Of a stretch of DNA of 64,000 bases, positions 1 through 64,000 are shown in pieces. The DNA is from Euprymna scolopes (taxonomy: Eukaryota). How positions within the stretch are numbered: position 1 is the stretch's first letter; the number at the start of each line of letters is the position of its first letter. The position numbers were made by a program, and so were the translations under genes. The stretch lies in assembly GCA_053919585.1 (NCBI GenBank), contig CM132809.1; one strand, given 5' to 3'. The notes below the pieces were generated by a model. That model was given only the letters and a program-made list of their open reading frames with translations, was not told the DNA's origin and did no database searches.

Positions 1-562
1 TCTTCATAAAACAAACATATGCAACATCATTTCCGTTTTATTTCGTTTTGTTCTATGCTATCTACTGGGTGAAACGCACCATGGATTTAACCGAAACGAA
101 GTGTTATTCATGCCATTTTCTTTTTTTTTGTTTTGTGGCTTTTCGCTATGTTTCTTTGTTTTTGCTTTTTCCTCTTAGTTTTGCTTTTTGTTTTTCCGAT
201 TTCTTTTTTTAAGGAAGTTTTACGTTTGTTCGATGTTTTTTGAACATCGTTTTTTTTTCAATATTTAAACAGGGTTATTACTTCGCTTATTCATTACTTT
301 ATCCTCCTTCACCCACATACACCTACAAACACCCGGCAAANNNNNNNNNNNNNNNNNNNNNNNNNNNNNNNNNNNNNNNNNNNNNNNNNNNNNNNNNNNN
401 NNNNNNNNNNNNNNNNNNNNNNNNNNNNNNNNNNNNNNNNNNNNNNNNNNNNNNNNNNNNNNNNNNNNNNNATAAAAGCCAACATATGGAACTAATTCAC
501 ACACTTCAACTTTTGCTGTTTCTTTACCAAGATTAATATTTCATTAATATTTTAAAAAATTA

Positions 563-731
563 AAAAAGTTCATGAGTTCGAACTAAAAATAAAAAAAAGT
601 TCATGAGTGCGAACTAAAAATAAAAAAAAGTTCGTGAGTGCGAACTAAAAATAAAAAAGTTCATGAGTGCGAACTAAAAATAAAAAAGTTCATGAGTGCG
701 AACTAAAAATAAAAAAGTTCATGAGTGCGAA
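563..731. repeat. Minisatellite, ~30-bp unit (AAAAAAGTTCATGAGTGCGAACTAAAAAT), about 5.5 copies
   Basis: Direct tandem repetition visible in sequence. Confidence 0.9.
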
Positions 732-1571
732 TTGTTTTCATCTTTTGCTAATGGAAACTGATAGTATACATGCTCCGAAGATTAACTTCCATTTTCATTG
801 AGCTTTAACATTTGCTACAATTCAAAACCTTATTTACAGAATATATACCTCAAGAGTATATACATTCTAATTACTTTCGGAGAACTAATGTAATTTTCTG
901 TTAAAAAAAAACGGTTGCTTTCGAGTCAACATGAGTGAGAATATTGCAGAAAAATATGAATGATAGTTTTTATAATCCGAGAGAAAACGTTATAAATTAA
1001 TCATGGTGATATCTTTAAGCAATAACGATGTACTTAATATAAATTATAATGGTATAAAATACGTTTTCTACAAACCGCCCACAACTTTTGCATTCCATCG
1101 TATTAAAGTAAGTCATGTGAGATTAGAAGAATGATAACGTGCAAAATTGTATCTTTAATTAAACAGATGTTTATTTGTTTAAAGTTTCTAATTTTCGGCT
1201 TATAAAAAAGCCTTCATCAGGATTATTTTGAAAAACAATACAATATATTAGTTTTTCTTTATCTTTTTTTCTTCTTTTATGCGCTATGGTGTCATTCTGG
1301 CACGTTGGTTGTGTGCTGCAAATCTGGTGGAGGCGCTGTTCGTGCGCTAGTGTGATACTTCTAATCTCACATCTCAATTCTTTTTAGTTTTAAAAGTAAA
1401 AAAAAAAAGAATTTGCTTAGAAATTGTGTTTAATTCTTCTTTATTTGTTTTATTTTTATTCATTTAATTTATGTATTTTAAAAATTTCCAACTACCTTAG
1501 AGTTTTCATGGGTTCTGTGAATAATAGTTAACACGCTGTCAGATAAAATTTTACTAAAAACGTATAAAACA

Positions 1572-1810
1572 GGGCCCGTGACGTAGTGGATAAAGTACTT
1601 GGCAAAAAAGTTGTAGGTTACACTCTCCTGGAGGTTAAGGTTCAATCCTCAATGGCGATTCTGCCCAGACGGAAGAGAATATGTAAAAAGTCTTATGCTG
1701 ATTGCTGAGTTCGACAAGATACACCTAAAGAAGGTTGGAGGTTACAGCGACCGAAACGTTGTGAAAATAGCCTTCAAGATGAGAATAGTATTCTGAAGAA
1801 TTCAAATATT
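1572..1810 (+). mobile_element. tRNA-like head followed by degenerate Penelope-type hammerhead tail
   Basis: A-box-like TGACGTAGTGG, B-box GGTTCAATCC, then CTAAAGA-aggttgg...cgacc-GAAA-cgttgTG; tail resembles 27860-27930. Confidence 0.55.
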
Positions 1811-1901
1811 GTGAGGAGAAATATTGTTTTAGAATGTGTTTAGAGCTTAAAATCACAATTTCATATAACTAATACGGGTGCAACTATTAAAAACGTTGAT
1901 G

Positions 1902-1959
<58 letters not shown>

Positions 1960-2043
1960 GTGTTATAGCTTTTTTGCTGAATTTTTTAAATAAAAAAGAA
2001 CTTTATTGGAGTCTTCGATTTTGTATCTCTTCTCTTCCATTAC

Positions 2044-2836
2044 TTTTTTTTACATAGGAGTCACCACTTATCAAGGCCCGTAGGCTACTCGAGGATAAGA
2101 GTTAATGGGCGTACAGTAGCAAACGGGATTAGAGCATAGTAATCGTAAGTAGTTGACATTTTGTAATATGGATTACTTACCGTTCATCAAGAACTTGGAC
2201 TTGAAGACACTCAAGTTGTAATCAGTTGGAAAGCAGACAAACGGAAAAGAGTTCCACATGTGTGCAGTTCTAAGAAAGAAGGTTTGTTCATGGAATCTAT
2301 GTTTAGGTTTAGGCGCAAATAAAGAGTGGGGGGGATTATTGATAGTGATTGTCGCTAGACGATTGTTTTTCGTGAAAGTTTGGCGAGGGGGGAACCATAG
2401 ATTGGAGCTCAGACGAGCACCTGCCATGAAAATAAGGATAAATCTGACACAGGTTAGCAACTTCTCTTCGTTGGGAAAGAGGTTGTAAGGAAAAGAAAAG
2501 AGCATACCCCCATCAAGCTATAAAGTCTATCTTGAACTCTGTCAAGGCAGGACAAGCGCTTCTTTGTCAAGGCAGGACAAGCGCTTTTTTGTCAAGGCAA
2601 GACAAGCTAGCCTCTTTAAAGCTGATGCTACATTATGATCGTATATAAAAGCCAGGTACGTCAAATGATGGGGCACTCTTGCTACATCTGTGCAAGACAA
2701 GCTGATTCTAGCCCAGATGTGGCAACAGTACCCCGCCAGTTTCTCCATTGTCCTGCCCAGATGTGGCAACAGTACCCCATCACTTGACGTACCTGGCTTT
2801 TATATACAGTCATAATGCAGCATCAGCTTTAAAGAG
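2044..2836 (-). mobile_element. CR1/L2-group LINE 3' fragment with internal inversion
   Basis: ORFs 2173-2505 and 2542-2769 give PPRQTFTKNNRL, RFHEQTFFLRTAHMWNS and YCCHIWA; conserved 3' hairpin and A-tail. Confidence 0.85.
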
Positions 2837-3129
2837 AGTAGATAATGGACTTCAGGTTTACTTTCGGCTGTTTCGTAACTCTCGCTTTCTTCTTTTTTAT
2901 CTTTAATACAACCATTCCATGAAGGATGTTTCTGATAAAAAGAAAATAATTTTTATTTTCTGGGTTGGAATCTATCTATCTAGCATTTCTTGCTAGCTAG
3001 TTTTTTTTTACCTTACACGAAGTAGCTTTATGCGTGGTTTTGTGCGATTTCCATGAAAGCCACCAAAAATCATCACAATATTTGACGTTAATAAGTGTCT
3101 TGAACCAATAAAACAAATTTGATGAAAAT

Positions 3130-3548
3130 TGCTTTATGTATTATCAAGTTACATGGCAAGTGTTCATCTGAGCTTCAGTCTATGTTATTGCCTTGCCAGA
3201 TATTCACTAAATCCCTCGTCTGGCTACAGCTACTACTAACAAATTCCTCTACTCTCTATCAGCGTCTGAATCCAAGCACAAATTCCATAAACAATTTTTT
3301 TTCCTAGAACAGCTAGCCTGTCGATCTCTGTTCCGTTGGCTTGCTTCCAAGCTGATTAAAACACGGTCGTCTTAAAGGCAAATGTAAGCAAGTTCTTGGT
3401 GTCCCGCCCACTTAAATAATTAAATTCTATCTGATTTCCGCCACTAACGATCACAACGCTGTTGTCTCAGTGACCACCTCACACTTATCAATCCTTATCC
3501 TTGAGTGACTTTTGAGCCTTGATAAGCAGTGATATACATGTAAAAAAA
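3130..3548 (+). mobile_element. CR1/L2-group LINE 3' fragment (older copy)
   Basis: HGKCSSELQSM motif; 3' end CTTATCCTTGAGTG...CCTTGATAAG...CATGTAAAAAAA. Confidence 0.8.
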
Positions 3549-3859
3549 GTTTGGTAAAAAAGTACAAAACAAACAAACTGTTTATTTAATAATTATTTGT
3601 TGCTTTAGTAATAATATCAATTTAATTGTTTTCTTTTTATACTTCGCATCGTTAGTTTGAAATTTTTGTAATTAATAAATAATCTAATAATAGGAAATAG
3701 ATTTTCATTCCAATTAACACACGGGATGTTATTGAAAAAGGAACACGTTCATAAAGACACGGGTCCTTAAATGTACTATATTTAAAATGAATGCTAGGAT
3801 TTATTGTCTTTATTACTCTCTAAACAAGAATACGGTGACATGTCTGCAGCGAACAAGGG

Positions 3860-4470
3860 ATGAAGCAGATCAGCACTTTTATTTCCATGGGTGAAGAGGA
3901 TAAGCAGTTTTATTTACAAGTTAAAGCAGATAAGCAACTTTATTTACAGGGGTGAAGCAGATAAACAGTTTTATTTTCGGCGATGAAGCAGAGAAGCAGT
4001 TTCCCTTTTGAGGGCGAAGCAGATAAGCAGTTTTATTTTCGGTAGTGAATCAGATAAGGAGTTTTATTTCTGTGGTGAAGCGAGTAAACAGTTTTATTTT
4101 CGGTTATTAAGAAGATAAACAGTTTTATTTTCAGTGGTTAAGCAGATAAGCAGTTTTATTTTCGGTTGTTAAGTAGATAAGCAGTCTTATTCTCTGTTGT
4201 TAAGCAGATAAGCAGTTTTATTTTCGGTTGTTAAATAAATAAGCAGTTTTATTTTCGGTTGTTAAGTAGATAAGCAGTTTATTTTCGGTTGTTAAGTAAA
4301 TAAGCAGTTTTATTCTCGGTTGTTAAGCAGATAAGCAGTTTTATTTTCGGTTGTTAAGCAGATAAGCAGTTTTATTTTCGGTTGTTAAGCAGGTAAGCAG
4401 TTTTATTTTCGGTTGTTAAGCAGATAAGCAGTTTTATTTTCGGGGATGAAACAGATAATTAGTTTGCCTT
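3860..4470. repeat. Minisatellite, ~30-31-bp unit (AGCAGATAAGCAGTTTTATTTTCGGTTGTTA), about 20 copies
   Basis: Tandem repetition, more diverged at the left end. Confidence 0.92.
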
Positions 4471-4620
4471 TCGGAGTTATGATCTTTACCACATTTATTC
4501 TTTCGACTTTATGTAGGAACTTTATTTAATCACAAACTTCCCTAGCTGTGCATGCAGAACATTTTAAGGAAATAGGAAATTATATCAACCGCAAATTACT
4601 CCCACCACCAACACCAGGAA

Positions 4621-4745
4621 GGTGACGGTGGCTAGTAGTTAAGGACACTGACTGACAAATTGGTTGTGCCAAGTTCGAATCCAGATCGTTCCATAGAAAT
4701 ACATGTCACTTAGGGATGTTGATAACCTTCAGGATGGCCGTCTTG
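4621..4745 (+). mobile_element. tRNA-derived SINE head with decayed hammerhead-like tail
   Basis: A-box TGGCTAGTAG, B-box GTTCGAATCC; downstream TGGCCG-TC resembles a palindromic stem III plus cleavage site; related copy at 42440-42550 (-). Confidence 0.6.
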
Positions 4746-6223
4746 TATGTACTTCGTATTATTGTAGAAAGGATTCTTAATAGAATTATATCCGGGAAAC
4801 CAATGCAAACAGCATCATCATCATGGATGATGCTCAACACCATTAACACCACACCCACCGACTAGCTGACATGAAGATTTTGTATATCTTCAGCAGGCTA
4901 GTGTAGGGTTAGAGGCGTAGACTCAGTTTGACGGTTAGGTTTCGATCCTGGCTTGAAATTTAGGGTTTCAGTCATCGGCTTTTAGGGATGTGTTGACGCC
5001 AATTGTAGTTTTACTTTGGGATGTTTTGTAATAAGAGAATTATTGTTTGGAATGAGCCGTATTCAGAGAAATATTTTCCGTGGAAATGTTTTGCAGGTTT
5101 TATCATTCAAACACTACCGTGTTTGAATATATGGCTAAATGTTTGTTTTACGTATTTAGAACTGCTTTAAAGCTTCACCGCTCACTCATCTTGCGACTAA
5201 ATTTCAAACAATTTTTTTCGTAGGTTACCTTCTCAGCTAGAAAAATGTGCAATTTTCATTCAGTAAAACAGAAGTTATAATAAAATTACTGTGCTCAAAA
5301 TTCTAAGAATGTGTAAGGAAGGGAAAGACGTTTTTTTATTGGCTGTTGGTTATCATAGCAACCAAATCTGTTACCCTACTTCAAATCGGCTAGATACAGC
5401 GGGAATAATGGCGTAACAGGATATTAAAAAAAATTGTCGCTAATAATTCATCACTGTTTCGATTTGTCGCAACTCTGTACTGTCGCTAATATTTCACAGG
5501 TAACAAATGAAAGACAGATAAAAGAATATTTCGAGGAAAAGCCTGAAAAAATAATGGATTACATAGAAAAATGCGAGCATGAAAAGTAATATGGTTAAGA
5601 TTTAAACATTGGAAAGTAAAAGGACTATTTGTTTAACCTGGGGGAAAAAGACAAGACATTCTAGTAAAAAAATATAATACATTTATAACTTAAAATATTG
5701 CAATATTAAGATTTTTTAAAAACTCAATTTAACATTATATAATAAATTCTTAATTAATACTGCAATATTTTAAGCTATAAAGGAATGGGGCAAGATAATA
5801 TTATTAACGAACATAACACGCAACACCTACAGACTTTTTGTGGTATTACGCACCAAATAGTTTATTGTAGAACTACACATTTTACACATCAATTATTCCC
5901 AATGACTTCATTTTAATCCAATCCCAACCGTCTGTTTTTGCCCATTCATAAAATTCTTTTACTTCTGTACAAAGAGGTTGATTTAGTCTAGTAATTTTTT
6001 ATGAATGAATATCAGTCACGCCTTAATGTTTGCCCTCAACATTCCATTATTGAAATATTTATTAAGTGTCAATATCTGCGAATCGGATACTACGTAAGAA
6101 CACCGGGTTTAACAGGAACAGCGTGACATGCTTGTGCATGGTTAATGATGTTCTTTCGCAGGCAACAAAAAAAAAATCAATAAATTTTTTACGCTAATTT
6201 AAATAACAAAAGATACTTATGAG

Positions 6224-6399
6224 TAGGGCCATGAGAAGAGAATATTCTTTTCATCATTTTTACTCTCGAGTATATATAAGCTAATATATTATATGTGTTT
6301 TTTTTTGATAGAATGATGTGGTTCTCGATTGATTAACTGTGTCGGATATATACTCGAGAGTTAAAACAATGATAAGAATATTCTCTTGTCATAGCCCTA
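6224..6399. mobile_element. hAT-type MITE
   Basis: TAGGGC...GCCCTA long imperfect TIRs; 8-bp TSD CTTATGAG/GTTATGAG. Confidence 0.8.
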
Positions 6400-7472
6400 G
6401 TTATGAGTTCCGAAATAAATTATTTATATACATACTATTTAATGCAATAAAATGTAGTATTTGATTCATAATTCTCAAAGTTTATGCTTCAAATTCTTTA
6501 CATCTTCAAATATTTATTCATGATGTTTAGTTTAGTATATGATATGAGAGGGGAGCTTCCGAAATTAATGTTTCTGTTTAAAGAACAATTAAACAATGAT
6601 ACTTGCATTTTTTTTTATTTTAGACTAAAATTAAAGCTATTATAATCGCACAACCAGTAAGGATAGGCAGAAAAAAATCAACAGTAGGTTTTTTTTAATA
6701 TGACAGGGGCGTGTTCGAAATGAATGTTTCTGTTTAGAGCACAATTGAAGCATGATAATTGACGTTTACATTATAAACTTTAATGCAAGCCATTAGATAT
6801 AAAAAATAATTTTTTAGAATGAACAGTTCAATGTAAAAAACAACATATTGTAAACTAAACACTGCAAAAGCCATGCGAAGCTTTCTCCAGATGCACCGCA
6901 ACGTGTTCTCAATTAAAGCAGAAAATCAATCGATTTGATTGAAAAATGGTCGATTTCACCGATTTCGATGACAATAAAACTATGGAAGCGTGAAACAGTT
7001 GTTGATTATCATTCAATCTCAGTCAGCGTCGGGCGACCCTGACTAAATGAATATATACATAACATTATTAATTTACTATTAAAAATAAATGAAATATATA
7101 TTACATTAATGATCAAACTAAACATTGATCAAGTTAAATTTAATTGAAATGAAAAATAAAGGAAAGATTAAACCAATGGGCGAAGAGAAATATAAAAGAT
7201 TCAACATTATAGGCGTAGTAAGTATATAGGAAGCGCCAAGAGTTGAGGATGGGATTCTGTGTATTTAAGGGATTTGAGTAGGTGCGATTTGGACAAGGAA
7301 CGGCGAATATGCATTTTATTCGGTTTTAGAAAATTTTAAACNNNNNNNNNNNNNNNNNNNNNNNNNNNNNNNNNNNNNNNNNNNNNNNNNNNNNNNNNNN
7401 NNNNNNNNNNNNNNNNNNNNNNNNNNNNNNNNNNNNNNNNNNNNNNNNNNNNNNNNNNNNNNNNNNNNNNNN

Positions 7473-7928
7473 TAATTATTTCCACAGCCACACAATGTCG
7501 CAGCTAACAAGAGCTATGATATACAACAAACCGGAAGTCCAGGATTCGAATTTCACTCTCATTTGGGCTCATCAGTTAGACAGATCCGAACTCAGGATTC
7601 GAAACGCGAGTTTAAAATTCCTACTTGTGAGATATCGGCTTGGGTTATGAGCTGGTTGGATGACCATGTTCCTTGTTCGAGACGAAGAAAGTTCATTCCA
7701 CAGACGGATTTTCGCCGCGGTTTGCTTGATCTGTGTTAAATAATAGCCTTATCTGCGGGGCATTTGCTCAGTAGGCAGAGTGCTTACATCGCATGCAGGA
7801 GGTTTTGTATCCCGAGTTCGGATATGTCGAACTGATGAGCCTAAATGAGAGCGAACTCGTCTTGGATTCAGGTTTGTTGACTGTCATAGCTCTCGTTAGC
7901 TGCAACTTTGTTTGGCTGTGTAAATAAT

Positions 7929-7930
<2 letters not shown>
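7473..7930 (+). mobile_element. tRNA-Ala-like head plus hammerhead element with an inverted partial copy upstream (Penelope-like arrangement)
   Basis: Arms 7473-7605 and 7800-7930 are inverted copies, each with CTGATGA-GCCY-aaatga-GAGY-GAA(A); 7757-7815 resembles tRNA-Ala(CGC). Confidence 0.7.
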
Positions 7931-7972
<42 letters not shown>

Positions 7973-7984
7973 TTACCTTGCTTA

Positions 7985-8876
7985 CAATAAGTTTCCAGAC
8001 TTTTTTGTACAGGTATTTAAAATGGTCGCAAACTCTTTAACATTCAGTATGGTATTGCTTTGCATTTTATGAGATGACTGACCGATTTTTATGATTCCAG
8101 GTTCCCATGAACAGCTTGGAATACACCCTACTAAAACCTGATTGTCATAGCTGGTCGATTTCAAAAAAATGCAATCTGGACGTCAGGACATTTTAGAAGA
8201 GCGATATGCAATAAAATACGGTTTAAACTTGCAAAAATTCCACAGTAACGTATGGTATAAATCAGACTGCTCATCTCGCATGCATCAAGCATCAGTTTTT
8301 GAGTGGCAGGTAGTCTGTAAGGAATGATGAGACGTGCGAAAGAAGAAAGGAAGTCAGAACAGCTGACGTGATTGGCCAAATAAAGAATTTCATGGATAAG
8401 GACAGTCGTGTGTCTATAGAGACAATAAGTGCAGTTTGATGTCAATTGTGGGAACTGTGCACACAGTTAATCATGAGGAATTGAAGATGCCGGATATTTG
8501 CGCGAAGTTTGTTCAAGGGTGCTCCATTCTTGTCACGGACTATTTTACCAAGATGGGCATCAAGACTGTTCTTCATCCTCCCTATAGTCTAGACCTTACT
8601 CCCTGTAACTTTTGATTAATCCCCAAGCTCAAAGAAAAAAAACACAGAGGCTGTCGTTATGAGACAATTGAGGAGATGAAAGAAGCTGTGACGAAGGTCC
8701 TTGATACGCTCACATATATAAAAAAAAACTTCTCTGTAGCCGTACAGGAATTGTTGGAACGGTTAAACAAGTCCATTACAGCCGGAGGAGATAACTTGGA
8801 AGAGGACTACATTTTCCTGTGTATACTATACGTAAAAGTGCCCATACGAAAACGTCTAGAAACTTAAAGCACCTAG
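7985..8876 (+). mobile_element. Degenerate, internally deleted mariner transposon
   Basis: HPPYSLDLTPCNF (YSPDLAPCDF motif) near 8575-8612; C-terminal ORF 8676-8867; TIR-like ends; same family as 58899-60450. Confidence 0.85.
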
Positions 8877-8937
8877 TAAAAATGGTTCTTAATTGTTTGT
8901 TTTTGCAGGAGAGTAATGTTTCAAATCCGTAATACAT

Positions 8938-9110
8938 GTAACAGAGCGGTGGTTATATGCAAATACCGAGCCGTGTGCGAAATGACGTCATGGTATGGAA
9001 AAAGTAAATGACCAGAAAAAGGAGAGAGAGCACGTTAGAGAAGGCGATCACGTTAGAGACGTGACGTCACAGTCGTAACGAGAAGTCACGCGTGGTAGGA
9101 GTCAAGAGGA
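8938..9110 (+). mobile_element. LTR 5' fragment
   Basis: TGTAACAG start; homologous to 35829-36012, 44227-45103 and 28917-29216. Confidence 0.55.
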
Positions 9111-9137
9111 ATGGCTACGTTAGATTTTTGCAGACAT

Positions 9138-9511
9138 CGCTCGTCTGAGCTCCAATCTATGGTACCTCCTCGCCAAACTTTCACGAAAAACACTAGTCTG
9201 GCTGAAAACACTATCAATAATTTCCCTCACTCTTTATCTGTGCCTTAATCTAAACGTAGATTCCATGAACAAAGCTTCTTTCTTGGAACTGTACGCATGT
9301 GGAACTCTCTTTCGTTTGCCGTCTTTCCAGCTGACAACAATTTGGCTGTCTTCAAGTCCAACGCAAACAAATTCTTGATGCACCACCCCTTTAAGTAATC
9401 CAAGTTACCGAATTTCCACTATTAACGATTGCTACGATATTATCCAATTGACTTCTGCGCACTCAATTATCCTTATGCTCGAGTGACTCCTAAGTAAAAA
9501 AAAAAAAAAAA
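9138..9511 (+). mobile_element. CR1/L2-group LINE 3' fragment
   Basis: Same 3' sequence as other copies, ends in poly(A). Confidence 0.85.
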
Positions 9512-9537
9512 TGGAACATTTCGATGTAGTCTTATAT

Positions 9538-9645
9538 ACAACGTCTGGTGTTCATGGTCACTCGTATTATACTCACCAGGCTCAACGTTGCTTAACTTCG
9601 GTGATATAACGAGAACCGGTGTGCTAACGTCATTATAGCATGTAA
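9538..9645 (-). pseudogene. 5S rRNA-derived sequence (pseudogene or SINE3 head)
   Basis: Reverse complement contains CACACCGGTTCTCGT..ATCACCGAAGTTAAGCAACGT, the conserved 5S core; degenerate 3' part. Confidence 0.85.
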
Positions 9646-10030
9646 AATCTGGCGGTGTAACACAGCATTCGACCGACATATGTCGACAATTGTTCGAATA
9701 ATTCAAACATGGAATGTTTTTGTCAACATTAAGGCGTGAAGGACATTTACTCGTAATACATTCCCAGATTAAACAAACCTTTTAATGCAGGAGAGGCCAA
9801 ATAATTGAATGGATGAGCTAAAAAATGCTAATGATTGGAATGATAAAAGTAACGTATCGCTTATACATAAGGCGTAACACGTGTGATTCTATAAATATCA
9901 CAACGAACCTACTGTGTTTTAACACAACGGATCGGTTGTGTTTTATCTATAAGGGACATTGCACATCGACATGTTTGTAACTAAACTAGTATCGAAAAGT
10001 ATTTAAAAAACATGGACTTTCTTTACGAAG

Positions 10031-10500
10031 GAGTTGTCACTTATCAATGCATAAAGGCCACTCAAGGATAAAAGTTAATGAGTGTAATGATCGGTGAGAA
10101 AACAGGTTAGTGATTAATAGTGATTGGTGGAAGTTATTTATTTAAGTGGACGCCTCAACAGGAACTTGTTTACATTGGTCTTGAAGACAACTATGCTGTA
10201 ATAAGCTGGAAGACAGTTTCCTAGTATAGAGTTCTACAAGTGAGCAGTTCTATGAAAAAAGCTTTGTTCTATGACATTTGTATTTAGATTAAGGCATACA
10301 TAGAGAGCGAGAAAAATGTTGACAGTGGTTGTAGATAGACGAGTGCTTTCTGTGAAAGTATTGCGGGACAGACCAAAGATTTAAGCTCAGTCGTGCATTT
10401 GCCATGAAAATAACGATAGAGTAGATGTAGACTTGCAACGTCTCTTCTGGCATCACCTACTAATTTCCAAAGTCAGTTTAGAACACTATCCAAGCAGGAG
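10031..10500 (-). mobile_element. CR1/L2-group LINE 3' fragment (older copy)
   Basis: Same conserved 3' end and C-terminal coding remnant. Confidence 0.8.
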
Positions 10501-10501
10501 A

Positions 10502-11165
10502 TTTTTTTTTTTTACATAGGCATCACCACATTATCAAGGCCAAGAGGCCACTCAAGGATAAGGGTTAAAGAGTGTACAGTAGAAATTGGACATTATAGTA
10601 ATCATTAGTAATGAAAATTTGGTAAAGTTGATAACTTATATGGAACGGCTCATCAAGAACTTATTTACGTTAGACTTGAAGACAACCATATTGTAGTCAG
10701 CCGGAAAGCAGGAAAACGGAAGACAATTCCACAGGCATACAGTTCTAAGAAAAAAGCTTTGTTCATGGAATCTACGTTTAGGTTTAGGCACAGATAAAGA
10801 GTGGGGGGAATTATTGATAGTGTTTACAGCTAGACAAGTGTTTCTTGTGAAAGTTTTGCGAGGGAGGGGACCATAGATTGAAGCTCATTCGAACACTTTC
10901 CATGAAAATAACGATACATCAGAGACAAACTCGCAACATCTCTTCTGTGAGATAAAGGTTGCAAGGAAGAGAAAAGGACATCTCCTACGAGGCTACGAAG
11001 TCTATTTTGAACTCTATCAAGGCAGGTCAAGTCCTTTCTATCAGCTCCTGCCCAGATGTGGCAACAGTATTCCATCCTTGGACGTACCTGGCTCTTATAT
11101 AGATAGAGAATAGCATCAGCAGTGAGATATCTACCGGATCGATAGAAAGATCACACCATTTTTCC
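10502..11165 (-). mobile_element. CR1/L2-group LINE 3' fragment (young subfamily)
   Basis: ORF 10830-11075 MEYCCHIWAGA...LDRVQNRLRSLVG...PLSHRRDVASLSLMYRY; A-tail; nearly identical to 36050-36612. Confidence 0.9.
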
Positions 11166-11505
11166 AATTTCCAAGCAACTCCCACGATGTAGCAATAGTA
11201 CTCCATTTTAGGAGGCATTTGCATAATATACAAGTACAGCATTACGTCTGGAGGGAGATATTATCTGGAGCGGTAGAATGATGCAACTATTTTTCCAACG
11301 GCTTTGACAACGGGTTTGATTTTTTAAAATAAAATCTATATAATAGCCGTTAATAAAGTTCTGAATTTTGTTTTAAAATGAGAGCTGATTATTTATAGCA
11401 CTTGTATTAATCGGACTATTTTTCTAAACTTGAGTGTTATTTGTACAACGTTTCGGTCGGTTCGACCTTCAACCGTAACGTTTAATTCCAGTAATACCAG
11501 GGTCT

Positions 11506-11539
<34 letters not shown>

Positions 11540-11868
11540 TCCAACAGACCTTAAAAATCTTTTCACCGACCCATAAAGAAGAATTACTCCAGAAATATTC
11601 CCAACTTGGATTTCTACTCTATGATGTGGATTACACAATATACAGCTTGGATATCATTACCTCACTGCTTTAAAGAGCATTTACCTTGGATTTTACCGCG
11701 CAATTTTAAACTAAACCTTTATATCCTTTTCTTCAATTTCCCCCATGTGATTTCCTATCCTGTCACATTCCTATGTGACTTCTATTTTAATCAAGTTTTG
11801 ATTATGATTTTCCATGGTTAACTGACTTTAGCATATAGGGTGAATACCGTTATATCTATTTGCTAATA

Positions 11869-11925
11869 TTTTCTCCTCTGAAGAGATGGTAGGCATCGAA
11901 ACCCTATAGGATAAGGCGATAAAAT
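11869..11925 (+). ncRNA. Minimal type I hammerhead ribozyme motif (Penelope-type)
   Basis: CTGAAGA-GATG-gtagg-CATC-GAAA-C-CCTATAGG-ATA; stem II pairs fully, stem III is palindromic. Confidence 0.65.
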
Positions 11926-12437
11926 TTCGAAAGTATTTTTTGTCTTACTTGGAATAATAAAAAAAATCCTTGATTTGAATAAAGTTTTTTTTTAAAATTT
12001 CATTGAATCACTATAATTTGCTATATATAGTAGCTATTTTTGGAATATTTTTAAATAATGCAATGTTTAAATTTTGTCTACATGGTTACGAAACAATTGT
12101 AACACATAATGAAATACAGAATATGATGTTCTTATTTTATATTTTATTGTCTTGATTTTTGCAAAATATTATACGCATGCTCCATTATAAAAACCGATAA
12201 TTATGAAGCTTAATTAATTGCGTCAATTTGTATTGACTTCCATTTAATTGGTATATGAACATTACCGAATTGTAATATACAAAAAACCTTTTAGTAAAAG
12301 TCAGACTTCCTTCTCTAATCAGATTTTTTTTCGATTGTTTAGATGAGTTTCCATTATGGTGCACCGTGCGGAAGCTCTATATGTCTCTCACAGTGATTTA
12401 GTCCGCAATAAATTGTAGTCTACATTGCACTAGAGAA

Positions 12438-12823
12438 ACCACTTGGCCTTCGGGACAAGATCAAAGTGTAGTGTCTGTTCCGGCAGATGCTGCACTTAAG
12501 ATGATTTGTACCAGTCAATGGAGGGGAAACTCTCTATACTGGGACAATTATTATTTTTGGTAACCAGAGTGCCCCCTTTTTGCCTACTTTTAGGGGAGCT
12601 GGTTTTTACCTCACATTAAAAACGGCCTTGTGCCTAATTTGCTCAGTGGGGGAGCAAATAAATACCATCTGTTCTTCAGATGCTGCACTTCTATTTCTTG
12701 TTCTCTTTCGGTGGAGGAGAAATCCTTCAGGACTGAGACAATTTTTATTTTTGTACCTTTTCTTCACGTTAAAAAACGACCCTGGTGTCTAACTCTGTCC
12801 CGTGGGGAGGCATAGTAAATAGG
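12438..12823 (+). mobile_element. U2 snRNA-derived SINE-like element, dimer (unit A 12438-12666 plus 5'-truncated unit B 12667-12823)
   Basis: Head CTTGGCCTTCGGGACAAGATCAAAGTGTAGTGTCTGTTC matches the U2 5' end; perfect 17-bp TSD TACATTGCACTAGAGAA at 12421-12437 and 12824-12840. Confidence 0.88.
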
Positions 12824-13115
12824 TACATTGCACTAGAGAATTTACTAGTGATTTTATAAAATTATATTTATATATAATAGTTTGGATTTAAGTTTTAAAT
12901 GCAAAAGTTAAATGCTTCAATTGTGCTTTAAGCAGAAACATTCATTTCGATCGTGCCCCTTTCATATGAAAGAACCCAATATTTATTTTATATGTCTGGC
13001 CTTTTGACTTGTGTTGTAATAAAATTTCTCAAATACGCTTGTAGTGTTAGGCTATGTAAGGTGTTAACTTTGTTCAAAATCGCCTATTCCTTCTTTCATG
13101 GGATTTTTTCTATTA

Positions 13116-13553
13116 CTAGCATGGGTGCCCCGCGTTGCCCGGGTGTTTGGAGGTGTATGCTGAGCAAAAAAAAAAGGGTAAATTTTTTTTAATTTTGACC
13201 CCTTTTATGACCCCATAAATTTTATTATTTTGGACTCAAATCAAGTTATTAAGTTAGATCCATGTGCAAGGAACCTTTATTTAAAACTTTAAGTGTTTAG
13301 ACCCCAAATTGTTGGAGGAGTTTGGTAGAGTTCTCAAAGTTCAAATCGTTGATCGTTGACCCCTTAACAGCCAAATTTCAGGCCGTAAACGGATCACATA
13401 GATGTTTCCAAATCTCAGTACCCTGTATATCAAATTTCGAGTCTGTAGACTAAAAATTGACATAGTTATTTCGTAAGGAAATGTACGCAGTCACACAGAC
13501 ACACACATACACACACGGACACACAAACGCGCTCACTTTTATAGATATATAGA
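13116..13553 (-). mobile_element. Non-autonomous Helitron
   Basis: Minus strand starts TCTATATATCTATAAAAG, has a GT-rich tract, ends in a GC-rich hairpin then CTAG(T). Confidence 0.75.
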
Positions 13554-14379
13554 TAGATATGGAAGATATATATAGATAGATATGGAAGACATTCAAATAC
13601 AACACCTATCTAAGATCACTGACAGACACATAAATTATTTTTTTATATATAATGACTTGAATAAAAGTTTAAAATGCAAAAAGTACCCTGCTTCAGTTGT
13701 ACTCTAAACAAAAAAAAAAAACTAATTTCGAACGCGCCCCTGTCATATCAAAGAGCATACTTCTGATTTAATATTTCGAGCCTTCCAACTTGTGTGGCAA
13801 TAAATTTTCTCAAATGCATTTGTGATGTTAGACTGTGTAAGGTGTTAACTTTGATCAAAATCGTTTATTCCTTATTTTATTGGATTATTTCGATTATCGA
13901 CTATCGATACTTATCAAGACATTCCGATAGAAAAACTTATTTAAGCACACTACCAAGCTCAAAAGTAGCTCCGTGTAAAATGTCATAAAAATCGTCCCAC
14001 CCGTTTTTGAGTCCATAGGGAACGAACTCACACACAGACATACACAAACACACATACAAAGTTCATTTTATATAATAGTAAATTCTTTTTCATTTGTTAG
14101 TATTAACAACTGTGATTTTTATTTTTGTTACAATTCTCTTAAAGATAGTCTTTACATTGGTTTAATCTATTCTAATATCTTTAAAAGCTAAACAACATAA
14201 AACATATACGCAACGATAATTTAAATAAAATCCATGAATTATTTTATTTTCGGTAGATTCGCCTTATATACGTAATTTAATTGTATTTAGTAAAAAAGAA
14301 AACATACGATTCTAGAATCAAACTTATTGGCATCAGTTTCAACTGAAGGATGCACTGATCTATATTAAAATTATATTCT

Positions 14380-14777
14380 CAAAGTGAAAACTCCTCCGTG
14401 TATGAAGAGTCCAGTTTAGAAGTATTGTTCATCCACCCAGCGTGGCTGCAGCCAAGATTGAACTCACTACACGAGTTTGTAGTGTAATTCAAATCTGTCG
14501 GTAGCTGAATAATTGATGTTTCGCCAGGACTATCAAGGGTACGTTTTCATCGTGACCCCATTACTAGATTGAGTGCCTACCACGGCTTAAGAGAGTCCGA
14601 TCAACCCTCAAGAGAAGGATGGATCGCGCCAGTTTCACAACCTGGTATTTTACCTCGCAGTACATACAGCGCCTCGACTTCCCAAATGTTCACCCATCTG
14701 GTACTGGGCAGGCTCAGCGTTGCTTAACTTCGGTGATCTGATGAGAACCGGTGTGTCAACGTAAATTGTGCCGTATT
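14380..14777 (-). mobile_element. 5S rRNA-headed SINE (SINE3-like) with Deu/Nin-like core
   Basis: Near full-length 5S-like head 14663-14777; body blocks CCATCCTTC, GACTCTCT, GGCACT, AGTAATGGGGT, GTCCTGGCGAAA in Deu-domain order; 3' boundary approximate. Confidence 0.7.
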
Positions 14778-15117
14778 GAAAGAGGCACTGTACTTTTTGA
14801 TATTGCGTGTGAAAGGAAGTTTACGGAAGAAGGACATGCAAAGAATGTTAGAAAGAAATCTCCATGGGTGGAGGAAGTAATTTCTGTGGTCATCTGGAAA
14901 AAAGCGGACTCAGTTTGTTAGTTTTAAAAAATTTCATTGTTCACAAGAAAACGGCAAATGCCGAAAATGATTATAGTTAATTTCGTCTGAAACGGAAATC
15001 CACATTTAGGTTCCCTAAATGAAAAGGAAATACTCCAAAGAAATATTGCAAGAGAGAAATAGTGAAGGAAATAATTGGATTAAAAAAATGTAAGCAATCT
15101 ACGCAATTTTCTTACAG

Positions 15118-15162
<45 letters not shown>

Positions 15163-15194
15163 TTTTTTTACTATAATAATTAAATACCTACATA

Positions 15195-15353
15195 GTAATT
15201 TATAAAATATATATGGCGATTAAGCTACACTGAATATTCCGCGTTTCATCCATCCACTCTAGGACTCATCAGCATAAGCCTGAGGAGTCCTAAAGTGGAT
15301 AAAACGCGGAATTTTCATTGTAGCTTAATCGCCATATATATTTTATAAATTAC
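15195..15353. repeat. Near-perfect ~160-bp palindrome made of two divergently oriented hammerhead-like motifs
   Basis: Minus arm CTGATGA-GTCC..GGAT-GAAACGCG; plus arm CTGAGGA-GTCC..GGAT-AAAACGCG; single arm also at 24140-24200. Confidence 0.8.
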
Positions 15354-15625
15354 TGTTGTGGAGACGCCCACTCATTAGCATACGTGGGTGAAAAGATATA
15401 GATAAAGGTATCAAGTCAGCAAGACCGGGGAGCTGTGTTCGAACGTCGGATAGGCAAGGCGCATGTGCCGGTTGCTCCATAAAAAAATTTAACACGCCCT
15501 CTGCCGGACAATCGTCCAACTGCAGTACAACTGTACCTTTGTAAATATGTATTATCTTTCCGTCTTAATATATTTGTTTTACCTTTACTTTCTGCGTTCG
15601 TGTTGTTATTGATACAGACACAACA
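15354..15625 (+). mobile_element. Solo LTR, 272 bp
   Basis: TGTTGTG...CACAACA inverted termini; perfect 5-bp TSD ATTAC; strand tentative. Confidence 0.85.
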
Positions 15626-15734
15626 ATTACTAACTAGCTCTACCTACGTATTGAGCACTTTTGAAGTAAATACTTAAAGTTTACGCATAAATCTATACTT
15701 TCGTAAATTAATTTTACGTGAGTAAATTAAGTAG

Positions 15735-15781
<47 letters not shown>

Positions 15782-17097
15782 GATATTTGGAAAAAAGTAA
15801 AAGATTTGAAGGAAGCTAATTTGGCTTGTTTTTATCTTGTTTTATGACATATAATCCTTTTTCAGGTTACCTGATATCGAATCCGGTCATTTTGGTAAAA
15901 AGATTTTTATGCTGTAAGATTTTATATTTTCAAATATTTATTCATGTTTAGTTGTCCTTCAGGGGAAAAAATTGTTGTTTTTGTTTTTGACTTTACGAAA
16001 CATGATTGAGTTTTGCAAACGAAAGGAATCTAAAATAAAAAAAATTCTAAAATAGATTGGATAATAAGAAGTGGAAAATGACAACTATGATTGCCGTATC
16101 ATGCAGCACGAGACGATAGTACTTATTAGAATTGTATTGCAAAATAGTGTTATGATAGAACAATTCTTTGTACCCCAGTAGAATAATTGAACACCGTTTC
16201 ATCACGTAAGCAGTTGTTGAGTCGTGTCGTGTAAGCAACACGTAGCAGTAGTCGACGTCACATTAGAGTTGCCCTTTTTTTCTCTTTTCTTTTGTAACAG
16301 CCAACTTTTCCTGTTTAAGAACAGCATGAAACAAGTTGTTAACTATTTGAACTTCATTTGAAGTTTAGAAATGCATTCGAGAATGTTCTTTGACTTGTAT
16401 AGTATACCTGGTGCTATGTGGTCCTTTCTTTCAACTTATTTATAATATGAGAAGCACTGTCTCAAACACGCTCGCTCCCTTTCGCGACTCAAACATGAAA
16501 TAAAGATTTATCAGCTTTTCTGCTGTTTGCGACTGAACCTTCTGAAAACGTTGTAATCATTCTGATCTCTAATTTCTAGTGGAATTTTCCCACTTTTTTT
16601 TAAATTAATCTAATTTTGTGTGGAAAATCCCGTTTTTTACATTAATCCTACTTCCAATATTTTTAAGAGCATTTTAAAAATCAGTTTGCTACAATACATA
16701 AAATACATATAAATCTACTTATTTATAAATAAAGTAGTTATTCATGGCTTCGTATTTAGCCATCCCTACGGATTATAAGCGTGGCTAACATGATCCGAAA
16801 CCACGACCATCAAACCTGTAGTAGGGTGAGCTAACCTGGACGAGAGTAGTACTAATTTATCGTTTATCAATTTATGCTACGCAATATATTTAAGATTTAT
16901 ACAAGATGTACCCGTCTCTGTTCATGGCAGAACTTTGCGTGCTTTTCTGTAATCATATCGCTACGGAATAAAAGCGCCTTATCTTGTTTGAAATATGGTA
17001 GGCACTCTATATTTCATGAACTCAGAAGATTTCGGAACATTTTCAAAACTATGAAATTTTTACCAATAATTTTTCATTCATGTGTCACTACCATCTT

Positions 17098-17325
17098 TGG
17101 TCCTGAATATGACCTTAAACTATATCCCATGGTGAGGTCCCAGCTTGCGGGTTTTGGAGAGTGTGGAGCCACACTTTAATTGCCATTGCTCCCATGTCCA
17201 CTTTGGCCCGGTGTGGTAATATTTGTTACGGTCCCAACTATGGGTTAAATAGAAACCGACTTGAAAAAATATATATTCTATTAAAAAGTTTTTCTTCAAA
17301 ATAACTGGATTCGGCATTAATAAAC
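17098..17325 (-). repeat. Interspersed SINE-like repeat, unclassified
   Basis: Homologous to 27994-28210, 41510-41782 and 50103-50362 (core ACTACCACTCCGGGTCAGAGTGGACCTGGGAGCAATGG). Confidence 0.8.
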
Positions 17326-17825
17326 CGCCATTGTGCTGTGCGTTCTGTAGTGGTTCCTGCGCCAAATTCTTCGTTTATATCGCGACCTGTTTCAGCAGCT
17401 TATTGACCTAGGTTAAATCGAAATAAGGAAATTGTGCGAGTTTGCTTTTTTGCTATCTTGTATTCAACGTTCTGAAAAGAAGACATAATGGTTTTAAAAC
17501 AATTGTAATATAAATGATTAGATAAAGCGAAAAACGCTCTTTAAAATGATTTATGAAGTAAAAATATTATTAAGAAAACTTATTTGAAAATACATCATTT
17601 GAAATCAAAATTTAAAATTCCGCAAGACTTTTCTTGTCAACGTAATTATTTAAAACTGAATCATTTTAATCCACGAGGTAAAAGTTTTGATTTTATGTTA
17701 AAATCGCGTGTGGTGAGGATCAAATTTTTAATCTTGCGATTATGGACTCGGTTAATTCTATCCTTCATTTCTTTCTCTTTTCTTCACAATTCTTCTTTGA
17801 ATTTCTTTCTCTATATTCACGCGCG

Positions 17826-18209
17826 TTTTTTTTTTTACATGGAGTTCACCACTTATCAAGGCCCAATGGCCACTCGGGGATAAGGGTTATTGTGTGTACA
17901 GTAATAATTGGATAGTGTAGTAATATTACTGGAGAATTGATAAAGTATCATTACTTAAGGGGGCGGTTCATCAGGAATTTGTTTGTGTTGGACTTGAAGA
18001 CATCCAGGTTGAAGTCGGGAGGGAAACAGGCAAGCGGAACAGAGTTCCACAGGCGTGCAGTTCTAAGAAAGAAGCTTTGTTCATGGAATCTACGTTTTGA
18101 TTTAGGCACAGATAGGGAGTGGGGGAAATTATTGACGGTGGTTTCAGCTCGTCGGGTGTTTTTTTGAAAAAGATTGGCGAGGGGGCACCAGAGAATGGAG
18201 CTCAGACGT
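17826..18209 (-). mobile_element. CR1/L2-group LINE 3' fragment
   Basis: Conserved 3' end and poly(A); similar to 42839-43402. Confidence 0.85.
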
Positions 18210-20109
18210 CTTCTGTTTCTTTTCTTAATTTCAGAATTTTTTCCGTTTCCAATTCATTAATTCTTTCATATCGATTTCTCCATCTCTTCACTTTTCCCCG
18301 TTTCCATTTTTTTCGTTATTTCTTTCTATTGTATTTCTTTCTGCGTTTGTTTCTATCCTTTTTTATTTCTTCATTATTTCTTCTTGTTTTGCTCGAAAGG
18401 ATTTCCCAGATCCTTTTCGCTTCTTTGTTCTTATTGCCTCTTCTTGTTATTTCACATAGATTTACACAATACCGATTCCCAACCAACAGGAGATATCTTT
18501 AATGAACCAGTCGCCATAAAAAACAAAAAAACTGTGCGTTGTTCTACTTGAATGCTGACCACAGGCGAGCGGCCACATCCTGATGCAACGCTCTTTTCTG
18601 GCTTCCATCTAGTCATTTCCTATTTGCTTATTCACTCATAAAAACATGGCGGAAATTTGTACAGTTTTACAAATGTTATATTTTCACTTACCGATACGTG
18701 TGAAAAAAAAACATTACACACCCGTTGACAACACAGTTTCTATTTAACCACTCATTTACCAATATTCAATCATATATATATATAAAAGGTCGCTTATAAA
18801 GAAAAACAGTTGCAGAAAAAAATCAGAGACATGCTTCACTTTCGTACGTGTGTGTGAGAGAAAAAAAGGGAGAGAGCGCAAAAAACAGATAGATATATGA
18901 AAAGCGTGTCTCGCTATATCTAGTTATACTGTGCACGTCCGCTCCTCATTAAGTACGACGCCATGGACACCTTAACTCAGCTTGAAATGTCGTCATAAAA
19001 GAGATAGAAAATTTCCGTTCGGAAGTCACGTGTTTACGTCGACTTCCCTGTTGGAGTTACCTATAAGCATTAAGTGTCACTCAAACTTTTGTACTAAAAA
19101 ATAACCCTTTTCATGCAGCTAAGCTTGAAGAACTGTTTTTAGAATATCTCATATTTTTCATTTTCATTCAATGAAGAAAATTAAAATAAATGAAAAGGTA
19201 TTAGCGACACGAACTGGGAGGATAGGTGTATAAAGTTCGAATCGAGTGTAACAGGTGCAGACCCCGGAGTTGTATCCTGGCCAAACGGCAGCAAATGTAG
19301 TAGGTGAAGACTCTAAAGTGTTCACCGGAACACCCACAAAGAACGGTTGCGTAGCCTTGATCGCCTATACGTTGACGGGGTTAGATGCGCGATTCATATT
19401 ATTCCCCATTTCATCAGTGGTCCGTCGAACAAAGAACAAAAAATTCCAAAATAGAAAAAAACAAAAAAACAATAGAAAACAACCCAGGTCTCAATGGAAA
19501 TAGGAGTGTCATGGGCCACAGTCTGTAACTGGCGTCAGGTTTGTCGTTCTTTTTCTACTTGCTATCTATTGAAAGAAATTAGCTCAAACATACGGTGTTC
19601 TTATGGTATTTGAGTCACGAATTCCGTAGGCAACGAATAAAATTAAACTCCATTTGTCAATTCTTGTTTTTATAAGGATTAATTATACAATAAACTGAAT
19701 ACAGTATTTGCTATTATACAGTGAAGTTAAATGAAAAAAATGCAATTTTCCTTTTGTTTTTCAACAACGCAGAAATTTAGTAGAAATATAGAATGTCGCG
19801 TGAACAGTTTGCTAAAAAACAAACAAAAAACAAAAAAAAAACACACATTTGCGACGCACAGTTGTTCCCTTTCCTATTTCCTTCTTCTTCCTCATCTTCT
19901 TCTTCTTCTTCTTTTTCTTCTTCTTCTTCTTCTTCTTCTTCTCTCTCTTTCTCTCTCTCGATCAGTGAGCGTGAGGAGTGTGATGTGGGTGGAGGTGCAC
20001 TCAGACTCAACTCCTTAAACCACTGCTCTCAACTCAACTCAACTCAACTAAACTCAATTCAACAGCCAAAACTCGCTCCTGCTCCTGCACACCTTCTTAT
20101 AGGACAGTT

Positions 20110-21550
20110 GTAGAATGGCTTTCGGAATTTGAGTCTGGGCGTATCTTGGGCATCTTTTAAAATATGTTAGATAGGTAAGTCCCTGGTGTTCTCCTCAACA
20201 TTTTGAGTCCATTCCTAAATTGCCTCTTCCCTCCTTATGTGAGGTGGTGCGATTGAGCTTTTTATTGTGTTGGGGTTAAGTTAACACATCATGAGGTCAT
20301 ACGCATGGTTTTTCGGAATATTTTGTGAATTGGTCTTATGTGTTGGCTCCGAGACCATGCTGGGGCGCAGTATTCTTCAGCATTGTAGCAGAGTCCAAAC
20401 TGCTCTTGTTCTGTGGACTCTTTGGGAAGCTCCCCATCACGTTCGTGCAACTTTCTTTAGGAGCTTGTTTCTTTTGGCAATCTTATTTGCAGCCTCCCCC
20501 CCCCCAAGCTGCGTCTGATAGAAGAGCGTTCTATCAAGGGTGATTCCCAGATAATTGGAGACCAGGGAGGATGACTGCTTCGCCAGCTTTAATCTGTAGG
20601 GTTGGTCTGGCCTCGAGGTTGTTGAGATGTAAGACTGATGTAACTGTCTTTTTGGTGTTCATCCTTAAGTATCCCTTGTCAAAGAAGTCCTCAATCAGAG
20701 TCGTTTCCAGTTTCTTCCAGCTGTCTGATTGATGAGCCAACAGCTAGTAATCTGCGTATCCCGACTTTATTAAGCTAGATGTGGGCATGTCGCTGATGTA
20801 GATGTTAAAGAGTGTTGGGGCAAGTACTGAGACTTAGGGAGCCCCCTTTTTAATTCTTATGGTCTTGCTCTTATCGTCTCCCAGAATCACATGATTGTGT
20901 CTGGTTCCCGCCTTTTTTTGCAAGCAAATGTAATGTCTTTCTACACAGGATGGCCTCCACGAGTTTGAACTTGAGCCATCCTGTCCAAACAGTTGTACGC
21001 TGCAGAAAAGTCGATGAGGACTGTTCCAGTTTTCAGCCAGTTTTCGTAGCCCGCCTCTGCGTATGATGTGAGGGAGATAACGTTCTCTGTAGTACTTCTC
21101 TTCTGCCTGAAGTCTCTTTGTTTTTTAGGGATGTGTGTATCCAGAAAAAGAGTCAGCCTGGTGAGGGTGATTCTCTCTAGTAGTTTATAGAGAAAGCATA
21201 AAAGGAGATAAGCTTGTAGCTTGCTAAGCCATCAGCCGGTTTTCCGGGCTTGAGAATCGCAATTACTTTAGCTTGTTTCCAGTTGGGTAATCTACTGTGT
21301 CAATAATATTAGTCATTGCATCAGCGAGCCTTTTTATAGCCTTCGGTCTGAGGTGGGTGATCATATTGAGAAAGATCCCGTCGACACCTGCAGCTTTGCC
21401 ATTTTGTATGTCTGTGGGTATTATGAGTGCAATCCGAGTAGGGTTCTCCGCTGGTGTCGTTCGTAGGATATAAGATCCTTCCTGATAGGTCTCTTAAAGT
21501 TGTGGTCTGGGATGTGTTGCCTCTTTGACTTGTATGTCGGCTGAATCTAG
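20110..21550 (-). pseudogene. Degraded non-LTR retrotransposon reverse transcriptase, Ingi/Vingi-like
   Basis: Minus-strand translations: NGKAAGVDGI, WKQAKVIAILKPGKP, GTVLIDFSAAY, SVLAPTLFNIYISDMP, YAD, KTVTSVLHLNN, EYCAPAWSRS; many stops and frameshifts. Confidence 0.85.
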
Positions 21551-21682
21551 TATTGTCAAGATTCTCTACTACATTTACTATTACGCTAAACTCTAAACGT
21601 AATTAATCTTAATTCACTATTAATCTCAAACCCACAATTATTTGCTGTTAATTTACTATTACTCTCATCACCAAACTTGTTT

Positions 21683-22622
21683 ACTACGTGTATTTCTGCC
21701 CGGCTTTGCTCGAACCCTTTGTACTGTTTATGACTTATGTGTGAATATATTTTATGTTAAATTTCAAATGTTTACACAAAAAATTGTCTGAGTAATTTCG
21801 TAGAGACAGCAAAGGTAAATTTTTTAAACTTTGACCCCAATTTTGACTCCTTCACATTTTCGGTTTCAAATACGAATAAAAATTTGATCCGTGTCGAAGT
21901 TACCTACATCTAAAATTTCAAGTGTTTAAACCCGTAATTGGCGGAGGAGTTAGTAGAGTCTGCAAAGGTCAACTCTTTAAACTTTTACGTTTTGCCAGCC
22001 AAATTGGCGCCCTAAAACATATTAAAATGCTTGCCGTATGTCTGATTATCCGTTATGCATAGATTTCAAATGTTTAGCCCCAAAATTGGCTGAGTAGTTT
22101 GCTAGACACCGCAAAAGTAAAATCTTTTAAACTTTTACCCCTTGGCAGCTGAAAATTCCGACCCAAACCGATTAAAAAGCTTGCCCTATCTATGAATAGT
22201 CTTTATGTAAAATTTCAAATGTTTAAACCAGCAATTGACTGATGTTATTTGGTAGAGACCGCAGAGGTCAATTTTTTAAGTTTGACCCCAATTTTGACCT
22301 CTTAACATTCATTTTTTTAAAACTCAAATCAAATTAAAAAATTTAATCCATTTTCAAATAAGCTACATTTAAAATTTCAAGTGTTTAGACCCAAAATTGA
22401 CGGAGAAGTTTTGTACAGTTTTCAAAGGACAGATCGTTGAACTTTGACCCCTTGACAGTCAAATTTATGGCCGAAAACAGATTAAAACGATTTTACCAAA
22501 TCTCGATACTGCTTATGTCAAATCTCGAGTGCCTAAACCGAAAATTTTATAAAGTTATTTCGTAGGGAAATGTACACAGATACACACTAGCACACAGACA
22601 GACACAGACAGACATTTTCACT

Positions 22623-22630
<8 letters not shown>
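21683..22630 (-). mobile_element. Non-autonomous Helitron-like element related to 13116-13553
   Basis: Shares internal TTTGACCCC / CAAGTGTTTAGACCC sub-repeats and CA-rich end; degenerate 3' hairpin. Confidence 0.6.
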
Positions 22631-22693
<63 letters not shown>

Positions 22694-22724
22694 GATGCTT
22701 CCACAAAGTCTGGTTACATAATGT

Positions 22725-22850
22725 AGTAATCTAGGGGCATGCATTTTTCGAAGCCCTTCTTCTCCTCAGTGTAACTTGTCTCTTTAGGAATCGAACCCCA
22801 AACTATCTATATATGGCCAGTGTGTTATCCGTTACATTACTGAGTCCTAG
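22725..22850 (-). mobile_element. tRNA-like head followed by hammerhead motif
   Basis: Minus strand: TAATGTAACGG (A-box-like), GGTTCGATTCC (B-box), then CTGAGGA-GAAG-aaggg-CTTC-GAAA-AATGCATG. Confidence 0.7.
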
Positions 22851-22944
22851 AGAATTGGACTGTTATTTTTTCATTTATAAACTAATATAGATATCGCTTT
22901 GATTTTTTAAACGATAATGCGGTTAAATAGCGTCTTCACATTGA

Positions 22945-22995
<51 letters not shown>

Positions 22996-23047
22996 GGTGT
23001 ATATAATTATGTTATCAACAAATAATATATATATATGTATATGCATA

Positions 23048-23153
23048 TATAGCAAATTATAGTGATTCAATGAAATTTAAAATATCCTTTATTCAAATCA
23101 AACTATTTGAATAAAGGGTTTTTTAAATTTCATTGAATCACTATAATTTGCTT
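23048..23153. repeat. Palindrome; one arm also at 11970-12028
   Basis: AGCAAATTATAGTGATTCAATGAAATTT...AAATTTCATTGAATCACTATAATTTGCT. Confidence 0.75.
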
Positions 23154-23289
23154 TATTTGCTCTATCCTGTATATTGAGCAATTCCTATTTATTTATTTGA
23201 TACATAGAATATTACGACCAGTAATATTTTGTAAATCTTATAGTCACAAGTTTCAGTACCAGCTTATTGTTGGATAAATCTATTCGGAA

Positions 23290-23352
<63 letters not shown>

Positions 23353-23355
<3 letters not shown>

Positions 23356-24077
23356 GCAAAAGTAACCGTCGTTGACTGGGTTCAAAAACAGGCGACAGAA
23401 AATGGACTCTGGTTTATGAAACTATGATAGGTTATGAAAAGGAAGGGTTGTAAAGAGATAGCTTCGAATTTAGGGGTATCAAAACCAAAGCAAAATATGA
23501 TGAAAGTAAAAAAATAAAAATAGATAAACCCTATAATTTATTATATCATACCTGTTCATATTTAAACACTTATCACAATATTCTGTGGATCTATAGTAAA
23601 ACACCTTGTTAAACTTTGTGACATGTTTCTATTCTATGGAGGTCAGGTGCGGACGAACACCCCATAATTATATTATACCATATTTCTTCAAACTGAAACA
23701 TAATTATCAAAGTATACTTACGCAAATAGATATGAAAAGTCTTTATTAAAGTTTGTGCCTATTTCCATTCCATGGAGGCCAGGCGCGAACGCAGACCCCA
23801 CAATTTTATTATACCATCCCTATTTAAGTAAAAACATACTTATCAAAGTATTCTTATGTACATCTATATCAAAAACACTTGTAAACGTTTTTTTATTAAT
23901 TTTTTAATTTTTAATTTCTATACTTTGTAGACTAGGCGCGAACGCAGACCCCACACTTTTAATGAACTACCGTACTGCCAGATCAAACATTCCCATTCCT
24001 GTGTCTTGATGCATCTTCTATCATTATATGTAATCAGTTTTCTTTAAATAGCCAACTATATAGGAGCCTATTCGTGA

Positions 24078-24123
<46 letters not shown>

Positions 24124-24138
24124 TCAGCTTTATATATA
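23353..24138 (-). mobile_element. Non-autonomous Helitron, ~750-bp family with internal ~140-bp sub-repeats
   Basis: Same family as 39133-39858 and 50507-51225; 3' CCCAGTCAACGA...TTTTGCTAG(T). Confidence 0.85.
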
Positions 24139-24696
24139 TCGATTAAGCTATACTGAATATTCCGCGTTTCATCCACTCTAGGATTCTTCAAGCTTATGCG
24201 CCTGATATCTTTATATAGTCATCCAGAAACAGTACTGTTCCGTTGTTTACAGTTCAAAAAGAAAAGCAAGTGCTTCATGCTAGAATCGAAACTCGAGATG
24301 CTAGTCTGCGTCTCTAAACGTCAACAAATGTAAACATCTTTTAGCAAGTCACATATTTAATTTTTTTCGAATGCAGAAAATCCCAACGTAACAGGGCAAC
24401 GGCAATTACACCCTAAAAAAATGTACAGTATGGTGTGGAGTAACGGCGGATGAAGTAATCGGAATTGATGGATATTTGATCAACATCATTTTTCATAACT
24501 AAAATTTGACCTTCTGACAAACATACCCTAGATTAAGTTGCGTAAATAAAATTAAAATAAGTAGACTATTATAACGTACTATATCTCAAAACGTCACGGA
24601 GAGGCTCATCTACCTACATATGAAAATTGGTAAGCATAACTTATATATTGAGGAAGTTAATCAAATTGAAAATACGTCAGCTTCGTTTGGGACACC

Positions 24697-24775
<79 letters not shown>

Positions 24776-24871
24776 TACCTACAAACACTTAAATATTGAG
24801 GAAGTTAATCAAATTGAAAATACGTCAGCTTCGTTTGGGACACCCTGCATATTAACACTTAATAATCTTCT

Positions 24872-24912
24872 AACAGACTTAGTATTTCAAGCTTATGCAA
24901 TCATCAGTGTAG
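24872..24912 (-). ncRNA. Minimal hammerhead ribozyme motif, stems degenerate
   Basis: ACA-CTGATGA-ttgc-ataa-gctt-GAAA-tactaag-TC-TGT. Confidence 0.6.
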
Positions 24913-25154
24913 GAAGTAATAATTAATGTTGATCCGGGGTTATTTTAATTGAAACTTTTTCTTTAAATTATAAATTATATATAATAGTAATGGAAAAATA
25001 TTAATCAATGCTGTTGTTTTCTTGTTTGTCTTGAAATATCTATAAATCTCACATAGAGATCAAGTGTTAGCTCCTAGGAATCGGGGGATCTCCGGTACTA
25101 TAAATTAGATACAATATAATATTCAATAGCAGAATTGGCTCTCTGCATGAATTA

Positions 25155-25213
<59 letters not shown>

Positions 25214-25633
25214 CAGGGTGACCCCCCCCAAAAAAAAAGAAAAAAAAAGCTAAATGGAGGCCATCTAGAACATATGCTGTAGAACGGAGAAAAAAGGCCA
25301 AAGACCCTTGTGTTTTGATGTGATGTTTTGAATATAATAAACTAGTTATGACCAAAGTTTCATTTCATTCGGACAAAACGCTAAGAAATGGAGCCTAATT
25401 AGAGTTCCTATTTACAATGTCTCCCCACGGGACAGGGTTAGACACCAAGGTCGTTTTTTAATGTGGAGAAAAGGAACAAAAATTAAAATTGTCTCAGTCA
25501 TGAATGATTTCTCTTCCACTGACAGAGAACAAGAAATTGAAGTCCAGCATCTGAAGAACAGATACTACACTTTGATCTTGACTCGAGGGCCAAGCAACCT
25601 AATTAGAGTTGAGCCCGGGTTTTTGGGCCACCC

Positions 25634-25635
<2 letters not shown>
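25214..25635. mobile_element. Tc1/mariner-type MITE interrupted by a U2-derived element
   Basis: TA-CAGGGTG...CACCCT(A)-TA termini in a (TA)n context. Confidence 0.6.
25407..25597 (-). mobile_element. U2 snRNA-derived SINE-like element, full-length monomer (unit B, 191 bp)
   Basis: Minus strand begins TTGCTTGGCCCTCGAGTCAAGATCAAAGTGTAGTATCTGTTCTT; perfect 13-bp TSD CCTAATTAGAGTT at 25394-25406 and 25598-25610. Confidence 0.9.
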
Positions 25636-25691
<56 letters not shown>

Positions 25692-26469
25692 CGGACTTCA
25701 ACTGACAAAAATGACAAACTTTGTGATCTGATTCAACTATGAACAGAAAATCTTCCTCTTATCTCTGTTCCTCTTGCCTTTCTTTGTTATCCATATAGAG
25801 ATAATATAGCTTTTAGACGAATGTACTCATCGTATTGCATCAGACATTTTTTCAATTCGGAATTTACAAAAAAAAAAAAACTGATTCATAAATTTACGCA
25901 CTTCTACGCATTTTTACTGGACAATAACTAAAACCCTCATTGAAGTTTAATAGAAAGGAATTTGAATAACAAGGCATCGGATTTACGTCATTCGAAACAC
26001 TTGTGCCTTTATCTCCAAAGCTCTTCAGAAAGCTTCCGCACCAATAATCGCCCTGACCTGTAAACGTTCGATGCGACCTCGTACCGCAACGACAGGCTTT
26101 GTCCGTTGGTATCACTTTTAAATAGTATATTCAACGATAAACATGCAAGCGTGGGCGGTCAGCTTTGCCGGATCGTAAAATCAGCTTAAATATTTCTTCC
26201 AGAACGTTAACCACACCCAAATATCTTATAAAACTAATTAAATTTGGACTCCTGTTTCAATATCGATTCTTTTTTAATCTGATAAGGTGTTATTCTTGAA
26301 TTGGAATTCCACTGAAACATGTTTGCACATATGTAATCAATAATGTTTGTATAATGAACAGATTATATACTAGCTCTTTCCTGCATGGAGCACTCTTAAA
26401 TAATCACATGAGTTTCATTTGGTTTAGATCCAGGAAACAAATCCATGCAGCAATTTAAAGAAATCATTA

Positions 26470-27130
26470 GCTTGTGTCTTACAACACAGCCTCCCAAATT
26501 AAATTTTTTCGATCTGTTCTTAACTGTAGAAAGAGAGCACTTTTAAATAAGATTAAACAGTTAGTTGATTTGGGGAGTCGTATCAAATCTGTTTCTGACG
26601 CTGCGAACCTTGATAGCATTTTTTCCCTGTAAATAGCAACTCTAAGACGACCAGATTTAGGGAGATCACGGACACTGCCGGTGTTTTGGTACTTTTGCAC
26701 GGTCATTCGTCCCGTTTTCGTATCACATTTCAATCTGCGGCCAATTTCTTGATTGAATAAACCAGGAAAGTAGAAATTAATGAGCTCCTGACAATCACTA
26801 AGAGTAAGTCGAGGCATATGGACTAAATATTACGTTGTATAACATGGAACAACAACAATTACGATTAAACAATGGATATTTTAAACTGGTTTTAAGCTCG
26901 TTTGTTGCTCTGGAGTTTATTTTTGCCTTCTCGATTTGAAGTTAATTTTTTAAATTGACGTTGAACACTAGGATACATCAACAAAAGTCAAATATGAACA
27001 GGTAAAATCATAGAGGAATAAAATACGAATCAAATGAGGTATAGGTTGTTTGAACAGTAACAGTCAATTTAGCTTAAATTTGCGGTTTTTAAAAAATGAG
27101 AAAGTGCGGACTTTCTTTTTGGCGGTGCTG
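26470..27130 (-). mobile_element. Tc1 transposon 5' half (TIR plus N-terminal HTH remnant)
   Basis: ORF 26479-26817 QEIGRRLKC...TGSVRDLPKSGR; homologous to 38270-38898. Confidence 0.8.
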
Positions 27131-27136
27131 TATATA

Positions 27137-27668
27137 CAGGGTGTCCGTAAAGTTACTATACAGTCTTATTGTTTTACTGTATTATATTTGTATTAATAGT
27201 TAATATTTATTTTTTTACAGGTTTATTTAATCAAGCATGCCATGCAAGCTAACTTTGGAAGAGCGCAAATTTATTTTGAAGCGATATTGGAAAACAGAAA
27301 ACGCACAGGATGTAATTCGTGATTGGAATCATTATTTTAATACATATCCTCCAACACGTTTGGCTATTTATAAACTTCGAGACAAATTTGATGATACTGG
27401 CTCAGTAGCCGATGCTCCGCGTTCTGGTCGGCCAAGTGTGTGCACTGAACAAAATTTGGCTACAGTTGCTGAGGCATATGGCAGAAGCCCAAAGAAATCA
27501 CTTCGCCGTGCTATATTTCTGAGATTTTTATAAACATAAAGGTGTTATTACTTGTTATTTCTTTTGTTACAAATAAATATTTTAATACAATATCTTACTG
27601 TACTGTTAATATATTACAGGGTGTCTGTATAGTAACTTGTAAGGCTGTATAGTAACTTTACGGACACC

Positions 27669-27671
<3 letters not shown>
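27137..27671 (+). mobile_element. Internally deleted Tc1/mariner-superfamily element with perfect 27-bp TIRs
   Basis: CAGGGTGTCCGTAAAGTTACTATACAG and its exact reverse complement, TA flanks. Confidence 0.92.
27237..27533 (+). CDS. Truncated transposase, N-terminal DNA-binding HTH region only (98 aa)
   Basis: LTLEERKFIL...PTRLAIYKLRDKFDDTGSVADAPRSGRPS; catalytic domain absent. Confidence 0.7.
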   Translation: MPCKLTLEERKFILKRYWKTENAQDVIRDWNHYFNTYPPTRLAIYKLRDKFDDTGSVADAPRSGRPSVCTEQNLATVAEAYGRSPKKSLRRAIFLRFL

Positions 27672-27730
<59 letters not shown>

Positions 27731-27777
27731 TATTTTATTGGAATTTCATTATTGAAATGAGTATTTATTACTTTTTA

Positions 27778-27930
27778 TTTATTGCGGACTATTATCCTCA
27801 TCTTTTTAGTTGTTGCTTCATGATGTTTTGGCACACCTATTCCTCTGGCCTTCGTCAGGCCAGAGGAATAGTTGGCCGAAACGTCGTGAAACAACACCTA
27901 AGAAAGATGAGGATAATAGTCCCCAATAAA
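27778..27930. repeat. Palindrome of a Penelope-type hammerhead-like tail
   Basis: Minus CTGACGA-aggcc..; plus aggcc..ggcc-GAAA-cgtcgTG; arms extend to GATGAGGATAATAGTCC. Confidence 0.75.
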
Positions 27931-27937
27931 TAAATAA

Positions 27938-27993
<56 letters not shown>

Positions 27994-27997
<4 letters not shown>

Positions 27998-28210
27998 GTT
28001 GTTTTTGTTTTACGGCATATCAACCCTTTTTAATGCCGAATCCAAAGATTTTGAAGAAAAAAATTTTAATAGAATATATTTGTTGTTTTCAAGTCGGTTT
28101 CTATTTAACCCATAGTTGGGACCCTTAAAGGTACTACCACTCCGGGTCAGAGTGGACCTGGGAGCAATGGTAATTAAAGGGTGGCTTCACACTCCCCAAA
28201 TCCCTAAAGG
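27994..28210 (+). repeat. Interspersed SINE-like repeat (same family as 17098-17325)
   Basis: Direct homology. Confidence 0.8.
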
Positions 28211-28916
28211 TCCTAACATTAAAAACACCAAAGAGAATGTTATCCAAGTATTAGTTATTAAATTTGTGACCATTTATTTTTAGTTTTCTTCTATAAATTA
28301 TATGTTTATTGAAATAAACTGTTTCTATGGATGTCTATTTTTTCTGTCAAATCTGCGTATATAACAAATGAACATAAAAAAACCATGTATAGATGTTTTT
28401 CTCGCATTCTGCTATCGTAGCGATTTTTTTAACTCGTACACATTTTGATTGCTTCACCAGGCTTATGTTTGAAATAGAATTTTGTTGTAATTTTACGCTT
28501 TTATTCCACATACGAGTTGGATTTGCTTATATTCGAACTTGCATTACATTAATCTAAATATTTAAGTTCGAAACTAATTTCATTGACCTTTCATGCTTAA
28601 GTTCGAATTAGTATTTTCCTCGATCTGACGTGCTTCATATAGTATTCCCCCCCCACCAAAAAAAAAAAAAAAAAAAAAGGCGCAGCTTGTATGAAACTCG
28701 CTTAAGTGTGAAAGTGCGAAAGGCATACCAGTGTCTGTCCTTAAATTTGTTCATGAATTTTAGCGGAAGAGGTGTGAAAATATCGAAATTAAGGCTAAGA
28801 AAGAATTAAGCAGTTATTTTTATAATGTTTGACTCTTCCCAGTTTATGAGATTTCAAACCAATTTAAATTATATTGAAGAAAAGGGCAATATGTTGAAGG
28901 GCGGGTAATATCCATT

Positions 28917-29216
28917 CATATAACAATAGTTTGTAAGGTTTCCGGGACCTAATATGTTGTAACCTTAGTCACAAAGTAAACAAAGAATTGAAAAGAACTT
29001 TAACTCGATTTTTTTTGTACAAGGGCATTTATTTCCTCATTCTCTCGTATCCACTCTGACATTCCTCATATGATCGTATTTCCGAACGTGCTCTCGAACG
29101 TGGCTCACGCCTCTAACGTGATCTTGAAAGTGCTTCATTTCTCTAACGTGATAGTCCTTTATTTTCCCTATCAGTGACGTCATATTGCATGCATTTGTGT
29201 CCGCGCTATATTACAA
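28917..29216 (-). mobile_element. Solo LTR-like repeat
   Basis: Minus strand TGTAA...TTGTTA; shares TGACGTCA and TCACGTTAGAG blocks with the 8938/35829/44227 family. Confidence 0.55.
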
Positions 29217-29713
29217 GTTACAAAAAAAAAAATCATAAATCAATCAGCATGCATATATATCTCTCNNNNNNNNNNNNNNNNNNNNNNNNNNNNNNNNNNN
29301 NNNNNNNNNNNNNNNNNNNNNNNNNNNNNNNNNNNNNNNNNNNNNNNNNNNNNNNNNNNNNNNNNNNNNNNNNNNNNNNNNNNNNNNNNNNNNNAACTGA
29401 AAATGTTAAAAATCTACGAAGACGGGAGTGGTGCCATTAAAACGAGCAGTCTTTCATGTTCCAGAATTATTTTTCTACGCAGTCACAATTTTAAACGAAC
29501 ATTTGCCAGGAATTCAATTCTCCTTTTGCCACACGTCAATCACAGATGTTTCTTTTTTTAGAGTCTTACATTGTCAATATCTGCAAGAGGGAAATGAAGC
29601 TTTACGTCATGAAAGCATAAGTTCACTCATCATAAAAATGAAATTCGCAATACTCTCCCTCTAATCAATATTAGCGGGATAAAGAATTTGAAGCATTACT
29701 TGTGCAACTCCCG

Positions 29714-29782
<69 letters not shown>

Positions 29783-30848
29783 CTAGACTACCCGTGATCC
29801 GTTGAGTCAGCATATGTTATAGCTAGCTATGGAATAATGAGTATACAGAATTAATGTATAAATGGCAAGTGAGTGTACAGAATTAATGTATCAGCGCGCA
29901 AAAATTGAATGCGAGCACGCGCGAAAACAAACGTGGGGACCCGGGGACTCGGGGACCCGGGAAACAATACGCAATTTCGCAAGCACGCAAAAATAGAATG
30001 TACGCACGAAAATAAACTTGGATGACTAAACAATACAGAATACACAGGATAATAAAGTGCTTAACATTATTGTCCTTACATTAAGTAATTTTAAAAAAAA
30101 TGTATATAAGAGGGGTTTAATCCGTTGAAAAAATTGACACAAAAAAGAAAAGAATAAAAATACAAGGAGAGAGTGTGCAGTGTACAGGTCCACCCTAGTT
30201 TTGTGTGTGTGTGTGTGTGTGTGTATGTGTGTATGTGTTTGTGTGTGTTAAAAGCCTTAAAATATCAGGAGATAGTAATTAACTGATTAAGTAATGTTTA
30301 ACGGTTAGACTTTTTCAAAGCAAATTCTTAAAAAATTAAAAAAAGCCCCCCACACACGTTTTGAAGTGTTTCTACGTATTTTTACAATGTGATGAACTTA
30401 TGACTCCACCCCCACCCCATTTCCTCTTTCCGCCCTGCATGCCCGCCACCAAACTTAGAAAAATGCTAAACATAACATGTCTCGCTACGTCGCTAAGAAG
30501 TGGGGTATCATTTTACGCTAAATTTATATAGGAACATGATTCCCCACGCTAAATGTTACATTTTTATTATTAAAAAAAATCCTTTAGAAAATCTATAAAA
30601 GCCGTTGAAACGGGTTAACCAAATAAAGTAGATTTGGATTTGTTTTTAGGAGGAAAACTTTGCTGGGTTGTGTCGTAACAAACACAAATATATATTTTTT
30701 TTAATATGTAAATTGATCAATTGATTTAAAAAAATTAGAATTACATTACTCTGCAAAATATCTAGCTAATTTGCATATTAATTATTAATTAATTAATTCC
30801 CTTTTAGATTTTTCGGCTTTCTTATTCGATGATCATCGTTAGTTAACT

Positions 30849-32038
30849 ACTAGTATGACCTGTTAACCGGCGTTGCCCGATGGAAGCCTGCCCTCTCTCG
30901 CAAAAAAATAAACTACGGTTGGTGGTGGTGGCCACTGCCGTCTCTGAACAATTGCGTACAATGGCAGCTGTGGCGGAAATGAAATAATCTGGATTTCACT
31001 GGCGATTAGTGCTGTTTTTTTTGGGTGGGGGGAATACCATCCAGCTACTCTTTGAATAAAAAAAGCAATTAAGAGAATGTGTAAATCAGTATGAATTAAT
31101 AAATTATGAAAAGTAGTCCAATGGAAAGTAAAAACAGAAGGTTTAGAGGGAAGGGATTCTTACTCTATATAAACTGTTAAAAGTGATCGAAATCAGTGGT
31201 AGCAGTCCTAGCCTTTTCTGTTTGTTGTTCAAGTCTTCCTCTTCTTTTAAACCCTTCTACCAATAGTATTAAAGTAAATTCTAATTTTATGTCGTTTTTT
31301 CTTTTTTGTAAAATAAAACGATTACGACATTTTCACTTCACTTGTTTGAGTATTGTCACGTTAAGAACAGCATTTGAAATACACAATCAAAACTCCGCAT
31401 GTTAAAAACGGCTTTCGGAATAGAAACCATTAACTTCCACATCTGAAGAATGGCGTTCAGAATAGACACCCCACACCCCTATGCAAAGAACGGCTTTCGA
31501 GGTAGAAAACTCCTTTTTTTGGGGGGGTGAGGGGAATAATTTCTCCAAATTTAACTGTGATATTATTTGTCAGTTTACCATCCGCTAATGCTAAAAATCG
31601 GGTTGAAATGTCGGCAAGAGAGCAGTAGATTTGTTTACGCGTGTGCGTACAAACCTAGGAACCAGGGAATTACAGTGCATAATACAGGTCTTTATATCTC
31701 TATAAGTGCTTGTCTCCGCAATATTTGAATGAGATTTTCTTAATCAGCATAGTCGAAAACCCATATGTCACCATTCTAAAGAAAATTGTGGAAGTAGACC
31801 TAATGTACAAATTTACAAAAAAAAGTTAACGTGTGATCAATGTTGAGAATTCAGTAGATGATATTGCCGAAACATATTTTTAATTCGGCGACAGTCGTAA
31901 TAAATTGTGCAGTATATTTAAATAAAGTACCTATAAAAAACGTATATTTAAATAAAGTACCTATAAAAAACGTAACTATGTTTTAAAAAAAATAATTACT
32001 GGAACAAATGTACAAAGCGAGCGAGAGAGGGAGAGAGT

Positions 32039-32082
<44 letters not shown>

Positions 32083-32281
32083 AAATTTTTGTTATATTTT
32101 TTTGTCGGTATCTCCGTAAAATGTTCTTTTTTTCGGCGTAAAAAGAAATGTAAAAATCGCACGAGAGAAAGAGAGAGAGAGCAGGAGACAGGGAGAGAAA
32201 GAGAAAGATCGCACGAGAGAAAAAGAGAGAGCGAGCGAGCGACATGGATAAAGAGTTGGAAAGAATATATACCGAGAAAGA

Positions 32282-32327
<46 letters not shown>

Positions 32328-32530
32328 AAATGTAAACTTACGCCGTAAAATGTAAGAAAATAAACGTAGCAATTTACTCAGCGGCAAAAGTAGGTATCAT
32401 GGCGACGCCATATTTGAATGGTACATAAGCGTTCGTTTAGCATACGAATACAACTAATCTGGAATATAGGCACGGTCAGAGCTCAGCCAATCAAATTGAG
32501 CGGAATAAGTCCGGGGAGACTATTATTTAG
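30849..32530 (-). mobile_element. Possible non-autonomous Helitron
   Basis: TCTAAATAATAG 5'-like end at 32530 and hairpin plus CTAGT 3'-like end at ~30849; pairing of the two ends is inferred. Confidence 0.35.
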
Positions 32531-33662
32531 AATCGGAAAAGGAAAAGATTGTGTTATGTCTATGAGTTCGTGATGCAGTTACAAAGTGTGAAACCCCATA
32601 TATGTTGAAAGTGCATAATTTCCCCCGCTGGTGACTGGGTGCGGTATGGAGACTTGATATTTAGAAGGAAAAATAAACTACTTCCTCTAAAGATGGTTGT
32701 GATTGTGGTGATGCTGCTCCAAGGAAAAAGTGTAGGATTTTATTAGAATAACTAAATGTGTCTAAAATATCGTTCTAATGTTACATAAGATAATGGCTAA
32801 TAGTCTAGCCATAATTAATTTATATGTGGCATCAGTTGTTGCAAACCTACGGTACTTTAGTTCAGAGGGGAATTCTGCAATTAAAATTCTATATATGGAG
32901 ATTCTATGTAATTATATTCATACATATATTATACATGATTTATACTTACGTCATATTTGCGTATAAAGGTTATAGTAAACACAAACCTCTTTTATATATA
33001 TTTATGTATGCGCATATATATTTGTTTAAAAAAATTTTGCCTTCCAAACTGCTCTTCCAGTTTTAGATATACAAACATGAAACTTAATATAATAGGGTAG
33101 GGTAGGGAACATACGAAACTTCATTTCAGTTTTAGCCGGGGAAAATCTGTGCAAATGTGTGAAAATTTAAAAAAAATGGAATTTTCCAGATAATGGTCAG
33201 ACGACGGCATTACTAAATATGTATGTGTAACGCAATAGCTATTGGGTCATGTTTTAATTTTTAGTTTTTAAGCAAACATTTCTTTATAGCTCAAGGATTA
33301 ACGGCAAAGGAAAGAGTAAGTCGTAAGCTAAACGTTTCGATTCTTGGTGGTGGTTGTGCACAAGTCATTAAAAAAACTTTTTAGATCATTACTATATATT
33401 GGGTTCAACGTAATATAATAATAAATTAGAAATCTGCATTAATCAAAATATCACCTTTAATCGTATTTTACGACCGGGCAANNNNNNNNNNNNNNNNNNN
33501 NNNNNNNNNNNNNNNNNNNNNNNNNNNNNNNNNNNNNNNNNNNNNNNNNNNNNNNNNNNNNNNNNNNNNNNNNNNNNNNNNNNNNNNNNNNNNNNNNNNN
33601 NNNNNNNNNNNTGGCTTCTGTCGCCGGATTCAAATTTATCGACTGGTGTTAATCGTGACGCA

Positions 33663-33706
33663 GTGCACTGATGATTCCCGAAAGGATGAAACACTAGTGT
33701 CTGTAG
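33663..33706 (+). ncRNA. Minimal type I hammerhead ribozyme with intact core
   Basis: TGCA-CTGATGA-TTCC-cgaaa-GGAT-GAAA-CACTAGTG-TC-TGTA; GUC cleavage site at 33701, palindromic stem III. Confidence 0.8.
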
Positions 33707-33766
33707 GTATTTACTAATTCTTATAGTAAAATAATTATATATATATGTATATATATATATATATAT

Positions 33767-33819
<53 letters not shown>

Positions 33820-36012
33820 TCATGCAATAAGTTTGCAGACCTTTTAGTACAGTCATTTAAATTTGTCAGGAACTCCTGAAAATGCAGTATGTTATTGCTA
33901 TACATGTCATGAGATAAAACAAGAATTAGAATAAACCCTACTATATAATCTATTTTGCTGAATACACTTTTTCCTGTCAATCACGCTACGCAAAATATGC
34001 AATGTAAAATGATGCACCAAATTTACATAATATTTCGCTCTTCAAAACAAAATGAAACCTAAACTCTTGGAACTTAGCCTACTAGTCACTCTTTCATTGT
34101 AATTGTTTCATCTGGAACACTTCTCTTCAAGGTTGCCCGGTTCTTCTCAATAACTGCTCATATTAAGAACACAATACCAACTAAATTCAAAATTTTCGTT
34201 TTCACGTTCAATGGAAACACATATTTGTTTTACCGTTAACCTAAATAATCAAACTGTGCTCTGTTCAAATCGTTTTTCAAATACTTCTCGAACAAATTCA
34301 TTTATCCTAATCCTCGGGAGTTGTTTAAGCCTGGATAAACATTGATTTTTCCTACATAAAAATAAAATCAGCTACTTTATCAATCAACGATGTTCGACGT
34401 TTATTTTTATTAATTTATACATTTTTGGCTTTTGTGAATATTACTTTTATATTTTTCCTTTCTTTATTATTAAAAAACTTTGGTTTTGGTATATTTATTT
34501 TCATACGAAGATACGGGCATCTATAATATCCGGGAGGCAGCTCCGTTGGTGGCCATCTTTGTTCAAGCCTTCTTTGATTTTAACACATCAGATGAAGGAT
34601 TTGCTTTCTCGGGAACCTGAATGCCTCATTGAAGGACACGTGATTATCACTAGAGTATTTTTTTGTTTTTTTGTTTTTTTTTGTCCATTGGAATTTTATA
34701 ATGCACCTAATTGTTGAACATACACATTCAAAAGCAGTTATCATATCTCTCTCACGGCAGGAAGATATGATGCAAGTATCTGAAAACGGGATTAAAGAGC
34801 CAGCGTCCTAAAGAAATAGCTCCTATTGGCATTCTCCGGTAGGGGCGCATCGGATGATTAATAATCCACTAGCTCTTTCTCAAAGGGAGTAGGTTAAAGT
34901 CTGAAAGGGTTGAGCTGTAAGAATTGCACTCAATCAGCAATATATCGAAGTCAATGATGAAAAATCATTTTAATAAAAATGATTCTAACTCTGTTGGCTT
35001 TATTGTCTTAGGGAAATTATTTAATTATTACTAGCAGGGTCATCCAGAGTTGCTCGGGACTGTATAAAACAATGTAAAAAAATATGAAGTTGATGTTGAA
35101 CATACCTGTTATTCTTAGGATAGAGGAATTTTTGATGTCTATGTATCATTTGTCATTTCGAGCCTAAGAATATTTTACCTACCCTAGGACGGGTATGACA
35201 CAATATACCCATGAGACAATTGTAACTCCCGTAAGACAGGAAATTTACAGCACGTATATGAAAAAAAAAAAAATTAAGGTGGGTAATGTACAACGCACAT
35301 TAAAAATAATAATTTACTGTTGTGCTAACTTTTCTGCATGTCACAGGTAAACGTTTGTTTGTTTTTGCATCAGACTGCTATAGTGAAGAAGCACCTTATT
35401 TCTTATATAAATGTCGTACTACTCGAATATATTATACGATTTTCGATTTTGATAACTTATGAACGTAACAGTTAAGATTTTCTTCGTTTTTCACATGGGT
35501 ATTATACTGTACAAGTACCTTATTTCCTGGGTAGGATACTGTACAAGTATCTTTTTTCTAATTTAAAAATGAGAAAACTCGATACTTTGAAGTAATTTTC
35601 TGTTGTGCTAAATTTTTTGTACGTCGTTTCTGTAGTTTATAAGAGAAGACTATATTACTTTATGAGAGCTAACTGCAAACACGTATTCAAACTAACTTAG
35701 ACTGGGAGGACTGACGGGAGAAATCATCAACAAGATTACCACTGAGAATACTGTGACCTTGTATAGACTAATTGCTACTCAAGTTAAAAAAAAAAACGAT
35801 AGATCGATAGTAAACAGCAGTTCGAATTGTAACAGATCGCGGATGTGTGCATGGCGCCTATATGCAAATACCGAGCCGTGTGCAAAAATGACGCCACGGT
35901 AAGGAAAAAGGAAAAAGACTATAAAAAGAAAAGAGAACACGTTAGAGAATATGATCACGTTAGAGACGTGGATGACTTAACAGCTGTAACGAAAAGTCAC
36001 GCGTGACGGGAG

Positions 36013-36612
36013 AATTCATTCCTCTTTCATAATCTTTGTCTCCTTTGCAACTGTTCCCACATCTGGGCAGGAGCTGCTAGAAAGGACTTGTCCTGCCTTG
36101 ATAGAATTCAAAATAGACTTCGTAGCCTCGTAGGAGATGTCCTTTTCTCTTCTCTGAAACCTCTATCTCACAGAAGAGATGTTGCCAGTTTGTCTCTGAT
36201 GTATCGTTATTTTCATGGAAAGTGTTCGACTGAGCTTCAATCTATGGTCCCCCCCCTCGCCAAACTTTTACAAGAAACACTTGTCTAGCTGAAAACACTA
36301 TCAATAATCCCCCCACTCTTTATCTGTGCCTAAACCTAAACGTAGATTCCATGAACAAAGCTTCTTTCTTAGAACTGCACGCCCGTGGAATTGTCTTCCG
36401 TTTTCCTGCTTTCCGGCGGACTACAATATGGTTGTCTTCAAGTCTAACGTAAATAAGTTCTTGATGAGCCGTTCCATATAAGTTATCAAATTTACCAAAT
36501 TTTCATTACTAATGATTACTATATTGTCCAATTTCTACTGTGCACTCTTTAACCCTTATCCTTGAGTGGCCTCTTGGCCTTGATAATGTGGTGATGCCTA
36601 TGTAAAAAAAAA
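36013..36612 (+). mobile_element. CR1/L2-group LINE 3' fragment following an LTR fragment (35829-36012)
   Basis: ORF 36088-36288; A-tail; same 5' junction as 44428. Confidence 0.9.
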
Positions 36613-37130
36613 CATAGCGTGAAATATGTGTGTGTAGCGCGCATGTGCTGCTTAGTGTGTTTGTCGGAGTCGAGAGCTGCTAAAGAAAGACTGGATTTTT
36701 TTGTACATCTCTTCTCATATCACGCAATTTACTATTGGAAAATATGAGATAATTTGTGTTTGAAACGCCCTTTGGTTAATGTGTAAAAAAGACGTAAGTA
36801 AAGCTATACATGCTTATGCAAACCCGCAGTAGCGATGCAGATTTTCTGCTAGCCTTATGAACGGAAATAAATGCGCACATTGACTTACACATTTGCACAT
36901 TTGCAATGCTAGTCCATGTTGCAGACGTTATTGTCCTGGAATTTGAGAAGAATATGCATGCAAAATAAAGCTTGTTTAGATGAAGTTTTTGTTGTTCTTT
37001 AAATAGTGAAAGAACATCACGTGTTTCAGGAGAAATACAAAAACTTTGCCTTCAACCAAACCAATAAAATTGGTATTCTCGCCATGTTTCTCCTGCTATG
37101 GTGTTTTATTGTAAATGGGAATAATTGTTT

Positions 37131-37181
<51 letters not shown>

Positions 37182-37286
37182 GTCTTGACACGTGTTTCGC
37201 TTTAATACAACACATGAGTGTGGCTGAATTTTGCGAGTTTCACCATAGATATCTGAACGTTTTTATAGGCCAAAACCAAAAAGCAA

Positions 37287-37336
<50 letters not shown>

Positions 37337-37353
37337 ATAATAATAATAATATA

Positions 37354-38898
37354 CACATGCGGCAAAAAGATAGTCCGCATTTTAAATTTTTTCAAAAACT
37401 GCAAATTTAAACTAAATTTAATGTAACTGTTTAAACAAACTGTACCTCATTTTAGTCGCCTTTTATTCTTCTATAATTTTACCTGTTCATACGCACAATG
37501 GAAATTTATTATTTAAATGTAACTGTAGGACATTAATGCAACACGAATACAATAGGAACACAATGAACTGGGTGATATTTAGTAGCATAGCCCTTCGGCA
37601 ATTTAACAACCTGCAATCTTTTGGGAATTCCTTGAATTAGACTGCGGCAATACTACGGGGAAAGAGCATCCCACGTTTCTTTAATTTTGTCCAAAGTTCT
37701 TCCAAATTTGAAAGTTTATCATTGCGTAGCTGTTGCTTGATTTAATGACATACGTTATCGATAGGATTGGGGTCTGGCGATTGTGCAGGCCAATCCAAAC
37801 ACGGAATATCATGCTCTTCCAGAAACTTCTTGACATTGCGCGCTGTGTGAACGGAAACATTATCCTGCATGAAGATGGGATTATCATCCAAATTCCGACC
37901 AAAGTAGGGTAGAAAATGCTCAGTCAACATATTAATGTACTTGGTCGAATTAATTCGACCTTGCAAGTGAACTATAGGCCCTGGGCCATTGGTACTACTA
38001 ATGCCCCACACCAAAACTGAACCTCTGTCACTTTCAGCCTTGAACCTGAGCACTTAGGATTAAATTCTTCGTCTTTCCTCCGACGGACGTACTGCCTACC
38101 ATCACTGCCTAGCCTATTGAACTTGCTTTCGTCGCTAAAAAGCACTTTTGACCAATATGAAGAGTCATGATCGTCATTGCATCTGACGAAGTCCAGACTG
38201 CGCTTTCTGTACTTTACAGAAATCATTGGCTTGCATCTTGCAATATATTCTCGCAAATTAAATTCCTTTAATATGTCTTGGCAGTAGAAAGAGAGCACTT
38301 TTTAACAAGATTGCACCGTTGTTGAATTTCAAATCTGTTTCTTAGGCTGCGGATGTTGATGGCATTATCTTCCCTATTAGAAGTAACTCTAGTACGACTA
38401 GATTTACGGGCATCACGAACACTGCCGGTGTTTTCATGCTTTTTCACAGTCTTTCGTACCGTTTTTTCATCACATTTCAATCTGCGGCCGGTTTCTCTAT
38501 TGGATAAACCAGAAAGGTGGCGATTTATGAGCTCCGGACGATCACTAAGAGAAAGTCGTAGAATATGAACTAAATGTTACGTTTGAACAACAGCAATTAC
38601 GATAAGAGATGCTTTGTTGCCTGTTGGTCGATGTTTTAAACTGATTTAGGGGCGATAATTTAAGCTGGTTTTACACGAATTTGTTGCTGCAGACTTTCTT
38701 TTTGCTTCCTCAATTTGAAGTTATTTTTTTAAATTGACGTGAACACTAAACTATTTTGATTAAAATCAAATATGAACATGTAAAATTATAGAGAAATAAA
38801 AAGCGAATCAAATGAGGTATAGTTTGTTTAAACAGTTTATCTTAAATTTACAGTTTTTGAAAAAATTACAAGTGCGGGCATTCTTGTTGCCGGCACTA
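37354..38898 (-). mobile_element. Full-length but frameshifted Tc1 (DD34E-type) transposon
   Basis: WSKVLFSDESKF, FMQDNVSVH, WPAQSPDPNPIDN across ORFs 38268-38480, 37972-38298 and 37742-38053; long imperfect TIRs; TA flanks. Confidence 0.92.
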
Positions 38899-39132
38899 TA
38901 TATGTATGTTTATTGAATAGGTATTGTTTCATAGATATTAAACCAAATGAAACTTCGATGTTTATAAATAGTTCTAAATAAAAGACAGAGCTGTATCATC
39001 AGTCTCAACTTGAAACCAGTTATGACTAGTAGCCTAATGACGTTGGATTTCGGGATTAATCACAGCTAAAACATTTGTGCGCCAAGTTAGACAACAATTG
39101 TATAAATATTGAAAATTATAAAATAATATATA

Positions 39133-39857
39133 TCTATAATATAAAGCTGAACGTCTGTGTGTGTGTCTGGTCACGAATAGGCTCCTATATGGTTGACATA
39201 TAATGATAGAAGATGTATCGAGACACAGGAATGTGTATGTTTGATCTGGCATAATGATGATTCATTAAAATTGTGGGGTCTGCGTACGCGCCTGATCCAC
39301 AAAGTATGTAAATAAAAAAATAAAAAAACGTTTACAAGTGTTTTTGATATAGATGTACATAAGAATACTTTGATAAGTATATTTGAACTTAAATAGGGAT
39401 GGTATAATAAAATTGTGGGGTCTGCGTTCGCGGCTGACCTCCATAGAATGGAAATAGGCACAACCTTTAATAAAGACTTTTCAGATCTATCTACCTAAAT
39501 ATACTTTGATAATTATGTTTCAGTTTCAAGAAATATGGTATAATAAAATTATGGGGTGTTCGTTCGCGCCTGACCTCTATAGAATGGAAATATGTCACAA
39601 AGTTTAACAAAGTTTAACAATAGATCGACAGAATATTGTGATAAGTGTTTCAGTGTGAACAGGTATGGTATAATAAATTATGGGGTTTATCTATTTTATT
39701 TTTACTTTCATCATATTTTGCTTTGGTTTTGATACCCCTAAATTCGAAGCTATCTCTTTACAACCCTTCCTTTTCATAACCTATCACACTTTCATAAATC
39801 AGAGTCCATTTTCTGTAGGCTGTTTTTGAACCCAGTCAACGACGCGTACTTTTGCTA

Positions 39858-39858
<1 letters not shown>
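39133..39858 (+). mobile_element. Complete non-autonomous Helitron
   Basis: A|TC start, (GT)n near 5' end, subterminal GC-rich motif, CTAG|T end. Confidence 0.9.
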
Positions 39859-39907
<49 letters not shown>

Positions 39908-40166
39908 AGAGAGATATAAAGACAGATATGAAGAGAGATATAAAGAGAGAGAGAGGAACAGAAAGAGGTGGAAAGGAAGACAGTTAGATAAATAGACAGA
40001 TAGATATATAGATAAATTTCTTTTCTTTCTGTTCTTCGTGGTATTTTTGGTAAAAGCGAACGAAACATTCCTTTAGTTTATAAGACACTTTTCCTTGTCA
40101 GTCTTGCTACGCAAAGTTTACAATATAAAATGATGCACCCAATTTACATAACATTCCGCTATTCAA

Positions 40167-40227
<61 letters not shown>

Positions 40228-40930
40228 GAAAAAGAAACCTAATCTTTTCAAACTTGACATACTTGTCTCTCTTTCACTGTAATAATTTTATTTTGCACAC
40301 TTCTATTCAAGGTCGCCCACTGCTCTGACCTGCAATATTCATCCTGGTTTCTTGTGCGTAAGAAAATATTACGTTTCAATCTCATATGTTACAACGAGTT
40401 TTTAAACAATATTTTTGAGTGGCTGTCAAACGTCCTTTCAGAATTTTTTACTCATGTCCTTCTCGTAAAACAATCACTCGTTTAGATATAACAACTGAAA
40501 ATGGTTTCCTATTTTGTCTCTGTTCGCAAATGTAAACGGAACTACTCTGATAAAAGTTTCTTTTCAATAACTGCTCACATAAAGAACACAATACCACGGT
40601 GTTGCTTCCGAACTAACTGCAAAATAGTCGTTTTAAAGCCCAATTTTAATACATATTTGCTTTGCCGTACTCCTAAATAATCAAACTGTCCCCAATCCGA
40701 ATTCTAGCTATAAGTACCGGAACAAACTCATGAATCTTAATCATTGGGTGCCTTTATGCCTTGACAAAATGTACATTTCTAATACATAAAAACAAAATCG
40801 GTTACTTTAGTTAGTGCACAAGAACATTTCAGAAACAACATTATATCCATATTTTTTAATTAATTTATTTTTTTAATTAATTAGTTAATTATTAACTTTT
40901 GTGTATAGTTTGTATTTTGAAAACATTTTT

Positions 40931-41823
40931 GGAGGTTTGTGTTACTGTACTGTATTCGGAAAAGCGGTCAAGGAACAAATATATTACAAATAAATGTTAT
41001 CAAAGGCAATATAAATAAATCTTCTGCTTATCTAGAAAAATATTTAGTGGCTTTACTTACTTTAAAACGTCTAATCGGTTCGAAAATCGTACAGTGTTAT
41101 TGATATATTTTAAAATAGAAAAATAGTGGCGAACTCTTAGTTTAACACAGTAAGTTTTGGAAAATGAGTTACAACTAAAAACCTATACAAAATACTGTTA
41201 GAAACTCACTCAATATATGTTACCGTGACATAGGTGGACATATATGCGGTGGGTTTCTAACAGTATTTTGTATAATTTTTTTTGTTTGAACTTATTTTCC
41301 CGAACTTACCGTATTCAACTCAGAGTTCGCCGCCATTTGTCTTTTTCAAATAAACCGGTAAACACTGTGTGTGTTTTCGAGCCGAATAAACAGTTTACAT
41401 TAAATAAAAACACTAAAAAATTATACATTTAGGTAGAAAAGTTACTTATCTTGCCTATGCTAACATTTATTTGTTATATATTCGTTTCTTGACAACTTTT
41501 TCGAGGTTGAGGTTGAGGTTGTTTTGTTTTACGGCATATCAACCCTTTTCAGGTTATTTAATGCCGAATCTGGCGATTTTGAAGAACGATTTTTTAATAT
41601 AGTATATTTGTTTTTAAAGTCGTATTCTATTTAACCCATAGTTTGGACCCTAACAGGTACTACCACTCCGGGTCAGAATGGGCCTGGGAGCAATGGCAAT
41701 TAAAGGGTGGCTCCACACTCCCCAAAGCCCGCAAGCTGGGGCCTCACCATCGGATAAAGTTTAAGGTCATATCCAGGACCCCACACAACTTTTTCGAATC
41801 CATGTGTTTAGTAATACAAACCC
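40931..41823. mobile_element. Foldback MITE (family of 46227-46828) interrupted by a SINE-like repeat at 41510-41782
   Basis: Long inverted arms around a central ACCGTGACATAGG motif shared with the 46227 copy. Confidence 0.75.
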
Positions 41824-42838
41824 TAATATTAAAAAAAAAATGTTCTTTTTTTATTATTCACCAACCTTGTTTTCGTATATTTATTTTCATACGAAAATAC
41901 GTGCATCTATAATATCCGGGTTCCAGCTCTGTTGGTGGCTATCTTTGTTTAAGCCGCCTTTGATTTCAACACATCAGATGAAAGATTTGTTTTCTCGGGA
42001 AACTGAATGCCCTATTGAAGCGCACGTGGTTATCATCAGTCTTACTTTTTTGTCCATTGTAATTTTACCATGCATTTAATAGTTAAACATACAGATTCAA
42101 AGGAAGTTATTTATCTCTTCCGCGGCGGAGAAATATGATGCAAGAGTGAGAAAACGGCATCGAACAGTATGAGTTAAGTAGAAAAAACAGCATGAGTGTT
42201 TTACGATTACCTATTTTTAGGATTTGTAAAATATTATTTCAAAAATACGTATCCACAAACACACATACAAACTCATGAGAAATATAATATGGGATATAGA
42301 AAACAAACAAACAAACAAACAAAAAACCCAGAAAATGTTACTCTACGATATTTAAACTTTGAATCAAATTATTGCATTTTGGTGTTATTTTCTTCGATAT
42401 CTTTCTAGTTTGAATTATTTCTAGAGAGATATCGAATACTTACAGGAAGGACCACGTTAAAGTGTATAAGATCCTGAGTGAAAGTGTATAATTGTAACGA
42501 ACTGGATTCGAATTTGGCACAACCAGGTTGTCAGTCTATCACTTACCACATATAAACATATCTCATAGTTTCATGGGCATGGATGGACATTTTTACTGTT
42601 AAAAAAAAAAAACATATTAAAATATATCACAAATCTATAGCGACTCACGAAATGAACACAAATTAAAAACAAACACACAAATGAAGCATGCATGGTCCCT
42701 CGTGAGTGCACAGTGAACGAGGCATAAAAAAATGACTAAGTTCAGTATTTTATCACCCCCCCATTTAACCCCCAAAGTCTCCAGGGAACGTCAAATCCTG
42801 GTGAAAATGAACAAACAGTGCAGTTTTAGTCCTTAACA

Positions 42839-43402
42839 TTTTTTTTTACAAGGTGGTCCCCACTTATCAAGGCCCGGAAGCCACTCAGGAATAAGGGTTA
42901 TTGCAGGTAGAATACGTTAGTGTGGAGATTTAATAAAGTGTCTACTTAAGGGGGCGGTTCATAAGGAATTTGTTGACGTTGGACTTGAAGACATCCAAGT
43001 TGTAGTCAGGAGGGAAACAGGCAGACGGAACAGAGTTCCAAAGGCGTGCAGTTCTAAGAAAGAAGCTTTGTTCATGGAATCTACGTTTTGATTTAGGCAC
43101 AGATAAAGAGTGGGGGAAATTACTGACAGTGGTTTTAGCTAGACGGGTGTTTCTTGTAAAAGATTGGCGAGGGGAGACCAGAGATTGGAGTTCAGACGAG
43201 CACCTGTCAGGGAAATAACGATAAAATAAAGATAGGCTTGCAACGTCTCTTCTGTGGGAGAGAGGTTGCAGGGAAGAGAAAAGTGCATCCCCCACTAAGC
43301 TACGAAGTCTATTTTGTACTCTGTCAAGGCAGGATAGGCTATTTTTAGCAGCTCCTGCCCAGATATGGCAGCAATATTCCATCCTTGGACGTACTTGGCT
43401 GT
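42839..43402 (-). mobile_element. CR1/L2-group LINE 3' fragment with open C-terminal frame
   Basis: ORF 42942-43436 RPRMEYCCHIWAGA...RTARLWNSVP; A-tail. Confidence 0.9.
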
Positions 43403-44226
43403 ATGTATATGTAAATTTGAGTTCTGCACCATGCAAAAATTACTAAGTCCATCATCCCCCCCCCATTTAGACCTTACATCTCCAAGGCCTAAACATATTT
43501 AAATTTGAGTTCAGGACCAGGAAAAACTGCTAAATAGATATACACAGAAAATTTTGAACAAATATGGTAAAATAGTCCCAAAAGTGAAGTTTGTTTTTTA
43601 TTAGCGCTAAAAGAGCCCCTGGGGCACACCCAAGAGTTATCGCGGAGTGTAGACAAACAAAATTATATAGAAATCAGTTAATTACAATTTTTCAGAAAGT
43701 TTTATAAAAATCTAAGACCATTTTTTTTTTTAATAAGAACAAAAGTGTCACTTTTAGCCATTTTAATCCGAAAGGCACCCCTAGTGGGGGGAGGGGGCTG
43801 GAGTTTTCCCGGAAAATCCGTCCTGTTACTTTTTCACTGATATCATATTTAATATTTGTGCAAAATTTATAAAAATTCGAAGACGTTGTTATTAAGAAAA
43901 GTGTGGACAGACGAATGGACGAACGGACAAGGGTGAATTTAAAGGTCTATCCTCCTTTTGTCTGGAGACCAAAAATAGAATTCAACAACTATCTGCTAAT
44001 TCGCTCAAGTGTCTCTTTTGGGTAAAGTATTGATTTTATAAGAAAAGACTATATTACTTTATGGGAGCTAATCGCAAACAAGTATTCTAACTAACTTAGA
44101 CTGGGAGGACTGACGGGAGAACAAATCAACAAGATTATCACTGAGAATACTGTGACCTTGTATAGGCTTATTGCTACTCAAGTTAAAAAAAAAACGATAG
44201 ATCGATAGTAAACAGCAGTTCGGATT

Positions 44227-45103
44227 GTAACAGATCGCGGATGTGTGCATAGCGCTTATATGCAAATACCGAGCCGTGTGCAAAATGACATCACGGTAAG
44301 GAAAAAGAAACAAGACCATAAAAAGAAAAGAGAACATGATCACGTTAGAGACGTGGATGACTTAACAGCCGTAACGAAAAGTCACGCGTGACGGGAGAAT
44401 GAGAAATTAAGGTGTTTTCAAGTTTAAATTCATTCCTCTTTCCTAATCTTTATCTCCTTTGCAACTGTTCCCATATCTGGGCAGGAGCTGCTAGAAAGGA
44501 CTTGTCCTGCCTTGATAGAATTCAAAATAGACTTCGTAGCCTCGTAGGAGATGTCCTTTTCTCTTCCCTGAAACCTCTATCTCACAGAAGAGATGTTGCG
44601 TGTTGGTGTCTGATGTATCCTTATTTTCATGGAAAGTATTCGACTGAGTTTCAGTCTATGGTCCCCTCTCGCCAAACTTTCACAAGAAACACTCGTCTAG
44701 CTGAAAACACTATCAATAATTCCCCCTACTCTTTATCTGTGCCTAAAACTAAACGTAGATTCCATGAACAAAGCTTCTTTCTTAGAACTGCACGCCTGTG
44801 GAATTGGCTTCCGTTTTCCTGCTTTCCGGCTGACTACAAGATAGTTGTCTTCAAGTTTAACGTAAATAAGTTCTTGATGAGCCGTTCCATATAAGTTAAC
44901 AAATTTACCGAATTTTCATTAATAATGACTACTATATTTTCCAATTTTCTACTGTACACTCTTTAACCCTTACCCTCAAGTGGCCTCTTGGCCTTGATAA
45001 TGTGGTGATTCCTGTGTAAAAAAAACCCCCAAAACTTTGTCTGCAACGTGTGGGTCCTAGCTTCTGTATGTTAGCGCGTATAGGAAACGTGTGTAACGTT
45101 ACA
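44227..45103 (+). mobile_element. Solo LTR interrupted by a LINE 3' fragment (44428-45025)
   Basis: TGTAAC...GTTACA termini, no clear TSD; ORF 44412-44894 is the LINE C-terminus. Confidence 0.7.
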
Positions 45104-45344
45104 CAATAAGAAAAGATGATTTGTAACGCTTAGCGAAAGAGGCAGGAAGTTTCGCAACAGATGAGCACAGGCTGTTACTGAGAAATCAGAGATTACCATT
45201 TGTTATTACTAGTAGTGGGACGATTAATCGCTATTGGAATCGGAAAACGGAAAAATCGGAACCTTTGGGGGTTTAGGAATTCGAATAAAAAAAAAAAAAC
45301 TAATTTCTAATTACAAAACAAATCTCTTAATTTGTTTTTATATA

Positions 45345-46214
45345 CAGGGTGGAATAATAAATTTGTCGCTCTAAACAAAAACAAAAAAACACTACAGCTT
45401 TATTTTAGACATTTGTTGAAAAAATCCACTCAAGTAACTTGATTATGTATTAGAGTTGATATCTATTTAATGTAACCGCCTTCAGCCTCAATCATCTCCT
45501 CGATACAGGCTCGGAACTTGGAGCATGTCTTTTCCAGAAGCGCCAGGGAGGGGGCTCGGCGAATACTCGGCGGATGGCGGCGATCAGGCTGGCTTTGGTG
45601 TTGTGGGAGGTCATGTTTGTGATGTTCTCAACATATGACCAAACAAGGTAGTCCAGCGGGTGCAGATCGCGTGAGGAGGGAGGAGCCAGTTAAGACAAAT
45701 GGTACAAAGTCATAGTACTCCTTCTGAAAACAAGCCTGGGTCTCTTTGGACTTGTGGACTGGTGTCGAGTTCTTATGCCACATCCAGAGTCTGCCAGCAG
45801 CCACTTGATTGCAACCAGAAGATCACCACTCTTCAGCACATCTAAGTACACTTTGGTGTTGACTTCAAAGCCGACTTCGAAAATATGAGATGGCATGATG
45901 TGGTCACACCAAAGACCATAACCGTCGCGAGAAACTTTATTTTCATCACCCTGGACACGTCTCTGTAATTCATGGCAGTCCAGCGATGTATTTTAAGAGG
46001 GCTGGCAATGGTCCTGCTGTCATAACTTGGATCAGTAGAGAGAATGAGTTTTACAGCGGCGCATCTCCGATCTCGCTCGATGAACACTGTGTCACTTTTA
46101 GACATGATAGTAGGCTCCTATCGCTCTCGACTTCGTACGCAACTAAAAGAACTACTAGATAGTCTGCAACAAAAGAGAAAACCGGTTTTCATCAAAGTGA
46201 TCGTTTCAACCCTT
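45345..46214 (-). mobile_element. Degraded DD37D/maT-like transposon
   Basis: PPSSRDLHPLDYLVWSYVE...IEAEGGYIK and VMVFGV remnants; CAGGGT-type ends. Confidence 0.75.
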
Positions 46215-46226
46215 AAAACTTAATTT

Positions 46227-46828
46227 GGGTTTCTATTACTGTACACATAGATTCGAAAAAGTTGTCAAAAAACAAATATAGAACAAATAAATGTTATCAA
46301 AGGCAAGATAAGTTACTTTTCTACCAAACTGGATATATTTTTTGTGTTTTTATTCAGTGTAACATGTCTATTCAGCTCGAAAAACATACAGTGTTTACCG
46401 ATGTATTCGAAAATTCAAGATGGCGTCTCACATTCTCTTTAACACCGTAAGTATGGAAAAAGGTGTTATAAATAAAAAAACTATACAAAATACTATTAAA
46501 AACCCGCCGAATACATGTCAACCTATGTCACGGTAACACATATTGACCGAGTTTTTAACAGTATTTTATCCGTTTTTTTATTTATAACATCTTTTCCCAC
46601 ACTTACCGTGTTAAAGAGAGAGAATAAGACGCCATCTTGAATGTTCCAATACATCAGTAAACACTGTAGGGTTTTCGAGCTGAATAAACATGTTACATTG
46701 GATAAAAACACGAAAAATATATTCAGTTTGGTAGAAAAGTAACTTATCTTGCCTTTGATAACATTTATTTGTTCTATATTTGTTTTTTGACAACTTTTTC
46801 GAATCTATGTGCACAGTAATACAAACCC
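46227..46828. mobile_element. 602-bp foldback MITE (MULE- or Merlin-like ends)
   Basis: ~280-bp inverted arms starting GGGTTT; perfect 8-bp TSD CTTAATTT. Confidence 0.88.
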
Positions 46829-46917
46829 CTTAATTTTTGCATTGCTGGACTAATGATAAAATGAAAATATTTAATTAAAACTACTAGTAAATAAATTTTA
46901 AAAATGGACGTCCTTAT

Positions 46918-47098
46918 TAGAGCTGTGACAACAGACTATTCTTTTCATTGTTTTGACTCTTGAGTAGATATCCGTTAATATCTTATATGTTTTTATATAG
47001 ACGGATATGGTTCTTGGTTGGGAAAATGTGTCTAACTGTGTCGGATATCTACTCGAGATTCAAAATAATGAAAAGAATACGCTGTTGTCACATCCCTA
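46918..47098. mobile_element. hAT-type MITE (family of 6224-6399; third copy near 48810-48963)
   Basis: Direct homology and TIRs. Confidence 0.75.
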
Positions 47099-47255
47099 AT
47101 CATAATAATGAATTAATGTAAAAATGCAATCGGACAAAATAGACCGTTAAATTTTACTAAGAACGAATATATAAGATATAATTACACAAGTAAAAAATAT
47201 GAATGGCTATTCCACATTAACTATTTTTTAAAATCTTGAATACAATATATAAATG

Positions 47256-47637
47256 TGTGATGTTGTCATTACGTTTTAACACAAACTCACGCCTTGCATA
47301 CAGAGAGAGTCGCAAAGGAACAAAAAAGGGGGAAAATTAAACTCAGCTTTTTTAGTTCAAATAAAAGGCATTTATTTAAAGTACTTTCCAAACTAATGCA
47401 TTACATCTTGTTTTAAAAGCCTCTTAGTTCGCAATGTAACATATAAAACACTGCCGTCTCGACACGTCATTTCCAGTTCTTCACGCCGCCACATGGCCAC
47501 ACCTCTATCTCATGCTGCCCGAGCCTTTTTCTTTTGGCCCTCGCCACGTGGCGCCTTTTTTCTCTCCATTTTTTTTTCTCCCTCTTCGCGGTGACATCAC
47601 CTCTTCATTTGCTTTGTCATTTGCATAGTGTCGTACA
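47256..47637 (-). mobile_element. Possible solo LTR
   Basis: TG...CA on minus strand, ATGCAAAT near the start and AATAAA internally. Confidence 0.4.
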
Positions 47638-47942
47638 GCCACTGCTGCTCACTACGTGTCAGCGAGTCCGTTATAAATAGAAACTATTCTCAACTTAAAA
47701 GAAGATTATATGTACATTTAAAAGTTAGTGAGAAATCCCTATTAAATCATCCCGAATCAAATGCTACCTATCAAAGTGATTAGACGATTTTAGAATCAGG
47801 ATTAGTATTGGTAATTGTATCGGGATCGGGAATTTATAACAGAATCAGTAATTGTATTAGGTGGGGAAAATATTGGAATTTTCCCAACACTAATTACGAA
47901 TGAGCAATCAGAGTTAATGGTAGATGCGAGAGAGATCTTAGT

Positions 47943-47980
<38 letters not shown>

Positions 47981-48444
47981 ACAATAATAATAATAATAGA
48001 GAAAAGAAGAAGAAGAAGAAGAAAACAAACATCGTTTATTTCGGAATCACGATTTGCAGAACCCGGGACATGTATTTGTTTTAAGTAGCGCAGTTATTTT
48101 TATCTGAAAATGAAACAAGTTCCTGATATCCACTGGAAATTTGGAATACCGGACTTTGAGATTTCGAAGAGTTTTCCGAGTGTATTTTCCGAGGTTTTAC
48201 ATTTATTTCGTAAAATCCTGTTATATCTTTGCTTTCGCTATCAACGCCCACCATTTCACGCGCACGAATAAAAAAACTGGAACTTATAAATCAACAAGAA
48301 CGGATCCATTCTTGAGATGCGTCCATTCAGTCTATGGTTCCGACGGACAAAACCTCTGATAAGTATACGTGGACGCATCTAAACAACAAAATTGTTAAAA
48401 AAAAAAAAACACGACTCGCTTGATTTGCTTTCATACAAATTTGA

Positions 48445-48660
48445 ATAATGTTACAATTAAAGCATAATATAATCCCCAACGTCTTATAATGCTACAATTA
48501 AAACTTATAATGTTACAATGAAAACTTATAATGTTACAATTAAAACGTCTTATAAGGTTACAATGAAAACTTATAATGTTACAATTAAAACGTCTTATAA
48601 TGTTACAAGTAAAACTTATAATGTTACAATTAAAACGTCTTATAATCTTACAATTAAAAC
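48445..48660. repeat. AT-rich minisatellite, 21/24-bp units (TTATAATGTTACAATTAAAAC[GTC])
   Basis: Tandem repetition. Confidence 0.9.
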
Positions 48661-49368
48661 GATTAAAAATCAAACATTTGTGAATAAAGTCAACTCATTT
48701 TACTTTTTTAATTTGCAATAAAATATACAATCACCTCGCTCGGCGTAGCTCCGTAGTAAAATACGCTTAAATTTGATATTTTAATTTATACAGATTTCGC
48801 ATTTATTATTAGTGTTATGACAACATATATATGAATATATTTCCGACACAGACACAGTTAATAAATTGAGAACCACATCACTATATAAACGTATATAAGA
48901 TATCAACAGATACACACTCGAGAGTCAAAACAGCGAAAAGAATATGCTGTTGTCCTAGCCCTATTTATAGAGCCAATTCTCTGTTGATTATTTATTGTAC
49001 CCAATATATACTAATGATTTCAAAATTTACAAAATATCACTTGGGTGCTATAAGCGAGAATCGAAACCAAAACATTTAGCTCTCAAGACCTATTCAGTAA
49101 TATATAACCTAAGGACAGATCGATATCAAAACTTTAAAACACAGTTGAACATATGACTATTTATTTGCGCATGCGTAGAGGAACACTTTAAATGGACTTG
49201 CATCTGCCAAGTTCAATTTCCTTTTCAAATTTGATCTCTTAACCGTTATTTTTACTAGCCACAGACTAAACCGAATTTTATTCCACAGGTTCGAATATCC
49301 TATATATCAATTTTCCAGTCTGTAGACCGTAAATTAACAGAGTAGTCTGCACACACATAGACAAGGTC

Positions 49369-49436
<68 letters not shown>

Positions 49437-50102
49437 CCTTTCTAGGTGTGTGTTCTTTACGAAACTTCCCTGTTAATTTAAAGTCTACAGACTTGAAAAT
49501 TGATATATATGTTATTCGAACCTGTGTAACAAATTCGGTTTGGTCTGTGCCCGGTAAAAATAGAGATTAAGTGATCAAATTTGAAAAAAAAGAAATTTAA
49601 TTTGGCAGGTGGAAGTTGATTTAAAGTGTTCTTCTGCTCATGCGCAAATAAATATTCATATCTAAGCAACCAAATTAGGAACAAAGAATCCCTTGATTTG
49701 ATTTTATTCAAATTTGAACAATCTTACTATAAAGATGATTAAAAACCCAAATATTTGTGAATAAAGTGATATAGATACTCAGAGTAATGGAGACCAACAT
49801 CCAAATCTCTCAGTCACGACGGATTGTCGCCCATACGTTAGTTTCGTATTCAAGTTTTTTTTTTTTTGTTATTCTTTGTCGGATCCACTGTCTATATAAA
49901 TAATCTTAAAAAAGTACACTTGCACTTCTTTATTCGGACTTATATTCTTCCACGCGAATTGTAATTCGAAATACTTTTAAGTGGGTCACTCAATAGTATA
50001 CAAACTGACATATAAATATCAAAGACGGCTAAAGTAATCTAATGGCTATAGCATCATGATCTGCATATGTAAGCTTAAGTGATCGACTTATTTCAATTTA
50101 GA

Positions 50103-50362
50103 TGGTTGGTTGGTTTTGTTTTACGGCATATCAAGCCTTTTCGGGTTATTTAATGGCGAATCCAAAGATTTTGAAGAAAATTTTTTAATAGAATATATTT
50201 GTTGTTTTCTATTTAGCCCATAGTTGGGACTCTAACAGGAACTACCATTCCGAATCAGAGTGAACCTGGGAGCAATGGTAATTAAAGGGTGGCTCCACAC
50301 TCCCCAAAGCCCGCAAGCTGGGGTCTCACCGCTGGATATAGTTTAAGGTCACATTAGGGACC
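50103..50362 (+). repeat. Interspersed SINE-like repeat (same family as 17098-17325)
   Basis: Direct homology. Confidence 0.8.
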
Positions 50363-50411
50363 GAGTTCTTAAAGGGTCTGACATAATTATTATTATAATT
50401 ACTTATATTCC

Positions 50412-50455
50412 CTACAGACACTAGTGTTTAATCCTTTCGTGAATCATCAGTGTAC
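50412..50455 (-). ncRNA. Hammerhead motif, mutated copy of 33663-33706
   Basis: TACA-CTGATGA-ttca-cgaaa-ggat-TAAA-CACTAGTG-TC-TGTA; GAAA changed to TAAA. Confidence 0.7.
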
Positions 50456-50457
50456 CG

Positions 50458-50506
<49 letters not shown>

Positions 50507-50507
<1 letters not shown>

Positions 50508-51225
50508 TAGCAAAAGTACCCATCGTTGACTGGGTTCAAAAACAGCCGACAGAAAATGGACTCTGATTTATGAAAGTATGATAGGTTATGAAAAGGAAGG
50601 GTTGTAAAGAGATAGCTTCGAATTTGGGGGTATAAAAACCAAAGCAAAATATGATTAAAGTAAAAATAAAATAGATAAACCCCATAATTTACTATACCAT
50701 ACCTGTTCACACTGAAACACTTATCACAATATTCTGTGGATCTATATTAAAAACCTTGTTAAACTTTGTGACATCTTTCCATTCTATGGAGGTCAGGTGC
50801 GAACGAACACCCCATAATTTTATTATACCATATTTCTTGAAACTGAAACATAATTATCAAAGTATACTTACGCAGATAGATACGAAAAGTCTTTATTAAA
50901 GCGTGTGCCTATTTCCATTCCATGGAGGCCAGCCGCGAACGCAGACCCCACGATTTTATTATACCATCCCTATTTAAGTTAAAACATACTTATCAAATTA
51001 TTCTTATGTACATCTATATCAAGAACACTTGTAAACATTTTTTTTTAATTTGTAAATATTTAATTTCCATACTTTGTGGACCAGGCGCGTATGCAGACCC
51101 CGCAATTTTAATGAATCATCATTATGCCAGATCAAGCATACCCATTCCTGTGTCTCGATACAACTTCTATCGTTATATGTGATCAGTTTTCTATAGTCAA
51201 CCATATAGGAGCCTATTCGTGACCA
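50507..51225 (-). mobile_element. Non-autonomous Helitron, 5' end in assembly gap
   Basis: Homologous to 39133-39858. Confidence 0.88.
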
Positions 51226-51381
51226 NNNNNNNNNNNNNNNNNNNNNNNNNNNNNNNNNNNNNNNNNNNNNNNNNNNNNNNNNNNNNNNNNNNNNNNNNNN
51301 NNNNNNNNNNNNNNNNNNNNNNNNNNNNNNNNNNNNNNNNNNNNNNNNNNNNNNNNNNNNNNNNNNNNNNNNNNNNNNNNN

Positions 51382-54300
51382 TATACGAAAGTATTATTTT
51401 ATGGATAAACTTTAAGTATTTACTTCAACATGCTCATTTCCATTGTTATCAACGCCAACAAACGTCCTACAGGAGAACATGGACGTCGCTTCAACGCTCC
51501 CACCTGCAACGAGGTTTCTGCAGTCATCCAGGGTGAGCACAACAACAAACGCGACATAGTTATTCATACTAGGGGTGGAGGTCTACAGCGAATAACTGAA
51601 ATGCATCGATAATACGACGCACTACAATATCCCCTACTATTTCGTTACGGTGATGATGGATACCATTTTCAAATAACATTTCAACAAAACTTTGGGCAAA
51701 CCACCATGAATCCAAAAACTGTTATATGCAGAGCATATTACGCATACAGACTGATGGTTCGCAACGACGATTTCAACACTCTCCTTCGGGGTGGACCTCT
51801 TCTGCAACAATTCATAGTCGATATGGAGTCTGAAAGGCTCCTATATATTCGGGTCCACCAAAAACGGCTTCGGTCGTCTTCATACATACATCTCCGCAAT
51901 GGCATGAGAAATGAAACTGACCCTCACACTGTTGGAAAACTGACAATTCTTCCGTCCACATACATTGGTGGGCCACGTTATATGCACGCCCGCACACAAG
52001 ACCCAATGACGTACGACCGGATTTGTTTATTATCTTCACCTGCAATCCATCGTGGGAAGAAATACGAGATGAACTGTTTCTGGGCCAAGAACACTACGAC
52101 CGACCTGATCTCATTGCCCGTGTTTTCCGGCTTAAATTGTGCAAACTAATGGAACTTATAGTTAAGGGTGAAGTCTACGGCCGGGTAAGGTGCCACATAT
52201 TCACCGTAGAGTGGCAAAAAAGAGGCCTTCTGCATGCCCATATCTTAATCTGGATTTGTGAACAGATTTAATCCACTGATATCGACAAAATTATCTCAGC
52301 CGAGATTCCCTATCCTGGATTGGACCCACAGCTTTACGAAATTGTCAAAGCAACGATGGTTCATGGACCCTGTGGTCCTGGCCAGAAAGCTCGATCATGA
52401 TGTAAAAAGAACGCGGTGTGCGCTTGCGGCTACACACGGAGATTTGTCACTGCAACACAAACAGGAGGTGATGGTTACCTGCTTTACAGGCGACGGAGTC
52501 CAGGTGATGGGGGCCATACGATGATAGTCGGTCGGAGCACTGTTGATAATCGATGGATAGTACCGTACTGTCCCATGATGACGAAAAATTTCCAATCGCA
52601 CATCAATGTGGAATTCTGTCACTCGTTGAAATCCATTGACTATATCTGCAAATGCATCAACAAGGGCAGCGATGCTGCAGCATTTGCTGTTCAGCGCGAC
52701 CGTTCTCGGGACGAGCCGTCTGCTCATGTCATTGGACGTTTCCTGTGTTGCGGAGAAAGTGTATCGCATTTTTACTCATTTCCCTTGCATCAAAGATACC
52801 CTGCAGTTATAAAACTCGCTGTTCACCTTGTCAATTGGCAAAGAGTTTACTTTTCTGCCGGCACTGCTCATCAGGTGGTGGAGCATCCACCAGAAACTAC
52901 GCTTACTGCCTTCTTCAAACTATGCGGCCATGATGAGTTTGCAAAGACGCTTCTGTATCCACAGATCCCTTCCTACTACACCTGGAATAACAGTGGACTC
53001 GACGGAATTGTGGAGATTCTGTCGATGGCTTACCAGAGGTTAAACATGATTCCTTTCTCGGGCGAGTTTACACAGTCCCACCGCATCAACATGAGTGCTT
53101 CCATCTTCGTCTTCTCCTTCACGAAGTCCGTGGTCCTATAAGTTTTGATGACATAAAAACTCTCGTTGGCGTCCTGTGTGAAACCTTCCGTGGTGCATGC
53201 TCCCAGTTGGGACTACTTGAAAACGATTCCCAGTGGGATGCTGTCATGACAGAGGGAAGTCTATTCAAATCTCCCCATGCTCTACGGTTGCTCTTTGCAA
53301 TTATGATAGTATGGTGCGACGTGAGCAATCCAAAACATCTATGGATGAGATTTCGTAACTTCATGACCGAAGACATTTCCAGAAGAGCCCAACTTGAGTA
53401 TACGTCAGTTGAGCTAGACTACTCCCAGGTGATTTATAACGAAGGGCTAATTTGCCTCGAAGATCTCCTTTTAGAAATTGATGGTTCCACTTTACCATCA
53501 TATTGCCTACCTGCCCCCATCCGCCATGAAGGGAATAGTTTGAGCCTAAATTTACTGCGTGAAATATGCTACTCGACCACAGAACTTACTGCGTACATTG
53601 CTGAGAATGAACCTAAATTTTGCCTGAACAACTGAACGTCTACCATATGATCACTGACAATGTTCAACAGAACCGTGGAGGGATATTTTTCTTGGACGCA
53701 CTTGGTGGCACAGGAAAAACCTTTGTCACCAAATTAATACTTGCCCATGTGCAACGGAGTGGAGCTGTCGCTATAGCTTTTGCAACCTCTGGAATTGTTG
53801 CAACTTTACTCCCAGATGGCAGAACGGCACGTTCAGCTTTAAAATTGCCCATCAACTACACACGAACTGAATTCCCAACATGCAACATCGAAAAGAATTC
53901 GGATAAAGCTGTTTTATTCCGCAGATGCAAACTCATCGTATGGGATGAATGCACAATGGCGCACAAAGTTGCGTTGGCAGCATTGAACAGGACACTTCAA
54001 GATGTACGCAACTGTGATAACATCATGGGTGAATTAACAGTTCTGCTGTGTGGAGATTTCCGACAAACACTTCCTGTTGTCTCAAAAGGGACACGCGCTG
54101 ATGCTGTTCAAGCATGCCTGAAATCATTGATACTGTGGGATCAAGTTCACCATTTAAAACTCACAACAAATATGCGTGTCCACCTTATCCGCAACCCGGA
54201 TGCTGCTAATTTCTCTAAAGCACTTCTGGAACTTGGTGAAGGACGTACTCCCGCAGCCAGTGAGGATTACACAAATGTTGAACAGATATCAACCATCGTT

Positions 54301-55892
54301 GAAACGCCAACCCACCTATACCAGGCAGTTTTCGAGAACATTCAGAAAAGCTACAGGGACTTTGATTGGCTCGCCGCGAGAGCGATTCTGGCTCCAAAAA
54401 ACGCCTCCGTCAATTCCATTAATCACAGACTTTTGTAACTCATCCCGGGAGAGGAACGTGTCTATAAATCCATTGACCGCACACCTGATACTGCTGATCT
54501 GGCTGATTACACGGTGAAGTTGCTAAACTCCCTAGAACCACCTGGCCTGTCACCCCACATGCTCCGACTTTAGGTTTGAGCTTCTATAATGCTCATTTGT
54601 AACCTTATACCACCAAACAATGTAATGGCACCCGCCTCGTGGTGACATCCCTGTCACCTAATATTATCAAGGCCCAAATATTGACTGGCTGCGGAAAAGG
54701 AGAGGCAGTGCTAATTTCGAGGATACCCCTATATCCATCAAATCAAGACCTGGGCATCTACTTCAAGCGATCACATTTCCCTGTGAAACTGTGCTTCGCG
54801 ATGTCCATCAACAAATTACAGGGCCAAACCTTTGACGTTGCAGGCATTCATTTACAGGAGCAATGTTTTTCTCATGGTCAGCTCTATGCAGCTGCCTCAC
54901 GCGTGGGCTCACAATCCAAACTCTTTGTGTTTTCTTCTAAAACACTTGCTAAAAATGTTGTTTTCAAAGAGGTTTTATAATTTCTCAACAATTTTACACT
55001 TCAATTTCTCCTCTCTATTAATCGTGTTTATTCCTTCGTAAACTTTGCCAGCACCCAGTACAGAGTTCACAAACCTGAAGTTTTTTTTGTAACAAAATAA
55101 AAAAAAGTTTCATGTATGTACACAATAACCTTTATGGAAAAAGAAATTGAAACCGATTAAATAGAGTAAAAATGTGAATTTGACAAAACCTAGAGTGCCC
55201 TTAAATATATTCAGAAGCATTCGATCCTTATAATTCTTTCATCTTTATTTGGTTGCAAACTCTGCAAAATTAGATTCATTATGAGCAACCCTAAACAATT
55301 GTGTTGGTTGTGGAATAAAATTTTAGCAGTGCAACAGTAAATTATTTTTCTGTTTTTGAACGTCCATTGAAGAAACAACTGATCCTGAAGAAATTGCAAA
55401 ACAGTCTACACACATATTTAGTGAAAATGTGATTCAGAAGTTTCCTAGATGTCGGTTTAACAAAACATAGACCCCAACAACCAAGCACAAGTAGTATGCC
55501 CGGCAACATAAGTTAAGGATTTTTTTGCCAGAGTTGACTAATTGTAGAACTATACAACTACAACGACATAAATTCTTAAAGCAAATAGATAGTCGGTGTA
55601 TCCTGCAGTTTCTTTCGCATAAAGTTAAAGACGTCATGGCTCCCAAAACCTTACCATAGTATGTGATTTTAAGCTGGAAGAATAGCTGCTACGGGGACAA
55701 ATCATAGAAATTAGATTATTGGTGGCACGTTGCATTCACTATGTGGAAGCTACATTGATCAGTAAGGTGTCAATATAACCAAACTTATAATTTTAGGATT
55801 ACAAAAAATAATATTGAATATACCAAAATACAGACATTAAGCATAAAAATGCCATTAAATCAACCCACAAACAAGGTCGGGTAATACTGCTA

Positions 55893-55893
<1 letters not shown>
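51382..55893 (+). mobile_element. Formerly autonomous Helitron, 5' end lost in gap
   Basis: RepHel remnant followed ~900 bp later by CCC..GGG subterminal motif and CTAG|T at 55890-55894. Confidence 0.8.
51430..54980 (+). pseudogene. Helitron RepHel (HUH Rep plus PIF1-family helicase) with multiple stops and frameshifts
   Basis: FTCNPSW, VEWQKRGLLHAHIL, YICKCINKG; GGTGKT, WDEC, GDFRQTLPV, FAMSINKLQGQT, FSHGQLY. Confidence 0.95.
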
Positions 55894-55968
<75 letters not shown>

Positions 55969-56457
55969 GGCATCATTACTTATCAAGGCCAAGATGCCAC
56001 TCGAGGATAAAGATTAAACGTGTGCAGTACTCAATTGGACAATATAGTAATCGTTAGTATTGGAAATTCGGTAAATTTGTTAAGTGGAACGGCTCATCAA
56101 GAACTTTTTACATTTGGACTTAAAGACAACCATATTCTAATCAGCTGGAAAGCAGGCAAGTGAAAGACAGTTCCACAGGCGTGCAGTTCTAAGAAAAAAA
56201 AATGTCATGGAATCTACGTTTAGGTTATGGCACAGATAAAGAGTGGTGGAAATTATTGATAATGTTTTCAGCTAGACGAGTGTTTCTCGTGGAAGTTTGG
56301 CGGGGGGGGACATAGATTGGAGCTCAGATGAGCACTTGTCATGAAAATAATGATAAAGCAGACTCACAAAATGTCTTCTGTCAGAAAGAGGTTGCAGAGA
56401 AGAGAAAAGGGCTTCCTCAACTAGGGTACGAAGTCTATTTTGAACTCTTTCAAGGCT
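55969..56457 (-). mobile_element. CR1/L2-group LINE 3' fragment
   Basis: ORF 56272-56505 LERVQNRLRTLV...KCSSELQSM; conserved 3' hairpin. Confidence 0.85.
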
Positions 56458-57796
56458 TAATAAGTTCTTTCTAACACACGCACACACACATACACACACA
56501 TACACATATAATTATTTCGTCTTTATTTGGTTGCCAACTCTGCAAAATTAGATTCATTATGAGCAACCCTAAACAATTGTGTTGGCTGTGGAATAAAATT
56601 TTAGCAGTGCAACAGTAAATTATTTTTCTGTTTTTGAACGTCCATTGAACAAACAACTGATCCTGAAGAAATTGCAAAACAGTCTACACACATTTTCGGA
56701 AATCATATGGAAACACTTCTTGTTTTATAATAAAAGAAAAGAAAATAAACTTTTATTTATTTTTTTATATTTCTATGAATATGTTTTTAATGTTTAAACT
56801 GCATTCGTATGAAAATATTTTGTTTCAAAAAGTAAATAAACCTTTCATAGTTTACATTTCTATAAATAATTTTCTGAATATTTAAAATATATTCATATGG
56901 CAATAATTTAACATTTTCACAAAATGGACAAAACTGCGTCGGCAATATGGTACCTCGGCGGCTTTATTTCTGTCACACATGAAAGAATTCATGCTGAGAG
57001 AATGAACTCGAATAAAAGCTAGATGCTTTGTTGCATCGTTTGTAATCATTTTAGAAACCTTTTTTTTACAAACGTTGAAAATATGTTTCTTTTTGTGATA
57101 ACACAAGAGGTGTTAATAAACAAAGGCTTCATACATTATTTATAACAAAATCCTGTGATAAAACTTGTGAAAGACATAAATATATTATTAAAAGAAGTCA
57201 CCATTTATAGAAATGTAAGTAATAAAATTATTATAGGTTTTATTTTTCGTGATAACAGATGTGTTAAAACAAAAAATATCAATAAAAGAAAATTGATCAA
57301 TGTTTTTCATTGTTTCATGATAGCACAAAAGTGTCAAAACCAGAAAAATCTTTTGAAAGAAATTATATCCATATGGTTTCGTATTTTGTTTCATGTCATG
57401 TTTCGTTTCATTGTGTTCCGTTCTGTGTTTATGTGAACCGAGTTCACATCCGTCGTCTTACTTTTGAGTACTGAATTTTTGGACTTAACGCGTACTTGAT
57501 GCATAAAATCTTTTATTAAAATTAATTGATTTGGCCTTAAATAACCTAAAAAGTGTTGACACATTTTGCAATATTTTTTAATTATAATGGAGTATGATCC
57601 CGCACGGTCGGGAGATTTTACTTATAAACGATGCTGCTAGGAACTAATGAATCAAATTTATTCACGTTCTCTTCCGAACCAATCTGAAACCAGAATTGCT
57701 CCATAAAAATTAACCTTTTTTCTTTAGCAACCTTGCATATGGTTTCTTCGTGTCAACAGGGGGCGAATCTTTTGCTCTGTGGTTTCAAACTCAAGA

Positions 57797-58298
57797 ACTG
57801 TCTACTGAGAACCAGTCACCTTCAGGACTTGTGTAGAACAACTAACCATCGGAAACTGTTCTGTCTACTAAGAACCAGTCACCTTCAGGATTTGTGTAGA
57901 ACAACTAACCATCGGAAACTGTTCTGTCTACTGAGAACCAGTCACCTCCAGGACGTGTAGAACAACTAACCATCGGAAACTGTTCTGTCTACTGAGAACT
58001 AGTAACCTCTAGGACTTGTGTAGAATAACTAACCATCGGAAACTGTTCTGTCTACTGAGAACCAGCCACCTCTAGGACTTGTGTAGAACAACTAACCATC
58101 GGAAACTGTTCTGTCTACTGAGAACTAGCAACCTCTAGGACTTGTGTAGAATAACTAACCATCGGAAACTGTTCTGTCTACTGAGAACCAGTAACCTCTA
58201 GGACTTGTGTAGAATAACTAACCATCGGAAACTGTTCGGTCTACTGAGAACCAGTCACCTCCAGGACGTGTAGAACAACTAACCATCAGAAACTGCTC
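57797..58298. repeat. Tandem repeat, 63-bp unit (some 61 bp), about 8 copies
   Basis: Unit GTAGAACAACTAACCATCGGAAACTGTTCTGTCTACTGAGAACCAGTCACCTTCAGGACTTGT. Confidence 0.95.
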
Positions 58299-58898
58299 TT
58301 AAACAAAACATGGCTTACAACTGAAAAAATATGACGTAAAATATCACAACTAAATCATACAACATAAATAAGCATTTGAAGATATAAATAACGTAAAACA
58401 TAAAAATATTTATCCAAATGACCAGATTCAGCATTAAACAACTAAAAGAAATCTTTTAAAAGCTTCCAGTTCACGCTCCCCTTTTTTTGTAACTTGGCCA
58501 ACTGTAAGGTTATTTTATCTTAATTGCAATATTAATACGAATACACGCGACGCGTTCTGAAAGAATAAGCGTATTCTGGTATTCTCGTCATTTTCGTCGA
58601 AATATGTACACACGTAAGTTGATAAGTACAGTATTTTCTTTTATCGTCCGGTGATTTTTATTTGGAGCAGGAAATCATATTTCGTTTAAAGATAAAAGAA
58701 AAATTCGGCCGATATTTTAAAAGCATTAACATAATTTGTCTTCTTTTGATGTTAAAACAATATTTTGCTGCGAGTAACCAGAGCGAAACATTAAAAGTCA
58801 TGCAAATATGCTAATGGTATTATGAACACGTATGCTTTATTGCTTTATAAAGAATAATATTACATATATTTTGATATCTTTAATAGTTATTTCATATA

Positions 58899-60450
58899 CG
58901 AGGTGCTTTCAATAAGTTTCCAGACTTTTCTGTAGAGGCATTTAAGATTCGCGTAGACTCTTGAAAATTCAATATGTTATTGCTATACATCTGAGATGAC
59001 TGGCCAATTTTTACGATTTCGTGTTCAATGGAACAGCTACAGAAGGGATTGGAATGCATCCCACTAAAGCATGATCATCACAGCTGGTGAATTTCGAAAA
59101 TGCAATCTGGACGCGAGGATACTAAAATAAAAAATGATATGCAATAAAATTCTGTTTTAAACTTGGAAAAATGCTACAAAAACGTATGGAATGCTTCTGA
59201 CCGCTTTTGGACCATCTTGCATGAATCTATTATCAGTATCATAAGAGATTCAGGGAAAGCAAAGGGTCTGTGAGAGATGATTAGATGTGTGGGAGGAGTA
59301 AAGAAGTCAGAACACCAGAGTTGATTGATCAAATAAAGAATTTCATGGATAAGGACCGTCGTGTGTCTATAGAAACAATAAGTGCACAGTTTGATGCCAG
59401 TGGGTGAACTCTACACACAATTATTCGCGAGGAATTGAAAGTGTGGCAGATTTGCTTGAATGCATCAGTCCACAACTCCATTCTTGTCACAGACTGTTTG
59501 ACCAAGATGGCCATCAAGACAATTCCTCACATTTCCTATAGTCCAAACCTTGCTCCCTGTGACTTTATGTTCCTATTTACAATGCCTCCGCACGGGACAG
59601 AGTTAGACACCAGGGTCGTTTTTTAACGTGGAGAAAAGGAACAAAAATAAAAATTGTCTCAGTCGTGAAGGATTTCTCCTCCACTGACAGAGAACAAGAA
59701 ATTGAAGTGCAACATCTGAAGAACAGACACTACACTTTGAGGTATTTATTTGCTCCCCCACTGAGCAAATTAGGCACAAGGCTGATTTTTAATGTGAGGA
59801 ATGAAGGGGAAATGGATACCAACTCCCCGGGGAGTAGGGGAGTTGGATAGTGACAATTGGCATGAAGAGTTGCCCCTACATATGGTCTTTGCTTGCAGTA
59901 TCTGCCGGAACAGATACTACACTTTGGGATATTAAATCTTTTATTCATGTTAAAAAATACAGTCAAAATCAACGATGAACAAAAAACTTAGGCACATGGC
60001 CAACTCAAAAGGGGGGATTTTGGGGGTCGTTGGTCATCCTTGTCACTCCAGAACTAAACAAAGTCAGAAATTTCTCCCAGCTAGTATCTTCTTTCACCAT
60101 AATAACGCATTCACCCTTTCATATTTGGGGACGTCCTACTTAACTCCCAATTTTTAAAAACATTTTTTATTGACGTGTAAAAACAGAAAAGATAACAATA
60201 AAATGGTACAATTTTGATCTTGTCCCGAAGGCCAAATGTTATTCCTTAAGCTCAATGAAAACCTTAGGCGCTGTTCTTATGAGACAACTGAGGAAGTGAA
60301 AGGGGTTGTGAAGAGAGTCATTGATACTCTCGCAGAAGGTGACTTCAATGGTGCCTTCCATAAGTTGTTGGAACGGTACAGCAAGTGAATTGCAGGAGGA
60401 AGAGATTGCCTCGAAGGAGACCATGCATTCTGTTTCACTTTTAAATAAAA
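58899..60450 (+). mobile_element. Degenerate mariner split by a U2-derived element
   Basis: TA-CGAGGTGC TIR; YSPNLAPCDF ends at the insertion point and the mariner sequence resumes at 60241. Confidence 0.88.
59572..60235 (-). mobile_element. U2-derived SINE-like dimer (unit B 59572-59740, unit A 59741-59926, foreign insert 59927-60212, head remainder 60213-60235)
   Basis: Two CAAAGTGTAGTRTCTGTTC blocks; TSD ATGTT at 59567-59571 and 60236-60240; precisely interrupts the mariner. Confidence 0.88.
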
Positions 60451-61161
60451 TAATTGAACATTTTATATCTATATCATTAATTACTAAAATGAAAGAGAAT
60501 GTTTTTAAATTGCAACAAAATGTACATTACATAAAATAAATCCAAGGTAATTTTTTGATTCAATTTAAATTAAATTTTTATACCTTACTTTGTAAAATTT
60601 ATAAAAGTACACTTTGAAGATAAATAAATTTCAAATTGAATCTTGTACCTTTATTTTTAAAGCCTACAGTGAAAATATTTTGTTTAACAATTTTCCTGCC
60701 TTGGATGAAATGCTTTTCTAACTTGTATCTTATCTTTTTAAGATAATATTTTAAAACCTTTCTGCTCTCTATTTCAGTTTGTATTTCTCCTCACACACCA
60801 AATCATTTTTGCAACCCCTTCTTTGTATTATTACAGGTCTTAATATTCTCTCTGTTCAGTTTGTATTTCTCCTCACACCAAATCTCATTTTTGCAACCCC
60901 CTCTTTGTAATACAGATCTGAATAATGAGAAAATCTGAATTTTTTTAACAAAAACTTAAAAATAACTTTCTTAAATTGTTTTAAACTTCTTTCAGAATAG
61001 AAAATCTTTAAAATTTAATAAGGAACATATTTCATATAGGTTTTATTAACACATATTCAGTACATAACGAGAAAAATAGAGATGAAAATTTCAAAAGGAC
61101 TGTATAACTGGTTACGGTCAATAGTAGTTCTCACCAGCGAATATCTTTGTTATTGTTTTTC

Positions 61162-61194
<33 letters not shown>

Positions 61195-61376
61195 CATTAT
61201 TATTATTATTATTATGTAAAACATTTTGTATCCTGCTCTTTCGCGCGAGGACTAATATTGATAGTATAAGTTCATTACACAGACATGAAAATGTTTCTAA
61301 TTATTAATAAATAAGATATATTCAGGCAAAATGTTTACATTCTTAACCTTGACTACTCTTTCCCTCTCTTCACCCC

Positions 61377-61433
<57 letters not shown>

Positions 61434-61489
61434 GTGTTTGTGTGTGTATGAGTCACTAATTGGCTAATGACCTAATCGTTATGCATCAT

Positions 61490-61525
<36 letters not shown>

Positions 61526-62004
61526 CGTCATCTTGGTTAGTGAAATGGCACAATTATGGTTTTATACCTATCAGTTTTAAAGTGTTCTTTTAAAATTACC
61601 AATTTTATTTGAAGTGGAGCTCCTATGTTCGGATTAATAATATGCATTGCTGGGTAAACATACTTATTCATTATTATTAATCATATGGTATGTAATTTAG
61701 GTGAGTAATATTTAAAAGGTATATCCTAGAAACGTTTGACAAACTTGAATAACAATGGCAATGGTTATAAACATCAAAGAAATAAGAGACATATATATCG
61801 GTATAGAAACATGACAGATAAAAAAGAAACGCCTCATTATGGAAATAAAGTAAATAATTCCTATCTCAATATAATTATGGGAGTTTTACTTTGCACATAT
61901 TATGTGGTGGGACTAATAAATATTTATTTATATCTCTATATAATGTTATGCATGTTTTTATATTTATATGTTTCAATCTCTCTCTCTATCTATCTATCTA
62001 TCTA

Positions 62005-62038
<34 letters not shown>

Positions 62039-62365
62039 CGTCCCTTTAAGAAATAAAATTCTCAAAGTTGAGCACTGTCTAGGAAAATTTCAAAAGTCGG
62101 TCAGCTAACCTTGTGGTCGAGATCGTAACTTCCTGTTACTAATATCGTCTGTATTAAGCGTAAAACTGCACTAGTGTTATAGCATTTCCCTTCATTTATT
62201 AGCGATGAACAGTAGCCCTGGGGCATGCTCCTCGTTAATGGAGCCAAAAATGATTTGTTGTGGTGTTCGGATGCTTCGACCAGTGTTGATCCTCATCTCT
62301 TGCAATTAATAATTGCGTATTACTAGAGAAACTAGTGTTTCTACACTAGTTTATGTAAGTATATA

Positions 62366-62407
<42 letters not shown>

Positions 62408-63327
62408 TTAACAAAAACCAAAAAAACAAGACTTCAAGAAATGGGTTGATAGCAACAAAAAGTGTATTTCATTGTTAGTTACAATTGTTTCAAGACCATT
62501 TCTACAAATTCAAACAATACGTCGTTTGAAAATTTTCACAAGAACAGCCTTTCTTCAGACTACTTAAATAAAGAAACGTTTCCTTTATGAGGAAAAGAAA
62601 ACAAGCGGGAACACTTTACCTCTGTCGCATCCTTTGTCAATTGCTAAAACTTGCAATCCATTCTTACAACAATCTAACCCATTTATTGGTGTTGTTATTC
62701 ATTTGTACTCACTAGGAGTTTTTACGTAGGTCATCATTAGATATTGCTCCCTGACAACAACCCGCGGTGTTTCTGCAATGTGGTTGACAGCAAGTTTACC
62801 TAAATTTCTAGTACCCTCCACTCCATTCGATAATCTTTGGAAATGAATTGCAATTGATTCTCGCTAGCAACGACCATTGGTCTTCTCTAGAATTTGAATG
62901 ACAACAATCCTTCTCAAGGAACCAGTCCGCCACAATTATCCAGTAGATGTCTGTTTAGTGCTTTCTTCCATAAGTCGCTTTATCCTCCGTGACATTTTTT
63001 TTCGACTATTAGCTGTGGTGCCAGTCGATGTCGATACTACGATTTATTTTTTGTTGGGGGTTAGTAATTAATCGCAATTTCCGTTTTCTTCGTTTATGTT
63101 TTGCGTCAGTATCCTTTGTTTGCGTATTATCTATATGTTAATACGATAGTGTGTGTGTTATTTTATGTGTCACACTCACATCTTTTTTTTTCTTCTGAGT
63201 GACTGTCGTTTAATTGTTATGACATTCCATGTCTTGTAATGAATAGTTTTACCAATAATTCTTCATAAGTTTGGGTTACAGTTTCAATCATAGCTGAAGG
63301 ACTCAAGATATAATATATGTATATATA

Positions 63328-63380
<53 letters not shown>

Positions 63381-63540
63381 CATAAGTTTCGGTTTCAATT
63401 AAAGCTGATGCCTCTAAGTCATATGGATATTTTTTTTTTAATCACAACTTTGTTATATATAAGAACTCATAGAAAATTGACTTCAATAATATGAACAAAA
63501 TCTGCACAAATAAAATATCATATTCAAGTATATTTTACGA

Positions 63541-63711
63541 CCAGGCTACGCTGGGCGTCGCTGCTAGCTTAGATAAATACTTTTGCAGTTTTAACAAAAG
63601 AGCTACGATAATATCAGAGAATCTCCATTTACACTGAACATCCACAGAATGCCAACGTCAGTATATTACATATGAAAAAGTCTGCTGTGGAGTTGCCACA
63701 GGTCCCGCTAG
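63541..63711 (+). mobile_element. Two successive Helitron-like 3' ends
   Basis: CCAG..CTGG hairpin then CTAG near 63568; GTGG..CCAC hairpin then CTAG|T near 63711. Confidence 0.4.
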
Positions 63712-63714
63712 TTA

Positions 63715-63752
<38 letters not shown>

Positions 63753-64000
63753 TGTAGTAGTAGTAGTAGTAGTAGTAGTAGTATTGGTTATAGTAGTTGT
63801 AGTAGTATGTACCTACACGGATGCTTTTTTTCTTATAATTAGTAGTATGAAGTGTATTTTTAAAACTAATTTCTTTTTTCGTTTTGAAGTTTTTCAGGAT
63901 GTTAGAACGTAATGAACTACAAAATAAATATCATCTCTTTTATAGGATGAGAGAGAAAATTATTTGTCTGATGGTCTTCTTTACAATAACAAACCAAACA

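What the first reader, a model, noticed from the sequence alone, without database searches (positions are those of the whole stretch)
12421..12840. U2 snRNA-headed retroposon family, three TSD-flanked insertions in 64 kb
Seen: insertions at 12438-12823 (+), 25407-25597 (-) and 59572-60235 (-) start with a U2-like 5' end (CTTGGCC..AAGATCAAAGTGTAGTATCTGTTC). They share a body and a non-poly(A) tail (GTAAATAGG) and have TSDs of 17, 13 and 5 bp. Two interrupt other transposons. Known: most SINEs derive from tRNA, 5S or 7SL RNA; U1/U2-derived SINEU was described in crocodilians. Inference: this is an abundant, independently evolved snRNA-derived SINE family in an invertebrate. It has no evident internal A/B boxes, so how it is transcribed is an open question.
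Basis: partly seen in the sequence, partly recalled or inferred. Interest (0 to 1): 0.85.

Follow-up and report, generated by a model that had tools for sequence, protein, structure and literature searches.

The report
U2-headed retroposons tied to U2-homing LINEs
These are copies of a very abundant short jumping element of a large mollusc genome; its first ~44 letters come from U2 spliceosomal RNA, apparently inherited from LINEs that insert into U2 genes, which suggests where such snRNA "heads" come from.

Summary
All three insertions exist at the stated coordinates. Each carries a head matching host U2 snRNA nt 5-48, including a 28-nt exact run. The 17-bp and 13-bp TSDs are exact; the 5-bp one is weak.

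The family is very large. Two head-body junctions give about 40,800 (beta) and 35,900 (alpha) genomic hits.

Only B (25407-25597) is a single unit. A is an alpha+beta dimer. C is a stack: head fragment, a 289-nt LINE 3' end, then alpha2 and beta.

Beyond the head there is no detectable U2 similarity. Rfam U2 scores 17-24 bits against 161 for the true gene.

The true U2 genes form a 764-bp tandem array. That array holds intact 7-kb LINEs (endonuclease, RT, zf-RVT; nearest reviewed relative Xenopus Tx1). They are joined to U2 nt 47, where the SINE head ends.

One of these LINEs shares three things with alpha: the terminal AAATACC, a 3' box and the ATC(T) target. That target is the published Keno site in U2.

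Alpha and a third LINE insert into U2-like heads, which builds the stacks. Beta inserts at AAC sites.

I read this as a mollusc counterpart of crocodilian SINEU/Tx1, not an unexplained new class. How it is transcribed remains inferred. The scan had already reached the same reading on other windows of this genome.

The parts
12421..12437 (+). Left copy of the 17-bp target site duplication of insertion A (TACATTGCACTAGAGAA).
   Evidence: It starts with TAC, one of the beta-type target starts (AAC 31, TAC 8, TAT 4 of 45).
12438..12666 (+). Alpha unit of insertion A. It holds 4 extra nt, then the U2-derived head (12442-12480), a body, and a tail ending ...GCAAATAAATACC.
   Evidence: It is 97.8% identical to the alpha consensus. 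The alpha head-body junction has 35,907 genomic hits.
12442..12480 (+). U2-derived head of A: stem-loop I plus the branch-point recognition region, equal to host U2 nt 8-46.
   Evidence: 39-nt alignment with 35 matches to host U2, including 24 consecutive. Rfam U2 scores 17.3 bits, E 0.42.
12667..12823 (+). Beta unit of insertion A. It lacks the first ~31 nt of its head and begins at ATCTGTTC, joined directly to the alpha tail. It ends ...GTAAATAGG.
   Evidence: The junction TACC|ATCTGTTC recurs in 39 of 71 alpha-type tails. Diagnostic changes are shared with other dimers (L060, L069, L072).
12824..12840 (+). Right copy of the 17-bp TSD of insertion A.
   Evidence: Contig depth falls about 250-fold after 12827.
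25407..25597 (-). Insertion B: a single full-length beta unit of 191 nt. It has the U2 head, a hairpin that pairs the branch-point region, a T-rich middle, a 3' hairpin and the tail GTAAATAGG.
   Evidence: It is 94.8% identical to the beta consensus. The beta junction has 40,771 genomic hits.
25598..25610 (-). Upstream copy of the 13-bp TSD of B (AACTCTAATTAGG).
25394..25406 (-). Downstream copy of the 13-bp TSD of B.
   Evidence: This flank belongs to another repeat family (2,161 first-look candidates).
60213..60235 (-). Head fragment at the 5' end of stack C (TTGGCCTTCGGGACAAGATCAAA), equal to U2 nt 9-31.
59927..60212 (-). The last ~289 nt of the 3' UTR of a third LINE ('gamma'), inserted into a U2-like head in front of (C)AAAGTG.
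   Evidence: In L080, L085 and L086 the same sequence follows an ORF2 C-terminus that is 55% identical to the array LINEs. All 11 fetched copies are followed by AGTGTAGTATCTGTTC.
59741..59926 (-). Alpha2 unit of stack C. Its head starts at CAAAGTG. It has a different middle and an alpha-type tail ...GCAAATAAATACC.
59572..59740 (-). Beta unit of stack C. Its head starts at TCAAAGTG and its tail is GTAAATAGG.
   Evidence: 92.9% identical to B.
59567..59571 (-). AACAT, repeated at 60236-60240: a possible 5-bp TSD of stack C, with weak support.

Best explanation
**What it is.** The three loci belong to a family of short, non-coding, LINE-dependent retroposons of the SINEU type. The first ~40-44 nt are the 5' part of the host's U2 snRNA: stem-loop I plus the branch-point recognition region, U2 nt 5-46/48.

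**Where the head comes from (inferred).** The head is the leader of Tx1/Keno-like LINEs that home into U2 sequence. Such a LINE, inserted in a U2 gene, is transcribed from the U2 promoter. Its RNA therefore begins with U2 nt 1-47.

**How the short elements relate to the LINEs.** The short elements keep three things: that leader, a short structured body, and a LINE-type 3' end (a GGCCTTGTGCCTAA box, a hairpin, and ...AAATACC or ...AAATAGG). The LINE proteins copy them in trans by target-primed reverse transcription.

**Target sites.**
- Alpha-type units, like LINE-b, are primed at ATC(T). This includes the ATCTGTTC of U2, which is the published Keno/Utopia site.
- Every U2-like head is therefore a landing pad. 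New units and LINEs insert into old heads and reuse the upstream head part.
- This builds head-to-tail stacks such as A and C, and some of these stacks then move as units.
- Beta-type units use another 3' end and land at ordinary genomic (A/T)A(C/T) sites, mostly AAC, with 10-21-bp TSDs.

**Shown:**
- the head homology;
- the copy numbers;
- the TSDs;
- the target preferences;
- intact LINEs in the U2 array with the same leader junction;
- the 3' end and target shared between LINE-b and alpha.

**Inferred:**
- that the head originated from the LINE leader;
- that these LINEs mobilise the units;
For: **Head**
- Alignment to host U2 nt 5-48 scores 58 against 14 +/- 2.3 for shuffles. It includes the protostome-type extra A found in the host gene.

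**Family size**
- Junction hits at up to 3 mismatches: 40,771 (beta) and 35,907 (alpha). Reversed controls give 0.
- Sampled copies are 96.4% (beta) and 98.5% (alpha) identical to their consensus.
- TSDs of 10-21 bp were found in most of the 30 beta loci.

**LINE link**
- Two U2 units of the 764-bp array on C9 read U2(1-47)|LINE|U2. The 5' junction ...ATCTGTTCT|CAGTGC is the same in two LINEs that are only 74% alike.
- Both LINEs have open ORF1 and ORF2, with Exo_endo_phos, RVT_1 and zf-RVT domains.
- The best reviewed structural relative is Xenopus Tx1 ORF2, E 4.5e-63.
- The head-plus-LINE junction occurs 1,885 times on many chromosomes, so the head travels with the LINE.
- LINE-b in the array carries a head variant (GGTCAAG) that is absent from the neighbouring genes and typical of beta.
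- The box GGCC(T)TGTGCCTAA is present in the 3' UTRs of LINE-a, LINE-b and gamma, and in the alpha tail with a 17-nt exact match.
- LINE-b tails end ...TAAATACC and are followed by ATCTGTTC (11 dispersed copies) or ATCGCTTC (12 copies, in U2 arrays and unplaced contigs). Alpha ends ...ATAAATACC|ATCT.

**Self-targeting**
- Of 71 non-redundant alpha-type tails, 48 are followed by ATCT. Of those, 39 are ATCTGTTC inside a U2-like head.
- All 11 gamma LINE ends lie inside a head.
- LINE ORF2 copies occur at about 7-kb tandem spacing.
- Published 3' flanks of Keno and Utopia begin at U2 nt 39 (PMC4640811).

**Not pol III**
- There is no A/B box pair, and T4-T5 runs lie inside both units.

**Precedent**
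- Crocodilian Tx1-Mar LINEs share U1/U2 heads and target preference with SINEU (PMC4494074).
Against: - No LINE with the full alpha or beta tail was found. The sharing with LINE-b is limited to the head, a ~14-nt box, the last 7 nt and the target. The body between head and tail matches no LINE that I hold. The partner of beta is unknown.
- No SINE body was found behind the U2 promoter-proximal sequence (0 hits). No alpha was found inside a genuine U2 gene (0 hits). The proposed promoter-linked source copies were therefore not seen in this assembly.
- Most SINE heads differ from the genuine U2 in stem-loop I (UUCG loop, GGG[A/T]CAAG). Heads are thus inherited from SINE or LINE masters, not copied afresh from U2 genes. 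Only about 480 alpha and 450 beta copies have a genuine-like loop.
- The Tx1 clade assignment rests on one structure search and on domain content, not on a tree.
- RNA evidence is contigs only, in both orientations and inside longer contigs. That fits passenger transcription and shows no discrete RNA.
- The loci sampled were the best matches to the window copies, not a random sample.
Confidence: 0.78

Rival explanations
1. An autonomous-style SINE unrelated to the U2-homing LINEs. In this reading the head was captured once by template switching onto a U2 snRNA, and the element is transcribed from an unrecognised internal promoter in the head or body. The LINEs acquired their U2 leaders separately.
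For: - No promoter-linked master copies were found.
- The body has no match in the LINEs held.
- Tens of thousands of young copies suggest efficient transcription.
- Kojima considered template switching for the birth of SINEU.
Against: - The head ends at U2 nt 46-48 in the SINE and nt 47 in two divergent LINEs.
- Template-switch products normally carry the snRNA up to its 3' end, not its first 47 nt.
- Head variants, the 3' box, the terminal AAATACC and the ATC target are all shared with LINE-b.
- There are no A/B boxes, and internal T runs are present.
Confidence: 0.12
2. Insertion A is not one retrotransposition event. In this reading a beta inserted first, making the 17-bp TSD, and an alpha later landed in its head at ATCT. 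The alpha reused the upstream part of the head by homology.
For: - Alpha-type tails are followed by ATCTGTTC of a head in 39 of 71 cases.
- Such in-situ stacking is needed to explain the gamma LINE ends inside heads.
- This route would leave exactly the structure seen, with a single outer TSD.
Against: - The beta part of A shares diagnostic substitutions (CTTCTATTT, CTCTTTCGG) with the beta part of other alpha+beta dimers at unrelated loci (L060, L069, L072). It does not share them with monomeric beta.
- This points to a dimeric master copied as a unit through its beta tail.
Confidence: 0.25
3. The copies are independent chimeric retrocopies, like the U6-L1 chimeras of mammals, and not an amplifying family.
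For: Junction positions between units vary somewhat in stacks: ATCT, TCAAAG and CAAAGTG.
Against: - About 77,000 copies share two fixed head-body junctions.
- The heads have their own diagnostic variants, distinct from the U2 gene.
- Subfamilies, including dimers, share mutations.
Confidence: 0.02
4. The elements are variant U2 snRNA genes or U2-like functional RNAs.
For: - An Sm-like AUUUUUG motif is present.
- The length is about 190 nt.
- Stem-loop I is retained and the branch-point region is conserved.
Against: - Rfam U2 scores 17.3 and 24.4 bits, against a threshold of 46 and 161 bits for the true gene.
- The post-head region is no more similar to U2 than shuffles are (395 and 242 of 1000 shuffles reach the score).
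- The branch-point region is locked in a 12-14-bp hairpin in the predicted fold.
- The copies have TSDs and are dispersed in about 77,000 copies.
Confidence: 0.02

Closest known systems
SINEU (SINEU-1/2/3 of crocodilians; Kojima 2015, PMC4494074)
   Same: - Short non-coding retroposons whose head is a 5' piece of U1 or U2 snRNA.
- No pol III promoter, and internal oligo-T.
- Dimeric and 5'-extended forms exist.
- The Tx1-group LINEs of the same genome carry the same snRNA head and share the target preference.
   Different: - The host is a mollusc, not a crocodilian. The sequence is presumably unrelated (not testable here).
- There are about 77,000 young copies (96-99% identical to consensus).
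- The partner LINEs still sit in the U2 gene array, and the alpha units still use the U2 site. Crocodilian SINEU and Tx1-Mar prefer a Mariner transposon instead.
- The head itself is the target, which gives mixed stacks.
- Here there is a shared 3' box and a shared terminal heptamer with a LINE. For SINEU-1 no LINE with the same 3' end was found.
Keno (U2 snRNA gene-specific Tx1-clade LINE; Kojima and Fujiwara 2004, as cited in PMC4494074 and PMC4640811)
   Same: - The LINEs encode an AP-type endonuclease and are inserted in U2 snRNA genes.
- The 3' flank of alpha units and of dispersed LINE-b copies begins at ATCTGTTC, at or within 1 nt of the published nt-39 site.
   Different: - In the array, LINE-b abuts U2 nt 1 and LINE-a abuts nt 22. 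A third LINE targets nt ~29-32.
- The elements are hugely amplified outside U2 genes (22,071 first-look ORF2 candidates), because their own heads serve as targets.
- Keno has been reported from vertebrates, lancelet and hydra. I found no report from molluscs.
R2/R1-type co-transcription with the target gene
   Same: The element has no promoter of its own. It relies on the promoter of the multicopy RNA gene it sits in, and carries target sequence at its 5' end.
   Different: Here the target is a pol II snRNA gene. The carried target piece is retained in dispersed copies and in a non-autonomous family. Co-transcription itself is inferred, not shown.
L1-mediated U6/snRNA chimeric retrocopies
   Same: An snRNA sequence is fused 5' of another retro-copied sequence, within one TSD.
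   Different: Those chimeras carry the snRNA up to its 3' end, have variable junctions and do not amplify. Here there is a fixed 5' fragment of U2 and a fixed junction in tens of thousands of copies.

Membership tests
SINEU | The head is derived from a U1 or U2 snRNA gene. | tested here: met
   Host U2 was taken from the tandem array (161 bits). The head aligns to nt 5-48 with score 58 against 14 +/- 2.3 for shuffles.
SINEU | A short (<500 bp), non-coding, dispersed retroposon with LINE-type TSDs. | tested here: met
   Units are 191 and 229 nt. TSDs are 13 and 17 bp in the window and 10-21 bp in other loci. There are 40,771 plus 35,907 junction hits.
SINEU | No recognisable pol III promoter, and oligo-T runs inside. 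| tested here: met
   There is no A/B box pair. T4-T5 runs lie at 110-129 (beta) and 117-170 (alpha).
SINEU | Tx1-group LINEs of the same genome share the snRNA head and the target preference. | tested here: met
   The leader junction is the same in two LINEs. There are 1,885 dispersed head-LINE junctions. LINE-b and alpha share the terminal AAATACC and the ATC(T) target. The Tx1 label itself is only indicated.
SINEU | Sequence relationship to the published SINEU-1/2/3 consensus sequences. | not testable with these tools
   No Repbase, Dfam or SINEBase sequences were available. An independent origin is assumed from the host-specific U2 features (the extra A at nt 31).
Keno / Tx1 clade (partner LINE) | A non-LTR element with an AP-type endonuclease and an RT. 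| tested here: met
   Pfam hits: Exo_endo_phos 2e-15, RVT_1 6.5e-31, zf-RVT 1.3e-07. ORF1 has a CCHC knuckle.
Keno / Tx1 clade (partner LINE) | Specific insertion in U2 snRNA genes. | tested here: met
   L088 and L089 read U2(1-47)|LINE|U2 within the 764-bp array. There are 12 LINE-b tails followed by U2 nt 1, in the arrays and on unplaced contigs.
Keno / Tx1 clade (partner LINE) | The 3' flank begins at U2 nt 39. | tested here: inconclusive
   Met by alpha units (39 of 71) and by 11 dispersed LINE-b copies. Not met by the array copies, which abut nt 1 and nt 22, or by gamma (nt ~29-32).
Keno / Tx1 clade (partner LINE) | Placement in the Tx1 clade by RT phylogeny. | tested here: inconclusive
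   No tree was built, for lack of reference sequences. The best Swiss-Prot structural hit is Xenopus Tx1 ORF2 (23% identity, E 4.5e-63), ahead of L1 ORF2 (18-19%).
U2 snRNA gene (Rfam RF00004) | Reaches the family's gathering score of 46 bits. | tested here: not met
   Scores are 17.3 and 24.4 bits. There was no hit at the gathering threshold anywhere in the window. The true gene scores 161.3 bits.
Classical pol III SINE (tRNA, 5S or 7SL head) | Internal A and B boxes, or a 5S/7SL-type internal promoter, in the head. | tested here: not met
   There is no B box at up to 2 mismatches. The single A-box-like string lies in the alpha 3' hairpin. Rfam finds no tRNA, 5S or 7SL in the elements.
Template-switch snRNA chimeras (L1/U6 type) | An snRNA present up to its 3' end, with variable junctions and no amplification. 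| tested here: not met
   Only U2 nt 5-48 is present. The junction is fixed in about 77,000 copies.

The most novel reading that the evidence does not exclude
The snRNA 'head' is not a promoter module. It is the co-transcribed target flank of a U2-homing LINE. Once carried along, it serves as landing pad and as 5' homology guide for further insertions. The LINE and its short derivatives thus create their own target (about 77,000 extra U2 sites against about 1,200 U2 genes) and build mixed arrays. One derivative, beta, has escaped to ordinary genomic sites. This would give a general, testable origin for snRNA-headed SINEs.
Probability: 0.55. Interest if true: 0.7.

Novelty: new variant of a known kind. 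Interest (0 to 1): 0.6.

Why it matters
In the library I searched, snRNA-headed SINEs are described only from crocodilians. There, their birth and their transcription were left open.

This genome offers all the stages side by side:
- intact U2 genes;
- open-reading-frame LINEs inside them with a U2(1-47) leader;
- dispersed LINEs that keep the leader;
- short derivatives that still home to the U2 site;
- a derivative that no longer does.

The 'target flank becomes SINE head' idea can therefore be tested directly.

The same arrangement explains the head-to-tail stacks that look like odd arrays in many windows of this genome. It also matters for annotation. The family accounts for roughly 16 Mb, my estimate from the junction counts times the unit lengths. 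Its U2-like heads could be mis-called as U2 pseudogenes.

Tried and rejected
- **Rfam U2 family search of the whole genome.** It failed twice. I replaced it with pattern searches. The vertebrate-type U2 motif gave only degenerate copies. Adding the protostome extra A found the true array.
- **U2 similarity beyond the head.** I tested for an Sm site and stem-loops. It is not above shuffles.
- **Source copies.** A search behind the U2 promoter-proximal sequence gave 0 hits. A search for alpha inside genuine U2 genes also gave 0.
- **A LINE with the full alpha or beta tail.** None was found among the held loci.
- **Homologous ORF2 proteins from other assemblies**. Two contigs that could be read (L090, L091) show no U2 head or 3' box. 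One large assembly gave gene layout only.
- **RNA evidence.** All the RNA-labelled runs that hold the element are kept as contigs. They show presence and element borders, but no transcript ends or strand.
- **Literature.** Searches for SINEU, Keno or Tx1 in cephalopods and molluscs found no description of this family. They found only a general mention of L1-Tx1 repeats in coleoids.
- **Empty-site reconstruction for C.** This was inconclusive. The two flanks hit different sets of loci.
Full report
**1. The observation**

- A (12438-12823, +) lies between two exact copies of a 17-bp duplication.
- B (25407-25597, -) lies between two exact copies of a 13-bp duplication.
- C (59572-60235, -) lies between two AACAT. 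This carries little weight. Most beta-type tails are followed by AAC in any case (31 of 45), and both flanks of C are ends of other repeats.

The head string AAGATCAAAGTGTAGTATCTGTTC occurs twice in the window at up to 3 mismatches, and never in 100 shuffles.

Contigs of four public runs pile up on A. Depth jumps in the bin starting at 12432 and collapses after 12827, which confirms the borders independently.

**2. The head is U2; the rest is not**

The genome is 5.9 Gb in 925 contigs. Run labels say mollusc.

The vertebrate-type U2 motif finds only degenerate copies. With the extra A of protostome U2s, the motif finds about 1,200 copies. Most lie in a 764-bp tandem array on contig C9. A unit of that array scores 161 bits with Rfam U2.

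The SINE head aligns to nt 5-48 of this gene:
- 44 nt, of which 28 consecutive are identical;
- score 58, against 14 +/- 2.3 for shuffles.

Downstream of the head neither unit is more similar to U2 than shuffled sequence (395 and 242 of 1000 shuffles reach the score). Rfam U2 gives only 17.3 and 24.4 bits, against a threshold of 46. These are therefore not U2 genes or whole-U2 retropseudogenes.

**3. Anatomy of the family**

- Beta (= B) is 191 nt: head, then CAGATGCTGCAC, which pairs with the branch-point region in the predicted fold, a T-rich middle, a 3' hairpin, and the tail GTAAATAGG.
- Alpha is 229 nt. It is homologous to beta along its length (score 54 against 16 +/- 2.2), has a ~42-nt insertion, and ends GCAAATAAATACC.
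- Alpha2 has the alpha head and tail but another middle.
- A is alpha followed directly by a beta that begins at ATCTGTTC.
- C is 23 nt of head, then 289 nt that are the 3' end of a LINE ('gamma'), then alpha2 from CAAAGTG, then beta from TCAAAGTG.

So only B is a plain copy.

Junction-specific patterns give 40,771 beta and 35,907 alpha hits at up to 3 mismatches, with 0 in reversed controls. Sampled copies are 96.4% (beta) and 98.5% (alpha) identical to their consensus. The sample consisted of the best matches to the window copies, so it is biased.

Neither unit has an A/B box pair. Both hold T4-T5 runs.

**4. LINEs in the U2 array carry the same leader**

The array has gaps of about 8 kb. 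Two of them were fetched. Both read U2 nt 1-47, then a 7.1-7.6-kb insert, then U2 again.

The two inserts are only 74% alike in their core. Both nevertheless start ...ATCTGTTCT|CAGTGC, within one or two bases of where the SINE head ends.

Each has an open ORF1 of 766-880 aa (a CCHC knuckle in one) and an open ORF2 of 1145-1149 aa with Exo_endo_phos, RVT_1 and zf-RVT domains. A model of ORF2 (pLDDT 83) is closest to Xenopus Tx1 ORF2 among reviewed proteins, ahead of L1 ORF2.

The two LINEs differ at their 3' junctions:
- LINE-a ends at U2 nt 22.
- LINE-b ends at U2 nt 1. Its upstream head has the variant GGTCAAG, which its neighbour genes lack and which beta has. The head therefore belongs to the LINE RNA.

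In agreement, the head-LINE junction occurs 1,885 times on many chromosomes, often in pairs about 7.5 kb apart. The ORF2 C-terminus has 22,071 first-look candidates, many with full open frames.

**5. The link between LINE and SINE**

All three LINE 3' UTRs hold a box GGCC(T/A)TGTGCCTAA. Alpha has it too, with 17 nt identical to LINE-a, and beta has a diverged form.

LINE-b tails mostly end ...CGATACGACTAAATACC. They are followed either by ATCTGTTC (11 dispersed copies) or by ATCGCTTC (12 copies in the U2 arrays and on unplaced contigs). Alpha ends ...ATAAATACC and is followed by ATCT.

Head, box, last seven bases and target are thus shared. LINE-b or a close relative is the likely driver of alpha. 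I found no LINE with the complete alpha or beta tail, and the driver of beta is unknown.

**6. Target choice and stacks**

Among 71 non-redundant alpha-type tails in the held loci:
- 48 are followed by ATCT;
- 39 of those are ATCTGTTC inside a U2-like head.

In two monomeric alphas the 18-bp TSD begins with ATCT, so ATCT is target sequence.

The published 3' flank of Keno and Utopia insertions begins at U2 nt 39 (PMC4640811). That is this site, to within a base.

All 11 gamma LINE ends are followed by AGTGTAGTATCTGTTC of a head that belongs to an alpha2, a beta or another LINE.

Beta-type tails are never in heads. They are followed by AAC (31), TAC (8) or TAT (4) of 45.

Heads are therefore landing pads, and stacking in front of old units follows.

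The beta half of A shares diagnostic changes with other alpha+beta dimers at unrelated loci. A's TSD also starts with TAC. A was therefore most likely inserted in one step as a dimer, through its beta tail. For C, I cannot tell stacking in place from transposition as a unit.

**7. Transcription**

This part is inference. The LINEs in the array lie behind intact U2 promoters, so a U2-initiated co-transcript would explain the leader.

For the short units I found no copy behind the U2 promoter-proximal sequence. I found no alpha inside a genuine U2 gene. Most heads have their own stem-loop I variant. About 480 alpha and 450 beta copies have a genuine-like loop.

Public RNA runs hold the element abundantly, but as contigs, in both orientations and within longer contigs. 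That fits passenger transcription and proves nothing about source copies.

**8. Comparison with what is known**

Kojima (2015, PMC4494074) described crocodilian SINEU with these properties:
- U1/U2 heads;
- recurrent 5' additions;
- dimers;
- no pol III promoter;
- Tx1-Mar LINEs, sister to Keno, with the same heads and the same target preference.

He left transcription open and suggested dependence on flanking promoters.

The present family fits that kind. It differs in four ways: the phylum, the scale, partner LINEs that are still resident in U2 genes, and the use of the head itself as the target. I found no description of it in the searchable literature. I could not query Repbase or Dfam.

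Other follow-ups of this scan, on other windows of the same genome, reached the same reading. My tests were made independently of them.

**9. Verdict**

It is best filed as a new variant of a known kind. Interest is moderate to high, because it makes the origin of snRNA heads testable.

Noticed in passing
window 14661-14778 (-): A 5S rRNA match (60.7 bits, full length, several broken pairs) is followed by unrelated sequence. It could be a 5S pseudogene or the head of a 5S-derived retroposon.
   Followed up: no
L088, L089 (G000:C9:168875600-168885599 and 168917500-168927100): The true U2 genes form a 764-bp tandem array, with about 1,200 hits of the motif genome-wide. The array is interrupted every few tens of units by 7-kb LINEs with open ORF1 and ORF2. 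Identical ORF2 copies also occur on C2 and on unplaced contigs C433, C713 and C759.
   Followed up: yes
L080, L085, L086 and window 59927-60212: A third LINE ('gamma', ORF2 55% identical to the array LINEs) has a 3' end that was followed by the U2 head remainder AGTGTAGTATCTGTTC in 11 of 11 copies. The site therefore differs from that of LINE-a, LINE-b and alpha.
   Followed up: partly
L032, L033, L035: Other dispersed elements have a U2-like head without the extra A (GATCAAGTGTAG) joined to different bodies. Rfam U2 scores them 46-55 bits. L033 also has an alpha-like tail variant ending AAATACT. These are possibly older headed families.
   Followed up: no
ENA assembly ERZ21867824, 31.5-kb contig: A 62%-identical ORF2 in another public assembly sits in head-to-tail ORF1/ORF2 repeats with a period of about 6.8 kb. 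This is the layout expected for self-targeting LINEs. No DNA could be read.
   Followed up: no
window 25150-25406, 59300-59571, 60236-60500, 12150-12299: Four other repeat families flank the insertions, with 2,161, 7,046, 3,599 and 2,507 first-look candidates and 81-95% identity. None was identified.
   Followed up: no
L036-L039: Dispersed U2 copies are 87-93% identical to the array gene. Two of them lie next to LINE ORF1 fragments. They are probably U2 pseudogenes or old targets.
   Followed up: no

What the first reader, a model, noticed from the sequence alone, without database searches (positions are those of the whole stretch)
12464..12497. U2 branch-point-recognition sequence masked by a built-in antisense strand
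Seen: AAGTGTAGTGTCTG is followed after a short loop (TTCCGG in unit A, TTCTT in unit B) by CAGATGCTGCACTT. This gives a 13-14-bp stem with G-U pairs that covers GUGUAGUA. The antisense arm recurs in all five units (CAGATGCTGCAC twice, CAGATGCTGGAC, CAGATGTTGCAC, CAGATACTGCA). Known: in true U2 this position holds stem IIa and the branch-recognition sequence must pair with introns. Inference: either a fold-back origin or selection to stop the SINE RNA interfering with splicing; the arm could also bind genuine U2 in trans.
Basis: partly seen in the sequence, partly recalled or inferred. Interest (0 to 1): 0.75.

Follow-up and report, generated by a model that had tools for sequence, protein, structure and literature searches.

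The report
Fold-back hairpin in U2-headed retroposon
The hairpin is real: it is the conserved front-end stem of a very abundant short jumping element of a mollusc genome whose first ~47 letters were copied from U2 spliceosomal RNA, but nothing tested here shows that it acts on splicing or on the cell's own U2.

Summary
Observation confirmed. At 12464-12497, AAGTGTAGTGTCTG / TTCCGG / CAGATGCTGCACTT folds into a 14-15-bp stem (-20 kcal/mol, z -6.5). The same hairpin occurs in three further units of the window. A fifth unit, cut at U2 nt 38/39, keeps only the 3' strand.

The units are TSD-flanked, non-coding retroposons of three subfamilies (A, B, C). Their head matches U2 positions 1-48. The 3' strand sits where U2 has stem IIa.

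Reads and contigs from three species labels show that the family consensus keeps the complementarity. The consensus 5' strand is canonical GUAGUA. The only common variants in the arms swap Watson-Crick and G-U pairs. The 3' arm is 14/14 identical between A and B, while the next 45 aligned columns are 28/45 (p = 0.004). The stem is about twice as stable on the sense strand.

There are no compensatory double changes, and polyA RNA shows no discrete element RNA.

Best reading: a cis RNA clamp, probably born by fold-back copying of U2 nt 29-42. It closes the target-derived leader, as R2 does when it pairs its 28S leader. Masking for the host's benefit, and trans binding of U2, remain untested.

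The scan had already noted this hairpin elsewhere in this genome.

The parts
12464..12477 (+). 5' strand of the hairpin in unit A1: U2-derived nt ~29-42 including the branch-point-recognition box (here GUAGUG)
   Evidence: Sequence. Rfam U2 alignment of the head. 12473 reads A in 99% of family reads and contigs.
12478..12483 (+). Loop TTCCGG of the A/C-type hairpin. The fold closes a further U-G pair and leaves a UCCG (UNCG-type) tetraloop.
   Evidence: Fold. The B-type loop is TTCTT, which equals U2 nt 43-47.
12484..12497 (+). 3' strand of the hairpin in unit A1: element-encoded inverted copy of U2 nt ~29-42
   Evidence: 12489 is a G/A polymorphism in the family (A in 16-47%), and both alleles pair.
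12437..12666 (+). Unit A1: full U2-like head, hairpin, body with Sm-like AUUUUUGG at 12553-12560, and tail ending AAATAAATACC
12667..12823 (+). Unit B1: head cut at U2 nt 38/39 (starts ATCTGTTCTT). The 3' arm at 12677-12690 has no partner strand.
   Evidence: The junction position equals the Keno/Utopia 3' junction at U2 nt 39 (PMC4640811).
12421..12436 (+). Target-site duplication TACATTGCACTAGAGA, left copy. The right copy is at 12824-12839. Together they flank the A1-B1 dimer.
   Evidence: Sequence. Empty-site joints 12431->12834 and nearby appear in contigs and reads.
25407..25597 (-). Unit B2: solo full-length B-type element, 191 nt, flanked by the 13-bp TSD AACTCTAATTAGG (25610-25598 and 25406-25394). 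Hairpin at 25572-25540 with one G-G mismatch.
   Evidence: U2 model: 24.4 bits, E = 0.003, below the gathering score of 46.
59570..59745 (-). Unit B3: head starts at U2 nt ~27. Hairpin at 59737-59705 is fully paired, with 4 G-U pairs.
59756..59932 (-). Unit A3 (C-type subfamily). Hairpin at 59921-59894 has 11-12 bp and the 3' arm reads CAGATACTGCA. Its head 5' part lies at 60238-60213, split off by a ~290-bp insertion.
   Evidence: The C-type continuation AGCAAAGACC is the loose-end consensus behind 12494 in two other species labels.

Best explanation
The 34 bases are the front-end hairpin of a short, non-coding, TSD-flanked retroposon family.

Anatomy:
- The first ~47 letters of each element are a diverged copy of U2 snRNA.
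- The 5' strand of the stem is U2 nt ~29-42, which includes GUAGUA.
- The 3' strand is the first element-specific sequence. It is an inverted copy of the same U2 letters and sits where U2 has stem IIa.

Origin (inferred): a single fold-back or snap-back copying event made the 3' strand, seeded by U2's own CUG...CAG.

Conservation (shown): the stem has been kept in the master copies of three subfamilies and in at least three related species.

Mechanism (inferred): the stem works in cis, in the sense RNA that serves as retrotransposition template. It clamps the target-derived U2 leader to the element and gives the template a closed, stable 5' module. The leader itself probably serves as homology for 5'-junction formation when the partner LINE lands in U2-like sequence at nt 38/39. 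The analogy is R2, where the upstream 28S leader pairs with element-encoded sequence and stable 5' folds favour insertion. Hiding of the branch-point-recognition box is then a consequence, not necessarily the selected function.

Shown: the hairpin, its recurrence, its presence in cis in retroposed RNA, its conservation and its strand asymmetry. Inferred: the origin by fold-back, the role in template stability and 5' junction, and the partner LINE.
For: - The hairpin folds in 4 of 5 units at -12.6 to -20 kcal/mol, z -3.8 to -6.5. It persists in full-length folds.
- Solo unit B2 has a 13-bp TSD at a non-U2 site and starts at about U2 nt 1. The RNA intermediate therefore carried both strands in cis.
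- The head aligns to U2 model positions 1-48, and stem IIa is replaced by the insert that holds the arm.
- The family consensus keeps the pairing in organism A DNA, two other species labels and RNA reads. The consensus at 12473 is A. The loose end before 12667 reads ...CAAGATCAAAGTGTAGT. The only common arm variants (12473, 12489, 12685) are Watson-Crick/G-U swaps.
- The 3' arm is 14/14 identical between A and B against 28/45 in the next aligned columns, Fisher p = 0.004. Against C it is 10/14 versus 19/44.
- The sense-strand stem is -20 to -22 kcal/mol; the opposite strand is -10 to -16.
- Loops have moved away from U2 towards UNCG tetraloops. The A/C hairpin loop is UCCG. The stem-loop I loop is UUCG in ~75-80% of copies and the U2-like UUUU in 20-25%.
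- Unit B1 begins at U2 nt 38/39, the Keno/Utopia junction (PMC4640811). The joint from the A tail to 12474 recurs in reads.
- Precedents: in R2, P1 pairs 28S leader sequence with element sequence, and the leader is postulated to anneal at the target (PMC3774820). Stable 5' modules raise R2-templated insertion (PMC11331408).
Against: - No pair shows a change on both sides, so there is no true covariation. Three of three pair-preserving common variants is weak evidence (p ~0.19 if transitions only).
- The density of common variants in the arms (~0.07 per nt) is not clearly lower than elsewhere in the element (~0.09 per nt; 119 rows of that table were hidden).
- The 5' strand is also constrained as U2 and target sequence, so only the 3' strand is informative.
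- The C-type has lost the 3 basal pairs.
- PolyA RNA shows no discrete element RNA. 85% of reads run on into other sequence, both strands are about equal, and there are no common 5' ends.
- The partner LINE and its leader were not seen in this window.
- No ribozyme or other known RNA family matches.
Confidence: 0.55

Rival explanations
1. Neutral relic. The inverted copy arose once by fold-back when the family was born and has no function. It looks conserved because all subfamilies are recent descendants of one 5' module and because half of the stem is U2 and target sequence that is constrained for other reasons.
For: - There are no compensatory double changes.
- Perfect-complement A alleles still segregate at both wobble positions.
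- Common-variant density in the arms is similar to the rest of the element.
- The C-type lost the basal 3 bp without dying out.
Against: - The 3' arm is not U2 or target sequence, yet it is 14/14 identical between A and B, whose adjoining bodies are only ~62% alike (p = 0.004).
- The loop evolved away from U2 into a UNCG tetraloop in A/C.
- All common arm variants keep pairing on the sense strand.
Confidence: 0.25
2. Host-sparing mask. The stem is selected because a free U2 5' domain on tens of thousands of transcripts would compete with U2 for branch sites or U6, and the antisense strand neutralises it.
For: - The GUAGUA box is predicted unpaired with probability of only 0.002-0.17 in full-length units.
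- The elements keep an Sm-like AUUUUUG(G) site and a U2-like length, so they might enter snRNP pathways.
Against: - No test of splicing was possible.
- A bare GUAGUA box pairs only weakly with a branch site (about -3 kcal/mol).
- By established knowledge, U2 needs SF3a/b bound at stem IIa/IIb, which the element lacks, so the need for a mask is doubtful.
- The stem-loop I and U6-pairing region of the head has already diverged from U2.
- Selection on a retroposon acts first on its own propagation.
Confidence: 0.12
3. Trans-acting anti-U2. The 3' arm binds genuine U2 snRNA as a decoy, sponge or pseudo-branch site, especially from 5'-truncated copies that lack the partner strand.
For: - The predicted duplex of the arm with U2 nt 29-42 is -20.4 kcal/mol.
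- In truncated unit B1 alone the arm is about 53% unpaired in the ensemble.
- Truncated copies are common, judging by the joints and loose ends.
Against: - In full-length copies the cis stem wins.
- The duplex has no bulged adenosine, so it is not a branch-site mimic.
- In the U2 snRNP this region is protein-bound (established knowledge).
- No expression bias for the sense strand is seen.
- Nothing was tested directly.
Confidence: 0.04
4. RNA guide for homing. The 3' arm pairs with the sense strand of U2-like target DNA across the nick site (nt 38/39 lies inside nt 29-42), and opening of the hairpin is coupled to target recognition.
For: - The arm is complementary to exactly the stretch that spans the known Keno/Utopia junction (the B1 junction).
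- The family stacks into U2-like heads (joints).
Against: - Known Keno and Utopia elements choose the site through their endonuclease or DNA-binding domains (PMC4640811).
- Solo insertions at non-U2 sites exist (B2).
Confidence: 0.04

Closest known systems
SINEU (snRNA-headed SINEs of crocodilians; Kojima 2015, PMC4494074)
   Same: - Short non-autonomous retroposons whose 5' head is copied from U2 (or U1) snRNA.
- Subfamilies with different bodies.
- Linked to Tx1/Keno-related LINEs that themselves carry snRNA heads.
- No internal promoter is known.
   Different: - SINEU has a polyA tail and is reported from crocodilians only. These elements end in GTAAATAGG or AAATAAATACC and come from a mollusc.
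- No fold-back hairpin over the branch-point-recognition box is described for SINEU.
- Sequence homology to SINEU could not be tested.
R2 5' module: HDV-like ribozyme whose P1 stem pairs upstream 28S rRNA leader with element sequence (PMC3774820), and R2 SIDEs (PMC3414825)
   Same: - A site-specific retroelement carries target-gene sequence at its RNA 5' end and encodes a strand complementary to it.
- The leader is thought to anneal at the target to make a uniform 5' junction.
- Non-autonomous derivatives keep the 5' module.
   Different: - In R2 the two P1 strands are at least 23 nt apart and form a double-pseudoknot ribozyme that cleaves. Here the strands are 5-6 nt apart and form a plain 14-bp hairpin.
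- No ribozyme family matches here, and retroposed copies keep the whole leader.
U2 snRNA stem-loop IIa and the branchpoint-interacting stem-loop
   Same: The hairpin occupies the position of stem IIa. Like the branchpoint-interacting stem-loop, it involves the nucleotides around GUAGUA.
   Different: - In U2 the GUAGUA box is presented in a loop and the alternative stems are short and dynamic. Here the box is buried in a 14-bp stem of -20 kcal/mol.
- The element fails the Rfam U2 gathering score (17-24 bits against 46).
Keno (Tx1 clade) and Utopia (NeSL clade) U2-targeting LINEs (PMC4640811)
   Same: The insertion junction is at U2 nt 38/39, as seen at the A1/B1 junction. Insertion is sometimes in tandem.
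   Different: Those are autonomous, protein-coding LINEs. No LINE is present in this window, and no 5' hairpin of this kind is described for them in the text read.

Membership tests
SINEU-like snRNA-headed SINE | 5' head derived from U1 or U2 snRNA | tested here: met
   The U2 covariance model aligns positions 1-48 with high posterior probability. The 20-mer AGATCAAAGTGTAGTGTCTG occurs 3 times against 0 expected.
SINEU-like snRNA-headed SINE | Short, non-coding, dispersed copies flanked by target-site duplications | tested here: met
   A 13-bp TSD flanks B2 and a 16-bp TSD flanks A1-B1. Empty-site joints are seen. About 14,000-40,000 contigs or reads were laid per run.
SINEU-like snRNA-headed SINE | 3' polyA tail (all SINEU groups) | tested here: not met
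   The units end in GTAAATAGG or AAATAAATACC directly before the TSD or the next unit.
SINEU-like snRNA-headed SINE | Mobilised by a Tx1/Keno-type LINE that shares head or target | not tested
   No reverse-transcriptase ORF is in the window. Earlier scan notes claim a 7-kb LINE with the same leader, which was not checked here.
Genuine U2 snRNA gene (Rfam RF00004) | Score at or above the gathering threshold, with stem IIa/IIb, Sm site and stem-loops III and IV | tested here: not met
   17.3 and 24.4 bits against a gathering score of 46. Stem IIa is replaced by a 41-nt insert. Only an AUUUUUG Sm-like site aligns, and the 3' domain does not.
HDV-like or other self-cleaving ribozyme at a LINE/SINE 5' junction | Match to a ribozyme model, or nested double-pseudoknot topology with P2/P3 between the P1 strands | tested here: not met
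   No ribozyme family matches at E up to 10. The two strands are separated by only 5-6 nt. Retroposed copies keep the leader from about U2 nt 1.
Structured RNA element under selection (covariation criterion) | Compensatory changes on both sides of pairs | tested here: inconclusive
   0 of 14 pairs have double changes in 5 units, and 87% of cells are paired. Family-level common variants are one-sided wobble swaps. Full copies for a proper test could not be fetched.

The most novel reading that the evidence does not exclude
The element-encoded 3' strand is a guide. When the hairpin opens, it pairs with the sense strand of U2-like DNA (or with U2 RNA) across the nt 38/39 nick site. A LINE-dependent retroposon would then use RNA-DNA base pairing to home, in the way group II introns use EBS/IBS pairing.
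Probability: 0.04. Interest if true: 0.9.

Novelty: new variant of a known kind. Interest (0 to 1): 0.42.

Why it matters
snRNA-headed SINEs are published only from crocodilians. A giant-squid genome paper merely remarks that about 1,300 U2-like loci are probably SINEs (PMC6962438).

This family shows a feature not described for SINEU: the U2 leader is locked to the element by an inverted copy of the branch-point-recognition region. If the stem proves necessary for retrotransposition, it would extend to a second, unrelated target gene the R2 principle that a site-specific element pairs its target-derived leader with its own 5' end. It would also help explain how promoter-less snRNA heads are kept.

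If the stem is only a relic, the stretch is an ordinary repeat feature. The claims about splicing are the exciting part and are the least supported.

Tried and rejected
- **More family copies from public contigs.** An exact 16-mer scan of metagenome contigs gave 119 loci. All were chance matches or ordinary U2-like genes, with no family member.
- **Copies through spurious ORFs.** Exact look-up of six ORF translations that overlap the units found none in the protein collection.
- **Partner LINE in the window.** No reverse-transcriptase ORF was found. The only large TE protein fragments are Helitron Rep/PIF1.
- **Ribozyme reading.** HDV-like, hammerhead and twister readings were rejected: there is no Rfam match and the topology is wrong.
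- **Genuine U2 or variant U2 gene.** Rejected because the score is below the gathering threshold and there is no stem IIa.
- **Helitron-borne or DNA-level duplication.** Rejected because of the 13- and 16-bp TSDs and the empty sites.

Full report
**The observation**

The window reads AAGTGTAGTGTCTG TTCCGG CAGATGCTGCACTT at 12464-12497. All 14 positions pair, three of them as G-U. RNAfold adds a U-G pair and leaves a UCCG loop. The fold is -20 kcal/mol against -6.7 ± 2.0 for shuffles (z -6.5).

The 5' arm occurs in four units.

| Unit | Hairpin or arm position | Energy (kcal/mol) | Note |
|---|---|---|---|
| A1 | 12464-12497 (+) | -20 | fully paired, 3 G-U |
| B2 | 25572-25540 (-) | -15 | one G-G mismatch |
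| A3 (C-type) | 59921-59894 (-) | -16.3 | 11-12 bp only |
| B3 | 59737-59705 (-) | -12.6 | fully paired, 4 G-U |
| B1 | 3' arm 12677-12690 (+) | none | head starts ATCTGTTCTT, no partner strand |

Hairpins of this quality are expected 0.23 times per window, both strands, in Markov simulations. The opposite strand does not form this stem because G-U becomes A-C.

**What the units are**

BLAST within the window finds five units of three subfamilies.
- A1 is at 12437-12666.
- B1, B2 and B3 are at 12667-12823, 25597-25407(-) and 59745-59570(-).
- A3 is a C-type unit at 59932-59756(-). The front of its head lies ~290 bp upstream at 60238-60213.

B2 is a solo element of 191 nt flanked by a 13-bp TSD. 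The A1-B1 dimer is flanked by a 16-bp TSD. Contigs and reads contain the empty site, as joints 12431->12834 and nearby. These are therefore retroposed copies, not Helitron cargo or segmental duplicates.

The head aligns to positions 1-48 of the Rfam U2 model. The whole unit scores only 17.3 or 24.4 bits against a gathering score of 46. In the alignment, stem IIa is replaced by a 41-nt insert that begins with the 3' arm. An AUUUUUG(G) Sm-like site is kept. No ribozyme or other Rfam family matches.

B2 starts at about U2 nt 1 and lies at a non-U2 site. The RNA that was reverse transcribed therefore carried both strands of the hairpin in cis.

**Family-level evidence**

One laying of reads was allowed. 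It covered 12380-12880 at 80% likeness with DNA contigs of organism A, DNA contigs of two other species labels, and raw polyA RNA reads of organism A. Between 13,797 and 40,188 records were laid per run, so the family is very abundant and shared among related species.

- At 12473 the family reads A in about 99% of depth. The consensus 5' strand is the canonical GUAGUA, and A1's G is a rare G-U variant.
- At 12489 (3' arm position 6) G and A coexist, with A at 16-47%.
- At 12685 (3' arm position 9 of the B-type) G and A coexist, with A at 7-37%.
- These three are the only arm positions among the best-supported variant rows, and all three interchange a Watson-Crick pair with a G-U pair. The table hid 119 weaker rows, so rarer breaking variants cannot be excluded.
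- The loose-end consensus before 12667 is ...CAAGATCAAAGTGTAGT in three runs. Joints 12471/2->12667 are abundant. The B-type consensus therefore has the complete hairpin, and B1 is a truncated copy.
- The loose end behind 12494 (AGCAAAGACC...) shows that the C-type exists in the other species, with the stem shortened to 11-12 bp.

**Is the stem constrained?**

Strict covariation is absent. On the five units, 87% of cells pair and no pair changes on both sides.

The informative strand is the 3' arm, because the 5' arm is also U2 and target sequence.
- Between A1 and the B consensus the arm is 14/14 identical, while the next 45 aligned columns are 28/45 (Fisher p = 0.004).
- Against the C-type it is 10/14 versus 19/44, p = 0.06.

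The stem is strand-specific. Consensus hairpins fold at -20 to -22 kcal/mol on the sense strand and -10 to -16 on the opposite strand.

The loops have moved away from U2 towards UNCG tetraloops. The A/C hairpin loop is UCCG. The loop of stem-loop I is UUCG in about 75-80% of copies, with the U2-like UUUU in 20-25% (12451, 12452).

Three of three pair-keeping common variants is weak evidence on its own (p about 0.19 if only transitions are considered).

Taken together, this is moderate evidence that master copies kept the stem as an RNA structure. It is not proof.

**Origin**

The 3' arm is an inverted copy of U2 nt ~29-42. The alleles that would make it a perfect complement (A at both wobble positions) exist in the family. 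U2 itself has CUG (nt 40-42) and CAG (nt 50-52) around UUCUUAU, and these could seed a fold-back. A single snap-back copying event at the birth of the 5' module is the simplest origin. This is an inference.

**How it most likely works**

B1 begins at U2 nt 38/39, which is where the U2 sequence resumes after Keno and Utopia insertions (PMC4640811). The joint from the A tail to 12474 recurs in reads. Crocodilian Tx1 LINEs related to Keno carry U1 or U2 heads, like their SINEU partners (PMC4494074).

In R2, the 5' strand of the ribozyme's P1 stem is upstream 28S sequence and its partner is encoded by the element. The retained leader is postulated to anneal at the target and prime second-strand synthesis (PMC3774820). 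Thermodynamically stable 5' modules raise R2-templated insertion (PMC11331408).

By analogy, the U2 leader would be the homology arm for the 5' junction, and the hairpin would be a clamp that gives the template a closed, stable 5' end. The branch-point-recognition box is then buried as a consequence; its predicted unpaired probability is 0.002-0.17. All of this paragraph's mechanism is inferred.

**Rival readings**

- *Neutral relic.* A relic of the fold-back event remains quite possible.
- *Host-sparing mask.* It is plausible but untested. A bare GUAGUA box pairs only weakly with a branch site (about -3 kcal/mol). The element lacks the stem IIa/IIb platform that U2 needs to function, by established knowledge.
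- *Trans binding of U2.* It is energetically possible for a free arm (-20.4 kcal/mol). The arm is about half accessible in truncated B1. In full-length copies the cis stem should win, and nothing was tested.

PolyA RNA gives no sign of a discrete element RNA. 85% of laid reads run on into other sequence, there are no common starts or ends, and the two strands are about equal. The library is stranded, since one locus gives 717 against 1.

**Limits**

I could not obtain many full copies for a real covariation test. The metagenome scan gave only chance hits. The ORF look-up was empty. No partner LINE is in the window.

Organism names were coded. Run labels include 'mollusc metagenome'.

Earlier notes of this scan describe the same family and the same hairpin on other pieces of this genome and reach a similar verdict. 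I used them as leads only.

Noticed in passing
window 14661-14778 (-): A 5S rRNA match of 60.7 bits (gathering score 38) lies about 2 kb from the dimer. It could be a gene, a pseudogene or a 5S-derived repeat.
   Followed up: no
window 27837-27871: A perfect 15-bp G+C-rich palindromic hairpin (CTATTCCTCTGGCCT / 5-nt loop / AGGCCAGAGGAATAG). It is the only other strong non-microsatellite hairpin in the window.
   Followed up: no
window 51706-54438 (+): Broken ORFs with a Helitron_like_N domain (E = 6.5e-15) and a PIF1 helicase domain (E = 3e-57): a Helitron Rep/helicase remnant.
   Followed up: partly
window 60212-59927 (-): An insertion of about 290 bp splits the head of unit A3 between GATCAAA and CAAAGTG, with CAAA on both sides. 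Its nature was not determined.
   Followed up: no
window 12397-12430 and 12839-12880: The flanks of the A1-B1 dimer are themselves a high-copy repeat (summed contig depth of about 10^5). Many copies lack the insertion.
   Followed up: partly
window 12471->12667 (RNA run X23): One variant copy, with ATCAGT inserted between GTGTAG and ATCTG, gives 717 reads on one strand against 1 on the other. It is a single, strongly expressed locus elsewhere in the genome, and it shows that the library is stranded.
   Followed up: no
window 12449-12456: The loop of stem-loop I of the head is UUCG in most copies and the U2-like UUUU in 20-25%. 12455 A/C toggles the stem between GGAC and GGCC.
   Followed up: partly
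window 12553-12560, 12747-12753: Sm-site-like AUUUUUGG / AUUUUUG is conserved in all three subfamilies and aligns to the Sm site of the U2 model. The whole unit may descend from a complete U2 RNA.
   Followed up: partly
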